Below are positions 1-64,000 of a stretch of DNA of 64,000 nt, one piece after another. The notes under the pieces are model-generated. The model worked only from the letters and a program-made list of their open reading frames with translations, ran no database searches and had not been told where the DNA came from. Each line of letters begins with the position of its first letter. Position 1 is the stretch's first letter. The stretch comes from Lama guanicoe (taxonomy: Eukaryota): the NCBI GenBank assembly GCA_013239625.1, contig MU053588.1:459988-523987 (forward strand). The letters are read 5' to 3'. Both the position numbers and the translations under genes were made by a program.

Positions 1-884
1 TAGGATATGCAAATCCACTTAAGCAGGTACTGCCAGTTTTCCAAAATGGTTGAATCAGTTAATGCTCCAGTCAACAGTTTATGCAAGTTCCAACTACTCC
101 ACTTTCTCATTCACACGTGGTATTGTCTGACTGTAAAATTTTTGCCAGTATGGTGGATCTATATAGTATTGAACTGTGTTTTTCTTAACTTACAACTAAT
201 GAAGTTGAGTGCTTTTGTTTTAATGACTCTTGACCATTTGGGTATCTTCCTTTGGGAAGTGCCTACTGAGGTCCTTTGCCTGTCCTTTGGGAAGTATCTG
301 TTCAAGTTTTTGAGCAAAGGACACTTCCTTTGGGGAAGACCATCTTTTCTCCCTAGTAATTTTCTTTGCTCTGAAATATACCTTGTTTTATATTAGTATT
401 GCCTCTTCAGCTTTCTTTTGATTGTGATTTGCATAGTATATCTTTTACCATCTTTTTACTTTTAATCTTCCTATACTGTTATATTGAGGATAAATGACAT
501 CTTGAAAATCATCAGCCTTTCATCTCATAAACGGGTTAAATTCCTCTATTCGCTAGATATTCTTTAATTTCTGTGTTTTATTTATAATAATATAGAGACC
601 TTGTACATATTTTGTTAAATTTTAAATAGATATTTGAATTTTTGTTGCTATTACAAATGCTATCACTTGAAATATAATTTTTAATTTCTTAATTTTTACA
701 TGTACATTGAAATGCAGTTGACATTTTTACTCTCACTTTACATTTGTATTCTTAAATATTTCTAAGTTTCTATTCATGACTTTTCAGCTTTAAATGATGT
801 CCTTTCTCTTTTAGTTACTACAAATGAGGTAATTGATGAACTTGTGTATTTTCCATTTTATAACCTTTATCACTATATTAGTTA

Positions 885-1355
885 CTTATTGCTATAAAAT
901 TACCCTAAAATAACAAGTATTTATTTTTTTACACCATTTTTGTGGATCAGGAATTCAGGAGTGGCTTAGCATGGAGGTTTGGCTTAGGGTCTCATGGAGT
1001 TGCAGCTAAACTTTTGGGCAGGGCTACAGTCATATGAAAGCATGGCTGGGGCTGGAGGATCACCTTCCAAGATGATTCTTTAACATGACTGTTGGCAGTA
1101 GATCCTGTTCTTCTCTATGTGGACCTCCATAGGGCTGCTTGAGTGTCCTCATGACTTGTCATCTGGCTTTCCCCAGAGCAAAAGGACAGCAAGAGTATAT
1201 AAGATAGGAGCCAGAATATCTTTTATGATCTATCCTCATATTCCACCCTTCCACAACATCTTTTAGTACACAAGCCAGCCCTATTCAGTGTAGGAGGCAA
1301 CTACACAATGTTAATAACAAATATTGGGTACCCTTGGGGGCCATCTAGCACGCAG
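885..1355. mobile_element. MaLR (MLT1-type) solo LTR, old
   Basis: Motifs typical of MLT1 LTRs: 'gtggatcaggaattcaggagtggcttagc', 'ggctggaggatcaccttccaagatg', 'ctggctttccccagagc'. Boundaries approximate. Confidence 0.6.
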
Positions 1356-2644
1356 GCTAACATAATCTCCATCTTACTTTTTGATTTAGATTTGCATTTA
1401 AATATACTCAGCATCACTGCTTTTGCTGAAATTTTCCCTATTGCCTCCTTTTTGGCTGAAATATGTCCACCAATACTTCAGAACGGGCTTGTGTGAACAA
1501 TAGTCCCCAAATCCTTGCATCGTAGAACTCTTTATATCCTTCATACCTGAAGGACAGGTTGTCTGTATGTGAAATCTCTGACTGCACTCATTTGTTTTTC
1601 CACAAGTATACTGTAGGGGCTGCCTCACTATTTGGAGCACTGAATTTAGCAGTGGAGAAGTCTAATGACAACTGAATTTCCTTTTTCTTAATAGGAAAAA
1701 GCATATTTGATATTTTTATTTTGATTCCTCATAGGTTTTAGTCTAATAATTTTATTAGGAAATATTTTGGTAGGGACAATTTGAGTCATTTTCTCCTGCA
1801 ATATGTGTATTTTCATGATGTATATTTGTGTGTTATTTCAGAAAATTATTCTTGACTGTTAAAAATGTAGTCTTTAACATTTATTCTCTTCCTTGATTTA
1901 GATTTCATCTTTAGGGGCACTGCAAGTTGTATCACTTCAGACTTTCATTTTTTTTCCAATAATTGTCATGTCTGTCTTTGTTTCATTTTGTTCCATTTGC
2001 TAATTTCTATATTTTTTGTTCCATGCTGTACTTTCCGTGGTATTTGTCATATCTTGTGCTCTTTGTAATTTATTCTTCATTTCTAAAGTGGTTTTGCCTA
2101 TGTTCTCTTCCATTCTTGAATTCTGCTAACTTTCATGTATGGTCTACTGTCACTCCCTTCCCTTTCCTGAGATCATTGTACCACATGTGCATGTAATCTT
2201 GCTTCTGATTATATCATAATTTTATATTGATTATATCATAAATTTCTTTTTTATTCATATTGGAATGTTGGATAATAATTTTAATCTTTTCTGAACTTTT
2301 TTAGTGAGTTTTCTTTATGAGCAATCTTTTCAAAATTTTATCTAACAGTATCTTTGGACACAGTGTTTCTAATTTTGTTTCTGTTTTTGGAATGTGATTT
2401 TTTTTTTTTTAGATCTGTCACTGGCACTTTCCTATGAAAAAGGGGAATAGGGCAAAGGTAGTTTTTTAGCTTCTTCCACTCAAGAGTTCCTTCCTCTACT
2501 ACAGTAGAAGACAGTTTCTTTAAAAGAGACCCCCTCTGAATAGCCAGGCCTTCTTTGTTGTTCAGAACCTAACCTGCTTCAGGAAGACTCCTACTGTCAG
2601 CTCTGAGTTCCACAGTGTCTTCTTTGCTGTAATTAAAAACTATA

Positions 2645-4000
2645 GTCAAGCTCCTCCCAATTCATTTGATGAGGCTAGTATTACCTTGATAGCAAAACAG
2701 GCAGAGCTTATCTCATAAAAATATGAGTACAGTACAGAAACTCTCAACAAAATACTAACAAACCAAATCCAGCAACATGTAAAGTGAATTATACGACATG
2801 ACCAAGTAAGTGGAATATATCCCAGGAACAAAAGGTTATCTGAACAGCCAAAAATCAATTAATGTAATACATCATATCAATAGAAATAAAAAGCAAAAAT
2901 CATGTGATCATTTTAATAAACATAGGAAAAGCATTTGACAAAAACCAATACACTTTCATTATAAAAACACTATAAATTAGGAATGAAAAGGGATTTCCTC
3001 AGTTGGATAGGGCATCTACAAAAATCCTACAGCTAACTTAATGGTGAATGTCTGAGTGTTTTCCCCCTAAGATTAGGAACAAAACAAGAATGTCTGCTTT
3101 TGCCAATTCTATTCAATATTGTACTGGAGGTTTTAGCCAGGGGAATTAAACAAAAAAAGAAAAAGCATCTAGACTGGAAAAGAAGTAAAATCATCTCTGT
3201 TTTCAGATAACTCAATCTTCTGTATAGAAAATCCTAAGGAATACCACACAGAAACACTGTTAGAACTAATAAATGAGTTTAGCAAAGTTTCAGGATACAA
3301 GATCAATATATAAAATCAGTTGTATATTTATACACTTGGAATGAACCATCCAAAAATGAAATTAAGAAAGCAGTTCCATTCACAATAGTACCAAAACAAA
3401 TAAAGTATTTATTAATACATTTAATAACTGAAGTATAAAACTCATACTGTGAAAACTACAAAACAGGTATTAAATGCTTGTATATGAATGATCATAGCAG
3501 TATTATTTATAATAGTCAAAAGGTGGAAACAACTCAATGTCCAATAATGGATGAACAGGTAAACAAAAGGTTGTCTGTCCATTCAGCGGAGAATTATTCA
3601 GCCATTACTTCAGGAGTGAAATACTGGTACATGCTACAACTTGGATGAGCCTTGAAAACATTATGTTAAATGTTTTCACAATTGTGATAACCAGTCACAA
3701 TAAGTTTACATATTATATTATTCCATTCATATGAAAGTCCAGAATAGAGAAATCTATAGAGACAGGAAGTACATTAGTGGTTACTTGTGGTTGGAGAAGA
3801 AGCAGAGCGAGAGTGTAAGGGGCTGAGAGGATGGAGAGTAATAGCTGAAGGATATAGGGTTTCCTTCTGAGGTAATGAAAATACTCTAAAATAGACTTGT
3901 GGTGGTTGCACATGTATTAATTTGCTTAAAAAAAACATTGAATTGCTCATGTTAAATGGGTTAACTGTAGAGCATATGAATTATATCTTGGTAAAGCTTT
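2645..4000 (+). mobile_element. L1 LINE fragment (decayed ORF2 RT region plus 3' end)
   Basis: L1 ORF2-like sequence 'caacaaaatactaacaaaccaaatccagcaaca', 'aaagtttcaggatacaagatcaatata', followed by an L1M-type 3' UTR. Confidence 0.8.
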
Positions 4001-4348
4001 TTTTTTTTTTTAAAGAATGCAGCCTATGTGTTTTGCCACCTTGAATCCCCCTGACATTGTCATGCATCCTTTTACCACCTCCACCATCAGTTACCTTCTT
4101 TTCGTATCATTCCTGCTTATAGAAACTCGCTTCAGGATGTGGTCTGCTCCTCATGGGAATGAATATTTCTTATTTTTCTTTGCAGCATCTCTGAGGTTTC
4201 CTACATAGTTCTTTCCTTTGCTTTTGGCCACATTTCCAAGTAATTTGGAGTTTTCGGTTTTCTGTTTCCTGATGGTTAGGATTTACTTTTATTTTCCTTG
4301 TTCCTTTCCACATGGTTTCCAAGGGGAGTAATGTCAGGTTTAGAACTA

Positions 4349-4565
4349 CAGTTGACCCTTGAACAACATGGGTTTGAACCGGGAAGGTCCACTTATACAT
4401 GGATTTTTTCAATAAATAAATACTGTAGTACTACACGTTCCCCTGGTTGGTTGAATCCTGGGTCGATTGAATCCTCAGATGCAGAACCATGGATATAGAG
4501 GAACTCCATAAAGTTATGTGCATATTTTAACTGTGTGAGGGTGGGCGTTGTTCAAAGGTCAACTG
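4349..4565 (+). mobile_element. Tigger2-family MITE (Tc1/mariner DNA transposon)
   Basis: Terminal inverted repeats CAGTTGACCCTTGAACAAC...GTTGTTCAAAGGTCAACTG flanked by a TA target duplication. Confidence 0.85.
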
Positions 4566-5566
4566 TAATTCTTCCCTGAAACTATATAATAATCTTTCAG
4601 GTCCTTTCCATTTCCCAACACAAAGTGTATTTCCGTGCATAATTTGTTCTTCAGCTCTTTATTCTTTTTCCGAAGCACTTTAAGTCCTATTATACCACTG
4701 AAATTGTCTGTCTCCTAAACCAAATTTGTACTATATGCTTCACCTGAAATTTTCATGAACCACCCCCTTCCCAGATTGAGTATATAAGTCTTTCCTCTGC
4801 CCTCACACACCAACTCTGTTGTATCTGTAATTAGAAATATTTTAAAACCTTACTTTAAAATGTAAAATGATTTCTTTGTACATCTAAGATAAGGCCTTAC
4901 CTCCATAGCCTATCTTTGAGGAGTTTTCATGATCTGGTCCCTGCTACACAAGTCTCCATCTGTCATTGGTCTTTTCTTCAACCCTGTACTCCTTGAATGC
5001 ACAAAGATACTATGTTTAATTTTGACATATTGTTTCCTCTGCTTGAAAATTCTTCTTCCTTTGGCCTGTCCTCTCTGGTAAGCCCCTGAAGACAGCTGAA
5101 GTGCCGTCTGCTGTAGAAAGCTCTCCCTTAGTAACTAGTTTGGTTTGGGCTCCTTTGAACTACTTGACTCCCCTTCTTCTACAGCCATGATAACCTTTAG
5201 CTCTTACTATATTGTGATTGCTTCTTTACTTTTCTGACTGTGAGTTCCCTGAGGGCAGGTCCTGCGACATATTTATCTGAATCCCCAGTGTCAGACACAG
5301 ATTGGAGAGTTCCCTTGGGAATGTCTAACTTGGGGTGCATACTGTTAAAGAGGGTATTCAGAGCAAGTCAAATGCTCTATTCTTGTATCCAGAATACCTT
5401 GATCCATGTCATGATTTAGGATAACTAATTGGACTGAAACTCCATCTTTTTTTTATTGTTGTTGTTTCAAATTCAGGTTTTTGTTTGTTTGTTTGTTGTT
5501 TCAGATTCAGTTTTGAAACTTCATCCTGAGTTGAGTCTCTTGGGTTTTGAATAGGACCAGGATTTC

Positions 5567-5829
5567 CTTTTTTTTTTTTAACACCTTTATTGTGGTATGA
5601 TTCCTGTAATGTAAACTACACATATTTCAGATGTGCAGTGATGAATTTTGATAGATGTATACACCAGTGAAACCATCACCACAATCAAGATAGCTAACAT
5701 TTTCATCACTCTCCAAGAGGTACAAATTTGAAATTCCCAGTTTATCCCCCACCTCATTTACCCCTTGGTACTCATAAGTTTGTCCTTTATGTCTGTGAGT
5801 CTGTTTCTGTTTTGTAGATAGTTCATTTG
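5567..5829 (-). mobile_element. Short 5'-truncated L1 3'-end insertion
   Basis: Poly(T) on + strand, L1 3' UTR sequence, perfect 14-bp TSD AGGACCAGGATTTC (5553-5566 and 5830-5843). Confidence 0.8.
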
Positions 5830-6015
5830 AGGACCAGGATTTCTGTAGACTCCCTAGGACCTTCCTTCAAGGAAGAGAATGGTTCTTAGTCCATTTGAAA
5901 TCTCTAAGGAAAGCCTGACTTTTCATGATTCCTTCCCTCTAGCTCTATTTTCTGAAGGCTCTGTTTCACCGGGAGAGGAATCCAGAAGACTGAGCAACTC
6001 TTGGAATTTTAAATT

Positions 6016-6024
6016 ATGACCCAT
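6016..6024 (+). CDS. ZNF790: ZNF790 start-codon exon, coding part (M-T-H); whole exon about 5943-6024
   Basis: ATG ACC CAT followed by donor GTGAGT; acceptor 'ccttccctctag' ends at 5942. Phase 0 joins the KRAB-A exon, and the spliced CDS totals 1911 nt (636 aa plus stop). Confidence 0.8.
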
Positions 6025-6896
6025 GTGAGTTGGAATTGGCCCTTCTCCCAAATTATATCCCATGTGAAAATTTTTATTCCTTATTCTTAAACTGCTTACC
6101 TGAATCACTATTCAGTGTGGTAAATGATAGCCATGAAACAGTGCAGTGCCCTCCCTAGATGTCCCTCTTCTCTCCAGCATGGCACTCACTACTTCCTGGG
6201 TCCTAATACTTTGACAGAGCACTGAAGGAGGAGAAATTATTCCCTTAAAGGAAATAGTAGAGACTTTCTTTTCTAAACTATGGCTTAACAAGGTGTAACT
6301 GAGTGGCTGTAAAGGACACACTACGTGAAAGCTTTTATTTACTCTATGTAATGGGGTGTTTCAGTTAGGAAAGATGGGAGTTGGTGTTGGTTGGTATTCA
6401 CTTTAGTAATGGCACTCTGTCATGCTTTTAGATAGAGGGTATAGTAGAAGGTTGAGTTGAGAGAGAGCTGGGGTCTCTCCAGGAAATCAGTGAGAGATTA
6501 ATATCACTAGCAAGACATGTGTTCATTGTCAGCTACTTAGCCGAGAGCCCAGAGATTTTATGCATTCTTCACAGAAAATAGTATTCAGTTAGGGAGTGTA
6601 TCTCTTTTAAGAATCCTCATTCAGGTCCCCAGTACTTCCATAAAAACAAACAAACAAATAAATAAAAATTTAAAAATTGGAAAAAGAATCTTTTCAACTT
6701 AAGAGAAAAAAACTTTTTCACACATAGTAAATCTGAAGTTGATTATTCCAGGCTGGTGTAGCCTGTAAGTGAGATCAACAAAGGGCTCATTCATATGATA
6801 TCTGTTATCCTGGGTGACCATCCTGTTGTCTTGGTGTTTATTACTGGTAGATCATAACAAAGTTTTGCCAAACAACAGGAGATTTTAAGAGCATAT

Positions 6897-7067
6897 GGGG
6901 GGAGGGTATAACTCAAGTGGTAGAACACATGCTTAGCATGCACAAGGTCCTAGGTTCGATCCCCAGTACCTCCTCTAAAAATAAATAAATAAAAATCTAA
7001 TTACTTCCTCCAAAATTTTTTTTTTAAAAAAAGGAGTCCCTAATGAAAAACAACAACAAAAATCCAA
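6897..7067 (+). mobile_element. tRNA-Ala-derived SINE (camelid vic-1-like)
   Basis: tRNA-like head with A/B boxes, A-rich tail, TSD AAGAGCATAT (6887-6896 and 7068-7077). Confidence 0.85.
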
Positions 7068-7236
7068 AAGAGCATATAGGCACTTGGCTTCAGGGACACT
7101 AATTTCTGTATTATCTCCCCCCATACTATAAGCACCTAACTCCAGTTTTTTGCTCAGTATGTATACCATTCCCTGCAGTGCCCCTTTCCATCATTTCCTC
7201 TTACATCTGGAAGATTTCTTTTAATTTCACCATTGA

Positions 7237-7407
<171 letters not shown>

Positions 7408-7648
7408 TAAATTCCTGATTTGTACATTGTGAGTTTTTGGATTGTCTTTCAAGTGTCTAGTGGGATTTCTGACCTATTTCTAGGAAAATGGTTTATGCTT
7501 TATAAGTTTGGCAGTAGTCATCATCATTGGGAACCTCCATCCTCCCTATTCTTTACAAATCCTTTATGCCTTTTTCTTGCCCTTCCTAAAAACTAAGGGA
7601 CTTACAGAAGCCTTACCATGTGGTAATTTCCTATTTCTTATCTTCTGA

Positions 7649-7753
<105 letters not shown>

Positions 7754-7995
7754 TGAGGGCTGAGCAGGCACAAGGGGACCATCACTGCAGATAGCAGTCC
7801 GGCTGTTTAGTGAGGCAGCAACACCTCTGAAATACTATTCTAGAATTCCCCCTGCAGAGGCCAAAAACCTGTAGATAAAGGCCTGAGACCTGGGAATAAA
7901 AGTAACCTTTTCAAAGTGAATTTCCAAATGAACATTCTCTTTACCTTCAAATACCACTTCATGTCAGTGTTCTCATTTTTCCTTCATGTTACAAA

Positions 7996-8234
7996 AGGTA
8001 AGTGCCATTCTTTTTCTCCAGTGAGAAATTTATCTGTGGTTTGGATCAAGTTCTTTCCCATTGCTCTCTTTTTTTTTTTCCCATTTGGATATTTGTAAAT
8101 TTCTTCACTCCCTAAATAAATTTTGACCCTCTTTTTCATTTTATCTGCTATCTCTTGAATTTTTCCTATTTTGCCTAGTTTTTCTTTGCTTCAGCATTTC
8201 CTTCATTAATCCTTTCTTTTAAGCAATATTTATT
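7996..8234 (+). repeat. Left arm of intronic inverted duplication (partner 10927-11160)
   Basis: Reverse complement of 10927-11160 aligns along its length; first 39 nt identical, roughly 85-90% overall by eye. Confidence 0.9.
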
Positions 8235-8699
8235 GATTTTCTAACTTCATTTTAGGTTTAGAAGGGTTAACAGAGTATGTAATCAATTTAGAAACTTGGT
8301 ATTCTTTTCTGTGACTGGAGCCTCTTCATAAATTTCTGCGAAGTAGGCTCTACATTAAGAGAATGCCTAATAGGCTGCTTTGTTATGGTTTCTGGCTACT
8401 GTGAAGAGGAAATGGCACGAGAGAGGTTAGGACTAATGAAAGACAATGAGGAGAGAGTATAGTGTCATAAAAGACAGATTCTGGCTGTCAAAAGGAACCA
8501 AGGGGTATATTTGGCAACTATTTGATAATTCATGAATTTCCTGTAATGGGCAGGACTCAGATCGAAGTAACATACTCTTGGAGCTTCTTTTTTATTTGAA
8601 ATATCAAGGGAAAAATAATTTTATTTCCTTATTGGAGTCATGTTTTTAAATTCCAGAACCTACATTTATGTTTTAACATTTTTCTTTTTCCAGGCTATT

Positions 8700-9300
8700 A
8701 ATATGTGGAAAAACTTTAATGAATCTCAAGGATATCATGCTGAATGAAAAATTCCAATCTCAAAAATGTAATTGACATATAATATTTACATACTATATGA
8801 ATCCATTTATACAACATTCTGGAAATCACAAAATTATAGAGATTGAAAATATATTAGTGACTGCCAAGGGTTAGGAAAGGGGCAGTGGCGGTGGTGGTTA
8901 TGACTGCAAGAGATAGTATGAGGGGGAGGGTATAGCTCAAGTGGTAGAGTGCATGCTTAGCATGCTTGAGGTCCTGGGTTCAATCCCCAGTACCTCCTCT
9001 AAAAGTAAAATAAAACGTAATTACCTCCCCCTGCCAATTAAAAAAAAAAAGGAGAGATAGCATGAGAGAGCATCTTTGTAGTGATGGACTAATTCTGTAT
9101 CTTGATTGTCGTGGTGGTTATAGGAATCCACGTATGTGATGAAATGATGTAAAATTATACACATATATTGTGCCAATGTTTATTTCATGGTTTGATATTG
9201 TACTATAATTATGTAAGATATATTCATTGGGCAAAACTGGGCAAAGGGTACAGAAGACTCTTTGGACTATCTTTACAAATTATTTCAAAATAAATGCTTT
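8700..9300 (+). mobile_element. Old L1 (L1MC-like) 3' end, interrupted by a SINE
   Basis: L1M 3' UTR motifs; similar to the L1 3' end at about 28080-28530. Confidence 0.65.
8923..9052 (+). mobile_element. tRNA-Ala-derived SINE (vic-1-like)
   Basis: GGGGAGGGTATAGCTCAAGTGGTAGAG...GGTTCAATCCCCAGTACCTCC head, A tail, TSD AGAGATAG(T/C)ATGAG. Confidence 0.88.
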
Positions 9301-9789
9301 TAAAACTTCCTGTGTTCCATAAGGTATATATAATTTTGTCTTATATTTTTATTCCTTAAACACTACCATGTACCTTTTCTATTTTTGTTTATTTTCACAT
9401 ATTATGAATATATTGTTATATATTAAGGTTGTTTTGCATTTTTGTTACTAAAGTTACCACTATTGGTACATGTCAGTTATTCCTGGGCTTTTTCCACAAG
9501 GAATGATAGTTGTATTTCACATAGGAAATTCCTCAGCCAAAAGATTTAAAATTAAAAGATCATGTGCCCAACTAATTTAAGATAATTAATTGATTAGTCA
9601 TTGAAAATTTATTTTAAGTCATACAAAACTGTATGAATATCTTAAACAACCTGTAACTATTGATTTACACCCGTAACTGTTTCACACATGTTTCAACATA
9701 GAGCCAGGACATGTTCTCCCTAACTGCAGTTTTGCCTGTTCTTTCTTATATCTTGTTTCTTTCTTCTCCCTTGTGGTTTGATGACTTTC

Positions 9790-10920
9790 TTTACTGTTTT
9801 TTTTTTTAAATAAGATTGCATTCTCATTATCTTTTCCGTATTTACTATCGTTTTTGCTTTGTGGCTACCATGAGGCTTACAGATATCAGTGTGTGTGTGT
9901 ATGGTCCATATTAAGTTGATAGCAAACTAAGTTGAATGCATTCTAAAACTCTGCAGTTTTACTCCCCTTCTCCCACATTTTGTTTCTGGTTTCATATTTT
10001 ACATCTTTTCATTTTGTGTATCCCTTAACTAATTATTGTAGTTACAGACTTTATTACTTTTGTCTTTTAGCTTTTATGTTAGCTTTATTAGTGTTTAGTC
10101 CACTACCTTTAGTATATATTTATTTTTACCAATGAGATTTTTAGTTTCCTATTTTTTATACTAATTAGTGCCCTCTCTTTTCAGCTTAAAGAAGCCCCTT
10201 TAACATTTTTTATAAGGCCAGTGTAGTGGTGGTGACCTCTTTTAGCCTTTGCTTGTCTGGAAAACTCTTTATCTCTCCTTTAATTCTGAATGATAACCTT
10301 ATCAGGTAGAGTATTCTTGATTGAAAGTTTTTTGCTTTCAGCACTTTGAATATATCACGCCACTCCCATTCTGGCCAGCAAAGTTTCTGCTGAAAAACTG
10401 TTAAGACTGGGGTTGTGTTTCAGTCTGCTGTCTGTGTAGTACCCTGAGAGTAATAGCCTGCCAAAAACTTTGATTGTTTCAGTCTCATGGAACCCAGAAA
10501 CAAGCCCTCCTGGCCCTCAGAGCCAGGCATTCAAGGCCTGTCCCCTTGTGGACTGCACCTGGGAGTGGGCTTGGGTCATCCCCTGTGTTGACTGGACTTG
10601 TGTTGGGTGGGGCCACAAGAGGGGGCACCAGGCTAGGGCAAGACCACCCAATGGGTTGGGTCAGGCCGTGGGGCACACTGGGCTGGGGCAAGTCCAGTCA
10701 CGAGCTTGACTGGGGCTCTGGGTAGCACCACCCACTGGTGCTAGCAAGGTAGAGGGAGAGCACAAAAATGGCCCTCACCAGCACCTCCACGCCTGGAGAG
10801 AGTTCCAGTGGATTCCAGTAGATGCTTTACCAAATGAATCTCCGATTATGGACTAGGCATTTTTCAACCTGCTGCTATTTCCCTGAGTCTTGGGGTGAGT
10901 GAGTCTGTGCACAAGCCCTT
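9790..10920 (-). mobile_element. L1 fragment (ORF1 region and GC-richer 5' UTR-like part), antisense
   Basis: Antisense L1 ORF1-region motifs 'tttagcctttgcttgtctggaaaactctttatctctcc', 'cagcactttgaatatatcacgccactc', 'aagtttctgctgaaaa'. Confidence 0.65.
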
Positions 10921-10926
10921 TAACCA

Positions 10927-11160
10927 AATAAACATTGCTTAGAAGAAAGAATTGAAGCAAATGCTGAAGCAAGGAGAAATTAGGCAAAATAAGAAAAATT
11001 TAAGAGAGAGCAGATAAAATGAAAAACAGGGTCAAAATTTTTTTTAGGGAGTGAAGAAATTTACAAATATCCAAATGGAAAAAAAAAAAGAGAAATGGGA
11101 AGAAACATGACTCAAACCATGGATAAATTTCTCACTGGAGAAAAAGAATGGCACTTACCT
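10927..11160 (-). repeat. Right arm of intronic inverted duplication (partner 7996-8234)
   Basis: Ends '...ctcactggagaaaaagaatggcacttacct', the exact reverse complement of the left-arm start. Confidence 0.9.
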
Positions 11161-11554
11161 CTTTTTTTTTTTTTTTAGAGAATTAATCTTTTAATGCTTA
11201 ACATGTGCTAAATGTTGATTATACCATACTGGGTGAAACAGTCTTAAATCTTTAAGTGGTATTCCATGATTGGGGTAGTACCTGAACAATCTTTCTTTGT
11301 TGTTGAACTCCTCAGATGAATTTGACCCAAACAAAACTTTATATATCTAATCACCTGCCTCAACTTTTATCAGTTCTTTTAAATTTTCTATTTATTTTTT
11401 AGGCTTTTTTCATATTGCCCAGAATTTGAGAATTTTTAAACCCATTCACATTTCATATGCTCTGTTTATTTTAGGATTCAACTCTTATGTCAGCATTGGA
11501 AATTTTATTTTTTTGAACAGTAAAACTGTATGAATTTATCTTCTTATTTTTCAG

Positions 11555-13236
11555 ACATGCAGTCCAGGTGTCAGACCAAGAAGTTATCACCAAAAAATGG
11601 CGTTTTTCACAGAGAATTTCCTCAATGGGAAATAATGGAAATTTGTAAAAAACGTAGTCTTGAATGTTTATGTTTTAGAGGTGATTGGGAGAGCAAAAGT
11701 CGGTTTGAAACACTACAGAAAAATCAGGAAGAATGTTTTAAGCATGTTTTACTCTCCTGTGAAAAAATTCCCACTTTTAACCAGGACACAGCTTTTAATC
11801 TGCATCATAGACTTGATATAGGAAAGAAACTGAATGTATTTAAAGAGTGTAGTACAGCCTTTTATTCTGGCTCAGACTGTATTCAACAACAGTTAATTCA
11901 AACTGGTGAAAAATTTTGTGACAATAAGGAATGTGGCAAGATTGTTCTTCCCAATTCAGAGTTTACTAAATATCAGACAGCTCACACTGCTAAGAAAACA
12001 TATGAATGTAAAGAATGTGGGAAGTCTTTTAGTTTGCGTTCAAGTCTTACTGGTCATAGGAGAATCCATACTGGTGAAAAACCTTTTAAATGTAAGGAAT
12101 GTGGGAAGGCCTTTAGATTTCATTCACAACTTAGTGTCCATAAGCGTATTCATACAGGTGAGAAATCTTATGAATGTAAGGAATGTGGGAAGGCCTTTAG
12201 TTGTGGCTCAGACCTTACTCGACACCAGAGAATTCATACTGGTGAGAAACCCTATGAATGTAATGAATGTAGGAAGGCCTTTAGTCAGCGATCACATCTT
12301 ACTAAACATCAGAGGATTCACACTGGTGAAAAACCTTATGAATGTAAGGAGTGTGGGAAGGCTTTTACTCGTGGCTCACATCTAACCCAACATCAGAGAA
12401 TTCATACTGGTGAGAAATCTCATGAATGTAAAGAATGTGGAAAAGCCTTTATTCGTGGTTCAAATCTTGCTCAACATCAGAACGTTCATGTTGGCAGGAA
12501 GCCCTATGAATGTGAGAAATGTGGAAAAGCCTATATCTGGAGTTCACACCTTGCACGACATCAGCGAATTCATACTGGTAGGAAACCTTATGAATGTAAG
12601 CAATGTGGGAAGACTTTTATTTGGGCCTCATACCTTGCTCAACATGAGAAAATTCATAATGAGAGGAAACTCTATGAGTGTAAGGAATGCAGAAAGACCT
12701 TTCTTCATGGCTCAGAGTTTAATCGACATCAGAAAATTCATACTGGTGAGAGAAACTATGAATGTAAGGAATGTGGAAAGACCTTTTTTCGTGGTTCAGA
12801 ACTTAATCGACATCAGAAAATCCATACTGGAAAGAGATCATATGAATGTGAAGAATGTGGAAAAGCCTTTCTCTGGGGTTCACAACTTACACGACATCAC
12901 AGAATACATACTGGTGAGGAACCTTATGTGTGTAAAGAATGTGGGAAATCTTTTATCTGGGGTTCCCAGCTTACACGACATAGGAAAATTCATACTGAGG
13001 TAGAATCCTATAAATGTAAGGAAAATGACCAGTTCGTTAGTCACCATTCATATTTTACTGAAAAGAAAATTCACAATGGTGAGAATCCGTATCAATGGAA
13101 AGACTATGGGAATACCATTAGTCATGACTCAGACTTTGCTCAACACCAGAATATTTACACTTTTGAGAAATCCTATGAATATAAAGATCTTGAGACAGCA
13201 TTTTCTCCAAACTCTCACTTTACTTCATTATTGTGA
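11555..13236 (+). CDS. ZNF790: ZNF790 zinc-finger exon (12 canonical C2H2 fingers plus degenerate flanking fingers)
   Basis: ORF 11530-13236; acceptor 'ttcttatttttcag' ends at 11554. [11 protein letters not shown]..., the finger helices (LRSSL, FHSQL, CGSDL, QRSHL, WSSHL, WASYL, HGSEF, WGSQL) and the C-terminus SHFTSLL match my recollection of human ZNF790. Confidence 0.93.
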
Positions 13237-14078
13237 AATCTTATGATATAAAAATGTAGAAAAGTCTTTATTCATGATTCATTAATTGATGTCAGTTAAT
13301 TCCTTCTTTTGAGAAAACCCATTGTGTAAGTAATATTGGAAAACCTTTTGATGGAGCACAAAACACTCAATAGCAAAGAATTCCTATTGCAATCTGTATT
13401 AACAGAGGAGAAGAACATTTACTGATTGGTTGTCAGTTACAGAATATCTGAGTAAAACCAAATGAATGAGATAACAGTGTGAATCCTTTTTGAATATTCT
13501 CAAAACATTCTCCACATCATTGATACAGAATTTAAATCCAATTCTTATAGAGAAACCTTCCATCACTACTTAAATCTTGTTGCACTTCCACAGATTCTTA
13601 TGAAAGGCAAATTTATGTTTTGTAACTAACCTGGGAAAGCCTTGTGTTATGTCATGCAACTTATTTGGCACGTCTTATTTTCAGTACCTCTTACTTCCTA
13701 ATTTTTGGAAAGTAACAATTTTGTTTCTGTTTGCTTACTTGTTAGATTGTAAGGGTTAAATGAGTTTGAGGATTTAAATGACTTAATGATCATCATTAAC
13801 AATAGTATTGGACCATTTCTATGAGAGGAAGACCTTGAAAGTACAATGATTGTAGAGAAATGTGCCATCTATATGTATGTCTTACTGAACGGCAGAATGT
13901 TAATTCTGAAGAAAAATCAGTAAAACAGAATGAAGTGAAGAAAACTTTGAATCAGTTTTAATTTCATTTGCTACATTAAAAAAACCCTCATACTATAGAG
14001 GAAGCCTGATGGTTTTAATGAAAGTGCTGGTGTTAAGTGCTCAGCATTTTTAAAGGCATTTGGAAGTGATTTGTTTCT

Positions 14079-14084
14079 AATAAA
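14079..14084 (+). terminator. Candidate ZNF790 polyadenylation signal AATAAA
   Basis: AATAAA just after the decayed-finger 3' UTR; use is unverified. Confidence 0.3.
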
Positions 14085-14647
14085 TTTCTAAAGCCAGACA
14101 TCATAACCATTTTATCACCGCTATTAAAATTTAGAAATTAGAGAATGGCCAAATGAATTCTAACATCTTGGAAGATTAATGCTACATATGTAAACAATTC
14201 TCAGGTTAATGAGTAAATCAGAAGTGAAATTATGGGCTATTTGGATGTGAATGATAATGAGACCTCGGTAAATCAAATCTATGAATGTGACCAGAGCACT
14301 TCTCAATGGAAACTGCTCTATGTATAAAACCAGGAAGATCTGAGGACAGTTTTTCTTGTCACCACTGTATCTCCAGCTCTTAGAACAGTGCCTGTAGTAT
14401 TGTGGGGTCCAAATATTTGTCAGATTAAATAATGATTACTCAAATAAACAAGCTAAAATAAGAGCAACTGCCCCAAATGATGGAAAGGTTTGATGAAAAT
14501 AATGCAAAAATGTGGAAGAACAATAGAGAAGATTTTAAAATTTTAAACCAAAATGTTTCTTTGAAGAAAAGTGTTATTTGCTAGATTTTGGCAGTGCCTC
14601 CACATTGTAAGAAGGGAGAAATGTTATATAATTTTTGAAGGTCATGT

Positions 14648-14733
14648 AAATATATTTATATATATTTATTATATATATATTTATTATATATATATTATAT
14701 ATAAATATATATATTTATTATATATATATATAA
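14648..14733. repeat. AT-rich low-complexity / (TA)n-like repeat
   Basis: Run of tatatttatatatatttattatatat... Confidence 0.85.
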
Positions 14734-15733
14734 AGTGTGTTAGACACAGTTTTAAAATATAGAAGGTATAGTTTATTCTCTAGGAAAATATTTTTAAATG
14801 ATTAAAATTTGAGAGTAAATAAAAAGGAACAACTGAGGAAAAAATGTTTTTTTTTGAATTATGTAGTACCAGATAATTGTTCAGGCTATTCCCGAAGGAA
14901 CAGAAAATCCTATGGAAAAGTTGTTCGTTCATGCTAAAAGACTAACATAATTCTGATGATAAAATTAGATGTAGAGTAGCCATTGAACAACAAATTCCAA
15001 AATGATTTCAGTCATGAACATACAATGAAAAAAACTACTACAGTAGTCAAATGGTGTTTACTCAGAATGTTTTAGCTCTGTTCTAGATGAGTGGTAATTC
15101 TATTAGACAACAGCAAGATATCAATGAAGAAAACCTCAGTTTGGCACTGAATAAATTTATGCCATGTGCATTTTCTTGGTGCCTTTTAGTATTACATGAA
15201 TTAAGGAATGGTGAGTATATGTATGTATATTTAGTGCATTTATAATTCAGTTATTTAACAGTAGTTAAACAGTATTAGGGAGCAGTAGTTCCCTCCTGAA
15301 TTATTGTCTTATATATAGAATTTCACAACTCAGGGGGGAAATGAAAATTTTTTGATATATCACTTTATTATAATAAGCTATTTCATTTATGCTGACTAAA
15401 TTTTATAAGGTGACAAATACACTGAGAAACATAACATTTAGGGCTTTCTGGACATCCATATTCAGATAAGTATAGAATATTCCTTTTTCCTTTGGCTCAG
15501 ACTGCCTTGTTTAGTATCAGTGTGCAAATCTATTGCTTCCATCTCCTTCATGGTGAATTTCTGAAGCTCCTTGAATGCCTGAGATATATGCTTCTTGAAC
15601 TCCAGTCCACTGATATATTTGTGAATATTGATAATATCTTTTCTAGTCTACCTTATAGAACACAGAATGGCCCTTAGTTTTTCCCTAACCACCTTTTCAG
15701 GAGCCATTTTACTAGAACCATTTTGGGAAATAA

Positions 15734-17030
15734 CTTTTTTTTAATTGAAGTATAGTCAGCTTACAATGCTGTGTCAATTTCTGGTGTACAGTATGATGTT
15801 TCAGTCATACATATACATACATATATTTCCTTTTCATATTCTTTTTCATTATACATTACTACAGGATATTGAATATAGTTCCCTGTGCTATACGGTAGAA
15901 ACTTGTTGTTAATTTACATACAGTAAGTATTTGCAAATCTCAAATTCCCAATTTATCCCTTCCAGCCTCTTTTACCCCCTGGTAACCATAAGTTTGTTTC
16001 CTATGTCTGTTGAGTCTATTTCTGTTTTGTAAATAAGTTTTGTGTCTTTTTTTTAATATTCCACATATGAGTGATATCATATGGTATTTTCCTTTCTCTT
16101 TCTGGCTTACTTCACTTAGAATGACATTCTCCAGGTCCATCCATGTTGCTGCAAATGGAATTATTTTATTCCTTTTTATGGCTGGGTAATATTCCATTGT
16201 ATAAATATACCACAACTTCTTTATCCAGTCATTTGTAGATGGACTTTTTGGTTGTTTCCATGTTTTGGCTGTTGTAAATAGTGCTGGTATGCACTTTGGG
16301 ATGCATGTAGCCTTTCGAATTACAGGGTTCTCTCCACACATATGCCCAGCAGTGTGATTGCTGGATCATGTGGTAAGTCTGTTCTTAGTTTTTTGAGGAA
16401 ATCTCCATACTGTTTTCCATGGTGGCTGCACCAAACTACATTCCCACCAACAGTGTAGGATTCTCTTTTCCCCACACCCTCTCCAGCATTTATCATCTGT
16501 GGACTTTTTAATAATGGCCATTCTGACTGATGTGAGAGAATAACTCATTGTAGTTTTGATTTGCATTTCTCTGATAATTAGTGATACTGAGCATTTTTTC
16601 ATGTGCCCGTTGGCCATTCGTATGTCTTCTTTGGAGGATTTCTTGTTTAGGTCTTATGCCATTTTGGATTGGGTTGTTTGGGGGTTTTTTTGTTACTAAA
16701 TTCTATGAGCTGTTTATATATTCTAGAAATTAAGCCCTTGTCAGTCACATCATTTGCAAAAATTTTCTCCCATGCATAGGTTGTCTGTTTTGTTTATTAT
16801 TTCCTTTGCTGTGCAAAAGCTTAGAGTTTGATTAGGTCCCATTTGTTTAGTTTTGCTTTGATTTCTGTTGCCTGGGTAGACTGCCCTAGGAGAACACTGC
16901 TAAGATTTATGTCAGAAAATGTTTTGCCTGTGTTTTATTCTCGGAGGTTTATGTTTTAAGTCTTTAAACCATTTTAAGTTTATTTTTGTGTATGGTGTGA
17001 GGGAGAATTCTAACTTCATTGACTTATATA
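15734..17030 (-). mobile_element. L1 3' portion (ORF2 C-terminus plus 3' UTR), relatively young
   Basis: Minus-strand ORFs 16366-16617 and 15940-16341 encode L1 ORF2 C-terminal motifs ([30 protein letters not shown]...LWYIYTMEYY); poly(T) at the left end. Confidence 0.9.
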
Positions 17031-17279
17031 GAACTTTTTAATAATTAGTTTTAGTACAGCTGGATAAAATTTAGGGGAAAAACTTAAGATTCATTCCTGG
17101 CAGTATAAAGCAGGGTAAATTCCCAATAAGTCAAGAGATATAAACATTTTTTTAAAGGGTTGTGGGGTGGGGGAGAAACTGTACAAGTACTGCAAGAAGA
17201 CATAGGTGAATTTATTTATAGCCTTGGAATTGAGACATAAATAACTCAGAAATCCAGAAATAAGGAGAAAGCAACTAGA

Positions 17280-17935
17280 GATCTGAGATCAGAATTACAA
17301 GTTACACTACACTGAGATACCACTTCATACCAATCAGATGGGCAAAAATCCAACAAGGTATTAAAATACTCTGTTGACAAGACTGGAAAAACAAGGACTC
17401 TCACACTGCTAATGAAAATGCAAAATAGTACAACTCAATAGGAGAGAATTGAGCAGTGTCTGTGTGTAATCTTATATGAATATGCCATAAGACCCAGCAC
17501 TCTTGCTTCTGTCCTAAAGATATACTGGTAAAATTACAAAATGTGGTATGAACAGAAGAATTTTAAAAATGCTGTATGGAGCATTTTACAGCAGACTGGA
17601 GACAATTCAAATGTGCAGCATAAATTGGCTTGATTAACCATCATGTATATGTACATTGGAGTATCTTACAGCTGTATACATCTATGGAGTGGTCTTCAGC
17701 ATACGTTAAATGAAAAAATAGGTAAGTGCAATAATATGTGTACTATGCTAATATTTGTGAAAAGAAGGGAGGAATACTATATATGCCTGTACTTTCAGAA
17801 AGAAAGTGAAGAAACAACATTTGGGAGAGGGCAAGGATGGAAGGTAGTTATCTTTTGTTGTACCTTGTTTTGTATTTTGACTTTGTATCCATGCAGATAC
17901 TTTACATATTGGCTTTTATTTAAAAAAAAATAAAG
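17280..17935 (+). mobile_element. Old L1 3' fragment
   Basis: 'gagataccacttcataccaatcagatgggcaaaaat' and L1ME-like 3' UTR. Confidence 0.55.
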
Positions 17936-18954
17936 AAGTCAAAGGGAAAAATAGCCATCCTAAAAATCAAAACCACTGAATTTGATTCAGCATCAGCGTA
18001 TTACACAACAAACATAATTATAATTTCAAGTGCTGTTAAAATATTTTGACTTAGAGGAAAGCTGTATCTCAAGGACAAAGGAGAAATACAAAGAAATCTA
18101 TACTGGCTTTACTCGTCTTTTGTTAATGGTAATATCGGTATTATTGTTGGTGAGTCCGAAATTAAGTATGTAACTTAATTTAACAAGGAGTTCAATTTTT
18201 GCAAAAGAAAAAATAAGGTGCCCTGTAGTCTTTTCATTTCCTGTGCCAGGAACCTGGACAAGGACCAAATATATTTCTTATTATACCATAGAGAGGTATC
18301 CCACTACCCCTCCTCAGATCTGAAGTGTGATTAAAGAAAAGGTGTGGACTTTGCACACAGGAAAGCTCTGAGGTTTTCCATAGACCTATGTCTGTAGATG
18401 AATTTTGTTTAACGTTGATTGGCCTCAGTCTCATTAAGTGGTTGGGGCCTGCTTACAGAGAGATCAGGGAATCTTCCATGGGAATCTCTGAAAGGTAAAA
18501 CCTTGAAACAGGGTCCACTTTGTGGTTGAATGGAATGTGCTAGTTTTGACATCTTTGTGATTCTGATACATGCTACATCAATGTTCTTTATCTCAGGAAC
18601 AAGGAAAATGTATAAGGAAGGATGGTGGATTTATAAGAAAATTATCCAATGCATAAATATTAGATTATTCTCTCAGAGTTGAAGAAGTCTTAAGGTTATT
18701 GTCCAACATAAATTATTTTCTACATTCTGTGATTCAGATTGACTGTTATATAGCTAATAGAAATCACTTAGAATTTATCAAAACAAAGAAAAATTAGGAT
18801 ATAATATGACATTATAATGAACTTGAGAATTAAAGAATAAAGTTCTTTAATTTTATGTAAACTTATTATTCTAAAAATTTTTATACAGCATTTAAGAAAA
18901 AATCTAAGTTTTCCTTCATTTTTTCTTCTATTCATTATAAATAATTATATTCAT

Positions 18955-19760
18955 TCAGCACATATATACATCTTCTTTATTCATTTGTTTGTTGATGGAC
19001 ATTTAGGTTGCTTCTCTGTCTTGGCTATTGTAAATAGTGCTGCTATGAACACTGGGGTGCATGTATCTTTTCAAATTAGGGTTTTCTGAAGATATATACC
19101 CAGGAGTGGAATTGCTGGATCATATGGCAAATCTATTTTTAGTTTTTAAAGGAAACTCCATACTGTTCTCCATAATGGCTGCACCAATTTACATTCCTTT
19201 TTCTCCACACTCTCTGTAGCACTTTTATTTTCATTTAAGTGTAGTTTACAGTGTTGTGTCAATTTCTGGTGTACAGCATAATGTTTCAGTCATACATACA
19301 TATATATGTTTTCATATTCTTTTTCATTATATGTTACTACAAGATACTGAATATAGTTCCCTGCAGCATTTACTATTTGTAGACCTTTTAATGATGGCCA
19401 TTCTGACTGGTGTGAGGTGACACCTCATTGTAGTTTTGATTTGCATTTCCCTGATAATTAGTAATATTGAGCATCTTTTCAGGTGCCTGTTGGCCATCTG
19501 TATGTCTTCTTCATGGGAGAAATGTCTGTTTAGGTCTTCTGGCCATTCTTTGATTGGGTTTTTCTGTGTTTGTTTTTGTTACTGAGTTATATGAGCTGTT
19601 TGTATATTCTGGAAGTTAAGCCCTTGTCAGTCACATCATTTGCAAATATATTCTCCCAGTCCTTAGATTTTTTGTTTGTTTGTTTTATGGTTTCTTTTGC
19701 TGTGTAAAAGCTTATAAGTTTGATTAGGTCCCATTTGTTTATTTTTGTTTTTATTCCCAA
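18955..19760 (-). mobile_element. L1 3' fragment, with a short L1 3'-UTR piece inside (about 19230-19362)
   Basis: Antisense L1 ORF2 C-terminal sequence 'gtttgttgatggacatttaggttgcttc', 'ttttgatttgcatttccctgataattag'. Confidence 0.8.
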
Positions 19761-20130
19761 TAAGTTTTTTTAATGACATTTTTTTAGAAAGACGATAGAA
19801 GAACTCATTTACTGAGAATTTTAAAGGCAGGAATATAGCTTGTTTGTATCCTCTATTTCATTTAATTGGGAAACATTTATTTGTTCCCAGAAATGTTTGT
19901 GTATTTAAAGGAACTCCACAATATATAGGAAATTTTGCATTCAGCAACAAGATTTTTCAAGAAAATGCAGTAACTGCTTCAGAACACTAGTTTCCTGTCT
20001 CTTACCTTTGTCTTAGGTTTCCAGTCCCAGCCTATAGTCCTCCTTGCTGCAATAAAGTCTTTCCTTTCTTCTTCCTTCTTAGATATATTTTCTTTAATTT
20101 TACCAGTAACATGTTGGCTTATGGTTTTAG

Positions 20131-20298
<168 letters not shown>

Positions 20299-20769
20299 TG
20301 AATTCAGAACTCTCTTTTTAAGACACTAGCTGAATTTCTTCTCTGTTTCTCAGGGAATGGACTGAACTTTGTTGGTTTGCAAGTGGCCACTTATAGTAAA
20401 TACCTTAATTTTCACCATGTTTCAGTGACCCTCATAAAACATTCCTGTCTCCATTCTATAATTGCTTCTTCCTGAAATGACTAAGGGACTAGATTTGAAT
20501 TCTAGGATATTTACTCCAAAACCAATGTCAAAGAAATCAGGTTTCACAGTGTATTTGAGCTTAGAATTGCTATGAGTGCCCTTTTATTTGATAACCTTCC
20601 TGCAAGGGTAATAGCCCAACCCAGGGCCTATAATTAAATGTGGTGGTTGAGATCAAAAAAATTCATTTACAATTAAAGTGAACACATTCTGTTTCCTACA
20701 GCAAGCATTTTCTTTTGCTTAATTTGCAGTTGAATGTTCAAATCTATAAGCTTAGTATTTTTGTTTTTT

Positions 20770-21060
20770 AATTTTTTTATTAAAAATTTTTTAAATTGAG
20801 TTATAGTCAGTTTACAGTGCTGTGTCAATTTCTGGCGTACAGCATAGGTTTTCAGTCATATATGAATATACATATATTCATTTTCATAGTCTTTTTCCCC
20901 ATGAGCTACCACAGTATCTTGTATATATTTCCCTGTGCTATACAGTATAAACTTACTTATCTATTCTGTATATACCTGTCATTATCTACCAACCTCCCAG
21001 TCTGTCTCTTCCCACCCACCTCCCTGCTGGCAACCACAAGTTCTGTGCCTGTGAGTCTGT
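20770..21060 (-). mobile_element. Short L1 3' end
   Basis: Same 3' UTR type as at 15734 ('tatagtcagtttacagtgctgtgtcaatttctgg'), T-rich tail. Confidence 0.75.
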
Positions 21061-21189
21061 ATTAACTTGGTATTTAACTTGGAATGATTATCCTAACAAG
21101 AACCTGAGAGTATCTTAGGAATTGTCTTGTTTTGCTCTATGTAAATTAGCTTACTATATATACTATGTACTATTCTAAATTCTAAGTAT

Positions 21190-21340
21190 TAGCCACCATT
21201 TTTATTTCCGTTTTCCAAATGGAAAACTGAGCCCCAGAGAATTTAAGTTGTTTGCCTATAGTCATCTAGCCAATAGGTGGCAGAGGCCAGATTTGAACTC
21301 ACAGTCTGGTTCCAGAGTCTGTGCTTTCAATTATTACTGC
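21190..21340. mobile_element. MIR SINE fragment
   Basis: MIR core 'ccgttttccaaatggaaaactgagccccagaga...ggcagaggccagatttgaactc'. Confidence 0.7.
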
Positions 21341-22177
21341 TTCTCAATAAAGCAAGCTGCCAGTATGAACTTTAATTCCATAATGATACCTTTCCATTAC
21401 CTATCAAGTTTGTTTATTTGCTGTGATATTGAGGTTATCCTAAATTAAATGTTCTTGAATGCTATCACTTTTTTCTTCTCTGAAGTCTTTGTCCGTAGTA
21501 TGTTGATCCATACTTTATGTAGTTACAACCCTGACACTTGGTTTTTCTTTTTTTGTAATGCAAGTGCCTGACTTAAGCTTTGATCACTGAGGCATCTGTG
21601 GCCCTATCCCCACCACTGAGGCCAAATGCAGACTCTAGCCCTCTGACCCTCATTGGGCTGTAACAAAGTATCCCAACACCCCCACCAGACTATGTCAGAA
21701 AAACCGTAGTATGAAGCCTAACTTTTTCATCTCCACCAGGCAGTAACGGGCCCCTCAGATATCAGTACAGTGTCAAAATGTGGAGCCTAGCCTTCTGTAA
21801 CCAGTGAAAATATTGTTCAGGGAATAAGAAATCAAGAACATCCTCAGATAACGGAAAGGCTCTTTACCAACACACCTACCCCCCAAAGAATGCGTAAAGA
21901 AATGCCTTAAACAAAAATGAAACCTTAAACAAAGGATCATGGAAAACTAGGAAGGTAGAAAGAACCACATAAGAGCAACATTGTGTGTACAACAGCTGAC
22001 TTTCCTTAGTTATGTTTGACAGTTGAAGCAGAAATCAGTAACACTGTCCAATGTGGTTTTCAGTATATATAGAAGAAACAGTCAAGTCGGTTATAAATGG
22101 GGCAGTATAAAGGAAGGTAAGGTTTCTACGCTTAAGCTGGATAAATAATGAACTATTATACTTCAGTAAGTTAGGTA

Positions 22178-22520
22178 CAGTTGACCCATATACATGGGTT
22201 CCACATCTGCAGATTCAACCAACCTTAGATTGAAAATATTTCAGATAAAACTCCAGAAAGTTCCAAACAGTTAAACCTGAATTTGCCTCATACTGTCAAC
22301 TATTTGCAAAGAGTTTACATTATATTCACAACTATTTACACAGCATTTACAATGTATTAAGTATTATAAGTAACCTAGAGATAATTTAACATACAGGACT
22401 TGCATATGTAGGTTATATGCAAGTACCACTTTATGTAAGTAGGGACTTGAGCATCCATGGATTTTTGATATATGCAGGGGGTCTTGGCACCAATACCCTG
22501 TGGATACCAAGGGACAACTG
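22178..22520. mobile_element. MER2-like Tigger-family MITE
   Basis: CAGTTG...CAACTG termini with TA duplication; internal 'ggacttgagcatccatggatttttg', 'ataccctgtggataccaaggga'. Confidence 0.8.
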
Positions 22521-22559
22521 TATACATTACTTAATGCCTAAAGCAATACTGCAAAATAC

Positions 22560-24280
22560 AAGATACACACCCAAAAATACTGTACACTGAAAAATAGCAG
22601 AGTGGGAAATTACAGCAGTCTATCCATCCACAGAAGTAAATAATAGGCTGGCAAAACTGATAGAATCAACTTTTTCAAAAATCTAGAAACTAATCAAAAG
22701 CTTACAGTATTCAGAGAAATGCTCAGTCAAGGAAAAAAACAAGTGAATCTCAGAGCTTTGTGGTATTTTAATTTATCCTGGTCCCATCCCCCGCCCCCCA
22801 GCTCAGCAGCAGTCTGGACTGCAGCCGCCCACTTTCCCAGTACTACCACCTAGTCCTAGAGGAGCAGAACTGACCTGAGTCTCAAAGAACTGGTTTTCTG
22901 GATGGTTGTTTTTTTAGATCTATCTGATGACTTCCTGAAGCATTGCTCAAAGGCTTGCCTTTAATTTTACCTGACTTAGAACTTTTCCAGGGCAGAGGTA
23001 GAAAATTCTGAAATGAAAATATGTCAGTCATTGCCGCCTGGGGCAAGAAATAACCTTTGGGCAAGCAACAGACTAAAAAGACCTGAGAGGAAATGCTGGT
23101 GAAATTAGATACTTTGGGGAATAAAGGACTTCTAAAATCTCCCCTATATTCCTGGGAATTTAGAAGGCCACATGTGTACACAGGGCTGAACACATGCTCA
23201 GATAAAATCTGAGGCCTGAAGCCCTTATCTCTGGCTGAACTTCATAAGCAGGAAGTGAAGTTTAAGTTAAAATTATAAATTGCCTGGCTGAGTACTGAAA
23301 GTGTGCCCAGCACACAAAGACCATCTGCAAAGATTGGGAGTTACTTTTTCCATTATTATTTCAAGCATTTAAGGAATCCCTCTTTGACTGCTAAGCTAAT
23401 GGAGCAGAGATTCAGTGATCATGTATGAGAAGGAATACAAACTTTACAAAGTTAATTCAGGAAAGTCACAGCTACAACAAACCCTAGAAAGTAGAAAGTC
23501 TGATTTCTAGAATTGCTAGATTATAATTCAAAATGTCCAATTTTCAAAAAATTAGGCATACAAACAAATAAGAAACTGGCCCATACAGCAGGAAAAAATA
23601 GAAACTGTCCCTGAGAAAACCCATTATTGGGACTAATTAGACAAATATTTAAAACCAACTATCTTAAATATGCTCAATGAGCTAAGTAAATCATGTACAA
23701 AGAACTGAAGGACACTATGAAAATAATTTCTCACCAAATAGATAAGATTAATCAAGAGAAATTATTAAAAGGAACCAAATAGAAATTCTGGATTTGAAAA
23801 GTACAATATCTGAAATGAAAAATTCTCTAGAGGTGTTCAACAGGAGATCTGAGCAGGCAAAAGAAAGAATCAGCAAGCCTGAAGAGAGATGGATAGGTCA
23901 GTTAAGATTATCCAATTTGAGGAGCAGAGGGGAAAAAATGAAGAAAAATGAATGGCCCTTTAGAGACCTGTAAGGTACCACAGAGCCTAATTGTAGATGC
24001 ATAGTGGGAACCCAAAGGTCTCTCAGACAGAAAGAGGCATAAAGACTATTTGACGAAATGATGGCTGAAATTTTCCCCAGTTTATCAAAGAACATGAATA
24101 TACATACTGAAGAAACTCAGTGAACCCCGAATAGGATAAACTCAAAGATTTACATTGAAACATATTATAATTAAACTGTTAAAAGACAAAGAGACAATCT
24201 TGAGAATAACAGGAAAGATGCAAATAGTCACATGCAAGGGATCCTCAATAAGAGTAACAGCTGACTTCTCATTGCAAATG
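22560..24280 (+). mobile_element. Old L1 5' region and ORF1 remnant
   Basis: L1 ORF1-like 'aaccaaatagaaattctggatttgaaaagtacaata', 'gaagaaactcagtgaacccc'; peptide HIIIKLLKDKETIL...KGSSIRVTADFS. Confidence 0.7.
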
Positions 24281-24394
24281 AGAGATGTGAAGGACCTCAA
24301 AGTAAGACCAGAAACCATAAAACTCCTAGAAGAGAACATAGGCAGAACACTCCTTGACATAAATGTAGTAATTGTTTTGCTCTGTCTCCCAAGC

Positions 24395-24434
<40 letters not shown>

Positions 24435-25515
24435 GACCTAATCAAACTTGAAAGTTTTTGCACAGCAAAGGAAGCTATCAAAACAAAAACAGCCTACAGA
24501 ATAGGAGGAAATATTTGCAAATGATATGACAAACAAGGGATTAATACTCAGAATATATCAACAGCTTGTACAACTCAATATCAAAAGAACAAAGAACCCA
24601 ATCAAAAAATGTGCACAAGACCTCAATAGACATTTTTCCAAAGAAGACATACAGATGGCCAACAGGCACATGAAGAGATGTTCAACATCACTCATTATTA
24701 GAGAAAGGTAAATCCAGACCACAATGAGGTATCACCTCACACTGGTCAGAATGGTTATTATCCAAGAGTTTATAAATAATAAATGCTAGAGACAGTGTGG
24801 AGAAAAGGAAACCTTCCTACACTATTGGTGGGAATGTAGATTGGTGCAGCCACTATGGAAAAGGGTATGGAGGTTCCTCAAAAAGCTAAAAACAGAACTA
24901 CCATCAGATCCAGCAATTCCACGCCTGGGTATATATTCAGAAAAAAATGAAAACACTAATCAGAAAAGATACATGCACCCCAATGTTCATAGCAGCACTT
25001 TTTACAATGTCGAAACTATAGAAACAACCCAAATGCCCATCATGACCGTGAAAAGATGAATGGATAGAGAAGATGTGGTACATATGCACAATGGAGTATT
25101 AGTCATAAAAATGAATGAAAATTCTGCCATTTGCAGTAACATGGATGGACCTGGAGAATATTATGGTTAGTGAAATAAGTCAGATAAAGACAAATAATGT
25201 ATGTTACTTATATGTGGAATCTAAAAAATAATACAAATGAATGTATATGCAAAACAGAAACTGACTCACAGACGTAAAAAACAAACTAGTGATTACCAAA
25301 GGGGAGAGAGAAGGGGGAGAGGCCAATTAGGAGTATGGGATTAAAAGATATAAACTATGTATAAAATAGATAAGTATAAAGTGTATATTGTATAGTATAG
25401 GGAATTAGAGCCACTATCTTTTAATAACCTTTAATGAAGTATACTTTGTAAAAATACTTAACCACTACACTGTACGCCTGAAACTAACACAATTTTGCAA
25501 ATCAATCATAAATAA
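24281..25515 (+). mobile_element. Younger L1 3' portion (ORF2 C-terminus plus 3' UTR)
   Basis: [45 protein letters not shown] and [16 protein letters not shown] motifs of L1 ORF2. Confidence 0.88.
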
Positions 25516-25559
25516 ATAACAAAAGCATAATAAATAGCTCTACATAAATAAACAAGATT

Positions 25560-28540
25560 AAATGAATCAATTTAACAAAAAACAGTTACTAGTCATTATG
25601 AAATAGATAATTTGAATAACCCTATATAACTATTAAGGAACTTGAATTCATAATTTTGAATTTCCCAAAAAATTAATCACCAGGCTCAGTTTCCCTGGAG
25701 AATTCTACTAAACTTTTGTTTTTAAGTTTCCATGTGAACAGCAGTTGAACTGCCAAAGATTTAAAGAATTAACTCCAATTCTAGACAGTCTCTTCCAGAA
25801 GCACAGGATCACTTATGAAGCCAGTATTGACTTGATAGCAAAACCAGACATTCCAAAAAGAAGAAAACTACAGACCAATATTTCTCATGAATATAGTTGC
25901 AAACTCCATAGCAAAATACTAATAGAATTTATCAGCATGTAAAGAATTATATTCACCATGCCAAGTAGGGTTTATTCTATGCATGCTAGACTGGTTCAGT
26001 ATTTGAAAATCAATGTAATCTACCGTTTTAACAGATCAAAAAAGAATATTACTTGATCATATCAATTATACTGAAAATGTACTTGACAAGTTCATAGCCC
26101 ATTCATCATTTTCTTAAAAAACTCTTGGAAACTAGGAATAAATGGGAGAACTTCCTCAACCTATAAAGAATATTTACAACAAGCCTACAGTTAACATCAG
26201 ATGTAATGGTGAATGACCTGAGTGCTTTCTTTATCCCTAAGATTGGGTACAAGGCAAGGACATTCACTCTCACCACTACTACTCAACATAGCTCTATACA
26301 TTCTGCCCAGTGAAATAAAGCACAACAGAAATAAAAATGCATACAGCTCAGAAAGGAGTGCCTAAAACTCTTCCTTTTTGCAGATGATGAAATGGTTTAT
26401 GTAGAAAATCTCAAGGAATCTACTACATAAGAAATTTCTAGAAGTAATGAGTAATTTTAGCAAGGTCACAAGATACTAGATCAACTTGCAAAATTAATTA
26501 TATTTCTATTACTAGCAATGAACACATGGAAACAAAAGTACAATAGCATTTACAATCGCCTCAAGAATTAAATACCTAGGTGCAAATCAAACAAAACAAG
26601 TATAGGACTCTTTGCAGATAAATACAAAACACTGACAAAAGAAATCTAAGGTCTAAATAAGTTGAGAGACAGTCCTTGTTCAGAGACTGGAAATTCAACA
26701 CAGTAAAAATGTCCATTCTCCCCAAACTGATACACAATTTAATGTAATTACTATAAAAATCTTAATAAATTTTGTATACAATATGCTAAAATTTATTTTG
26801 AGAAACAAACTAGAATAGCTAATACAATTCTGAAAAAGAAGAGTTAAATGGTAGGACTCCCTCTACGCAATTTTAAGACTAATTACATAGCTATAATAAT
26901 CTATGGTATGATATTGTCAGGGGTTAGATATTTAAGTTGATGGAAGAAAACAAAGGATAAAGAAATAGCCCCACACAAGTATGGCAAATGGATTTGTGAC
27001 AAAGATGTAACTTAATACAATAAAAGATGGATAGTCTTTTCAACAAATGGTGCTGGAGTAACTAAATACCCATAGGCAAAATAATCTATCTAAACCTCAC
27101 ACTACAAACAAAATTTAACTTGTAATGGATAATAGGTTTAAACTGTAAACTGTAAAAGTGTCAAATTTTTAGAAGATAAAACATGAGAAGATACTTCTGA
27201 TCTATTTACTGGTAGCAACATGACAGTACACATAACACCAAAAGCATGATCATAAAAGAAATGATTGGACTTCATCAAAATATAAAACTTCTGCTCTGCT
27301 AAAACCTTGTTAAGTAGATGAAAAGACAAGCTATAGATTGGGAGAAAAATTTGCATACCAACCAGAACTCCAACAAACCCAGATAATCCAACAGAAGGAC
27401 CCATAAATATATAAAGCACCCAAAACTCAAAAAGTTTTTTTAAAAAACAAACAGTATGTTTAGAAAATGGGCAAAAGGCATGAAGAGGTATTTCACCAAA
27501 GAGAATTTATGGAAGAGGTTAAAGTCCAGTGGTTAGGGTGCCTGCTTAGCATGCATGAGGTTCTGGGTTCAATCCCCAGTACCTCCACTAAGACAAATAA
27601 GCCTAATTATCTCCCTGCCCTCCCCCCCAGAAAAAACCCAGAGAGAGCTTATGGATGGCAAATAAGTGCATGAAATGATATTCAATGTCACAGCCATTAG
27701 CAAAAAGCAAACATGAAACTATGATGAGAAACCACCACGTGCCTATCAGAAAATCTAAAAAATAACAATACCATAAATTCTGGCAAGGATGTGGAGAAAC
27801 TCAATCTCATATATTCCTGGTGGGAATGTAAAATGGTACAGCCACTCTGGAAAAATAGTTTGGCAGTTCTTTAAAAAAAAAAAAGAAAACTTACCGTTTA
27901 ACTCAGCAGTTGTACACCTGGACATCCCAGAGAAATGAAGGATTTAGCCCACACAGAGTTGTTCTGTGATTGTTCACAGCAGCTTTATCTGTAGTAACCA
28001 AAAATGGAAACAACAAAAATGGTCCTCCATACCCTGTAATAACACTTAGCATTAAAAAAAGGAATGAACTATGGATACAAGTTAACAATTTAGATAGATC
28101 TCAAGAATATTATGCTGAGTTCTGAAAGCCAACCTCAAAAGGTCACATACTGTACAATTCCATTTATATAACATCCTTGAAATGACAAAATTACAGAGAT
28201 GTGAAATAGGTGAATGGTTTCCAGGGATTAGGGATGGTGGAGAGGGGTGCAGGTATGATTTATAAAGGGGTAGCGTGAGAAAGATCTTTGTGGGGTGAAA
28301 TAGTTCTGTATCTTGACTGCAGTGGTGATTACATGAATCTATGTACATGATAAAATGACATAACTATATATACATGTTGTCCCAATGTCTAATTCCATGG
28401 TTTGATATTGTACCATAATTACATAAGATGTAACCATTGATAGATACTGATTGACGTATAATCAGGACTATCTTTGTACTATCTTTGCAACTCCCTGTAT
28501 ATCTATAATTATTTCAAAATTTAAAAGTAAAAAAAAAAAC
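25560..28540 (+). mobile_element. Old L1 (L1MC-like) ORF2 and 3' end, decayed
   Basis: Continuous degenerate L1 ORF2 sequence ending in an L1MC-like 3' UTR and A tail at about 28530. Confidence 0.75.
27511..27640 (+). mobile_element. tRNA-derived SINE (vic-1-like)
   Basis: 'gcttagcatgcatgaggttctgggttcaatccccagtacctcc'; imperfect TSD agaga(at/gc)ttatgg. Confidence 0.8.
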
Positions 28541-28842
28541 TTCAATAAATGGGCTGAAAAGGGGAATGTACACAGCTGAATTATGAATTAGAAAACCAGA
28601 AGATTAAATTGCAATATAGTCCAGAAGAAACCTAATATGACAGAGATGCAAAGTGTGGAACAAAACTTGACATAAAAGATGGTATCGATTTTCCACCATC
28701 CATTTAATATGTCCCAGAAAGCAACAGATAATTGAGGAGAGAGAATGTTTGAAGTAGTAATCAATGAAAATTACCTCAAAATAAAGAATGATGTAAGCCC
28801 TCAATTTAAAAGAGGCCCACGAAGTTAATAAAAATCTATTTA

Positions 28843-28896
28843 ACTATGACATATTTTTCATTTTAACTAATACTATGACATATTTTTCATTTTAAC
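28843..28896 (+). repeat. Short tandem duplication
   Basis: 'actatgacatatttttcattttaac' occurs twice in tandem. Confidence 0.8.
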
Positions 28897-29389
28897 GTCT
28901 ATGAAACTGAAATGCATCTTTATAACAGTGACATGTCATAGTTTAATTTGATGTTTTCTTTCCTTTTCAATGGTACATAAAACAACTGTGGTCCTAAACG
29001 TGATGTCTTTGAAAAAGTTAAGTTAAAAATATCTACACTTAGGCACATTTTAGCAAAATTTCCAAAAATAAATAAAAAGATAAAACACTGAAAGTTTTGA
29101 GAAAGATTTGTAAAAGTTTACTTACATAGGAATAAGAAATCGATTAACATTATATGTACTTGCACAATTATACTCATGTAAGAAGAGAGCGGAGTGACTC
29201 TTCAAATTCAGAGATAAGAAAGCAATTTTGTACTTATACTTCCAGATGCGCCAAATTTAAGCGTCAGTAAAATAAATTACCTACTTCAGAAAGCCTCTCT
29301 GAATGTATTCCTGGAAGCTGTAATTCAACAAAAAGACAAAATAACAAAACAACAGAAATGAGGTGACATAAACAAGAGTTGTTAAATAG

Positions 29390-29745
29390 GTTTTTTTTAT
29401 TATAGTCAGTTTACCAATGTTGCATCAATCTCTGGTGTACAGCATAATGTTTCAGTCATAAGTATACATACATATATTCCTTTTCATATTCTGTTTCATT
29501 ATAGATTACTACAAGATACTGAATATAGTTCTCTGTGCTACACAGTATAAATTTGTTGTTTATCTATTTTATATATAGTAGTTAGTATCTTCAAGTCTCG
29601 AATTCCTAGTTTCTCTCTTTGCGCCACCTTCCCCTCTGGTAACCATAGGTTTGTTTTCTATGTCTGTGAGTCTGTTTCTGTTTTGAAATAAGTTACGATG
29701 TGTCCTTTTTTTTAGATTCCACATATAAGTGATATCATATAGTGA
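29390..29745 (-). mobile_element. 5'-truncated L1 3' end
   Basis: Poly(T), L1 3' UTR, flanked by near-identical 'taaat(a/t)ggttttt'. Confidence 0.8.
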
Positions 29746-29765
29746 TAAATTGGTTTTTAAAAATT

Positions 29766-30200
29766 GTCGGGGGGGGGGGCACATGCTCCCTACCCAGCAG
29801 TCCTCGCAGTGCACGCAGCTGACACCTTGGGCACCAAGATGGCTCATCCTCCAGTGAAGGAGAAGAAACTCATGGATGTCAAAATAAGGGAGCTGCCACA
29901 CTGTATACTGATGCAGGATTTCACCCTTAAAGGCACTGGTGAAGCATTTCAAAGAGGTTACTGCCTGCATGACACAAAGTATGTCAATGTAAAAAAATTT
30001 AGCACCTGGAGTTTCTATGGAGCTGGCGATTTACCTGCTTTTCAGCTACTGCCTTTAGGACAGGTAACTCAAATGTGAGTGGCTATGCAGGTATCAATGA
30101 AGAGGGCCCCATGTGGAGGGTGCACTCCATCACTGACCATGACCTTTGCTTGGGACCCCTCAGATCCTAATAGAGAATTAACACCCAATAAAAGATGACT
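29766..30200 (+). pseudogene. ATP5MF: Processed pseudogene of ATP synthase membrane subunit f (ATP5MF/ATP5J2)
   Basis: From ATG 29839: MAHPPVKEKKLMDVKIRELPHCILMQDFTLKGTGEAFQRGYCLHDTKYVNVKK, resembling ATP5MF (…VKLGELPSWILMRDFTP.GIAGAFQRGYYRYYNKYVNVKK). Intronless, frameshifted after VNVKK, AATAAA at 30187-30192, A tail at about 30349-30360. Confidence 0.88.
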
Positions 30201-30202
30201 GG

Positions 30203-30340
30203 GGCGGGGAGGGTATAGTTCAAGCGGTAGCTTGCATGCTTAGCATGCACAAGGTCCTGGGTTCGATCCCTAGTACCTCCTCTAAAAATAAATAAATAAA
30301 TAAACCTAATTACCTCTCCCACCCCCACCCCCCAAAAAAA
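30203..30340 (+). mobile_element. tRNA-derived SINE (vic-1-like) inserted into the pseudogene 3' end
   Basis: SINE head and tail; 'gactgg' duplicated on both sides. Confidence 0.85.
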
Positions 30341-33300
30341 GACTGGTTAAAAAAAAATAATGCCTAAACTAGCACTGATTATAAAAATGCCAAGTAACAG
30401 TTTGGAAATAAAATTCTACATGATATTAAAACAGAATATAGAGATGAGGAAAGGGGGATCAGAAAGTAGAAGAGTGTCATGGTTCTTATTCAGGAGAAGG
30501 CTAGATGGCTTTAGTGAGGATTTCACAGAATTCCTTAATTAAAGGTTTCGGAGTTTTGTTTTCATTTAAGGTAACCATAAACTTATGGCAATAGCAAACA
30601 TCATACTTAAAGAGGAACATTAGAAACACTCGCATTAATTCAAGAACCAAGAGAAGAAAATAATTCTTCTACCATTCAGATTATACTGGCACTCTGAGTC
30701 AAAGCAATAAATAAAATTTAAATGTAAAAAATGGGTAGGAGGTATAAACTATCATTTTCAAACAACCTGGTCATCTTAGTAAATAAGACAATTTCCTGGA
30801 AAACTTTAAAAAATATTTTTCATCACGGTTGCTATCTTCATGCAAAAATCAATACCTTTCTTGGATACTAGTAATGATTAATAAACAGTATAATCAAATA
30901 GTCCCAATCATGAAATCAACAAAATTTATATCTACTATCTATGGATTAACCAAGCAAGGAATAGCAAGCTCTTTATCTAAAAGTGTAAAGACTTAACAAG
31001 ACACAGATGAACACCTGCTTAAAGAGAGAAACTAGTATTAATGATGGAAGACTCAATATTATAAAAAATGTCCATTTTTATTTTTCCCTTTAAGCATGTT
31101 GGCTGCCTAGATTATAATGAAACCGCTTGTTGCAGTTTAACAGAATTCCTTTGGTAAATAGGCATATATGGATGATCTTGAGTTTTTTCATTGTGCTTCT
31201 GTGTATCTTCTCAGTTTTTAGAAAAATTTATAAAAAGCAAGTGTTTAAAGTGTTTAGAAAGATTTAATACTGTCATATATTAAAGGATATTAAAATAGCA
31301 ATAGTAATTATAATAGTGTGATGTTTTATGCATTTTCCTGTGTCTACATACTATAATGTGTACATGTATATATTTATGAACATATATATAAAATATATAT
31401 GTACATACATATTTTGGAAAAGGCAGCAGGAAACAATGATGGAGGAAGAATTATTCAATAACTAGTACAGTGTAAAAAGTTGATTAAAAAGGTCACATTA
31501 GAGCCTCAGTTAATTACACCCCTCCACAAATTGGGATGATAGAAAATTACATATCAAAGCTACCAGCAAATTAAGTCATAACATTAGAAGCAAAGAGCTA
31601 TGAAAGTTGTATATATCTCATAAATTTAAGATCAGAAATAAAGGTAATTTCCAAGGATGTAACTGTATCGTTAGTAAAAGCTTTGATCTAAACTAAGATT
31701 CATGATCAAAAGAAACAGTGAAAATTTTTGCAACGAGATAGTGTTAATGTTTCATAGTATACAAGTGCATTCCTATTGACAAGGGGCATATTAAAGACAA
31801 TAACAGCAAAAACAGGTAAAGGACCTGAGCAGCCAATGTACACATATAAGCAAACAATTGTGGAAAATATGTCTGTACATAAGAAATAGCAATAAACATA
31901 AATAATAAACAGAACAGAATATTATTTTTATCCTTGGATATATACTTAGAGGTGGCATTGAGGGTCATAGGACAGTGTATCTTTCTCTCAGTTTTGTAGA
32001 AAAGATAAAGATACTCTTATAAGAGCTAGTGTGTTTATGCTGAATGACTTTTCTTTAATCCTTTGTGTTCCCAATACCTACCTGAACAAATCTATGTTCT
32101 CTAAGGATAACTACGTACGTTGCATTACTGCTTAGAAAAGTATGGCTAGCAGTTCCTGAGTGATGAATGTATCAGTTAAGTCTCATTGCTGTTTTCCTTC
32201 ATGTCTTCCTGACCTTCTAGCCATAATGTTCTTCAAAAGCTGTTGAAACATCTTATCCTAATAATCTCACTTTGTGTCTAACATCAGTGTAATAAAAAAT
32301 GTAAAAGACATGTAGCTTACTGCATGAATTCATTCACTTCCCGAGGTCCCATGGCTTTAAAACAATTTGGTGCTTGCTAGCATGCCTTCCATCTACATCT
32401 TCAGAGGTACATCATCTGACTTCTTCTAGAGGCCTTTATCATCCCCTGCTTTAGATTTATTCTTTTAAGGATTACATTTTTCCTGCTTAATTATAAAGAT
32501 CCAAAGGATAACAACTATATTTTTAATGCTAATCTCCAAACCCTAGCACAGGGCCTGGCATATTGTAATTAATAAATGTCTGATAGTTATGGAGAAATTC
32601 AATGTATTCAATCATTGGGAAAGAGCTATAAAATGTACAATGATATGTGCACATGGATATATATCAAGAAATAATGTATAATAAGCAAAAGTTAGAAACA
32701 AATACCTAATAAAAGGTAAATAAATTATGATCACAATAAGGTGATACATTGATCACCAATAAGGTAATCAATAATGATGGCATAGCCCACAAACCTGTTA
32801 AGAACAATATTCCTGATGAATTACTGAGATGGAAGGCATTAAAAAAATGCTTGACAGTGGGAGGTGATATTCAGTCATACTTTTTAAATGGGCTTTGTCA
32901 AACTTCCTAGATGTGAATCTCAGCTATCACAGTAACTAACCATCATGCTCTTGGACAAGTTAGTTTTGGGGGACAGTTTCATCATCTTATTTTAAAACGG
33001 TGATAATAACTTAGGGCTAAGTAAAATACAATGAACAGATTCTGAAAACATACAATTGAAGCCCCAGAAGAAGGAAAAAAATAGAGAATGGGGCAGAATA
33101 ATATTTGAAAAGATATTAGCTGGAAAATTCCCCAAACTAAATCCATCAGGCCATGGTTCAAAGAAGCTCTCAAAAGCCCAAGAAGAATAAATACACAGAA
33201 AATTCTGCTGAAAATCAAAGAAAACGGAAATGACAAAAAGTAGTGAGAAGTAACAAAACTGAGAGCTGCCTCTCCAAGATAAAACTAAAGCCATAATAAT

Positions 33301-33379
33301 GAAGTGATCTTTTCATCATCTGAAATAAATGTCAGACCAGAATTCTATACCACATAAAAACAGCCCTCAAAGAAGTGGA

Positions 33380-33850
33380 CTGGGCACTTATTCTTGAAAT
33401 GGGTCTGCCTTACCTGGATATAATTCCACAATACTGAACGTGCTGTTCATCACCATATTGTCCCACTCAGCACTGATTTTGACTATGGAACTCATTACAC
33501 AGCAGAAGAAGTGAATCAAGAGCTAATATCCATGGATTCACTAGGTTTAGGCACACATCTCCAGAATTAACTGACACTATACAACGCTGGAAAGACCTAC
33601 TGAAGAATCCATTATGTTATCAGCTAAGAGGAATATCATGTAATGTTGGGGACAGTGTCCTGTAAAACGTATTTACCTTAAACCAGAGATGAATACATTG
33701 TACTATTTCTCCAGTAAACTTATATATACAGATGGGTTCAGGAACCAAAAGTGGAAGGAAGTCACCCTAGATATTCTTGTATCTCACCACAATTTTTGCT
33801 TCCCATCACTACAATATTGCGTTATGCTAGTTTAGAGATCTTACTTGTAT
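33380..33850 (+). mobile_element. Old ERV-L internal fragment (integrase region), no LTR seen
   Basis: Degenerate ERV-L integrase-like sequence 'gactatggaactcattacacagcagaagaagtg', 'acaacgctggaaagacctactgaag', 'gggttcaggaaccaaaagtggaa'. Confidence 0.55.
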
Positions 33851-34476
33851 TCTGATAAAATTTAAATTCTCAGTTTCCATTCCTAGCCAAAAAGAATCAC
33901 AGCATACAAGATAAAGACCTTTTGCACTTTCTGAGATAAGCAGATGCTGGCTAGCATTTGTGGAAGATGTGCCAGAGAGCTAAAACTGTCATCATCCTGT
34001 GCCAGCAATAAGGCAGCTCCATCACACTGTATCTGGAAATCTGCTCAGGCTGTGTGTTTTGAGCACAGTCCTGACTACCAAGATACCCCAGGAATAACCT
34101 GCCTAGGTTTTCCTCCCAGCTGGTGGACAACTTCAGATGCTCTGTGTACATGAAGCCTGTCTACCATCCTCACCTTGCAGTAACCAGGAACTTGATTTAA
34201 ATGGGAACCACAGAGTCATAATATAAACCCCAAAATATTGAGGATACAATAATTATATATACACACACATCAAAAATTGGGGGAAATCTCAAAGCAAATG
34301 ACAAAGAAATAATAGATGTCAACAGGAAGTTGATACAGATATTGGAATTATCTGACATGGATTTTTTTTGACATGGATTTTTAACTACAAAAACTCATCC
34401 AAGATGAATAGTCTGATACTTGTTAAAGTAATTAAATCCATAAATTACAACCTTCAGAAGAAGACATCTCCAGGCC

Positions 34477-34960
34477 TGTATATAGTCAGGGTTTTTCAGA
34501 GAAAAACAGTACCAATAGGATATAAAAGGAGATTTGTAATGAGGCCTTGCCTTATGTGATTATGGAGGCTGAGAAATCCCCTGATCTGCCATGTGCAAAA
34601 TGGAGATGCAGAAAAGCCAATGGTATAATTCAGAGTCCAGAGACCTGAGAATCAGTGGAGCCAATGATGTAGATCCCAGTCTGAGGACAGGAGGAGATGA
34701 GGTGAGATGTCCCAGCTCAAGCAATGGGTACAAAAACAGATGAGGTGAGAATTTCTCCTCCCTCTATTTGTTCTATTCAGGCCCTCAATGGACTGGATAA
34801 TGCCCACCCACATTGGAGAGGGCAACTTGCTTTACAGAGTCCACTGACTCAGATGCTAATCTCACTCAGAAACACCCTCACAGACATACCCAGAAATATT
34901 TAGCCAGATATCTGGGCGTCCTCTGATCCAGTCAAGTTGACACAAAATTTAACTATTACA
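34477..34960 (-). mobile_element. MLT2-type (ERV-L) LTR; 3' LTR of the composite provirus
   Basis: TG...CA termini; minus strand starts TGTAATAGTTAAATTTTGTGTCAACTTGACTGG (MLT2 signature), preceded by purine-rich GGGGTGGATA. Confidence 0.85.
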
Positions 34961-35779
34961 TATCCACCCCATGTCAGTTTGGCACTCATAGTGTTCTCCA
35001 TAAATCATACTTAATCTCCAAATAAAAACAATAACAAGGCCATAATTTCACCTAACATAATACAGCTGTCCTGGGTACAACTCACTTTTTCCCCAGAAGA
35101 GGATGAAAAGTCCTTGGGTGATCTTTTACTTTTCTCCTAGGTACCCTATAACCTAAATACTATGATGTAAAATTAACAATACTAGATACTATGGTATGAA
35201 AGTCAATCCTTGAAGACTATGATGTAAAGTTACATGATAAGGAAACAAGAAAGAAAAGAAGTCCAGGATGAACACACATTCATAACAAAATCAGGAGGCA
35301 TACTCATGACAATTACAGCCCTTATTTCTATAACTAGTCACTTGATCGTGCTTCTTTACCAGATTTCCATTCCTGAAAGGTCTGGGTCTTTAGTAGTCTT
35401 GCCTGGATTGAGCTGTTTTCCACTGACCTTAGTCACAGGTAATAAGAGATGCTCTGTGATCGCCTGTATTCCAGACGTACTCTTCCTTACCTCCACTGTG
35501 GAACAGTAGTCCAGTTTCTCCTTGGTAGTCAGGATCAGTCACTGAACCAACGCTGTAAACTCTTCTTTGCCCATTGATTCAGAGGTGTGAGGCCAAAGTG
35601 GCAGGAGGAAGTCTGAAGTTCCAGTTCACTGGAATCGTTGTTGTGTCACCTGGTGGAAGCAGTCTTCCCTCTGGAACCAAGACCTCTAACCCAGCAGGGC
35701 ATAAAGTCATGGGAACAAGAAGCATAAATTTTGATAGTGGGTCACTAGGGGTAACAGTGATACCACTCCCATTTCCAGC

Positions 35780-36951
35780 TGTAAAGGAAAACCTAGTTTT
35801 TCCCTGGGTGCTTCTTCCATGTGTGTCCTCTTTACTACTCAAAAGGAAATTTACTTCTGAGACTTCTGCTCACCAAATGTGTGTGTGGGGACCCTGCATC
35901 CCCACCAAGTAATCCTGTGCAACACCAGCTGGGTGTCCTACAATTCAACTCAGTTCTAACACCATTTGCCTAGAAATAGTATCAGACACACAGGTTAAGG
36001 GCTCAGTCCCACAAGACTACTCCCCACTTCAGATGCCAATTTCAAGTAGTAGGTCTCCATGTTTACAGCTTCTATTTTGAATTTGGCTACAAACTCACGG
36101 TTCCCATGCCTCCCTCCCTCAGGTTCAAGTAACCTGCTAGAGCAGTTCATGGAACTCAGGGAAGCACTTGCATTTACCTGTTTGCTGTAGAATATGATAA
36201 AGGATACAGATGAACAGCCAAATGAAGACACATAGGGTGAGACCTGGGAGAACCCCAAACACAGGAGCTTCTGTCCTCATGGAATTTATATGTCACTCTT
36301 CCGGTGTGGATGTGTTCACCAACTTTGAAATTCTTGAATCCTGTACTTTTGGGATTTTTATGGAGGCTTCATCATGGAGGCAAGATGGATCATTAATTCC
36401 ACTTCCAATCCTTCTCCCTTCTCTTGAGAAGGGTGGGCAGGGCTGAAAATTTCAAGGTTCTGATCATGCCTTAGTCTTTCTAGAGACCAGCCCTCATCCA
36501 GGAACCATCAAGGAGCCCACCTAGAGTTGCCCTGTTAGAACAGAAGATACCCCTATCACCCAGGAAACTACAAGCGTTTCAAAAGCCCTTTGTCAGGAGC
36601 CAGGTCAAAGACCAAATATTCGAATAAGATTTGCTGCTAGTGCTCTTATCTTTTAGGAAATTACAAAGGTTTTCATAGCTGAGCCAGGAACTAGAGGCAG
36701 AAACCTATGTGTATATATATACAGTTGACCCTTGAATGGGCTTGAACTGTGAGGGTCCACTTATGCATGGATTTTTTTCAATAAACACCATGAGTACTAC
36801 ACAATCCAAGTCTAGTTGAATCCATGGATGTGGAAATGCAGTTATGGAGGGCCGACTGTAAAGTTGTATGCAGATTTTCGACTGCATGAGGTGCTGGCAC
36901 CCCTAATTCCCAAACTGTTCAAGGGTCAACACAATTTTCTGTTGTCTTACA
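35780..36951 (-). mobile_element. MER21-like solo LTR nested in the ERV-L
   Basis: TG...CA termini; MER21 motifs 'acaccagctgggtgtcctacaattcaactcagttct', 'ggttaagggctcagtcccacaagact'; ERV-L sequence resumes on both sides. Confidence 0.75.
36722..36930 (+). mobile_element. Tigger2-family MITE nested in the MER21-like LTR
   Basis: CAGTTGACCCTTGAA...TTCAAGGGTCAAC inverted termini, inserted at a TA repeat. Confidence 0.82.
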
Positions 36952-38185
36952 CCACTCCTTGACTCCTGTATCCATGAATCCTGGCAACTGGAGAAATTGC
37001 CATATACTGGGTGCTGATTCAGCGCATATGCAGCCTTCTGGAGAACACAGCCTCAGCCTGCAAGGTATTGCCAACAGCTGATTGTGTAACCGAGTCTTCA
37101 AAAGGTCATCCCATCACTCTATCAAGCCAGCTGCTTCAGGATGGTGGGAAGCATGGTAAGACCAGTGAACTCCATGAGCATGGGCCCATTGCTGTACTTA
37201 TTTTACTGTAAAGTGAGTTCCTTGATCAGAAGCAATGCTGTGTGGAGTACGATGACAGTGGATAAGGCATTATGTTAGTCCATGGGTGGTAGTTTTGGCA
37301 GAAGCACTGCATGGAGGGAGGGCCAATCCATATTCAGAGTAAGTCTCTACTCTAGTAAGGACAAAATGCTGCTCTTTCCATGATGGAAGTGATTCAATTT
37401 AATCAACCTGCCACCAGGTATCTGGTTGAACACCCCTCGGGGAATGCTGTTATACTTGGGGGTTCAGTGTTTCTCTGGTGCTGGCAGAGTGAGCACACAG
37501 CAGTGGCCAGTCAGGCGAGCCCTGGTGAGTGGAAGTCCATGTTGCTGAGCTCATGCATAAAGTCCATCTTTTTCACCATGACCACTTTGGGTATTAACGG
37601 GGATGGCTAGGGAAAGAAACTGCTATCCACAGAATAGAACATCTTATCCACTCAATTATTAAAATCCTCCACTGAGATCACCCTTTAGTGAGTATTTATA
37701 CAGGACACAAATATCTTCAAAAATTTCTCAGAGTGGTCTATCCACACATCTCTTCCCCAGACTTCATTGTCACCAAATTTCCAAACATGTCCCTTTCATC
37801 ATTATCCTACATCCTTAGTAGCCATTCCCATACTTATTCCCTGGGTTTTTGTATAAATCAGAAAATCAAGTAGTCCTTTTGGAGTGTAGCACACCTCCAC
37901 AGGCCCCAAAATAAAGAGGGGTGGTGGGCATGGTTTCTGAGGAGAATCAGCATTGTTCTGCATGGTAACTGCTTCAGAAGAGGTCTTCATGGTTTCTTCA
38001 GGCAGTGCAGGGTTAATCTCCTCAGGTGGAGGTGGAAATGCTGAAGCCACTGTATAGGGATGCCACTTCCATTGGTAAAGACTCTGAACTTAGGAGCTCA
38101 ATGTCTCCAGCTTCATAGGAGTCTTCCCACATGTCCCCATGCCAATTTACAGAATCCTATTCTTTCCCAATTAATGCTGTCATTG

Positions 38186-38620
38186 TAAGTCATTAACCTT
38201 AAGTCATTTCACACTTCTTGCATTTTATTATAATCAGCCAGAAGGAGCCAAGCTACACCCTTAATTTCATTGCTCAGAAGTTCTACTTTCCACAAAACAC
38301 TAAAACACAAACACAATTTAACAAAGTTCTTTGCCACTTTATAAAAAGAATGACCTTTCCTCCAGTTTCCATTAACACGTTCCTCATTTCCACATCAGAC
38401 TGGTCTTTACTGCCATTCATAATTACTTATCCTCTAAGAAGATTGAAGTTTTTTCTTCAGCTCTCCTCTTTTCTGAGATTTCACCAGAATCAGCCTTAAC
38501 ATTCGTATTTTTTGCATGCATGTAAAAACTTTTTCAGCCTTTATCCACTCACTATTCAGCTCCAAAGCTGCTTCCTCATTTTTAGATATTTGTTACATTA
38601 GCACCCCACTTCTGGTACCA
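38186..38620 (-). mobile_element. MaLR (MLT1) internal sequence, 5' part
   Basis: Minus strand directly after the LTR reads 'aattggtaccagaagtggggtgctaatgtaacaaatatctaaaaatgaggaagcagctttggagctg', the typical MLT1-int start. Confidence 0.75.
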
Positions 38621-38623
38621 ATT

Positions 38624-38973
38624 TGTCTTAATCAGCTCTATATCACAGTACCATAGACTGGGTGGCTTATAGACAAATTTATTTCTCACAAGGTTAGAGG
38701 CTGAAAGTCTGACGTTAAGGTGCTAGCGTGGTCAGTTTCTGGTGAGAAACACCTTCCAGATTAAAGACTGCCATTTTCTTGTTATATTCTCACATGGCAG
38801 AAGAGGGTGAGAGAACGCTCTGCAGTCCCTTTTATAAGGGCACTAATCCCATTCAGGAGGGCTCCACCCTCATGACCTAGTTACCTCTGAGAGGCCCCAT
38901 CTCCTAATACCATCACATTGGGGGTTAGGATGCCAACACATGAACTTTGAGGAGACACATTCACTCCATTGCA
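38624..38973 (-). mobile_element. MLT1A-like (MaLR) LTR; 5' LTR of the composite provirus
   Basis: Minus strand starts TGCAATGGAGTGAATGTGTCTCCTCAAAGTTCATGTGTTG...CCCCCAATGTGATGGTATTAGGAGATGGGGCC (MLT1A signature), about 350 bp. Confidence 0.85.
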
Positions 38974-39350
38974 AGGCCTAAATGGTATTACTGGAAAATT
39001 CTACCAAACACTTGAAGAATAATTAACACCAATTCTACACTACCTTTTCCAGTAATCAAAAGGAGGCAACACTTCCAAACTCATGTTATGAGACCACCAT
39101 CAATCTGACACCAAAATGAGACAAAAGAATACAGCAAAACTATAGACTTTCATGAATATAGATGCAAAAATCCTCAACAAATTAGTAAGTCACAGCAAAC
39201 CCACTGAAATATATATTTTCAAGTATACACTACAAATGGAGTTTACCCCAGTGATGCAAAGCTTAGTCAATATTTGAAAACCCATAAAGGTAATCCATCA
39301 TATTAAGTATATTAAAAAAAATCACATCACACTCATTTTATCAACTGATG
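38974..39350 (+). mobile_element. L1 ORF2 fragment, continuing about 34380-34476 across the provirus
   Basis: 'tctccaggcc|taaatggtattactggaaaattctaccaaacac' rebuilds a contiguous L1 ORF2 segment. Confidence 0.75.
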
Positions 39351-40399
39351 CATATTTTAAGTAGAATTTCAAGGAAATAGAGAGGATTCATGATAGTTTT
39401 TATAGGTAGCAAAGGGTTCTCAAAGTTATAAAGGGCCTCAGAGCTCAGGGAGGAAAAATCAAACATATGGTGCTGTCATGAAAATGCGGCCTCAACGTAA
39501 AGATGAAGCCAACTTTCATCCTTTCTGTGAAACAGCAGGGCTTCTAAGAATTTTAAAGTCATTTTTCCACAGTAGCCTCACAGGGTACCCAATACAGAGA
39601 ACAGCCCATTGACCTTCTGTCTAATTACATGAACCCTAATAAAATAAAAATAATAGAAAATACAGTGTTTAAGAGAACTGTACTCCTTGAAGTGCCGTAA
39701 GCTTGAATTTAATGGGACAGAAACATTACAAAGTAAAAAAGGGCCTTTGGATCTTTAAACATCCACAGGCTAAAAACAGTCTGAGAAAACTACTCAGCTG
39801 TACACATGGGCTACATTTTACGGACAGAAGGAAAAAAAATAATCCTGCATGAGTCAGGGTAGAACCGAGGAGGCCTCAGTATGTAAGCATGCTACTTAGA
39901 AGCAGACACACGTTTAAATTGGGTCTGTATTATGTAGTAATACAACCCACTGAATATTCCAGCTTCCCACCACAGCAGGGAAACTGAGATGTTATATTCT
40001 TTCTTCAGAACTAAGTATTCAAAACCTCATGTATATTTTACACGTATAAAACACCATTTTAATTTATACTAGCCATAATTCAGGTTCTCAAGAGCTCTAC
40101 ATGTTGCTCCCATCTACCTTATTAGACAATATGATATTAATTCCATTAATTTCCATAAATTGTTGTAACTGCTCTTTTTACTCTTTAAATGTATGAAGTA
40201 ATATGGGACAAGCACTACACAGATGTAGCAATAGGTGAACTAGATAAAATCTGGATTTTCAACCTTAATTTCCCAAATACGTTATAGCACACTTAATATC
40301 CCTGTGTGCAGAGCTTTGGCAAAGTCCGTATGTTCTGATATGCAGCCATTTATAAAAGTCATTCACTTCAAGCTGGTTGTAATTTCATATTTTATCTTT

Positions 40400-41300
40400 A
40401 AGAAATTATGGAAAATGTCAAATACATGAAAACAGCAAAAACAAAATAAACAAGCAAAAACCATGTACCCAAGGCTTATCTTACCATGATTCTGATGAAC
40501 AAGTTATCCATCCACACTTCTTTTACACGAGCATTTTAAAGGTAGTTCTAGACTTACCATCTTATGTGTATAAACTTCCTAATTCACCTCTAAGACACTT
40601 TCACATAAACACAATGCTATTATCACATCTTACAAGAACATAATTTCTTAATATTATCTAATACTGTCAATATTCCCATTTCCCCAACTGTTATAAAAAT
40701 GTCTTATGTTTGTTCAATTTGTGGTCTAAAAAACCACTCATTCATTGCATTTGATTGATATATCTCTTCAAACTCTTAATATCTAAGAGTTCCATCTCCC
40801 CTTTTTCCAGTGCCATTTTATTGGTTGAGAAATTAGGTCATTATTCTTGTAGAATTACCCACATTTTAGATTTGTCTGCTTCTTGTTGTGCCACGTAATT
40901 TGTTCTTCTGTTTACTGCATTTTCTCCAAACTGGGAGTTAGATCTTGATAGATAATTAGGTTCAGGTTCAATATTTTTAGTCAATGTTATATCTTATTGT
41001 ATCTTTTTAGGAGGCACAAAATGTTTTGTCTTATTTTTTATGAGATTAAAATTAATCAGTGGGTTCAGATGTTGTCAACCTGATCTGTTCACTAAGAAGT
41101 TTGTATCAACCTCACCTAATGGTCTTAACAACTCTACGTAGAATCATGCCTAGATTCATTAGGTCATTATATGTTGCAAAATTCTCTAATAAAGAACTTT
41201 AACTCATCAACTTCTAGTTGCCTTGAAATGTAAGGAAATCCAGGCTAACTGACTTTTCTTTCCTTTTATCTATCAATTTCCAGAATGAGCTGGTGCCTTG
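40400..41300 (-). mobile_element. Old L1 (L1MC4/L1ME-like) 3' UTR
   Basis: 'cataaaacacaatgctattatcacatc', 'atattcccatttccccaactg', 'cattgcatttgattgatatatctctt'. Confidence 0.55.
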
Positions 41301-41602
41301 GCAGCCTCCATAGGTATACTGTACAGATGAAAAAAGAAGTGATAATAGGTTAGGATCAAAAGCTTTTCCACATTCACTCCTTTAAGAGTTTCTCTGAAGA
41401 AGGAATTTCCTAAAGTTTAACATGATTTGAGTGGTGATGAAAGATTTCTATGTATTAAGTTAACATGTTCTTTTAAATAAAATCTCTCATTTTAATTCTA
41501 AGCATGAAGCAAAAGGGATCCCTACAATCAAACACATTTCCTCCAGAATCTATTTTCTAATGATCCTTAACACAAAATTCACGATGGATGGCTTTCTTAT
41601 AA

Positions 41603-43006
<1,404 letters not shown>

Positions 43007-43244
43007 TTATTCTAGAAAAAGTAAACAAGTAAGCAAATAAAAACATTATAATAGGAAAAAATATAGAAAATACAGCCCTGATGAAGTAAAGTAAATGTGC
43101 TAAAAAGCTCTAAAATAATCACATAAGTTTTTTAAAAAGCTAAGAGGAATGGAGAAAATAAGTTAAAATCAGATTAATTTGGAAGCAGATCAAAGTTAGA
43201 GAAAGTTAGATAAAGAAAAGTTACATAAAGACGTTAGATAATGT

Positions 43245-43445
43245 TAGATAAAGAAGCTTTTACTGTATAGCACAAGGAAGTATATTCAATATCTTGTAAC
43301 CTATAATGAAAAAGAATATGAAAAGGATATATGTATGTATTTGTATGACTGAAACATTATGATGTAGACCAGAAATTGACACAACACTGTAAACTGACTA
43401 TACTTCAATGAAAATAATTTTGAAAAATTTAAAAAAAAAAGAATA
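43245..43445 (+). mobile_element. Short L1 3' end
   Basis: 'ttactgtatagcacaaggaagtatattcaatatcttgt...actgactatacttcaat' plus A tail. Confidence 0.75.
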
Positions 43446-45059
43446 AAGTACAAAGACCTTATTATGAATAACATGGCATTTGTTTACCAAAAGATATCAT
43501 CTCAAGCCACTGTCCCCTTTGCCCCAGTCACAGTCGCCTCCTTTCAGTTCCCAGAATATGTTACAATCTTTTCATTTCTTAGAGCTTTTTACTGGTTATT
43601 TAATCTCCCAGGAATGCTGACCTGGGTTCTCCAAATGGTTGGGTTCCTTTCATCTTTAGGTTTCATGATAAAAATCAGAAAAACTATCTGTGCTGACTTC
43701 ATCTAATTTATATCATTTATTTTCTATCCCAGTAACACCCTTGCTTCTGAACAGTTTTCAACTTCTGTTGTTATATATTCCTTAATTTTCGTCTCTTTAT
43801 TTTCTTACATTAAACTTCACCAAAGACAGAAACAATCTTTCACTTATCACTGAATAACAAACCCAGTGTAGTAAACTGTTTATTAAATTCCCATAATTAG
43901 TTAACAGTAAAAATGTGTACTGTTGCCTTGCCTCTAATCTTATACCTTATTAAATATTCTTTTTTATCACTTCCTATAGAAATGGGAAACAAAAGCACAT
44001 CTAGGCTATCTCAATCAAGTATGTAAATGGAAAATTTCTTTACACCTGATCATCTTTCCAATTGCTATCTTTCTCTCTCCAATTACTCTATTTTTGTGTG
44101 CAGGTATCTCCACTTCAGCTCATTTTCTGCTTTGCATAGTTGAGTGAACTCTGCTTTCACAATCAAGGTAGTGAAGGGATCTATTTATTTATCCCCATTT
44201 GAGTTTATATAACTATACACATTTATGTTACAAATACTCAACCTGTTTTGTTCCTTTATACTCTTTTCTATATTCTCCCTAAAGTCTTCATAGCCAATGC
44301 CATTTGGGTACTTCCTACAAAGCATATTAGTAACTTTTCAGGCACAGCAACAGGTTGATAAAATAGTAACATGCTAATAAAATTCTAAGCAAAGATGTGT
44401 TTTTCTTGAAATTTTTGAAATAGGAGTTCAATACTTTTCAAAAAGGAAAAGGTATTCTTTAAAAGTCAACAATATAGTCCCCAATTTAAAAAAAACTACA
44501 ACATAGCAACATCATTTTTAATATGCTCAAACTGGAAAGAATCCAAGTGTGCATCAACAGAAGAATGGCTAAGTAAATGACAATATACTGATACAACACA
44601 GTAAGACCAGTGAGAAACAATAATCTACACACATAGCAATATGGATGACCCGCACAAACATAATGGTGAGTAAACAAAACCAACCGTAAAAGAATACATA
44701 CTATATTATTTCATTTTTATAAAGTTCAAAAAGAGTAAAATTAATCTATGGACTTCTTAAAAGTCAGGCTAGTAGTTAACTTTGGCAGGGAGGAATGACT
44801 GGAAAAAGTTAGGAGGGAGCTGACATCCTAGTAAAGATCTATTTCTCAATCAGTGTGCTGATTAGATAGGTGTAATCACTTTGTGAAAATTCAGTGAGCT
44901 GCACATTATGATTTCTGTATTTTTCTGTATCTGTTTATACTTCATTAAGTTTATTTCAAAAAGGATATATTAAGAAGACATTAAAAGGCAACGATTCAAA
45001 TAGTGTGGATAATTTGTGAACAGAGACAAATCAACGGCACAGAAAATACTATGAAATCT

Positions 45060-45180
45060 GTGTCTTCCTCCTTCCCTCTCTCCTCCATCTGTCTCTTCCT
45101 CTCTTCCTTAGTTCCTCTCTTTCCTGGTCTCTCCCTCCCCTCTGTCTCTCTCTCTCTCTTCCTGTCTATCTCTATCTCCT
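45060..45180. repeat. CT-rich low-complexity tract
   Basis: Polypyrimidine, (TC)n-like run. Confidence 0.75.
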
Positions 45181-45700
45181 CATTCAAGAAAGAAATGTAA
45201 AGCTATGGCAATTTTATAAACATTTTTGGGAAAAAAATAATTTAAGCCCTCATTAAGACAAATCAGACATAAATGATATATAAAATGGAAGGTAATTAGC
45301 TAGTAGCAACAGTGTAAATAAGTAGGCAGCTTACAAAGGTATGACAACTATTATTAAGGTGTTAATTTCAAAAGATTTATTTGCAAATTAAAAGTTAAAA
45401 ACCAGTGATGTAAAGGAAAGCTGTAGTCAAAATCAAAATCAGAGGCCCAAACATTTGTAAGAAAAATGAGAAAGCATACACAGCATAAAAGCCCATACAA
45501 ACTGGTATAAGAAACACTGAACAACAGAAAAAGTAATGAAATAAAAGAAGTGAGCAATGAACAAAAGAATAAACAAACTTAGGGCAAAATGTCCAAATTC
45601 ACTCATAAAAAATGAAGTACAAGTTATAAAACTTATCCTATAAAATTTGAAGATTTTAATTTAAAGAACAAACAAGACATTCCAGGTGTTTAAAAAAGGT

Positions 45701-45820
45701 GGGGAGAGGGGGTTAGCTCAAGTGGTAGAGAGCATGCTTGACATGCATGAGGTCCCAGGTTCCAGCCCCAGCACCTCCTCTAAATAAAAATAAATGAATA
45801 AACCTAATTACCCCCCCCCA
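45701..45820 (+). mobile_element. tRNA-derived SINE (vic-1-like)
   Basis: 'ttagctcaagtggtagagagcatgc...ggttccagccccagcacctcc' plus 'aacctaattacccc' tail. Confidence 0.82.
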
Positions 45821-45926
45821 AATTTCCAGTGTTGATACAGTGAAACTGAGACTCTTCTATACGGCTTCCCACCTAAGCAACATGCCAGATTAAGACCTTG
45901 GTATACAAAGTGGGTATATATACCTT

Positions 45927-46038
45927 GTATAGCTCAAGTGGTAGAGCACATGCTTAGCATGCACAAGGTCCTGGGTTCAATCCTCAGCACTCTAAAAATA
46001 AATAAACCTAATTACCCGAGCCAAAAAAAAAAAAAAAA
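45927..46038 (+). mobile_element. tRNA-derived SINE (vic-1-like)
   Basis: 'gtatagctcaagtggtagagcacatgcttagcatgcacaaggtcctgggttcaatcc' plus A tail. Confidence 0.82.
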
Positions 46039-46084
46039 GACTTGGCATATTGAACATTCCCATCTAGGAGACTACTCTATAGTA

Positions 46085-46302
46085 CAGCTGACCCTTGAAC
46101 ATGAGGATTAGAAGAGCCAATACCCTCTCCCCAATACTGAAAATCCACGTATAACTTTCCAGTTGGCCCTCCATATATGCAGTTCTGCATCCAGAGATTC
46201 AATCAACCTCGGATCATGTAGAACTGTAGTATGTATTTATTTTTTAAAACCCATGTATAAATGGACCCACAGCTTAAACCCATGTTGTTCAAGGGTCAAC
46301 TG
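46085..46302 (-). mobile_element. Tigger2-family MITE
   Basis: CAGCTGACCCTTGAAC...GTTCAAGGGTCAACTG with TA duplication; inverse orientation to 4349-4565. Confidence 0.85.
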
Positions 46303-47509
46303 TATAAACAAGTGAACTGTAATCTTATGATTTGTGTAAAAAGTCAGCCATGGTTGTTCCCAGATTTGTTTATGACAGTTCTTTTCCCTGCAAGACAACC
46401 ATTTCTATTTATGAAAACTACGTTCAATGCTTTGGAAGTTCTGGCTATGCATGCACATTGCATTGTTGTCAAAGGCATGAGTGAGATACTAGTAAAGATT
46501 GATGGGAAACATAAAAATTCATGAAGGATTCTGCAAGTAGACTGCTTTACAAGTATCTAGGTTCTTGGTCTACTTTAAATAAAAAGAAACTGAAATAATA
46601 GCTAAGCAATATACATGTGATTTAATCAAGAAACACTGGCTAGACCTACTCTGAAACAAAAGGCCACACTAAACACCAAAAGATTGGCCTAGGTAGGAAA
46701 TTTTAATGTTCTAACTTTAAAGATTCTCTCTTAACGTATGATACTAGCTGTATTCTATTGAATCAAAGGGCTTTATGCTAATGTGAATAATGCTAATAAG
46801 ATGAATAATACTAACATGAATTAGCCCATCTTAGAGCAATGTAAAAGGAGAAATGTTATTTCCATTTTCAGGATATCGGCTTTACTTAAAAAGACAATAA
46901 GGAGCAAATTACCTGGTCACAAAGTTAATCTGTTTCCTAAGATATGATACCTTCGATATACAAGATGATACGGATACAGAGTATTTATGACAGAGGCGGT
47001 TTAGTCACATTAACACCAGGGTTAATGTATCAAAAGATCTGTTAAGTGTTAAAACTCTGTAACACAGAATTATACTTGTGTGAATCAAAACTGATCAAAT
47101 ACTGAATAATCCATACTGAATTCCAAATAATTCTCACATTCTGCTGATAATTTTCCTGCTTACTTTCATCAAGGAATCAGAACTGAAAGAAAAATGTTAT
47201 TCTCCCCTCAGTATGTTATCCAACCATCCTTATCATATGCATTGGTTTTCTTTCATATATTCGCTCTTAGTCCTTCCCTTTTACTGAAGGTCATTGCTTA
47301 CAAACTATCCTCTGTCTCTCTACTCCATCAATCTTAATCTTCCTCTTTGCAATCATTCCCTTCAGCCTACAAATATATTCTAATACCTCACATCGTAAGA
47401 TAGTTTCCCTGTACCCTACGTGTCTGCTTTTATTCCTCCAAAAAGTTATATATATATTTTCACTAATGCCTCACCTCTTTCTTTTCCTTGTCTCCTAATA
47501 ACTTTAAAA

Positions 47510-48490
47510 GAAAACAAAATTTTATTACAGAGCATTTCTAACATGCACAAAAGTAGAACAGTAATAATAAATGTCCATGTACCTATGAACCAGCCTCAAC
47601 GACCATCAACCAAGCCCAATGCTGGCCTCTGCAGACCCTAATCCACTCTCCTCACAGTTTTTGAAGCAAATCCCATATATTATTTTTTGTAATCACTTCA
47701 GTATTTATCTCTAAAAGTATTTAAAAGTTAACCATAATACCATTATCCAGACCTGAAAAAAATGAACAATAATTCTTCAAGAATATCAAAAATCAGTGTT
47801 CACACTTCCAGCTATCTCACACATAAAATTTTAAACAATTTAAAAACAATAATAATTGATCTAAACAAAGTCTATAATGTACAAGTGGTAGACACGTCTT
47901 CTACATGTCTAAAACCTATAGAGTCTCCTACTATTTTTTGACTTCCACCTTATAATTTCTTGAATAACTGTTTTTGACCATATAGCATTTTTCATACTCT
48001 GAATTTTGCTGACTACATTTCCAAGGTATAGTAGAACATGTTCCTCTTTCTCCAATAAACTGGTAGCTGGCTTTAGAAGCCCCATCAGACTTAGGCCCAA
48101 TTTTGTTGGCAGTTACCTCCTACTGTATGTCTGATCGTCTCTATTTCTGTGATGCTATCGGCACTGATGTTCAGTGCCTAGATCCAGTAGCTCACTGTGG
48201 GTTCCAAAATGGTAATCCTCTGTATCATTCTTCATTTATTCACTGAATACTTTTATTAAGAAAAATACCACCCCATCTACTACCTATTGGGACAGTTCTT
48301 ACAAGGAAGGCAGGATAAACGCTTCTTTTGCTTTAAATGTAAGCTTTCCAAATAAGTTAGTTCTCTAGTAGTTTCCAACGGTGAACAATCTACTGTTAGC
48401 ATCATTATGAATTTACAGAATTAAGAATGTTTTATGTGCTGCAATACATTGCAGTTATGTATATATGTGCTCAAATTATTCCATCTTTGA
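47510..48490 (-). mobile_element. Old L1 (L1MC4-like) 3' UTR
   Basis: 'aaccataataccattatc', 'ggaattttgctgactacattt'-like and 'atgctcaaattattccatctttg'-like L1MC 3' motifs. Confidence 0.55.
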
Positions 48491-49022
48491 CGCACTGGAG
48501 CCTCTTCCATCTAGCTCCTCTTCCCTGACCACCCTATCTAAAATTACCCCATTCACCCATCATAATCCTCCATATTCTTATCCTACTCACTTTTCTTCAC
48601 AATACTTAAATCACTTCACAATACTTAGTAATCCATTCGTTTATTTGTTACTATTTGTTTATTGTATGATTTCCCTACTACAGTGTAAACTCCATGAAAA
48701 GAGGGTGAAGAAGAAATAAATACACAAAAGGCAAAATACAAAAGATGAGCTAGAAAGGAATTAGATTCAAAGTACAGGTAAAATGTGGTCATTGGGGAAG
48801 AAAGCCTTCCCTCACGGAAATGAGAAGGAAACACAACAGTGAAGAAACAAGTGGCAAGTGGAAGTACAGATGAAATTTCTTTGGTGTTTCATGACAAGAT
48901 CTAAGTTTTCTTCCCAAGTTTCAGGTCTTTCCTCTAAAACCGACATCTCAGGGGTGTGTTTCCTTCCCCACAGCAGGGACATGCCATGTCATAACAGCTT
49001 ACCTTGCCCTGATTAGCACTTA

Positions 49023-49223
<201 letters not shown>

Positions 49224-50009
49224 TCAGGATCACAAGGACTCACAAGAACAGAGAGGTAAGAATATTGTCTTATTTTAATTGCCAACTCATATAGGCTCTG
49301 TCTCTTGAGGAAGTAATCATTGAGAGCACTAATTTAAACCCTGCCTCTCTGTCACCTGAGTCACTATGGCCTTAGTTCTCTCAGTGGGAAGAAAGGAAAA
49401 ATAATGTATACCCTTAGGATTGTTGAGGTTTGACTTAAACAAAGTGCTTGGATGAGTGCCAGGTACACAGTATGCACTATACATGTTTACTGGGTACAGT
49501 TTTGGCTATTTATATTTTGCTAAGAGGAAAATAATTAGTTTGTCAGTATATTCATCCAGTGTTAAATGCAAAGTTCATATATTTTAAACTCATAATCATA
49601 AATCAATTAAAAAATAATATATCTGTTCTATTAAACTGAATGTGTCCATTCGAGTTTTAACAAACTGTTGACTTATCACAGTAACATACACACTGAATAA
49701 GCTCTGTCTTTCTACTCACATTGAAGGTTAAGTTAATAGATAATAGACCATCCATAGCAGAATGAAACCAGATTTCTTTGAAAATGGTTTTGTCTGAGTG
49801 TGAAAGAATTTATATCAAACTGTCATTAAAAAGAAGCAATTACAGAAAAGGCAAAGGAAAATGTAAAGGTCACTGAATTTTGGGGGAAATTAAAAGTGCT
49901 ATTTAATAGTTTAGTAGCTGAAGATGTCTATTCCCAAACTATATAACAGATACTCAGCTAGTTTTTAGAAAGATAACCCTGAAATTTAGTTGTGTGAATT
50001 TATAAATTA

Positions 50010-50177
<168 letters not shown>

Positions 50178-50194
50178 TTATTTGTAAAATTATT

Positions 50195-50350
50195 TCTGTA
50201 AAGGCCAATATTTAGGCTTTGCATACCCTTCCCCTTTCTCTTTTTTTTTTAAACAATACTTTCAAAAAGTAATTAATTCATAGGCTGTACAGAAACAGAC
50301 CATAGGTTGAGTATGGCTCACAAGCTGTAGTTTGCCCACCACTGCTATAG
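50195..50350. mobile_element. MER58-like hAT-Charlie MITE fragment
   Basis: 'ttctgtaaaggccaatatttaggctttgca...caagctgtagtttgcccaccactg'. Confidence 0.55.
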
Positions 50351-50434
50351 ACAAAACTTCCTATATAATATAGGATACCTAATTTTACTTATTTCTAGAT
50401 ATGTTTGGGGAATTTGAGTTTCACTAAATCGTTA

Positions 50435-51880
50435 ACAATATTTTCTTAGGCCATTCTCCCAAAGCAAAAGAAACAAAAGCAAAAATAAACAAATAGGACC
50501 TAATCAAACTTAAAAGCTTTTGCACAGCAAAGGAAACCATCAACAGAACGAAGATAGCCTACAAATGGGAGAAAATATCTGCAAATGATGCAGCCAACAA
50601 GAGATTAATATCCAAAATATACAAACAGCTCATACAACAATAGCGAAGAAATAAACAATCCAATCAAAAAATGGGCAGAAGATCTAAATACACATTTCTC
50701 CAAAGAGGATACACAGATGGCTAACAAGCACATGAAAAGATGCTCAACATCACTAATTATTAGAGATGTGCAATTCAAAACTACAATGCAGTATCACCTC
50801 CCACCAGACAGAACGGCTGTCTTCAAAAAGTCTACAAATCATAAGTGCTGGAGAGGGTGTAGAGAACAGGGAACCCTCCTACACAGTTGGTGGGAATGTA
50901 AATTGGTGCAGCCACTATGGAAACCAGTATGGAGGTTCCTTAAAAAACTAAAAATAGAGCTACCATATGTACCAGAAATCCCACTCCTGGATATATATCT
51001 GGAGAAAATGAAAACTCAAATAATCAAAAAGATGCATGCACCCCAATGTTCACAGCAGCACTATTTACAATAGTCAAGACAGAGAAACAACTCAAGTGGC
51101 CATCACAGGAGATTGGCTTAAGATGTGGTAATATATATACAATGGAATATTATTCAGTCATAAAAGACTGAAATATTACCATTTGCAGCAACATAGATGG
51201 ATCTAGAGAATATCATACTAAGTGAAGTAAGTCAGAGAAATACAAATCCTATGTGATATCACTAGTATGTGGAATCTAAAAAAAATAATACAAATGAATC
51301 TATACACAAAACAGAAACAGACTCACAGACATAGAAAATGAACTTATGGTTACAGGGTGGGGGGAGAGGGGTGGGAAGAGATAAATTGGGAGTTCAAGAT
51401 TTACAGATACTAATATATATAAAATAGATAAATAACAAGTTCATATTGTATAGCACAGGAAACTATATTCAGTATCTTGTAGTAACTTACAGTGAAAAAG
51501 AGTACGAAAACAAATGTATGATGAAGCATTATGCTGTACACCAGAAATTGACATATTGTAAACTGACTATACTTCAATAAAAAAAAAAAGTATACAAAGA
51601 AAAGAAAAAAGAAAAGGAAACAAACTTAGTTACTAAAGGGGGCGGTAAGGAGGGACAAATTACAAATATTAACAGATTAGGATTAACAGATACAAATTAC
51701 TGTACATAAAATAGGTAAGTAGCAAGGATTTACTATATAGCAAAAGAAATTATATTCAAGATCTTGTAGCAAAAAAAAATCTTGTAGTAACCTATAATGG
51801 AATATAATTTGAAAAAAAACTGAATCACTTTGTTGTACACCTGAAACTAACACAATAATGTAAAGGAGAAAAAAAAAAGA
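50435..51880 (+). mobile_element. L1 3' portion with two successive 3' ends (A tails at about 51580-51615 and 51865-51880)
   Basis: ORF 50717-51073 encodes L1 ORF2 C-terminal motifs ([23 protein letters not shown]); two distinct L1 3' UTR variants in tandem. Confidence 0.88.
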
Positions 51881-52279
51881 ACTCCATAATTAATTGAAAT
51901 AGTGTTCATAACACTACTGCTTGCATGGGCCTAAAAACATTCTCAATAAATGTGATTTACTCTAACTTCTGTTCCTTTAAGGATTAGAAAAAAATTAAAG
52001 ATGGAATTTTTTCTCCAAATGAACCATAAAATCTGTTTTTAAAAAGTAGAGTTTGCATAAAATTAAAAAATTCTTCCAAGCTCATCACTATACGTATCAT
52101 TAGCATTTTCCCTTATAACAAATCCTTATTAATATTTAAACTTACAAAATAGTCCATTGCATAGATATGTTGGACTTAATAATGACTATATTTACATATT
52201 TCTATACTTTTAAACGTATCAAATTATATTTACAATTTACACAAAATTTCTAAAGCTGTAATGTACGATATGCTACCTG

Positions 52280-52628
52280 AGACACCTGTGGTTACTAACA
52301 ACTTGAATTGTGGCTAGTACAAATTTAGATGTGCTGTTAATATAAAATACATGCCAAATATTGAAGATTTTAGAAAGAAAAAAGAATGTAAAAATCTCAA
52401 TAATTTTTATATTGATTACATTTTGAAATAATATTTTGGCTATACTGGGTTAAATAAAACATTAAAGCTAATTGCATGTTTCTTTTTACTTTTTAAAATG
52501 TGACTACTAAAATGTTTAAGATTATCCATGTGCCTTGCATATTATTCTATACTTTTTATGAGACTGACATGAGGCCTACTGTGATAAGAAGACACTAATT
52601 TTGTATTTTTAATAGTGGACAGTGCTGT
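52280..52628. mobile_element. MER33/MER3-like hAT-Charlie element
   Basis: 'gtggctagtac...gatgtgctgt', 'aaaatgtgactactaaaatgtttaa', terminal 'ggacagtgctg'. Confidence 0.6.
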
Positions 52629-52951
52629 TCTAAAATGTTTTCTGGTCCTGAGAGCCTAATATCAGTCATTTCCCTCTAGAGACTTCATTCCCGCTTTATC
52701 TCTGCTCTATGCAAAGACTAACACACAGGAGACATTGAATAATTTGGTCAATTCACATATGGACATGGATGGAGAAGAGGATGCACAGGAACGGCCACGC
52801 TGTCTGGCTCTGTCCTTCACTAGAATGGGAGCAACTAGGAAGAAGCTATGGGGCAGGGTTCTGTTAGGAAGTTTCAGGACAACTATTGACAATGTTCACA
52901 TAACCTGAAAACAAATTATAGCATTTCAAATACAGAGAAACATCAACTTAC

Positions 52952-52960
52952 ATGAGCCAT
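52952..52960 (-). CDS. ZFP30: ZFP30 start-codon exon, coding part (M-A-H); whole exon about 53036-52952
   Basis: Minus strand 'gaaatcATGGCTCAT|GTAAGT'; acceptor 'ctcttcccccag' at 53037. Spliced CDS is 1605 nt (534 aa plus stop). Confidence 0.85.
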
Positions 52961-53499
52961 GATTTCAGAGTTGCAAGAACTGTCAGTTTTCCTCAAGGGT
53001 CATTTACTGGAGCAGCAGACTCCACAGAAGCCAGAACTGGGGGAAGAGCACGAAGTCATGAGGACAAAATTACCTCAGAGTCCCCAGATTTTAAAAACCA
53101 CACCACTTCTCCATTCCTACATGCAACATCCCTCCACCCCACAACACACAGACAAGTTATGAGAGGTAAGAGGTAGTTTAGACAAATACATGTCCTCCCC
53201 TAAACCACAAGAAAATCATTGCACAAGGACAGACACAGAGCAGACTCTCCTACACGGAAACACATGTCCAGACATCTAGCAGACATTTCAGCCCCCCCCC
53301 ACCACAGGGAGGCTGATCTGGCCCTAAGAGGCTATCCAGATCTGTCCTGTGCAGATCCATCTCCCCCAATTCCCACCTTTCCAACTGAGAAGTGGTTATA
53401 CCATCTAAACCAGAACTTCCTTGAGACACAAGAATCTGGCTTGCCTCCCTAACCCTGAACATAGGAAATAGTATAGACAAGAATTTCCCAAACATTGCC

Positions 53500-53830
53500 A
53501 CACACTGGAATCATCAGCAGATCTTTAAAATATTCTGATGCCTAAAATCCCCCAAACATTCTGATTTAATTAGCATACAGCATGACCCGGGAATCAGGAT
53601 TTTTAAACCTCTCCCCAGGTGATCGTAATAGGCAAGTCTGGTAATCAAACTTTTCTATCCATCAGAATCACACCTGGAAGGCTTATTACAATTCAGTTTG
53701 CAGGGCCCTACTCCTAAAGTTTGGCATTTACTAGGTTTGGGGTTGGACTTGAGAATTTGCTTTTGAAAATGTTCTCAGGTGATGCTGATGCTGCTGGTCC
53801 AAATGCGACAATTGGAGAACCACCTGCACA
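53500..53830. mobile_element. Two MER5A-like hAT-Charlie MITEs
   Basis: 'tcagaatcacacctggaaggc', 'ctcaggtgatgctgatgctgctggtcca...ttggagaaccac', 'ctctccccaggtgatc'. Confidence 0.65.
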
Positions 53831-55063
53831 GACCATGCCTAGCAGTCTTTATAATAGCAAAACTGTGCTTGTACACTGGGACCCCTTCCTCCAGGCTGAA
53901 CTATCCTTCCCAGAATCCTCAGAGCTCACTGTTCATCATTTTTTAGTTAAGAATCATCAATACTGCCTACATGGCCTCATTTACCAACCCAATTCTCTTG
54001 GTATCCAGGCTTGGGAAAGGTCAATTTGTAAAACCTGAGCACGGATAATTCTCTAGAAAGTGGGAATAACCCACTAGTTAAAACTCACTAGTAACTAAGG
54101 AGATACATTTAAAGAAATTGGATTAGCAGATTTAAAAAACTGATGATACCTCATATTACTAAGGCTGTGGGGAAATGGACACTCCAGGTATGATGCAGAA
54201 AGAACGAAATGATTTGTGGAAAATGTTCATAATAGGACAAATAAAGCCAGAAAGAATCTAAATATCCTTCATCAAGGTTAAATAAATTATCATGCATTCA
54301 AACAACAGAAAAGTAAACACTCACTAAAAATAAAGGTAAAATTCTTATTTGATGTCATGGAAAGATGGTCACTACATATTGCTGGGAGGAAAACATAGGT
54401 TAGAACATAGTATTGTAATGAGATTCTGTTTTTGGCAGGAAAACTACATAGACAAATATATGCATGTGCATAAAAGAGTCTGAATGGGCTTGGAATAAAG
54501 TTTTATTGTGTTACCGCTACTGGATGGTATCCCAGGTGTTCTTTAGTTTGATCTTCTCTGGCGTCTCCTAATTTTTTAATCAAAAACTTATTTGTATCAC
54601 TTACACCTGTACATAAATTAAAAACAGCTCTGCAAGGAATACCACAAAAAGCCCCAACAATTCCATCCCTGCTACCTTTTCCCCCACCCTCCAAATCAAG
54701 AGTCAATAATTTACACTTCTTTTAGCTATTCCTTTTGGTATTTTGACACCATATATTCAAATAACATGCTAATATTGCTACTTCTGAATTTTCAGTTGTA
54801 ATCATTATCTAGTGACTTCCTACTATGGAAGGCATAGTTTTAGCTAACTTTTATCCACCCATCTTCCACCTCACATGTGCATAGTTGCATCTCCCTATCC
54901 TTCCAATGTGGTTTTGTTCTATTTCAGGGTAAATGGATATTCAGTTTCTATTATTATAACTAGGTAAATACCATTACCAACTGAGTTATATAGTATAATC
55001 ACATTATTTTGCCTTCCTTGCCTAGGTCTACTTCTATGAGGTTAAAATAATTGTTTTTTGAGA

Positions 55064-55180
55064 GGGGAGGGTACAGCTCACTCACAGAGCACATGCTTAG
55101 CATGCACAAAGTCCTGGGCTCAATCCCCAGTACCTCCATTAATAAACAAGAAAACAAACCTAATTCCCCACCCCCAATTT
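55064..55180 (+). mobile_element. tRNA-derived SINE (vic-1-like)
   Basis: 'ggggagggtacagctca...gcttagcatgcacaaagtcctgggctcaatccccagtacctcc'. Confidence 0.8.
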
Positions 55181-56589
55181 TTTTTTAATTTTTTTTTTTT
55201 TTTTAGATTTTTAACCGATTAAAGTTAAATAGATCAACAGATGGGGGAGAAAAATATCTTAATATTTCAATTCTGAGATTTTAAAACTAATTTTAAATTA
55301 TAATTAAATCTGTCAATTTAATTGCCATTTCTATCTAAAGAATTATAAATACTTGGAAGATTTGTAAAACCAAAAGGGGATCACTGGGACTTCACCTTTC
55401 TCCATACATCCATGAGAGTATTACAAAATCAAGAGTACTGAATTCCTCTCTTAAATTAAGAACTAGAGGTCTTGGTTTCTTTCAAATTTTCAGTTATTCC
55501 TATCCTATTCTGAAATAAAGCCATATATAAAACCACAAATGCTATAAAAATATTTTGAGAAAATATGCTCTAAATATTAATAGTGATTATTTCTGGATGT
55601 TGGGACTATAAATAATTCTAATTTTCTTCTCTTTTGGGTTCCTCAGTTACTAAATATGTCACAAGCCTGCATTAACTCCATCATCAGAAATATGTTTTTA
55701 CAAAAGCTATTCCCATGAAAAAGAATTTTTTAATGAGTTAGGGAGATAGGGTACCTTACAGTTATTAAGAAAATAGGCCTGCACAAGTGGTAACAACGGG
55801 GAAGTTAATGTGACTGAAAAAATAATTCTTACCAATTCTTGAATATTGTATTTCATTAATACCCAGAGATCACAATGCTGGTTCATGATATTTCCAAAGT
55901 GATTAAGAGACAGTATGCACAGCAGAAAGAAAAAAAATGCTTATTTCACAGCAGCTCCTCAATAACTTGCGTTAACCCCTCCTGCACTCCAATGAATAAC
56001 CAGTTATTAAATCCTTGCAAAATATCTTACTAATTCTTACCTTAGTGTTCAGGATACATACGTAACAATTTCTTAAATTTTTTTATCGAGAACAAAAAAT
56101 ACTTCTCAACATTACATTATATACTTTTTTCTTATGACTCTTCATAAACATAATCTTTATTATTGCATAACATTCCATCACATGGCTAGAGTATGAGTTA
56201 CTCAACCATTTTCAAATTGCTAGATACTAATTTTTTAAGATTACCCCGAAAGTCACTCCCAGTTATTCCAGACTTGGATTTTAGACCAGTGAGAATCAAT
56301 CCTGTTGGGTCTTAAACAACTGATCATATCATGAAATGATAGACTTCCTCCTCCAAACTACCCACTGATAAATATACACAATACTTCTGTATATATCTTG
56401 AGATTTTTCTTGTCCTGAAAAACCCATGGACAGAGTCCAAAGATTTCATGTTAAGAATCCGTATTCTGATCCACTTAAGCATCTGATTCATCTTCCTGCT
56501 TGCAAGCATCCATCATAATTAACTCCATATTTTCATTATTCTTGGGAACACAGTAAGTTAACAGGGAATGACTAAGAATCATCATTAAT

Positions 56590-56820
56590 AGCTAGAGTTA
56601 ATATTAATTAAGCACTCTTCTAATGTGCCAGGTAATCATCTAAGGGCTTTAACAAATATTAAGGTAATCTTCAAAACAACCCTGTAAAGTATATACTATT
56701 ATAATTCCGATCTTACATATGAAGAAAGTGCAGCACAGAAAGACTGCCCAAACTCACTCAGATTTAAGTGCAGTCAAGATTCAAATCCCCTTAATTTAGG
56801 TTCAAAATTCTTAACCACAA
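56590..56820. mobile_element. MIR SINE
   Basis: 'taatgtgccagg', 'aatcttcaaaacaaccctgtaaagt', 'cttacatatgaagaaagtgcagcacagaaa'. Confidence 0.6.
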
Positions 56821-56942
56821 CATACACCCCTCTCAGTCTATCCAAAGACATACCCTAAACAAACTCATGATCTGTATATTACAAATTTTCAGTTACAAGA
56901 TAAATAAGTTCTGAAGACCTAATATACAGCATGGTTAGTATA

Positions 56943-56989
56943 GATGATGATGATGATGATGATGATAATGATAATAATAATAATAATAA
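56943..56989. repeat. Compound microsatellite (GAT)n(AAT)n inside an L1 3' end (about 56880-57130)
   Basis: gatgatgatgatgatgatgatgataatgataataataataataataa. Confidence 0.9.
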
Positions 56990-57576
56990 ATTATATACTT
57001 TAAATTTCTGGAGAGTATACCTTAAGTATTCTTGTCAAGGGAGGTGATGGATATGTTAATTAGTCGATGTGGTAAGCATTCCATTCCACAATGTATACCT
57101 GTATCAAAATGTTCATTTGTCAAAAATAAACAAAATAAACTCATGCTGCCAAACCTCTAGCCACATTGGACTGGTCCCCTAAATTTCCACCAATGGATTC
57201 CCTTGGGGAAAAAAAAAATCCCCACTCATACTCTGGCATAATTAAAGCTGCCTAAAACCTTTAACAACTCCTTAACAAGTCACAACCGAAAACAAAGCAT
57301 GAACATTAACCTCCAACAAGGCCATTTCCACCGTTAGAATCCTTAGGAAAAACTGATCACAGAGCAACTGAATCTATAGCACATGGTTAACTGTAGAACT
57401 GCATTAAGTGGGCACTAGAAAGTGGAATCTATAAATAAGGGAGGAAAATACTAAGGCCCAAATCAGTAAGTAGATCATTCCTTAGGCCAGACATTCCAAA
57501 GGAAGAAATTTAAAAAAAAATCTCGGGTCCGAAAATCAAAGCATTTCACAGAAACAAAGAAGCAGCACAAACTCAC

Positions 57577-57630
57577 AAAGAACCTGGCTTTTGGAGGCGC
57601 AGCGGCGATTCGTTTCACTTCTTAGACCTT
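57577..57630 (-). other. ZFP30: Probable ZFP30 non-coding 5' UTR exon
   Basis: Minus-strand acceptor 'gtttccttccccagccctgccggtctccacag' (alternative AG would start the exon at 57648) and donor GTGAGT at 57576-57571. Confidence 0.45.
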
Positions 57631-58730
57631 CTGTGGAGACCGGCAGGGCTGGGGAAGGAAACAGGGTTCATTACAACGCAGGCTTTTCGTGACTCCGTCA
57701 AAATCCACCCTCCACGCCCCCTTGACTCGCTACCCACCACCTGCAGCCACAAATGGAAGCGAGAAGGCGGGGATACGGGCCGCGGTCACCCGTGTCCGGG
57801 TCTGCAGCTCTGCGTACGCGGTAGTTCGGACACCACAACCGCCCACCCCCGGGGCGGCCCACCGCGTCTCCGTAGGAGACTTTCGTTCCGAGGCTCCACC
57901 TATGACTTCCCCCTTAGGCCTTTTCTCCAAGGCCGGGCCTCAGCGGCTGAGGCCAGGAAGGTGGTACGCGGGACCTCAGCGTCTCGCATTACAGAATAGG
58001 CCGGGGCGGCGCCCAGTTACGGCCGCACGAGCTTAATCCCCGCGCAACCCGGGCTCAGAACTGCAGGCCCTCACTCCGGACCAAACGCCTGGTGACCGGA
58101 GACAGAAGACTCACCCTCGACCTGGTCCGCAAAACCTGGCCCGACCCGCGCTCGATTCCTTCAAAACTGCAGCGGCCACCACGGAGCTTCCCTCACAGCC
58201 CTCAAGCTCCAGGCTCCAAGGACCCCCGGCGCTAAGTGTGAGCCGCCGAAATTCCGCAGAGTGCCTTCTAGGTCCCAAGTGCGCAGGCGCGCACGGGGCG
58301 GTGAGGGGGGAGGGGCAGGTCCCTCGGCTCCTCAGGAAGGGCTTGGAGACGCGAAGGGGAGCTAGAGCCCCGCGGGACGGGGCGGGCAGGGAAGCAACGC
58401 TCCCTAGCAGGCCGGATCCTCGCCTGTAAAGGTGGCCCCCTGACTAATTGGCGCTATGGAGGATAATCCAGGCTGCTCCTCTGTTGGAATTGTAATCCAA
58501 AATCAGACAAGCTATAGACACCAGCTTTTCTCATTTGGGTTCTTGGCTCCGCAACCGGCGTAAGCTCGGAGCACCGATCCCCTCCCCAAGCCCAGCGCTC
58601 AGGGTCCTGGGAGGTATTGTTTCTGTCCCCAGTGCCCAAGCGCGCAGGTGGAGGGCGTAGAACCTGGGGTTCTCCAGCGAGCTGAAGAAAGGCTCTTGGG
58701 GCCACGCACCCTGAGGGCGGCGGGGTGGGA
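57590..58730 (-). promoter_or_regulatory. ZFP30: CpG island / ZFP30 promoter with probable first exon (donor after 58115)
   Basis: Only strongly CpG-rich region in the window. Minus-strand donor 'gagg|GTGAGT' at 58114-58109, NRF1-like TGCGCAGGCGCG at 58280-58291, GC boxes near 58295 and 58379, degenerate ZNF143/THAP11-type ACTACAATTCC-like motif at 58482-58496. Confidence 0.85.
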
Positions 58731-58731
58731 G

Positions 58732-59263
58732 TGTTGCAAGAAAATGGAGCCCGAGATCGTGCCCTAGGCTTCCGGCAAGTTTCTGGGTGCACCCTGCTGA
58801 GTAAGAATCCTTAGCTTCCTGCAGGGAAGAATTCAAGAGTGAGCCATAGTAGAGTGAAAGTAGATTTATTCAGGGAGATACACGCTCCACAGACAGAGTT
58901 TGGGCCACTTCAAAAGGAAAGAGGGAGAGAGAGAGGGGAAGCCCTGAGAGGGACTGGGTTGTTAGTTTTTATGAGCCGGGTAATTTCATATGCTAATAAG
59001 TGGGAGGGTTATTCCAACTATTTTGTGGAGGGGTGGGGATTTGGGGGGAATTGAGCCACCACCCACTTTTTAATCTTTTATAGCCAGCCGGGGAACTGTC
59101 ATGGTGCCTGCAGGTGTGTTATTTAGTATGCTAATATATTACAATAAGGGTCCACTGGAAGTCAAATCTTCCACCATCTTGGCTGTAACGAGTTTATGTA
59201 CTATCATCAATTTCTGTGTCATTCTTTTAATGGTTGTGCCCTGCCCCCTTCCCTCCTGTCTCA
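58732..59263 (-). mobile_element. MER41-like ERV1 solo LTR (copy 1)
   Basis: TG...CA termini, imperfect 4-bp TSD ggag/agag; MER41-like motifs on the minus strand (CAAGATGG, TTAGCATA, AATAAA...CTCTTGAATTCTT). Confidence 0.8.
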
Positions 59264-59553
59264 AGAGAAGTAAGGGGGTTGGTATAAAGCGATTGGAGCC
59301 AGAATTCCAAGTTGGTCTTAAGTGTCCAGATCTTTAGACTTAATGATGACCCTGACTGTGATATCCTAGTGCCCCGAGGAGGGTCCCTGTGGCGTTTGCT
59401 GATGGACTGGTGTGTGTGGACAGGATTGTGTTTGGATGGTGGTGTTTCTGGAATGTGTGCCACTCCTTTGGGTGCTGGACTGAAAGGATGCCACAGAGAA
59501 GATTGCCTGCTATTATGCTGGACTGTGACACTAGATTTAGGGGTGTCCCGGGA

Positions 59554-60287
59554 TGTTGAAGAGGAAGAAATTTTCTTCTACCCTTCTTAGTTCTTCTGGC
59601 TGATCTACAAAATAAGTCGACATGAGACTGATTAAAAGAAAATCAAACAAAAATTTAATAAACTGGTCACATAGGAGAGACCCAGGAAAACTGAGTAACT
59701 CACCAAAATGGCTGAAGCCTGTCAGCTAAAGACCAAAGAGGATGTTGGGGTTAGTGGTTTGGGACTTCAAAGGGGAGGAAAGCAATCCACATGGAGATGA
59801 AAAGCAAGTGTTTGGTGAACAAATGTTTGCTAGGCTACACAGAAACAATGAGACACAGAATAGTTTCCATTCCAGGCCCCACTAAGAGTTTCCCCATCAC
59901 ATTTAGCCCATATTCTTTGCAGATGTCTCTATTGATAGCTCTATTCCTGGAACAGCCCTTTATCTAAAATCTTTAGGCAGCTAAGTGGGAGGTAAAAAGA
60001 AAGACTTCCTGAGTCTTATGTTTCTTCAAAATAATCAGCCTAACTAGTTTATACTGTAAAGTACAGGGAACTTTATTCAATATCTTGTAGTAACCTACAA
60101 TGAAAAAGAATATAAAAATGAATATATGTATCTATATGTATGACAATTATGCTGTACTCCAGAAATTGACACAACGTTGTAACACTGAAATGACAAAAAT
60201 AATACATACATAAAAAATAATAATCAGCCTAAGTTAATCCTCATGCCAAAAAGACACATTTTGTGGGGCAAATTTTGCTCCCCTACA
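59554..60287. mobile_element. ERV solo LTR (family not identified) containing an L1 3'-end insertion (60044-60218)
   Basis: TG...CA ends ('tgttgaagagg'...'gctcccctaca'); nested L1 tail flanked by TSD AATAATCAGCCTAA. Confidence 0.65.
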
Positions 60288-60474
60288 GTGGCTTCCTTTG
60301 TGAAGTGCCAGAGACTGTGTATATCATGAAGGTGGCTGTGCCCTGAAGGAAACCAGAGTATGTCACCCAAAACATGCATCTTTGAGCTGAGGGCAATTTA
60401 GAAGCATTAAAGGCAAGAAAAGCTCTCTACCCTCTCCCATTTCTGCATAAATGCAGGATATAAATTCTCCTTTA

Positions 60475-60962
60475 TGTGATGCCAACTGCTGCCTGCAGAG
60501 GCCCTGTGACCCCCATTCCTGGGCTCTCAGATGTCTGCCTGCAATCCCTCAAAAACAAAGTACACCCTTTTCTGACTTGTATTTGCCCTAGCAGAATTAA
60601 ATAGTCCTGGGAAGTGGCTAACCTCCCCATAGCTCAGGCTGACTTGTCTCAGCCGTTTCCTCCTTTTGAGTTGTAAATGCCACCACCTTGCCTTATACCA
60701 AAGCACCGTCTCACTTATAGCCAATCAATAATCTGTTCCCCTGTCCCTTTGTGTGCACAGCTCCTTCCTCAATAAAAGACCCTGCATGTTCACCCTCAGT
60801 TCTCACACAGGCACCTCTCCTCTGTGGCCGGCTGTTTCCTGTAGCAGCTATCTATTAAACTTTTCCTTTGTTTCTCAAACTTTCCTTTGTCTCTCAAACT
60901 TTCCTTTGTCTTTGTTAAGTTCTTTTACAGCCCATGACACTGGCCTGTTGTGTGCCCCAACA
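60475..60962 (+). mobile_element. Nested solo LTR
   Basis: TG...CA termini, near-perfect 5-bp TSD cttta/tttta, CCAAT and AATAAA/ATTAAA motifs. Confidence 0.7.
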
Positions 60963-61232
60963 TTTTACTGGAGGACAACTCTAGACTTTTAGCCCATATA
61001 TAGCCCCTAAGGAATCTGCAAATAAACACTCCTTTAGTTTCCTCCAACTTGCCAACCCTGGAGTCCTAAAATTGTTTTTCTTTACCCTATCATTTCTCTA
61101 TAAATTCATGTTCCTTGTCAAAGATGCTATATAAGGTAGAGTTCAAGGCCACCAGTTTGCATTACTCTCTTTAAGGTTTCTCCCATATAACATGCGCACA
61201 CAAGTTAATAAATTGTTTTTCTCCTATTAATC

Positions 61233-61771
61233 TGTTAAAGAGCTGCATTACAGGAGAGGATGGTCACGTCCCAGGTCTTGGGTGAGTCTCTGGCACATGC
61301 TGCCAAGTGAGGGTCCTTGGCTTCCCGCAGGAAAGAATTCAAGAGTGAGCCAAATAAAGTGAAAGCAAGTTTATTTAGAGAAATATACATTCCACAGACG
61401 GAATGTGGTCCACCTCAGAAAGGAGAGCAGCCCTGGGGTGCAACGGGGTTGTTTTTATGGGCTAGGTAATTTCATATGCTAACAAGTGGGAGGGTTATTC
61501 CAACTATTTGGGGGAAGGGGCAGGGATTTCCAGGAATTAGGCCATTGCCCACTTTTGGACCTTTTGTGGACAGCCTTGGAACTGTCGTGGCACCTGTGGC
61601 TGTCATTTAGCATCTATTATATTACAGTGAGTATATGATGAGGCTCAAAGACTACTGGAAGTTGAATCTTCCATTATATTAAGCCTAGTCGGTGGTAACC
61701 AGTATTTGTCCTATTCTCAATGGCTGTCATTCTTTTAGTGGTTATGTCCTGCCCCCTTCCCTCCTGTCTTA
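61233..61771 (-). mobile_element. MER41-like ERV1 solo LTR (copy 2) with intact GAS motif
   Basis: Aligns by eye with copies 1 and 4; minus strand 'aataaacttgctttcacttta...gaattctttcctgcgggaagccaaggaccctc' resembles MER41; TTCCAGGAA at 61528-61536. Confidence 0.8.
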
Positions 61772-62059
61772 GCCCCCCGCTAAGAGACTAAGATGGCTAG
61801 AGGTAAGATTTTTCCTCTCTTACAGCCTTATTGTGTGTTATTTCTGGGATGGTTTTGATAGGCCAGCACTTCTAGTTCTTGCTTTCCAGCGGCACAGTGT
61901 TTGTGGGTCACTGTGCTACTGGGTGTTGAGATTTTGATGATCAACATCTTGGCCATTAAGTGTGCCCTCAGATATGTGGTGCTGTTGTTACCAAGGCTGT
62001 CCCCCAGCATCATACCCCTGCTCCTTCCTCAAATAGAAAGCAACTATTCTTATCTCAGG

Positions 62060-62585
62060 AGGAAAGCTGCAAAAAGAAAAAAAAAAAAGAACAAGTTAGA
62101 AAGAACTAGGCCCAAGATGGTGGAAGATTTGACTTCCAGTAGACATTAAGCATAATTATACACTCATTGTAATACATTAGCATGCTCAATAACACAACCA
62201 CCAGTGCCATGACAGTGGAAATTGTTGTGACAACTACTGGAAAAGCCCATAAAAGAACTGAAAAGGAAAGCATCAGTTCCAGGTACAAACTACAAACATG
62301 TCCTCAGATAACATAAATATTTCCCCCACTCTTTCCAATTCCTTGCCCTTTACCTCCACCCTCCTATGTATTTGGTGTCTCCACCGGATTTCGGTTGAGA
62401 AGTTGATTTGGAAACCGGGTTCCCAATTCTCCATTCTTTAGCCATTGAATAAAGCTTGTGCTTTTCCAGTCTCAGCATTGTTTTCATTATTGGCTGCACT
62501 AATCTGACTGGAAAAAGAACGTCCCTAGTCGAGTCTTGGCCTGGGCTAGGACCCTGGCATGAGTCCAGTTGACAAATTCGGTAAC
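62060..62585 (+). mobile_element. MER41-related solo LTR (copy 3, opposite orientation, divergent)
   Basis: 'ccaagatggtggaagatttgacttccagt...cattagcatgctcaataacacaaccaccagtgccatgacag', AATAAA, terminal 'cggtaaca'. The 5' boundary is uncertain. Confidence 0.7.
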
Positions 62586-62685
62586 ACTGTGGCTATTGGA
62601 TGAGTAATTACAGGCAAAAGCAACATTAGAAAGGAAGAGGCAAGTTATCATTATTACTGAGTCATAGAATTGTCCCGAGTATTTT

Positions 62686-63313
62686 TGATGCAGGAAAATC
62701 AGATGTCGGGTGTGAGGAAGGCCATGTCCCAGGTTTCGGTTGAGCCCCTGGGACGTGCCCTGCCAAGTGTGGGTCCTTGGCTTCGTGCAGGAGAATTCAA
62801 GAGCCAGCCACCGTTGAGTAAAGGTAGATTTATTTAGAGATACATCAAAAGGCAAGAGAAAGGCCACGAGGTGTAGGGGTTGGGTGCTTAGATTAGAGTA
62901 AAAGTAGGTACACACTCCATAGACAGAGTGTGGGCCATCTCCGAGGAAGGAGAGAGAGGGGGTGACCACGAGGCGCCGTGTTGCCAGTTTTTTTGGGCTC
63001 AGTGGTTTCATATGCTAGTAAGTGGAAAGACCAGTCTAACCTGGGGAAGGGGCTGGGATTCCCAGGAAGTCGGCCATTTTCCACTCTTTACCCTTTTGTG
63101 GTTAGCCTTGGGATGGTCATAGCTCCTGTGGGCATGTTATTCACCATGTTAATTTATTACAATCGGTGTATAGTGAAACTCAAGGTCTACTAGAAGTCAA
63201 ATCTCCCACCATCTTGAGCCTCAAGGCCTTCTGGGCGTTGAATCTTTTGCTATTCTGGTGTTAATTGTTGTATTATTCCTTGGATGGCTGTGCCCTGCCC
63301 CTTTCCCGTCTCA
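62686..63313 (-). mobile_element. MER41-like ERV1 solo LTR (copy 4)
   Basis: TG...CA termini, same end 'gccctgcccc...gtctca' as copy 1, imperfect TSD tttt/ttct. Confidence 0.8.
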
Positions 63314-63335
63314 TTCTGATGAAATTTTCACATAT

Positions 63336-63824
63336 TGAAGTATAGGGAAGTCATTCTGGCATATACATGATTTAACTCATTCTTTATGCTAACTAAAACA
63401 GCCTGTTTGGGGCCTATCAAATATACGTTGTACGTCTACTTTGTTAAAGGAAAGGGGCAATGATACGGAAGTAAAGAATGTCCACATTAAAAATAAAGAT
63501 TTTAATCCCTTCCTGGGATGCTGATTCTGGTACTCCTTCTTCTTCAATGATAAGACTCCCCTCCCAGGTGCCAAAGCCATACTGACTCACTATGTACATG
63601 CTGATTTGTTGTTGTTGTTTTGAAACCTTGAAAGAATGTATCCCTGACTTTTTTGATGTTCTGTGTTCTGACAGGATATAAAACTCTGCTGAAAATCATG
63701 CTTCTCCAGAGCAGTTCCTTGGATCTATCTAGGGCTGTCTCCTAGAATATAATTCTACGTTTGGCTCAAACAAAACTATTTCCTATTCCTATTATAGATT
63801 GTTTATTGATTATTTCTGTGGACA
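63336..63824 (+). mobile_element. ERV solo LTR (family uncertain)
   Basis: 'tgaagtatagggaagtcattctggc'...TATAAAA...'tctgtggaca'; LTR-like size and TG...CA ends. Confidence 0.55.
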
Positions 63825-64000
63825 ATGTAATCAGAAAGTTGAAATTAATAGGACTTCATAAAACAAAAGAGAAGGGCATTTTATTTTCTCCCATAAATGC
63901 AATTGCAATATTTTTCTGTGGATGAGGGTTTTTTCCCCCAACCCTAGATGAAATGTTAGATGAATTCAGTGTCTTCAATCACTCTTTATAATAAAAGATA

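Follow-up and report, generated by a model that had tools for sequence, protein, structure and literature searches.

How can a single provirus carry two unrelated LTRs inside one TSD? The question is raised by an element at positions 34477-38973 of a 64,000-nucleotide stretch of Lama guanicoe DNA (GCA_013239625.1, contig MU053588.1), which is called the window here. An earlier note on this DNA had described a TG...CA element between identical AGGCC copies and within colinear L1 ORF2 sequence, and both descriptions held. Two zinc-finger genes lie on either side of the locus. The element starts with TG at 34477, ends with CA at 38973, and is bordered by AGGCC on each side (34472-34476 and 38974-38978). 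Given the 5-mer frequencies of the window, the chance agreement of two flanking 5-mers is 0.0016. These are the TG...CA ends and 5-bp TSD of a canonical provirus, and 5 bp is the TSD size for both ERV-L and MaLR elements. Target positions -3 and +3 are T and A, which is a weak sign alone; a T-N9-A target motif has been reported for MaLR and is common to MLT2 (PMC2836564).

Both flanks lie on the plus strand and represent remnants of a host L1 ORF2. The right flank (38979-39320) corresponds to L1 ORF2p residues 472-550 (E = 1.6e-4) and also aligns at the DNA level to an L1 copy in the window. The left flank (34416-34471) gave no ORF2p match and was placed by its alignment to positions 25626-25685 of the in-window L1, an alignment that is weak alone (score of 36, with 14 of 300 shuffles as high). 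When the two flanks were joined, they aligned in order to the one L1 copy with a score of 128, compared with a maximum of 49 for 300 shuffles. They also share one reading frame with one AGGCC copy, and the frame is broken with two copies. In the in-window L1, 4 nt are missing at the insertion spot, and the best offsets were -4 and -5, so the register is not fixed by that copy. Ordinary nesting followed by deletion was rejected, in agreement with the earlier note, since target sequence would be lost or offset and a single TSD would require that the two insertions hit one and the same 5-bp target.

The two LTRs within this TSD do not align with each other, as had been claimed. The 5' LTR (38624-38973, minus strand) is 350 bp long, runs from TG to CA, contains TATAA and AATAAA, and is a MaLR LTR by position; we take it to be of the MLT1A type (MLT1A/MLT1A0). 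The 3' LTR (34477-34960, minus strand; 484 bp, TG...CA) follows a dUTPase, a 3' untranslated stretch, and a purine tract, making it an ERV-L LTR by position and presumably one of the MLT2 type. It is this location after an ERV-L 3' end that fits MLT2, with which HERVL pairs. The alignment score of the terminal LTRs was 22 (shuffle mean, 18.8; 17 of 200 shuffles as high), and that on the reverse strand was 24 (7 of 200 shuffles as high), whereas two old repeats of one family within the window, which served as the positive control, scored 317. We therefore rejected the idea that both LTRs belong to one diverged family, and the two homologous LTRs of a canonical provirus are lacking. Only the last few bases at the 3' ends of the two LTRs are alike, and a second copy of the 5' LTR is absent from the window. 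CpG is depleted in all parts of the element (observed/expected, 0.0 to 0.18), and CpG decay failed to separate the parts by age. MLT1A/A0 is pan-eutherian, and MLT1 and MLT2 are ancestral. Searches of viral, metagenome, and genome contigs and plasmids gave no DNA relatives of either LTR or the interior (10 metagenome loci were hit, and none aligned past the seed), searches of paper supplements for LTR or gag strings were empty, and so were DNA scans for an MLT2 LTR, while pattern scans for an MLT1A LTR were empty or at chance level.

A primer-binding site of the tRNA-Leu type (38603-38620, minus strand) lies 3 nt past the 5' LTR and is identical at 18 of 18 positions to a site typed L in a canonical HERVL chain. 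This site was absent from the earlier description. The leader and ORF remnant that follow (38194-38602, minus strand) include a 13-residue gap; the MaLR label of this half is our presumption. The ORF has 210 relatives at E <= 0.001. Among 150 relative alignments, 23 stop at 38194-38197 and none extends below 38143, and the ERV-L gag motif that lies downstream of the seam was found in none of the 210 relatives, 17 of which are at least 200 aa long. A replicating MaLR/ERV-L hybrid family is therefore unsupported. The 13-residue gap is common to a small group of relatives, which may be orthologues, and gap-sharing relatives P0011, P0048, and P0018 run 18 to 21 residues further in MaLR sequence. 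The ORF had no Pfam match, and no family name was found for it (all atlas matches were <0.9); by eye, a gag-like stretch within it fits the published description. A MaLR would have no pol and a second MaLR LTR at its 3' end, but here pol is present and the 5' LTR is single in the window.

The remainder of the interior is ERV-L sequence. A broken and internally deleted gag remnant occupies 37800-38177 (minus strand), and by eye, 14 of 19 residues encoded at 38177-38121 are identical to Fv1 residues 166-184. Protein and peptide text searches with this piece were blank, and its ERV-L type is identified via the Fv1 alignment only; the gag remnant beyond it we take to be ERV-L gag. The RNase H end and integrase (36953-37795, minus strand; Pfam rve, E = 6e-12) correspond to residues 641-931 of mouse ERV-L Pol (P0169), with 65% identity in the integrase core. 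The pol C terminus with a dUTPase remnant, which contains stops and a frameshift, is located at 35359-35761 (minus strand; tblastn to P0169 residues 938-1079, E = 4e-33), and the Pfam dUTPase match (E = 0.014) was below the cut-off. Together, pol and dUTPase are colinear with P0169 residues 641-1079, and Pol residues 1-640 are missing. Integrase-containing pol followed by dUTPase, with no env, is the ERV-L arrangement. The minus-strand order given in the earlier note, a MaLR start leading into co-oriented ERV-L gag, pol, and dUTPase, is thus borne out. Its purine tract is borne out in part: a decayed polypurine-tract-like stretch does precede the 3' LTR (34961-34974, minus strand), but it is weak, with only 10 of 14 purines.

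The pol sequence breaks off after residue 931 at 36953 and continues from residue 938 at 35761. Between them is a later LTR-like insertion of 1.17 kb (35780-36951, plus strand), which the earlier note did not describe. It has TG...CA ends and flanking 5-mers that are alike at only 3 of 5 positions, is unrelated to either terminal LTR, and lies on the opposite strand; we take it to be MER21/MER77-like. It contains a DNA-transposon remnant with terminal inverted repeats (36722-36932), presumably MER2/Tigger-like, that has copies at 4347-4436 (80%) and 46139-46306 (74%).

The switch from MaLR to ERV-L had been placed near 38185, and our data agree: MaLR similarity stops at 38194-38197, and gag starts at 38177. 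The seam between them (38176-38208, minus strand) contains about 17 to 20 nt that belong to neither parent, and neighboring sequence recurs there as a 9-nt direct repeat and a 6-nt inverted repeat. A similar direct repeat was present in 6 of 1,599 non-overlapping 40-nt tiles of the window, and the true rate is roughly double, as a repeat lying across the border of two tiles goes uncounted, which was the case for that of the seam itself. By eye, the last residue of the MaLR half is equivalent to approximately Fv1 99 and the first of gag to Fv1 166, which puts the seam about 65 codons off register. MaLR ORF and ERV-L gag are homologous in one region of about 90 aa (PMC3836709). Because the possible orthologues carry more MaLR sequence, the seam is unreadable as the original joint, and it may be a later deletion.

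The likeliest explanation, although we hold it at short of an even chance, is a single integration of a recombinant cDNA produced by a template switch between co-packaged RNAs and an intermolecular plus-strand transfer. The earlier note missed this route. Its proposal that both families took part in one integration event is the favored reading, but reverse transcription should have been kept among the candidates, because an internal switch with an intermolecular second transfer gives a first-generation provirus with LTRs of different parents (PMC5651808). Under this model, an ERV-L particle would have held one MaLR RNA and one ERV-L RNA, both primed. A minus strand begun on ERV-L would have covered the 3' LTR, dUTPase, pol, and a portion of gag before jumping to the MaLR RNA, within or close to the stretch of homology between MaLR ORF and gag, and would have ended at the MaLR primer site. 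Plus strong-stop DNA from the MaLR RNA would then have been used in the second transfer, yielding a MaLR left LTR and an ERV-L right LTR, and ERV-L integrase would have inserted the cDNA into L1, duplicating 5 bp. The nested LTR, the DNA transposon, and internal deletions (the present seam probably among them) would have come afterwards. Since the LTRs are unrelated, no collapse to a solo LTR was possible. The element is an inert fossil with no sign of present function. Its anatomy, its TSD, the unrelated LTRs, the nested inserts, and the parentage of the interiors (with the MaLR label presumed) are read from the sequence, and the co-packaging, the two strand transfers, and the sequence of deletions are inferred.

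The template switch fits the single TSD in colinear L1 and predicts the co-oriented layout observed, with LTR, primer-binding site, and leader of one parent and 3' half, polypurine tract, and LTR of the other. It accounts for both the co-orientation and the 5'/3' complementarity, neither of which is required by two-ended integration. The ends of the two halves are near register in a 5- to 6-kb interior and fall inside the one region of MaLR/ERV-L homology. Both families have a Leu primer site, share a target bias, and are DUX4 targets; they are abundant together in 2-cell embryos (PMC4516963), and they have recombined before, as an 87-bp ORR1A3 MaLR fragment is present in MuERV-L (PMC5538554). 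In the HIV-1 model, which also has divergent parents, finishing gag on the other RNA favors an intermolecular second transfer (PMC5651808). However, that model is itself inferred from sequences, the literature describes the second transfer as generally taking place within one molecule, and an intermolecular route is not needed when the primer sites are compatible; a mismatch of primer sites that would force one was rejected, as the Leu-type site occurs in HERVL itself. The off-register seam also counts against a template switch, its templated-repeat scar being more like end joining, and given the additional 18 to 21 MaLR residues in the gap-sharing relatives, the original joint may be lost. 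This is a single case.

That scar fits better with the joining of two separate cDNAs in one integration event, a possibility that we consider doubtful. One intasome may have engaged a MaLR cDNA by its U3 end and an ERV-L cDNA by its U5 end, with the free inner ends resected and joined, or the cDNAs may have been joined head to tail first and integrated as a unit, with the middle lost later. Either variant would leave a single TSD and both outer TG/CA ends intact, but two-molecule integration in vivo is rare, neither co-orientation nor ends near register are required, and the scar is uninformative on origin if the seam is a later deletion. Break repair in the zygote does join MaLR and MuERV-L cDNA pieces by microhomology (PMC4516963), and integration of two cDNAs would also imply co-mobilization. 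It is improbable that the same 5-bp target was hit twice, by a second insertion into the neighboring TSD copy and subsequent deletion of the inner LTRs and the middle AGGCC. The element does have several large deletions (including that of Pol 1-640), its seam resembles a repair scar that may be secondary, a scan covering many genomes is selective for rare events, and the two families share a target bias and insertion hotspots exist (PMC2836564). Nevertheless, given 386,000 MaLR and 35,000 MLT2 copies, the expectation for a 3-Gb genome is about 4.5 flush co-oriented pairs, and only 0.002 to 0.04 per genome with both interiors and a suitable deletion (retention and deletion fractions were assumed), and random deletion ends would seldom fall near register.

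There is a poor chance that an ordinary provirus, once integrated, had one half replaced through gene conversion or through capture of cDNA of the other family. ERV-L and MaLR cDNAs are captured at breaks, but the captured pieces are truncated and mostly lack LTRs and TSDs (PMC4516963). The similarity of the last few LTR bases offers some room for conversion, but the tract must end flush at the LTR end and spare the TSD without LTR homology. An assembly chimera is least credible of all. A mis-join would not preserve one TSD and an in-frame L1, and 75 to 96% of 140 words from 37900-39300, from the seam to the right flank, were present in 20 of 24 listed sequencing runs (4 organisms, 8 studies), a measure of presence and not of contiguity; the four other runs, with 0.00 of the words, carry no weight.

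If the template switch took place, the element is perhaps a frozen first-generation recombinant, in which co-packaged and primed MaLR and ERV-L RNAs were joined by intermolecular plus-strand transfer, and an example of a class of hetero-LTR proviruses that has been overlooked; we put this forward more tentatively than the route itself. MaLRs are the most numerous LTR elements of mammals, and their mobilization by ERV-L has been stated from circumstance and "has been suggested" (PMC4516963). A provirus with a MaLR end and an ERV-L end enclosed by a single TSD is the kind of trace expected from co-packaging. The physical evidence of co-mobilization envisaged in the earlier note is likely, but it falls short of proof, and recombination between the families is already in print (PMC5538554). 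A single case proves little. Unrelated LTR pairs sharing a TSD are expected by coincidence at well under 0.1 per genome, and a surplus of co-oriented pairs would support intermolecular plus-strand transfer in the natural germ line and match MaLR subfamilies to helpers. If the class exists, its members would have been overlooked since LTR finders skip differing ends and RepeatMasker splits them, they should be enriched among old elements since they are unable to decay to solo LTRs, and they could reveal which helper lineage served each MaLR wave.

No MaLR/ERV-L provirus in which one TSD encloses unrelated LTRs emerged from a literature search, and known systems resemble this element in part. 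In the HIV-1 second-transfer model (Cappy et al. 2017, PMC5651808), the 5' LTR likewise comes from the gag donor and the 3' LTR from the 3' donor, via an internal switch and plus strong-stop DNA of the other RNA. That model was inferred from U3/R breakpoints of later generations among HIV-1 groups with R at most 25% divergent, whereas here the parents belong to separate families whose LTRs cannot be aligned, and a germ line would have preserved the first-generation state. MT2xORR1 in MuERV-L (Franke et al. 2017, PMC5538554) likewise joins MaLR internal sequence to ERV-L, and MT2 LTRs resemble MaLR LTRs; however, the MaLR sequence there is described as an 87-bp piece before the 3' MT2 LTR, whereas here each family supplies half of the provirus and one of two unrelated LTRs. 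Mosaic HERVs such as Harlequin (Vargiu et al. 2016, PMC4724089; Kojima 2018, PMC5753468) are also intergroup recombinants ascribed to co-packaging and template switching, but Harlequin replicated and is bounded on either side by LTR2, and MaLR pieces in those mosaic chains were mostly judged secondary or artefactual. Complex insertions in Triticeae (Sabot and Schulman 2007, PMC1950507) similarly place two parents in one 5-bp TSD and were read as one abnormal reverse-transcription product. Those ascribed to template switching have three LTRs, with outer LTRs that are alike and parents of one family, and those made by recombination have different outer LTRs but no TSD. In place of the internal third LTR and similar outer LTRs described there, our element has unrelated outer LTRs and a nested LTR that is unrelated and on the opposite strand. 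Finally, the cDNA captures at zygote breaks (2015, PMC4516963) also bring cDNAs of both families together in one cell and join them by microhomology, but they are truncated and mostly without LTRs or an integrase-type TSD, whereas the outer ends of the guanaco element are intact.

The minus-strand provirus at 34477-38973 joins a MaLR 5' half to an ERV-L 3' half inside L1 ORF2. Window inspection bore out the ends proposed in the earlier note: the element begins TG and ends CA between AGGCC copies at 34472-34476 and 38974-38978, and two random flanking 5-mers agree by chance at a frequency of 0.0016 in the window. The claim that the L1 is continuous also held, since a single AGGCC preserves the reading frame across the flanks and a double AGGCC destroys it. 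The codons K-K-T-S-P-G close the left flank, the right flank (G-L-N-G-I-T-G-K-F-Y-Q) matches L1 ORF2p from G472 (E 1.6e-4), and the TSD contains a glycine codon on both sides; we take K-S-P to stand before G472 in ORF2p. The L1 copy at 25626-26043, our in-window reference, lacks 4 nt at the insertion site and aligns with both flanks in order. The left flank alone aligns weakly (14 of 300 shuffles were equally high) and has no ORF2p match. At positions -3 and +3 the target has T and A respectively, a motif reported for MaLR and common to MLT2 (PMC2836564, available text). The shared TSD requires either a single integration or a pair of integrations at the same five bases.

The 5' LTR (38624-38973, 350 bp) and the 3' LTR (34477-34960, 484 bp), each assigned by its adjoining interior, are presumably MLT1A and MLT2. 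They proved unrelated, as had been proposed: their alignment scored 22 (shuffle mean, 18.8; 17 of 200 shuffles as high) and 24 on the reverse strand (7 of 200 as high), versus 317 and 124 for old same-family repeat pairs in the window. No further copy of either LTR was found within the 64-kb window.

An 18-nt primer site (38603-38620) begins 3 bases past the 5' LTR and is identical to a tRNA-Leu-typed site of a canonical HERVL chain (PMC4724089 supplements). The ~430 bp that follow it are a decayed ORF with 210 relatives. When the best 150 of these relatives, which we take to be MaLR ORFs, were aligned by tblastn, 23 alignments stopped at 38194-38197 and one at 38185, four extended weakly to 38143-38161, and none went lower. 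All 13 seam-reaching alignments in this set with at least 20 residues left go on in sequence absent from the window, and the gag motif found 3' of the seam occurs in no MaLR-type relative.

On the ERV-L side, the frame from 38177 matches residues 166-184 of Fv1, a derivative of ERV-L gag (PMC3948346, available text), with 14 of 19 identical by eye. Colinear minus-strand matches to P0169, a mouse ERV-L Pol, lie at 37795-36953 (residues 641-931) and 35761-35359 (residues 938-1079); by this mapping, Pol residues 1-640 are missing from the chimera. Pfam detected rve (E 6e-12), with dUTPase below threshold, and every gene of the chimera is disrupted by stops, frameshifts and deletions. A 1.17-kb LTR-like insertion (35780-36951) with imperfect flanking 5-mers splits pol and itself contains a DNA transposon; the nesting therefore gives the insertion order L1, chimera, nested LTR, transposon. 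Copies related to this transposon lie at 4347-4461 and 46139-46306. Outside the TSD and on the opposite strand lies another integrase remnant of ERV-L-like type (33433-33846, plus), which is more diverged, with 35-48% identity to P0169/P0168 and a DNA score of 100 (shuffle maximum, 40). The ERV-L Pol fragments P0195 and P0196 are filed under bacterial names, one of them marked as contamination; they are host DNA in bacterial records.

At the seam (~38176-38208), MaLR similarity ends at a residue aligned with about Fv1 99 (7 of 20 identical by eye), within the MaLR/gag homology of ~90 aa (PMC3836709, available text). Gag restarts at Fv1 166, with ~65 codons lost, near register rather than in register. 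The 17-20 nt at the seam hold 9-nt direct and 6-nt inverted copies of adjoining sequence; a comparable direct repeat occurs in 6 of 1599 window tiles, an underestimate because tiles overlook straddling cases. Templated end joining leaves such repeat-bearing scars, and the seam, whose repeat was noticed post hoc, resembles what it leaves.

Of 87 relatives that span the region (cluster members counted), 72 have 13 residues that are missing from the window's MaLR half, and 9 of the remaining 15 have the same gap junction as the window; P0018 carries this gap in a shifted frame. The closest relatives are the overlapping P0002 and P0048 (24/28 versus a mean of 0.59; 16/19 versus 0.53), and P0011, P0048 and P0018 extend 18-21 residues of MaLR-type sequence beyond the seam. 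Odd residues are also common to the gap-sharing group (P0002, P0003, P0010, P0011, P0018, P0048 and P0211-P0216; 38194-38502, minus). These relatives are somewhat more likely than not to be orthologues in other mammals, because just about five clusters have the gap. If they are orthologous, the seam arose through a subsequent deletion and the joint first formed is not visible. Alternatively, they would be a small, undescribed, internally deleted MaLR subfamily.

Between 75 and 96% of 140 words from 37900-39300 are present in 20 of the 24 sequencing runs listed (4 organisms, 8 studies). The evidence that the chimera is contiguous consists of the assembly, the single TSD common to both ends and the preserved L1 reading frame; it is extremely unlikely that the chimera is an artefact. 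C2H2 zinc-finger exons at ~11.6-13.2 kb (plus) and 41.6-43.0 kb (minus), together with L1 pieces and a tRNA-like SINE, mark the window as mammalian. The exons (11554-13236 and 41600-42973) are intact and convergent; the latter, we assume, resembles ZFP14. The SINE, presumably of camelid type, has seven copies (6899, 8923, 27515, 30200, 45700, 45927 and 55060; ~74-88% alike). By appearance, we take 29790-30200 (plus) to be what is left of an ATP synthase subunit f processed pseudogene, now decayed; the one frame scanned had no Pfam match. A GC-rich, promoter-like island (57600-58700) precedes three related LTR-like repeats within 58794-63310 (58794-59261, 61256-61769 and 62714-63221; 66-78% alike).

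The chimera is a genuine, unusual fossil that most likely records one integration in which both families took part, and co-mobilisation of MaLR and ERV-L in some form is probable. We tentatively put foremost, at rather less than even confidence, a template switch in which the minus strand would jump from ERV-L RNA to MaLR RNA before an intermolecular second transfer; as a single event, this would predict the layout of the chimera (model in PMC5651808). Counting against it, the second transfer is usually intramolecular (PMC5651808 and PMC5086612, available text), and normal retroviral recombinants bear identical LTRs (PMC6894440, available text). Integration of two cDNAs agrees with the seam scar but predicts neither orientation nor register, and we consider it somewhat unlikely. 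Two insertions at the same site are improbable: copy numbers (PMC11319637, available text) lead to an estimate, per genome, of 4.5 MaLR/MLT2 pairs that are both flush and co-oriented, which falls to 0.002-0.04 with assumed retention and deletion fractions, although insertion hotspots could lift this several-fold (PMC2836564, available text). If a single-event route operated once in 100,000 insertions, about four cases per genome would be expected. Conversion is very unlikely to have made the chimera.

The idea of chimeras with unrelated LTRs can be tested genome-wide. In the literature searched, mostly papers outside subscription, there was no account of a single TSD enclosing a MaLR/ERV-L provirus whose LTRs are unrelated; supplements, such as the hybrid-element lists behind PMC11319637, might contain cases. 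Evidence for MaLR mosaics is still awaited according to the available text of PMC10735291. MuERV-L contains an 87-bp MaLR fragment (PMC5538554, available text). Zygotic breaks capture cDNAs of both families (PMC4516963, available text). Mosaic HERVs such as Harlequin, as described in the available text of PMC4724089 and PMC5753468, retain a single LTR type, and the outer LTRs of plant template-switch complexes (PMC1950507) and Onsen recombinants (PMC5668417, available text) match each other, unlike those of the chimera.
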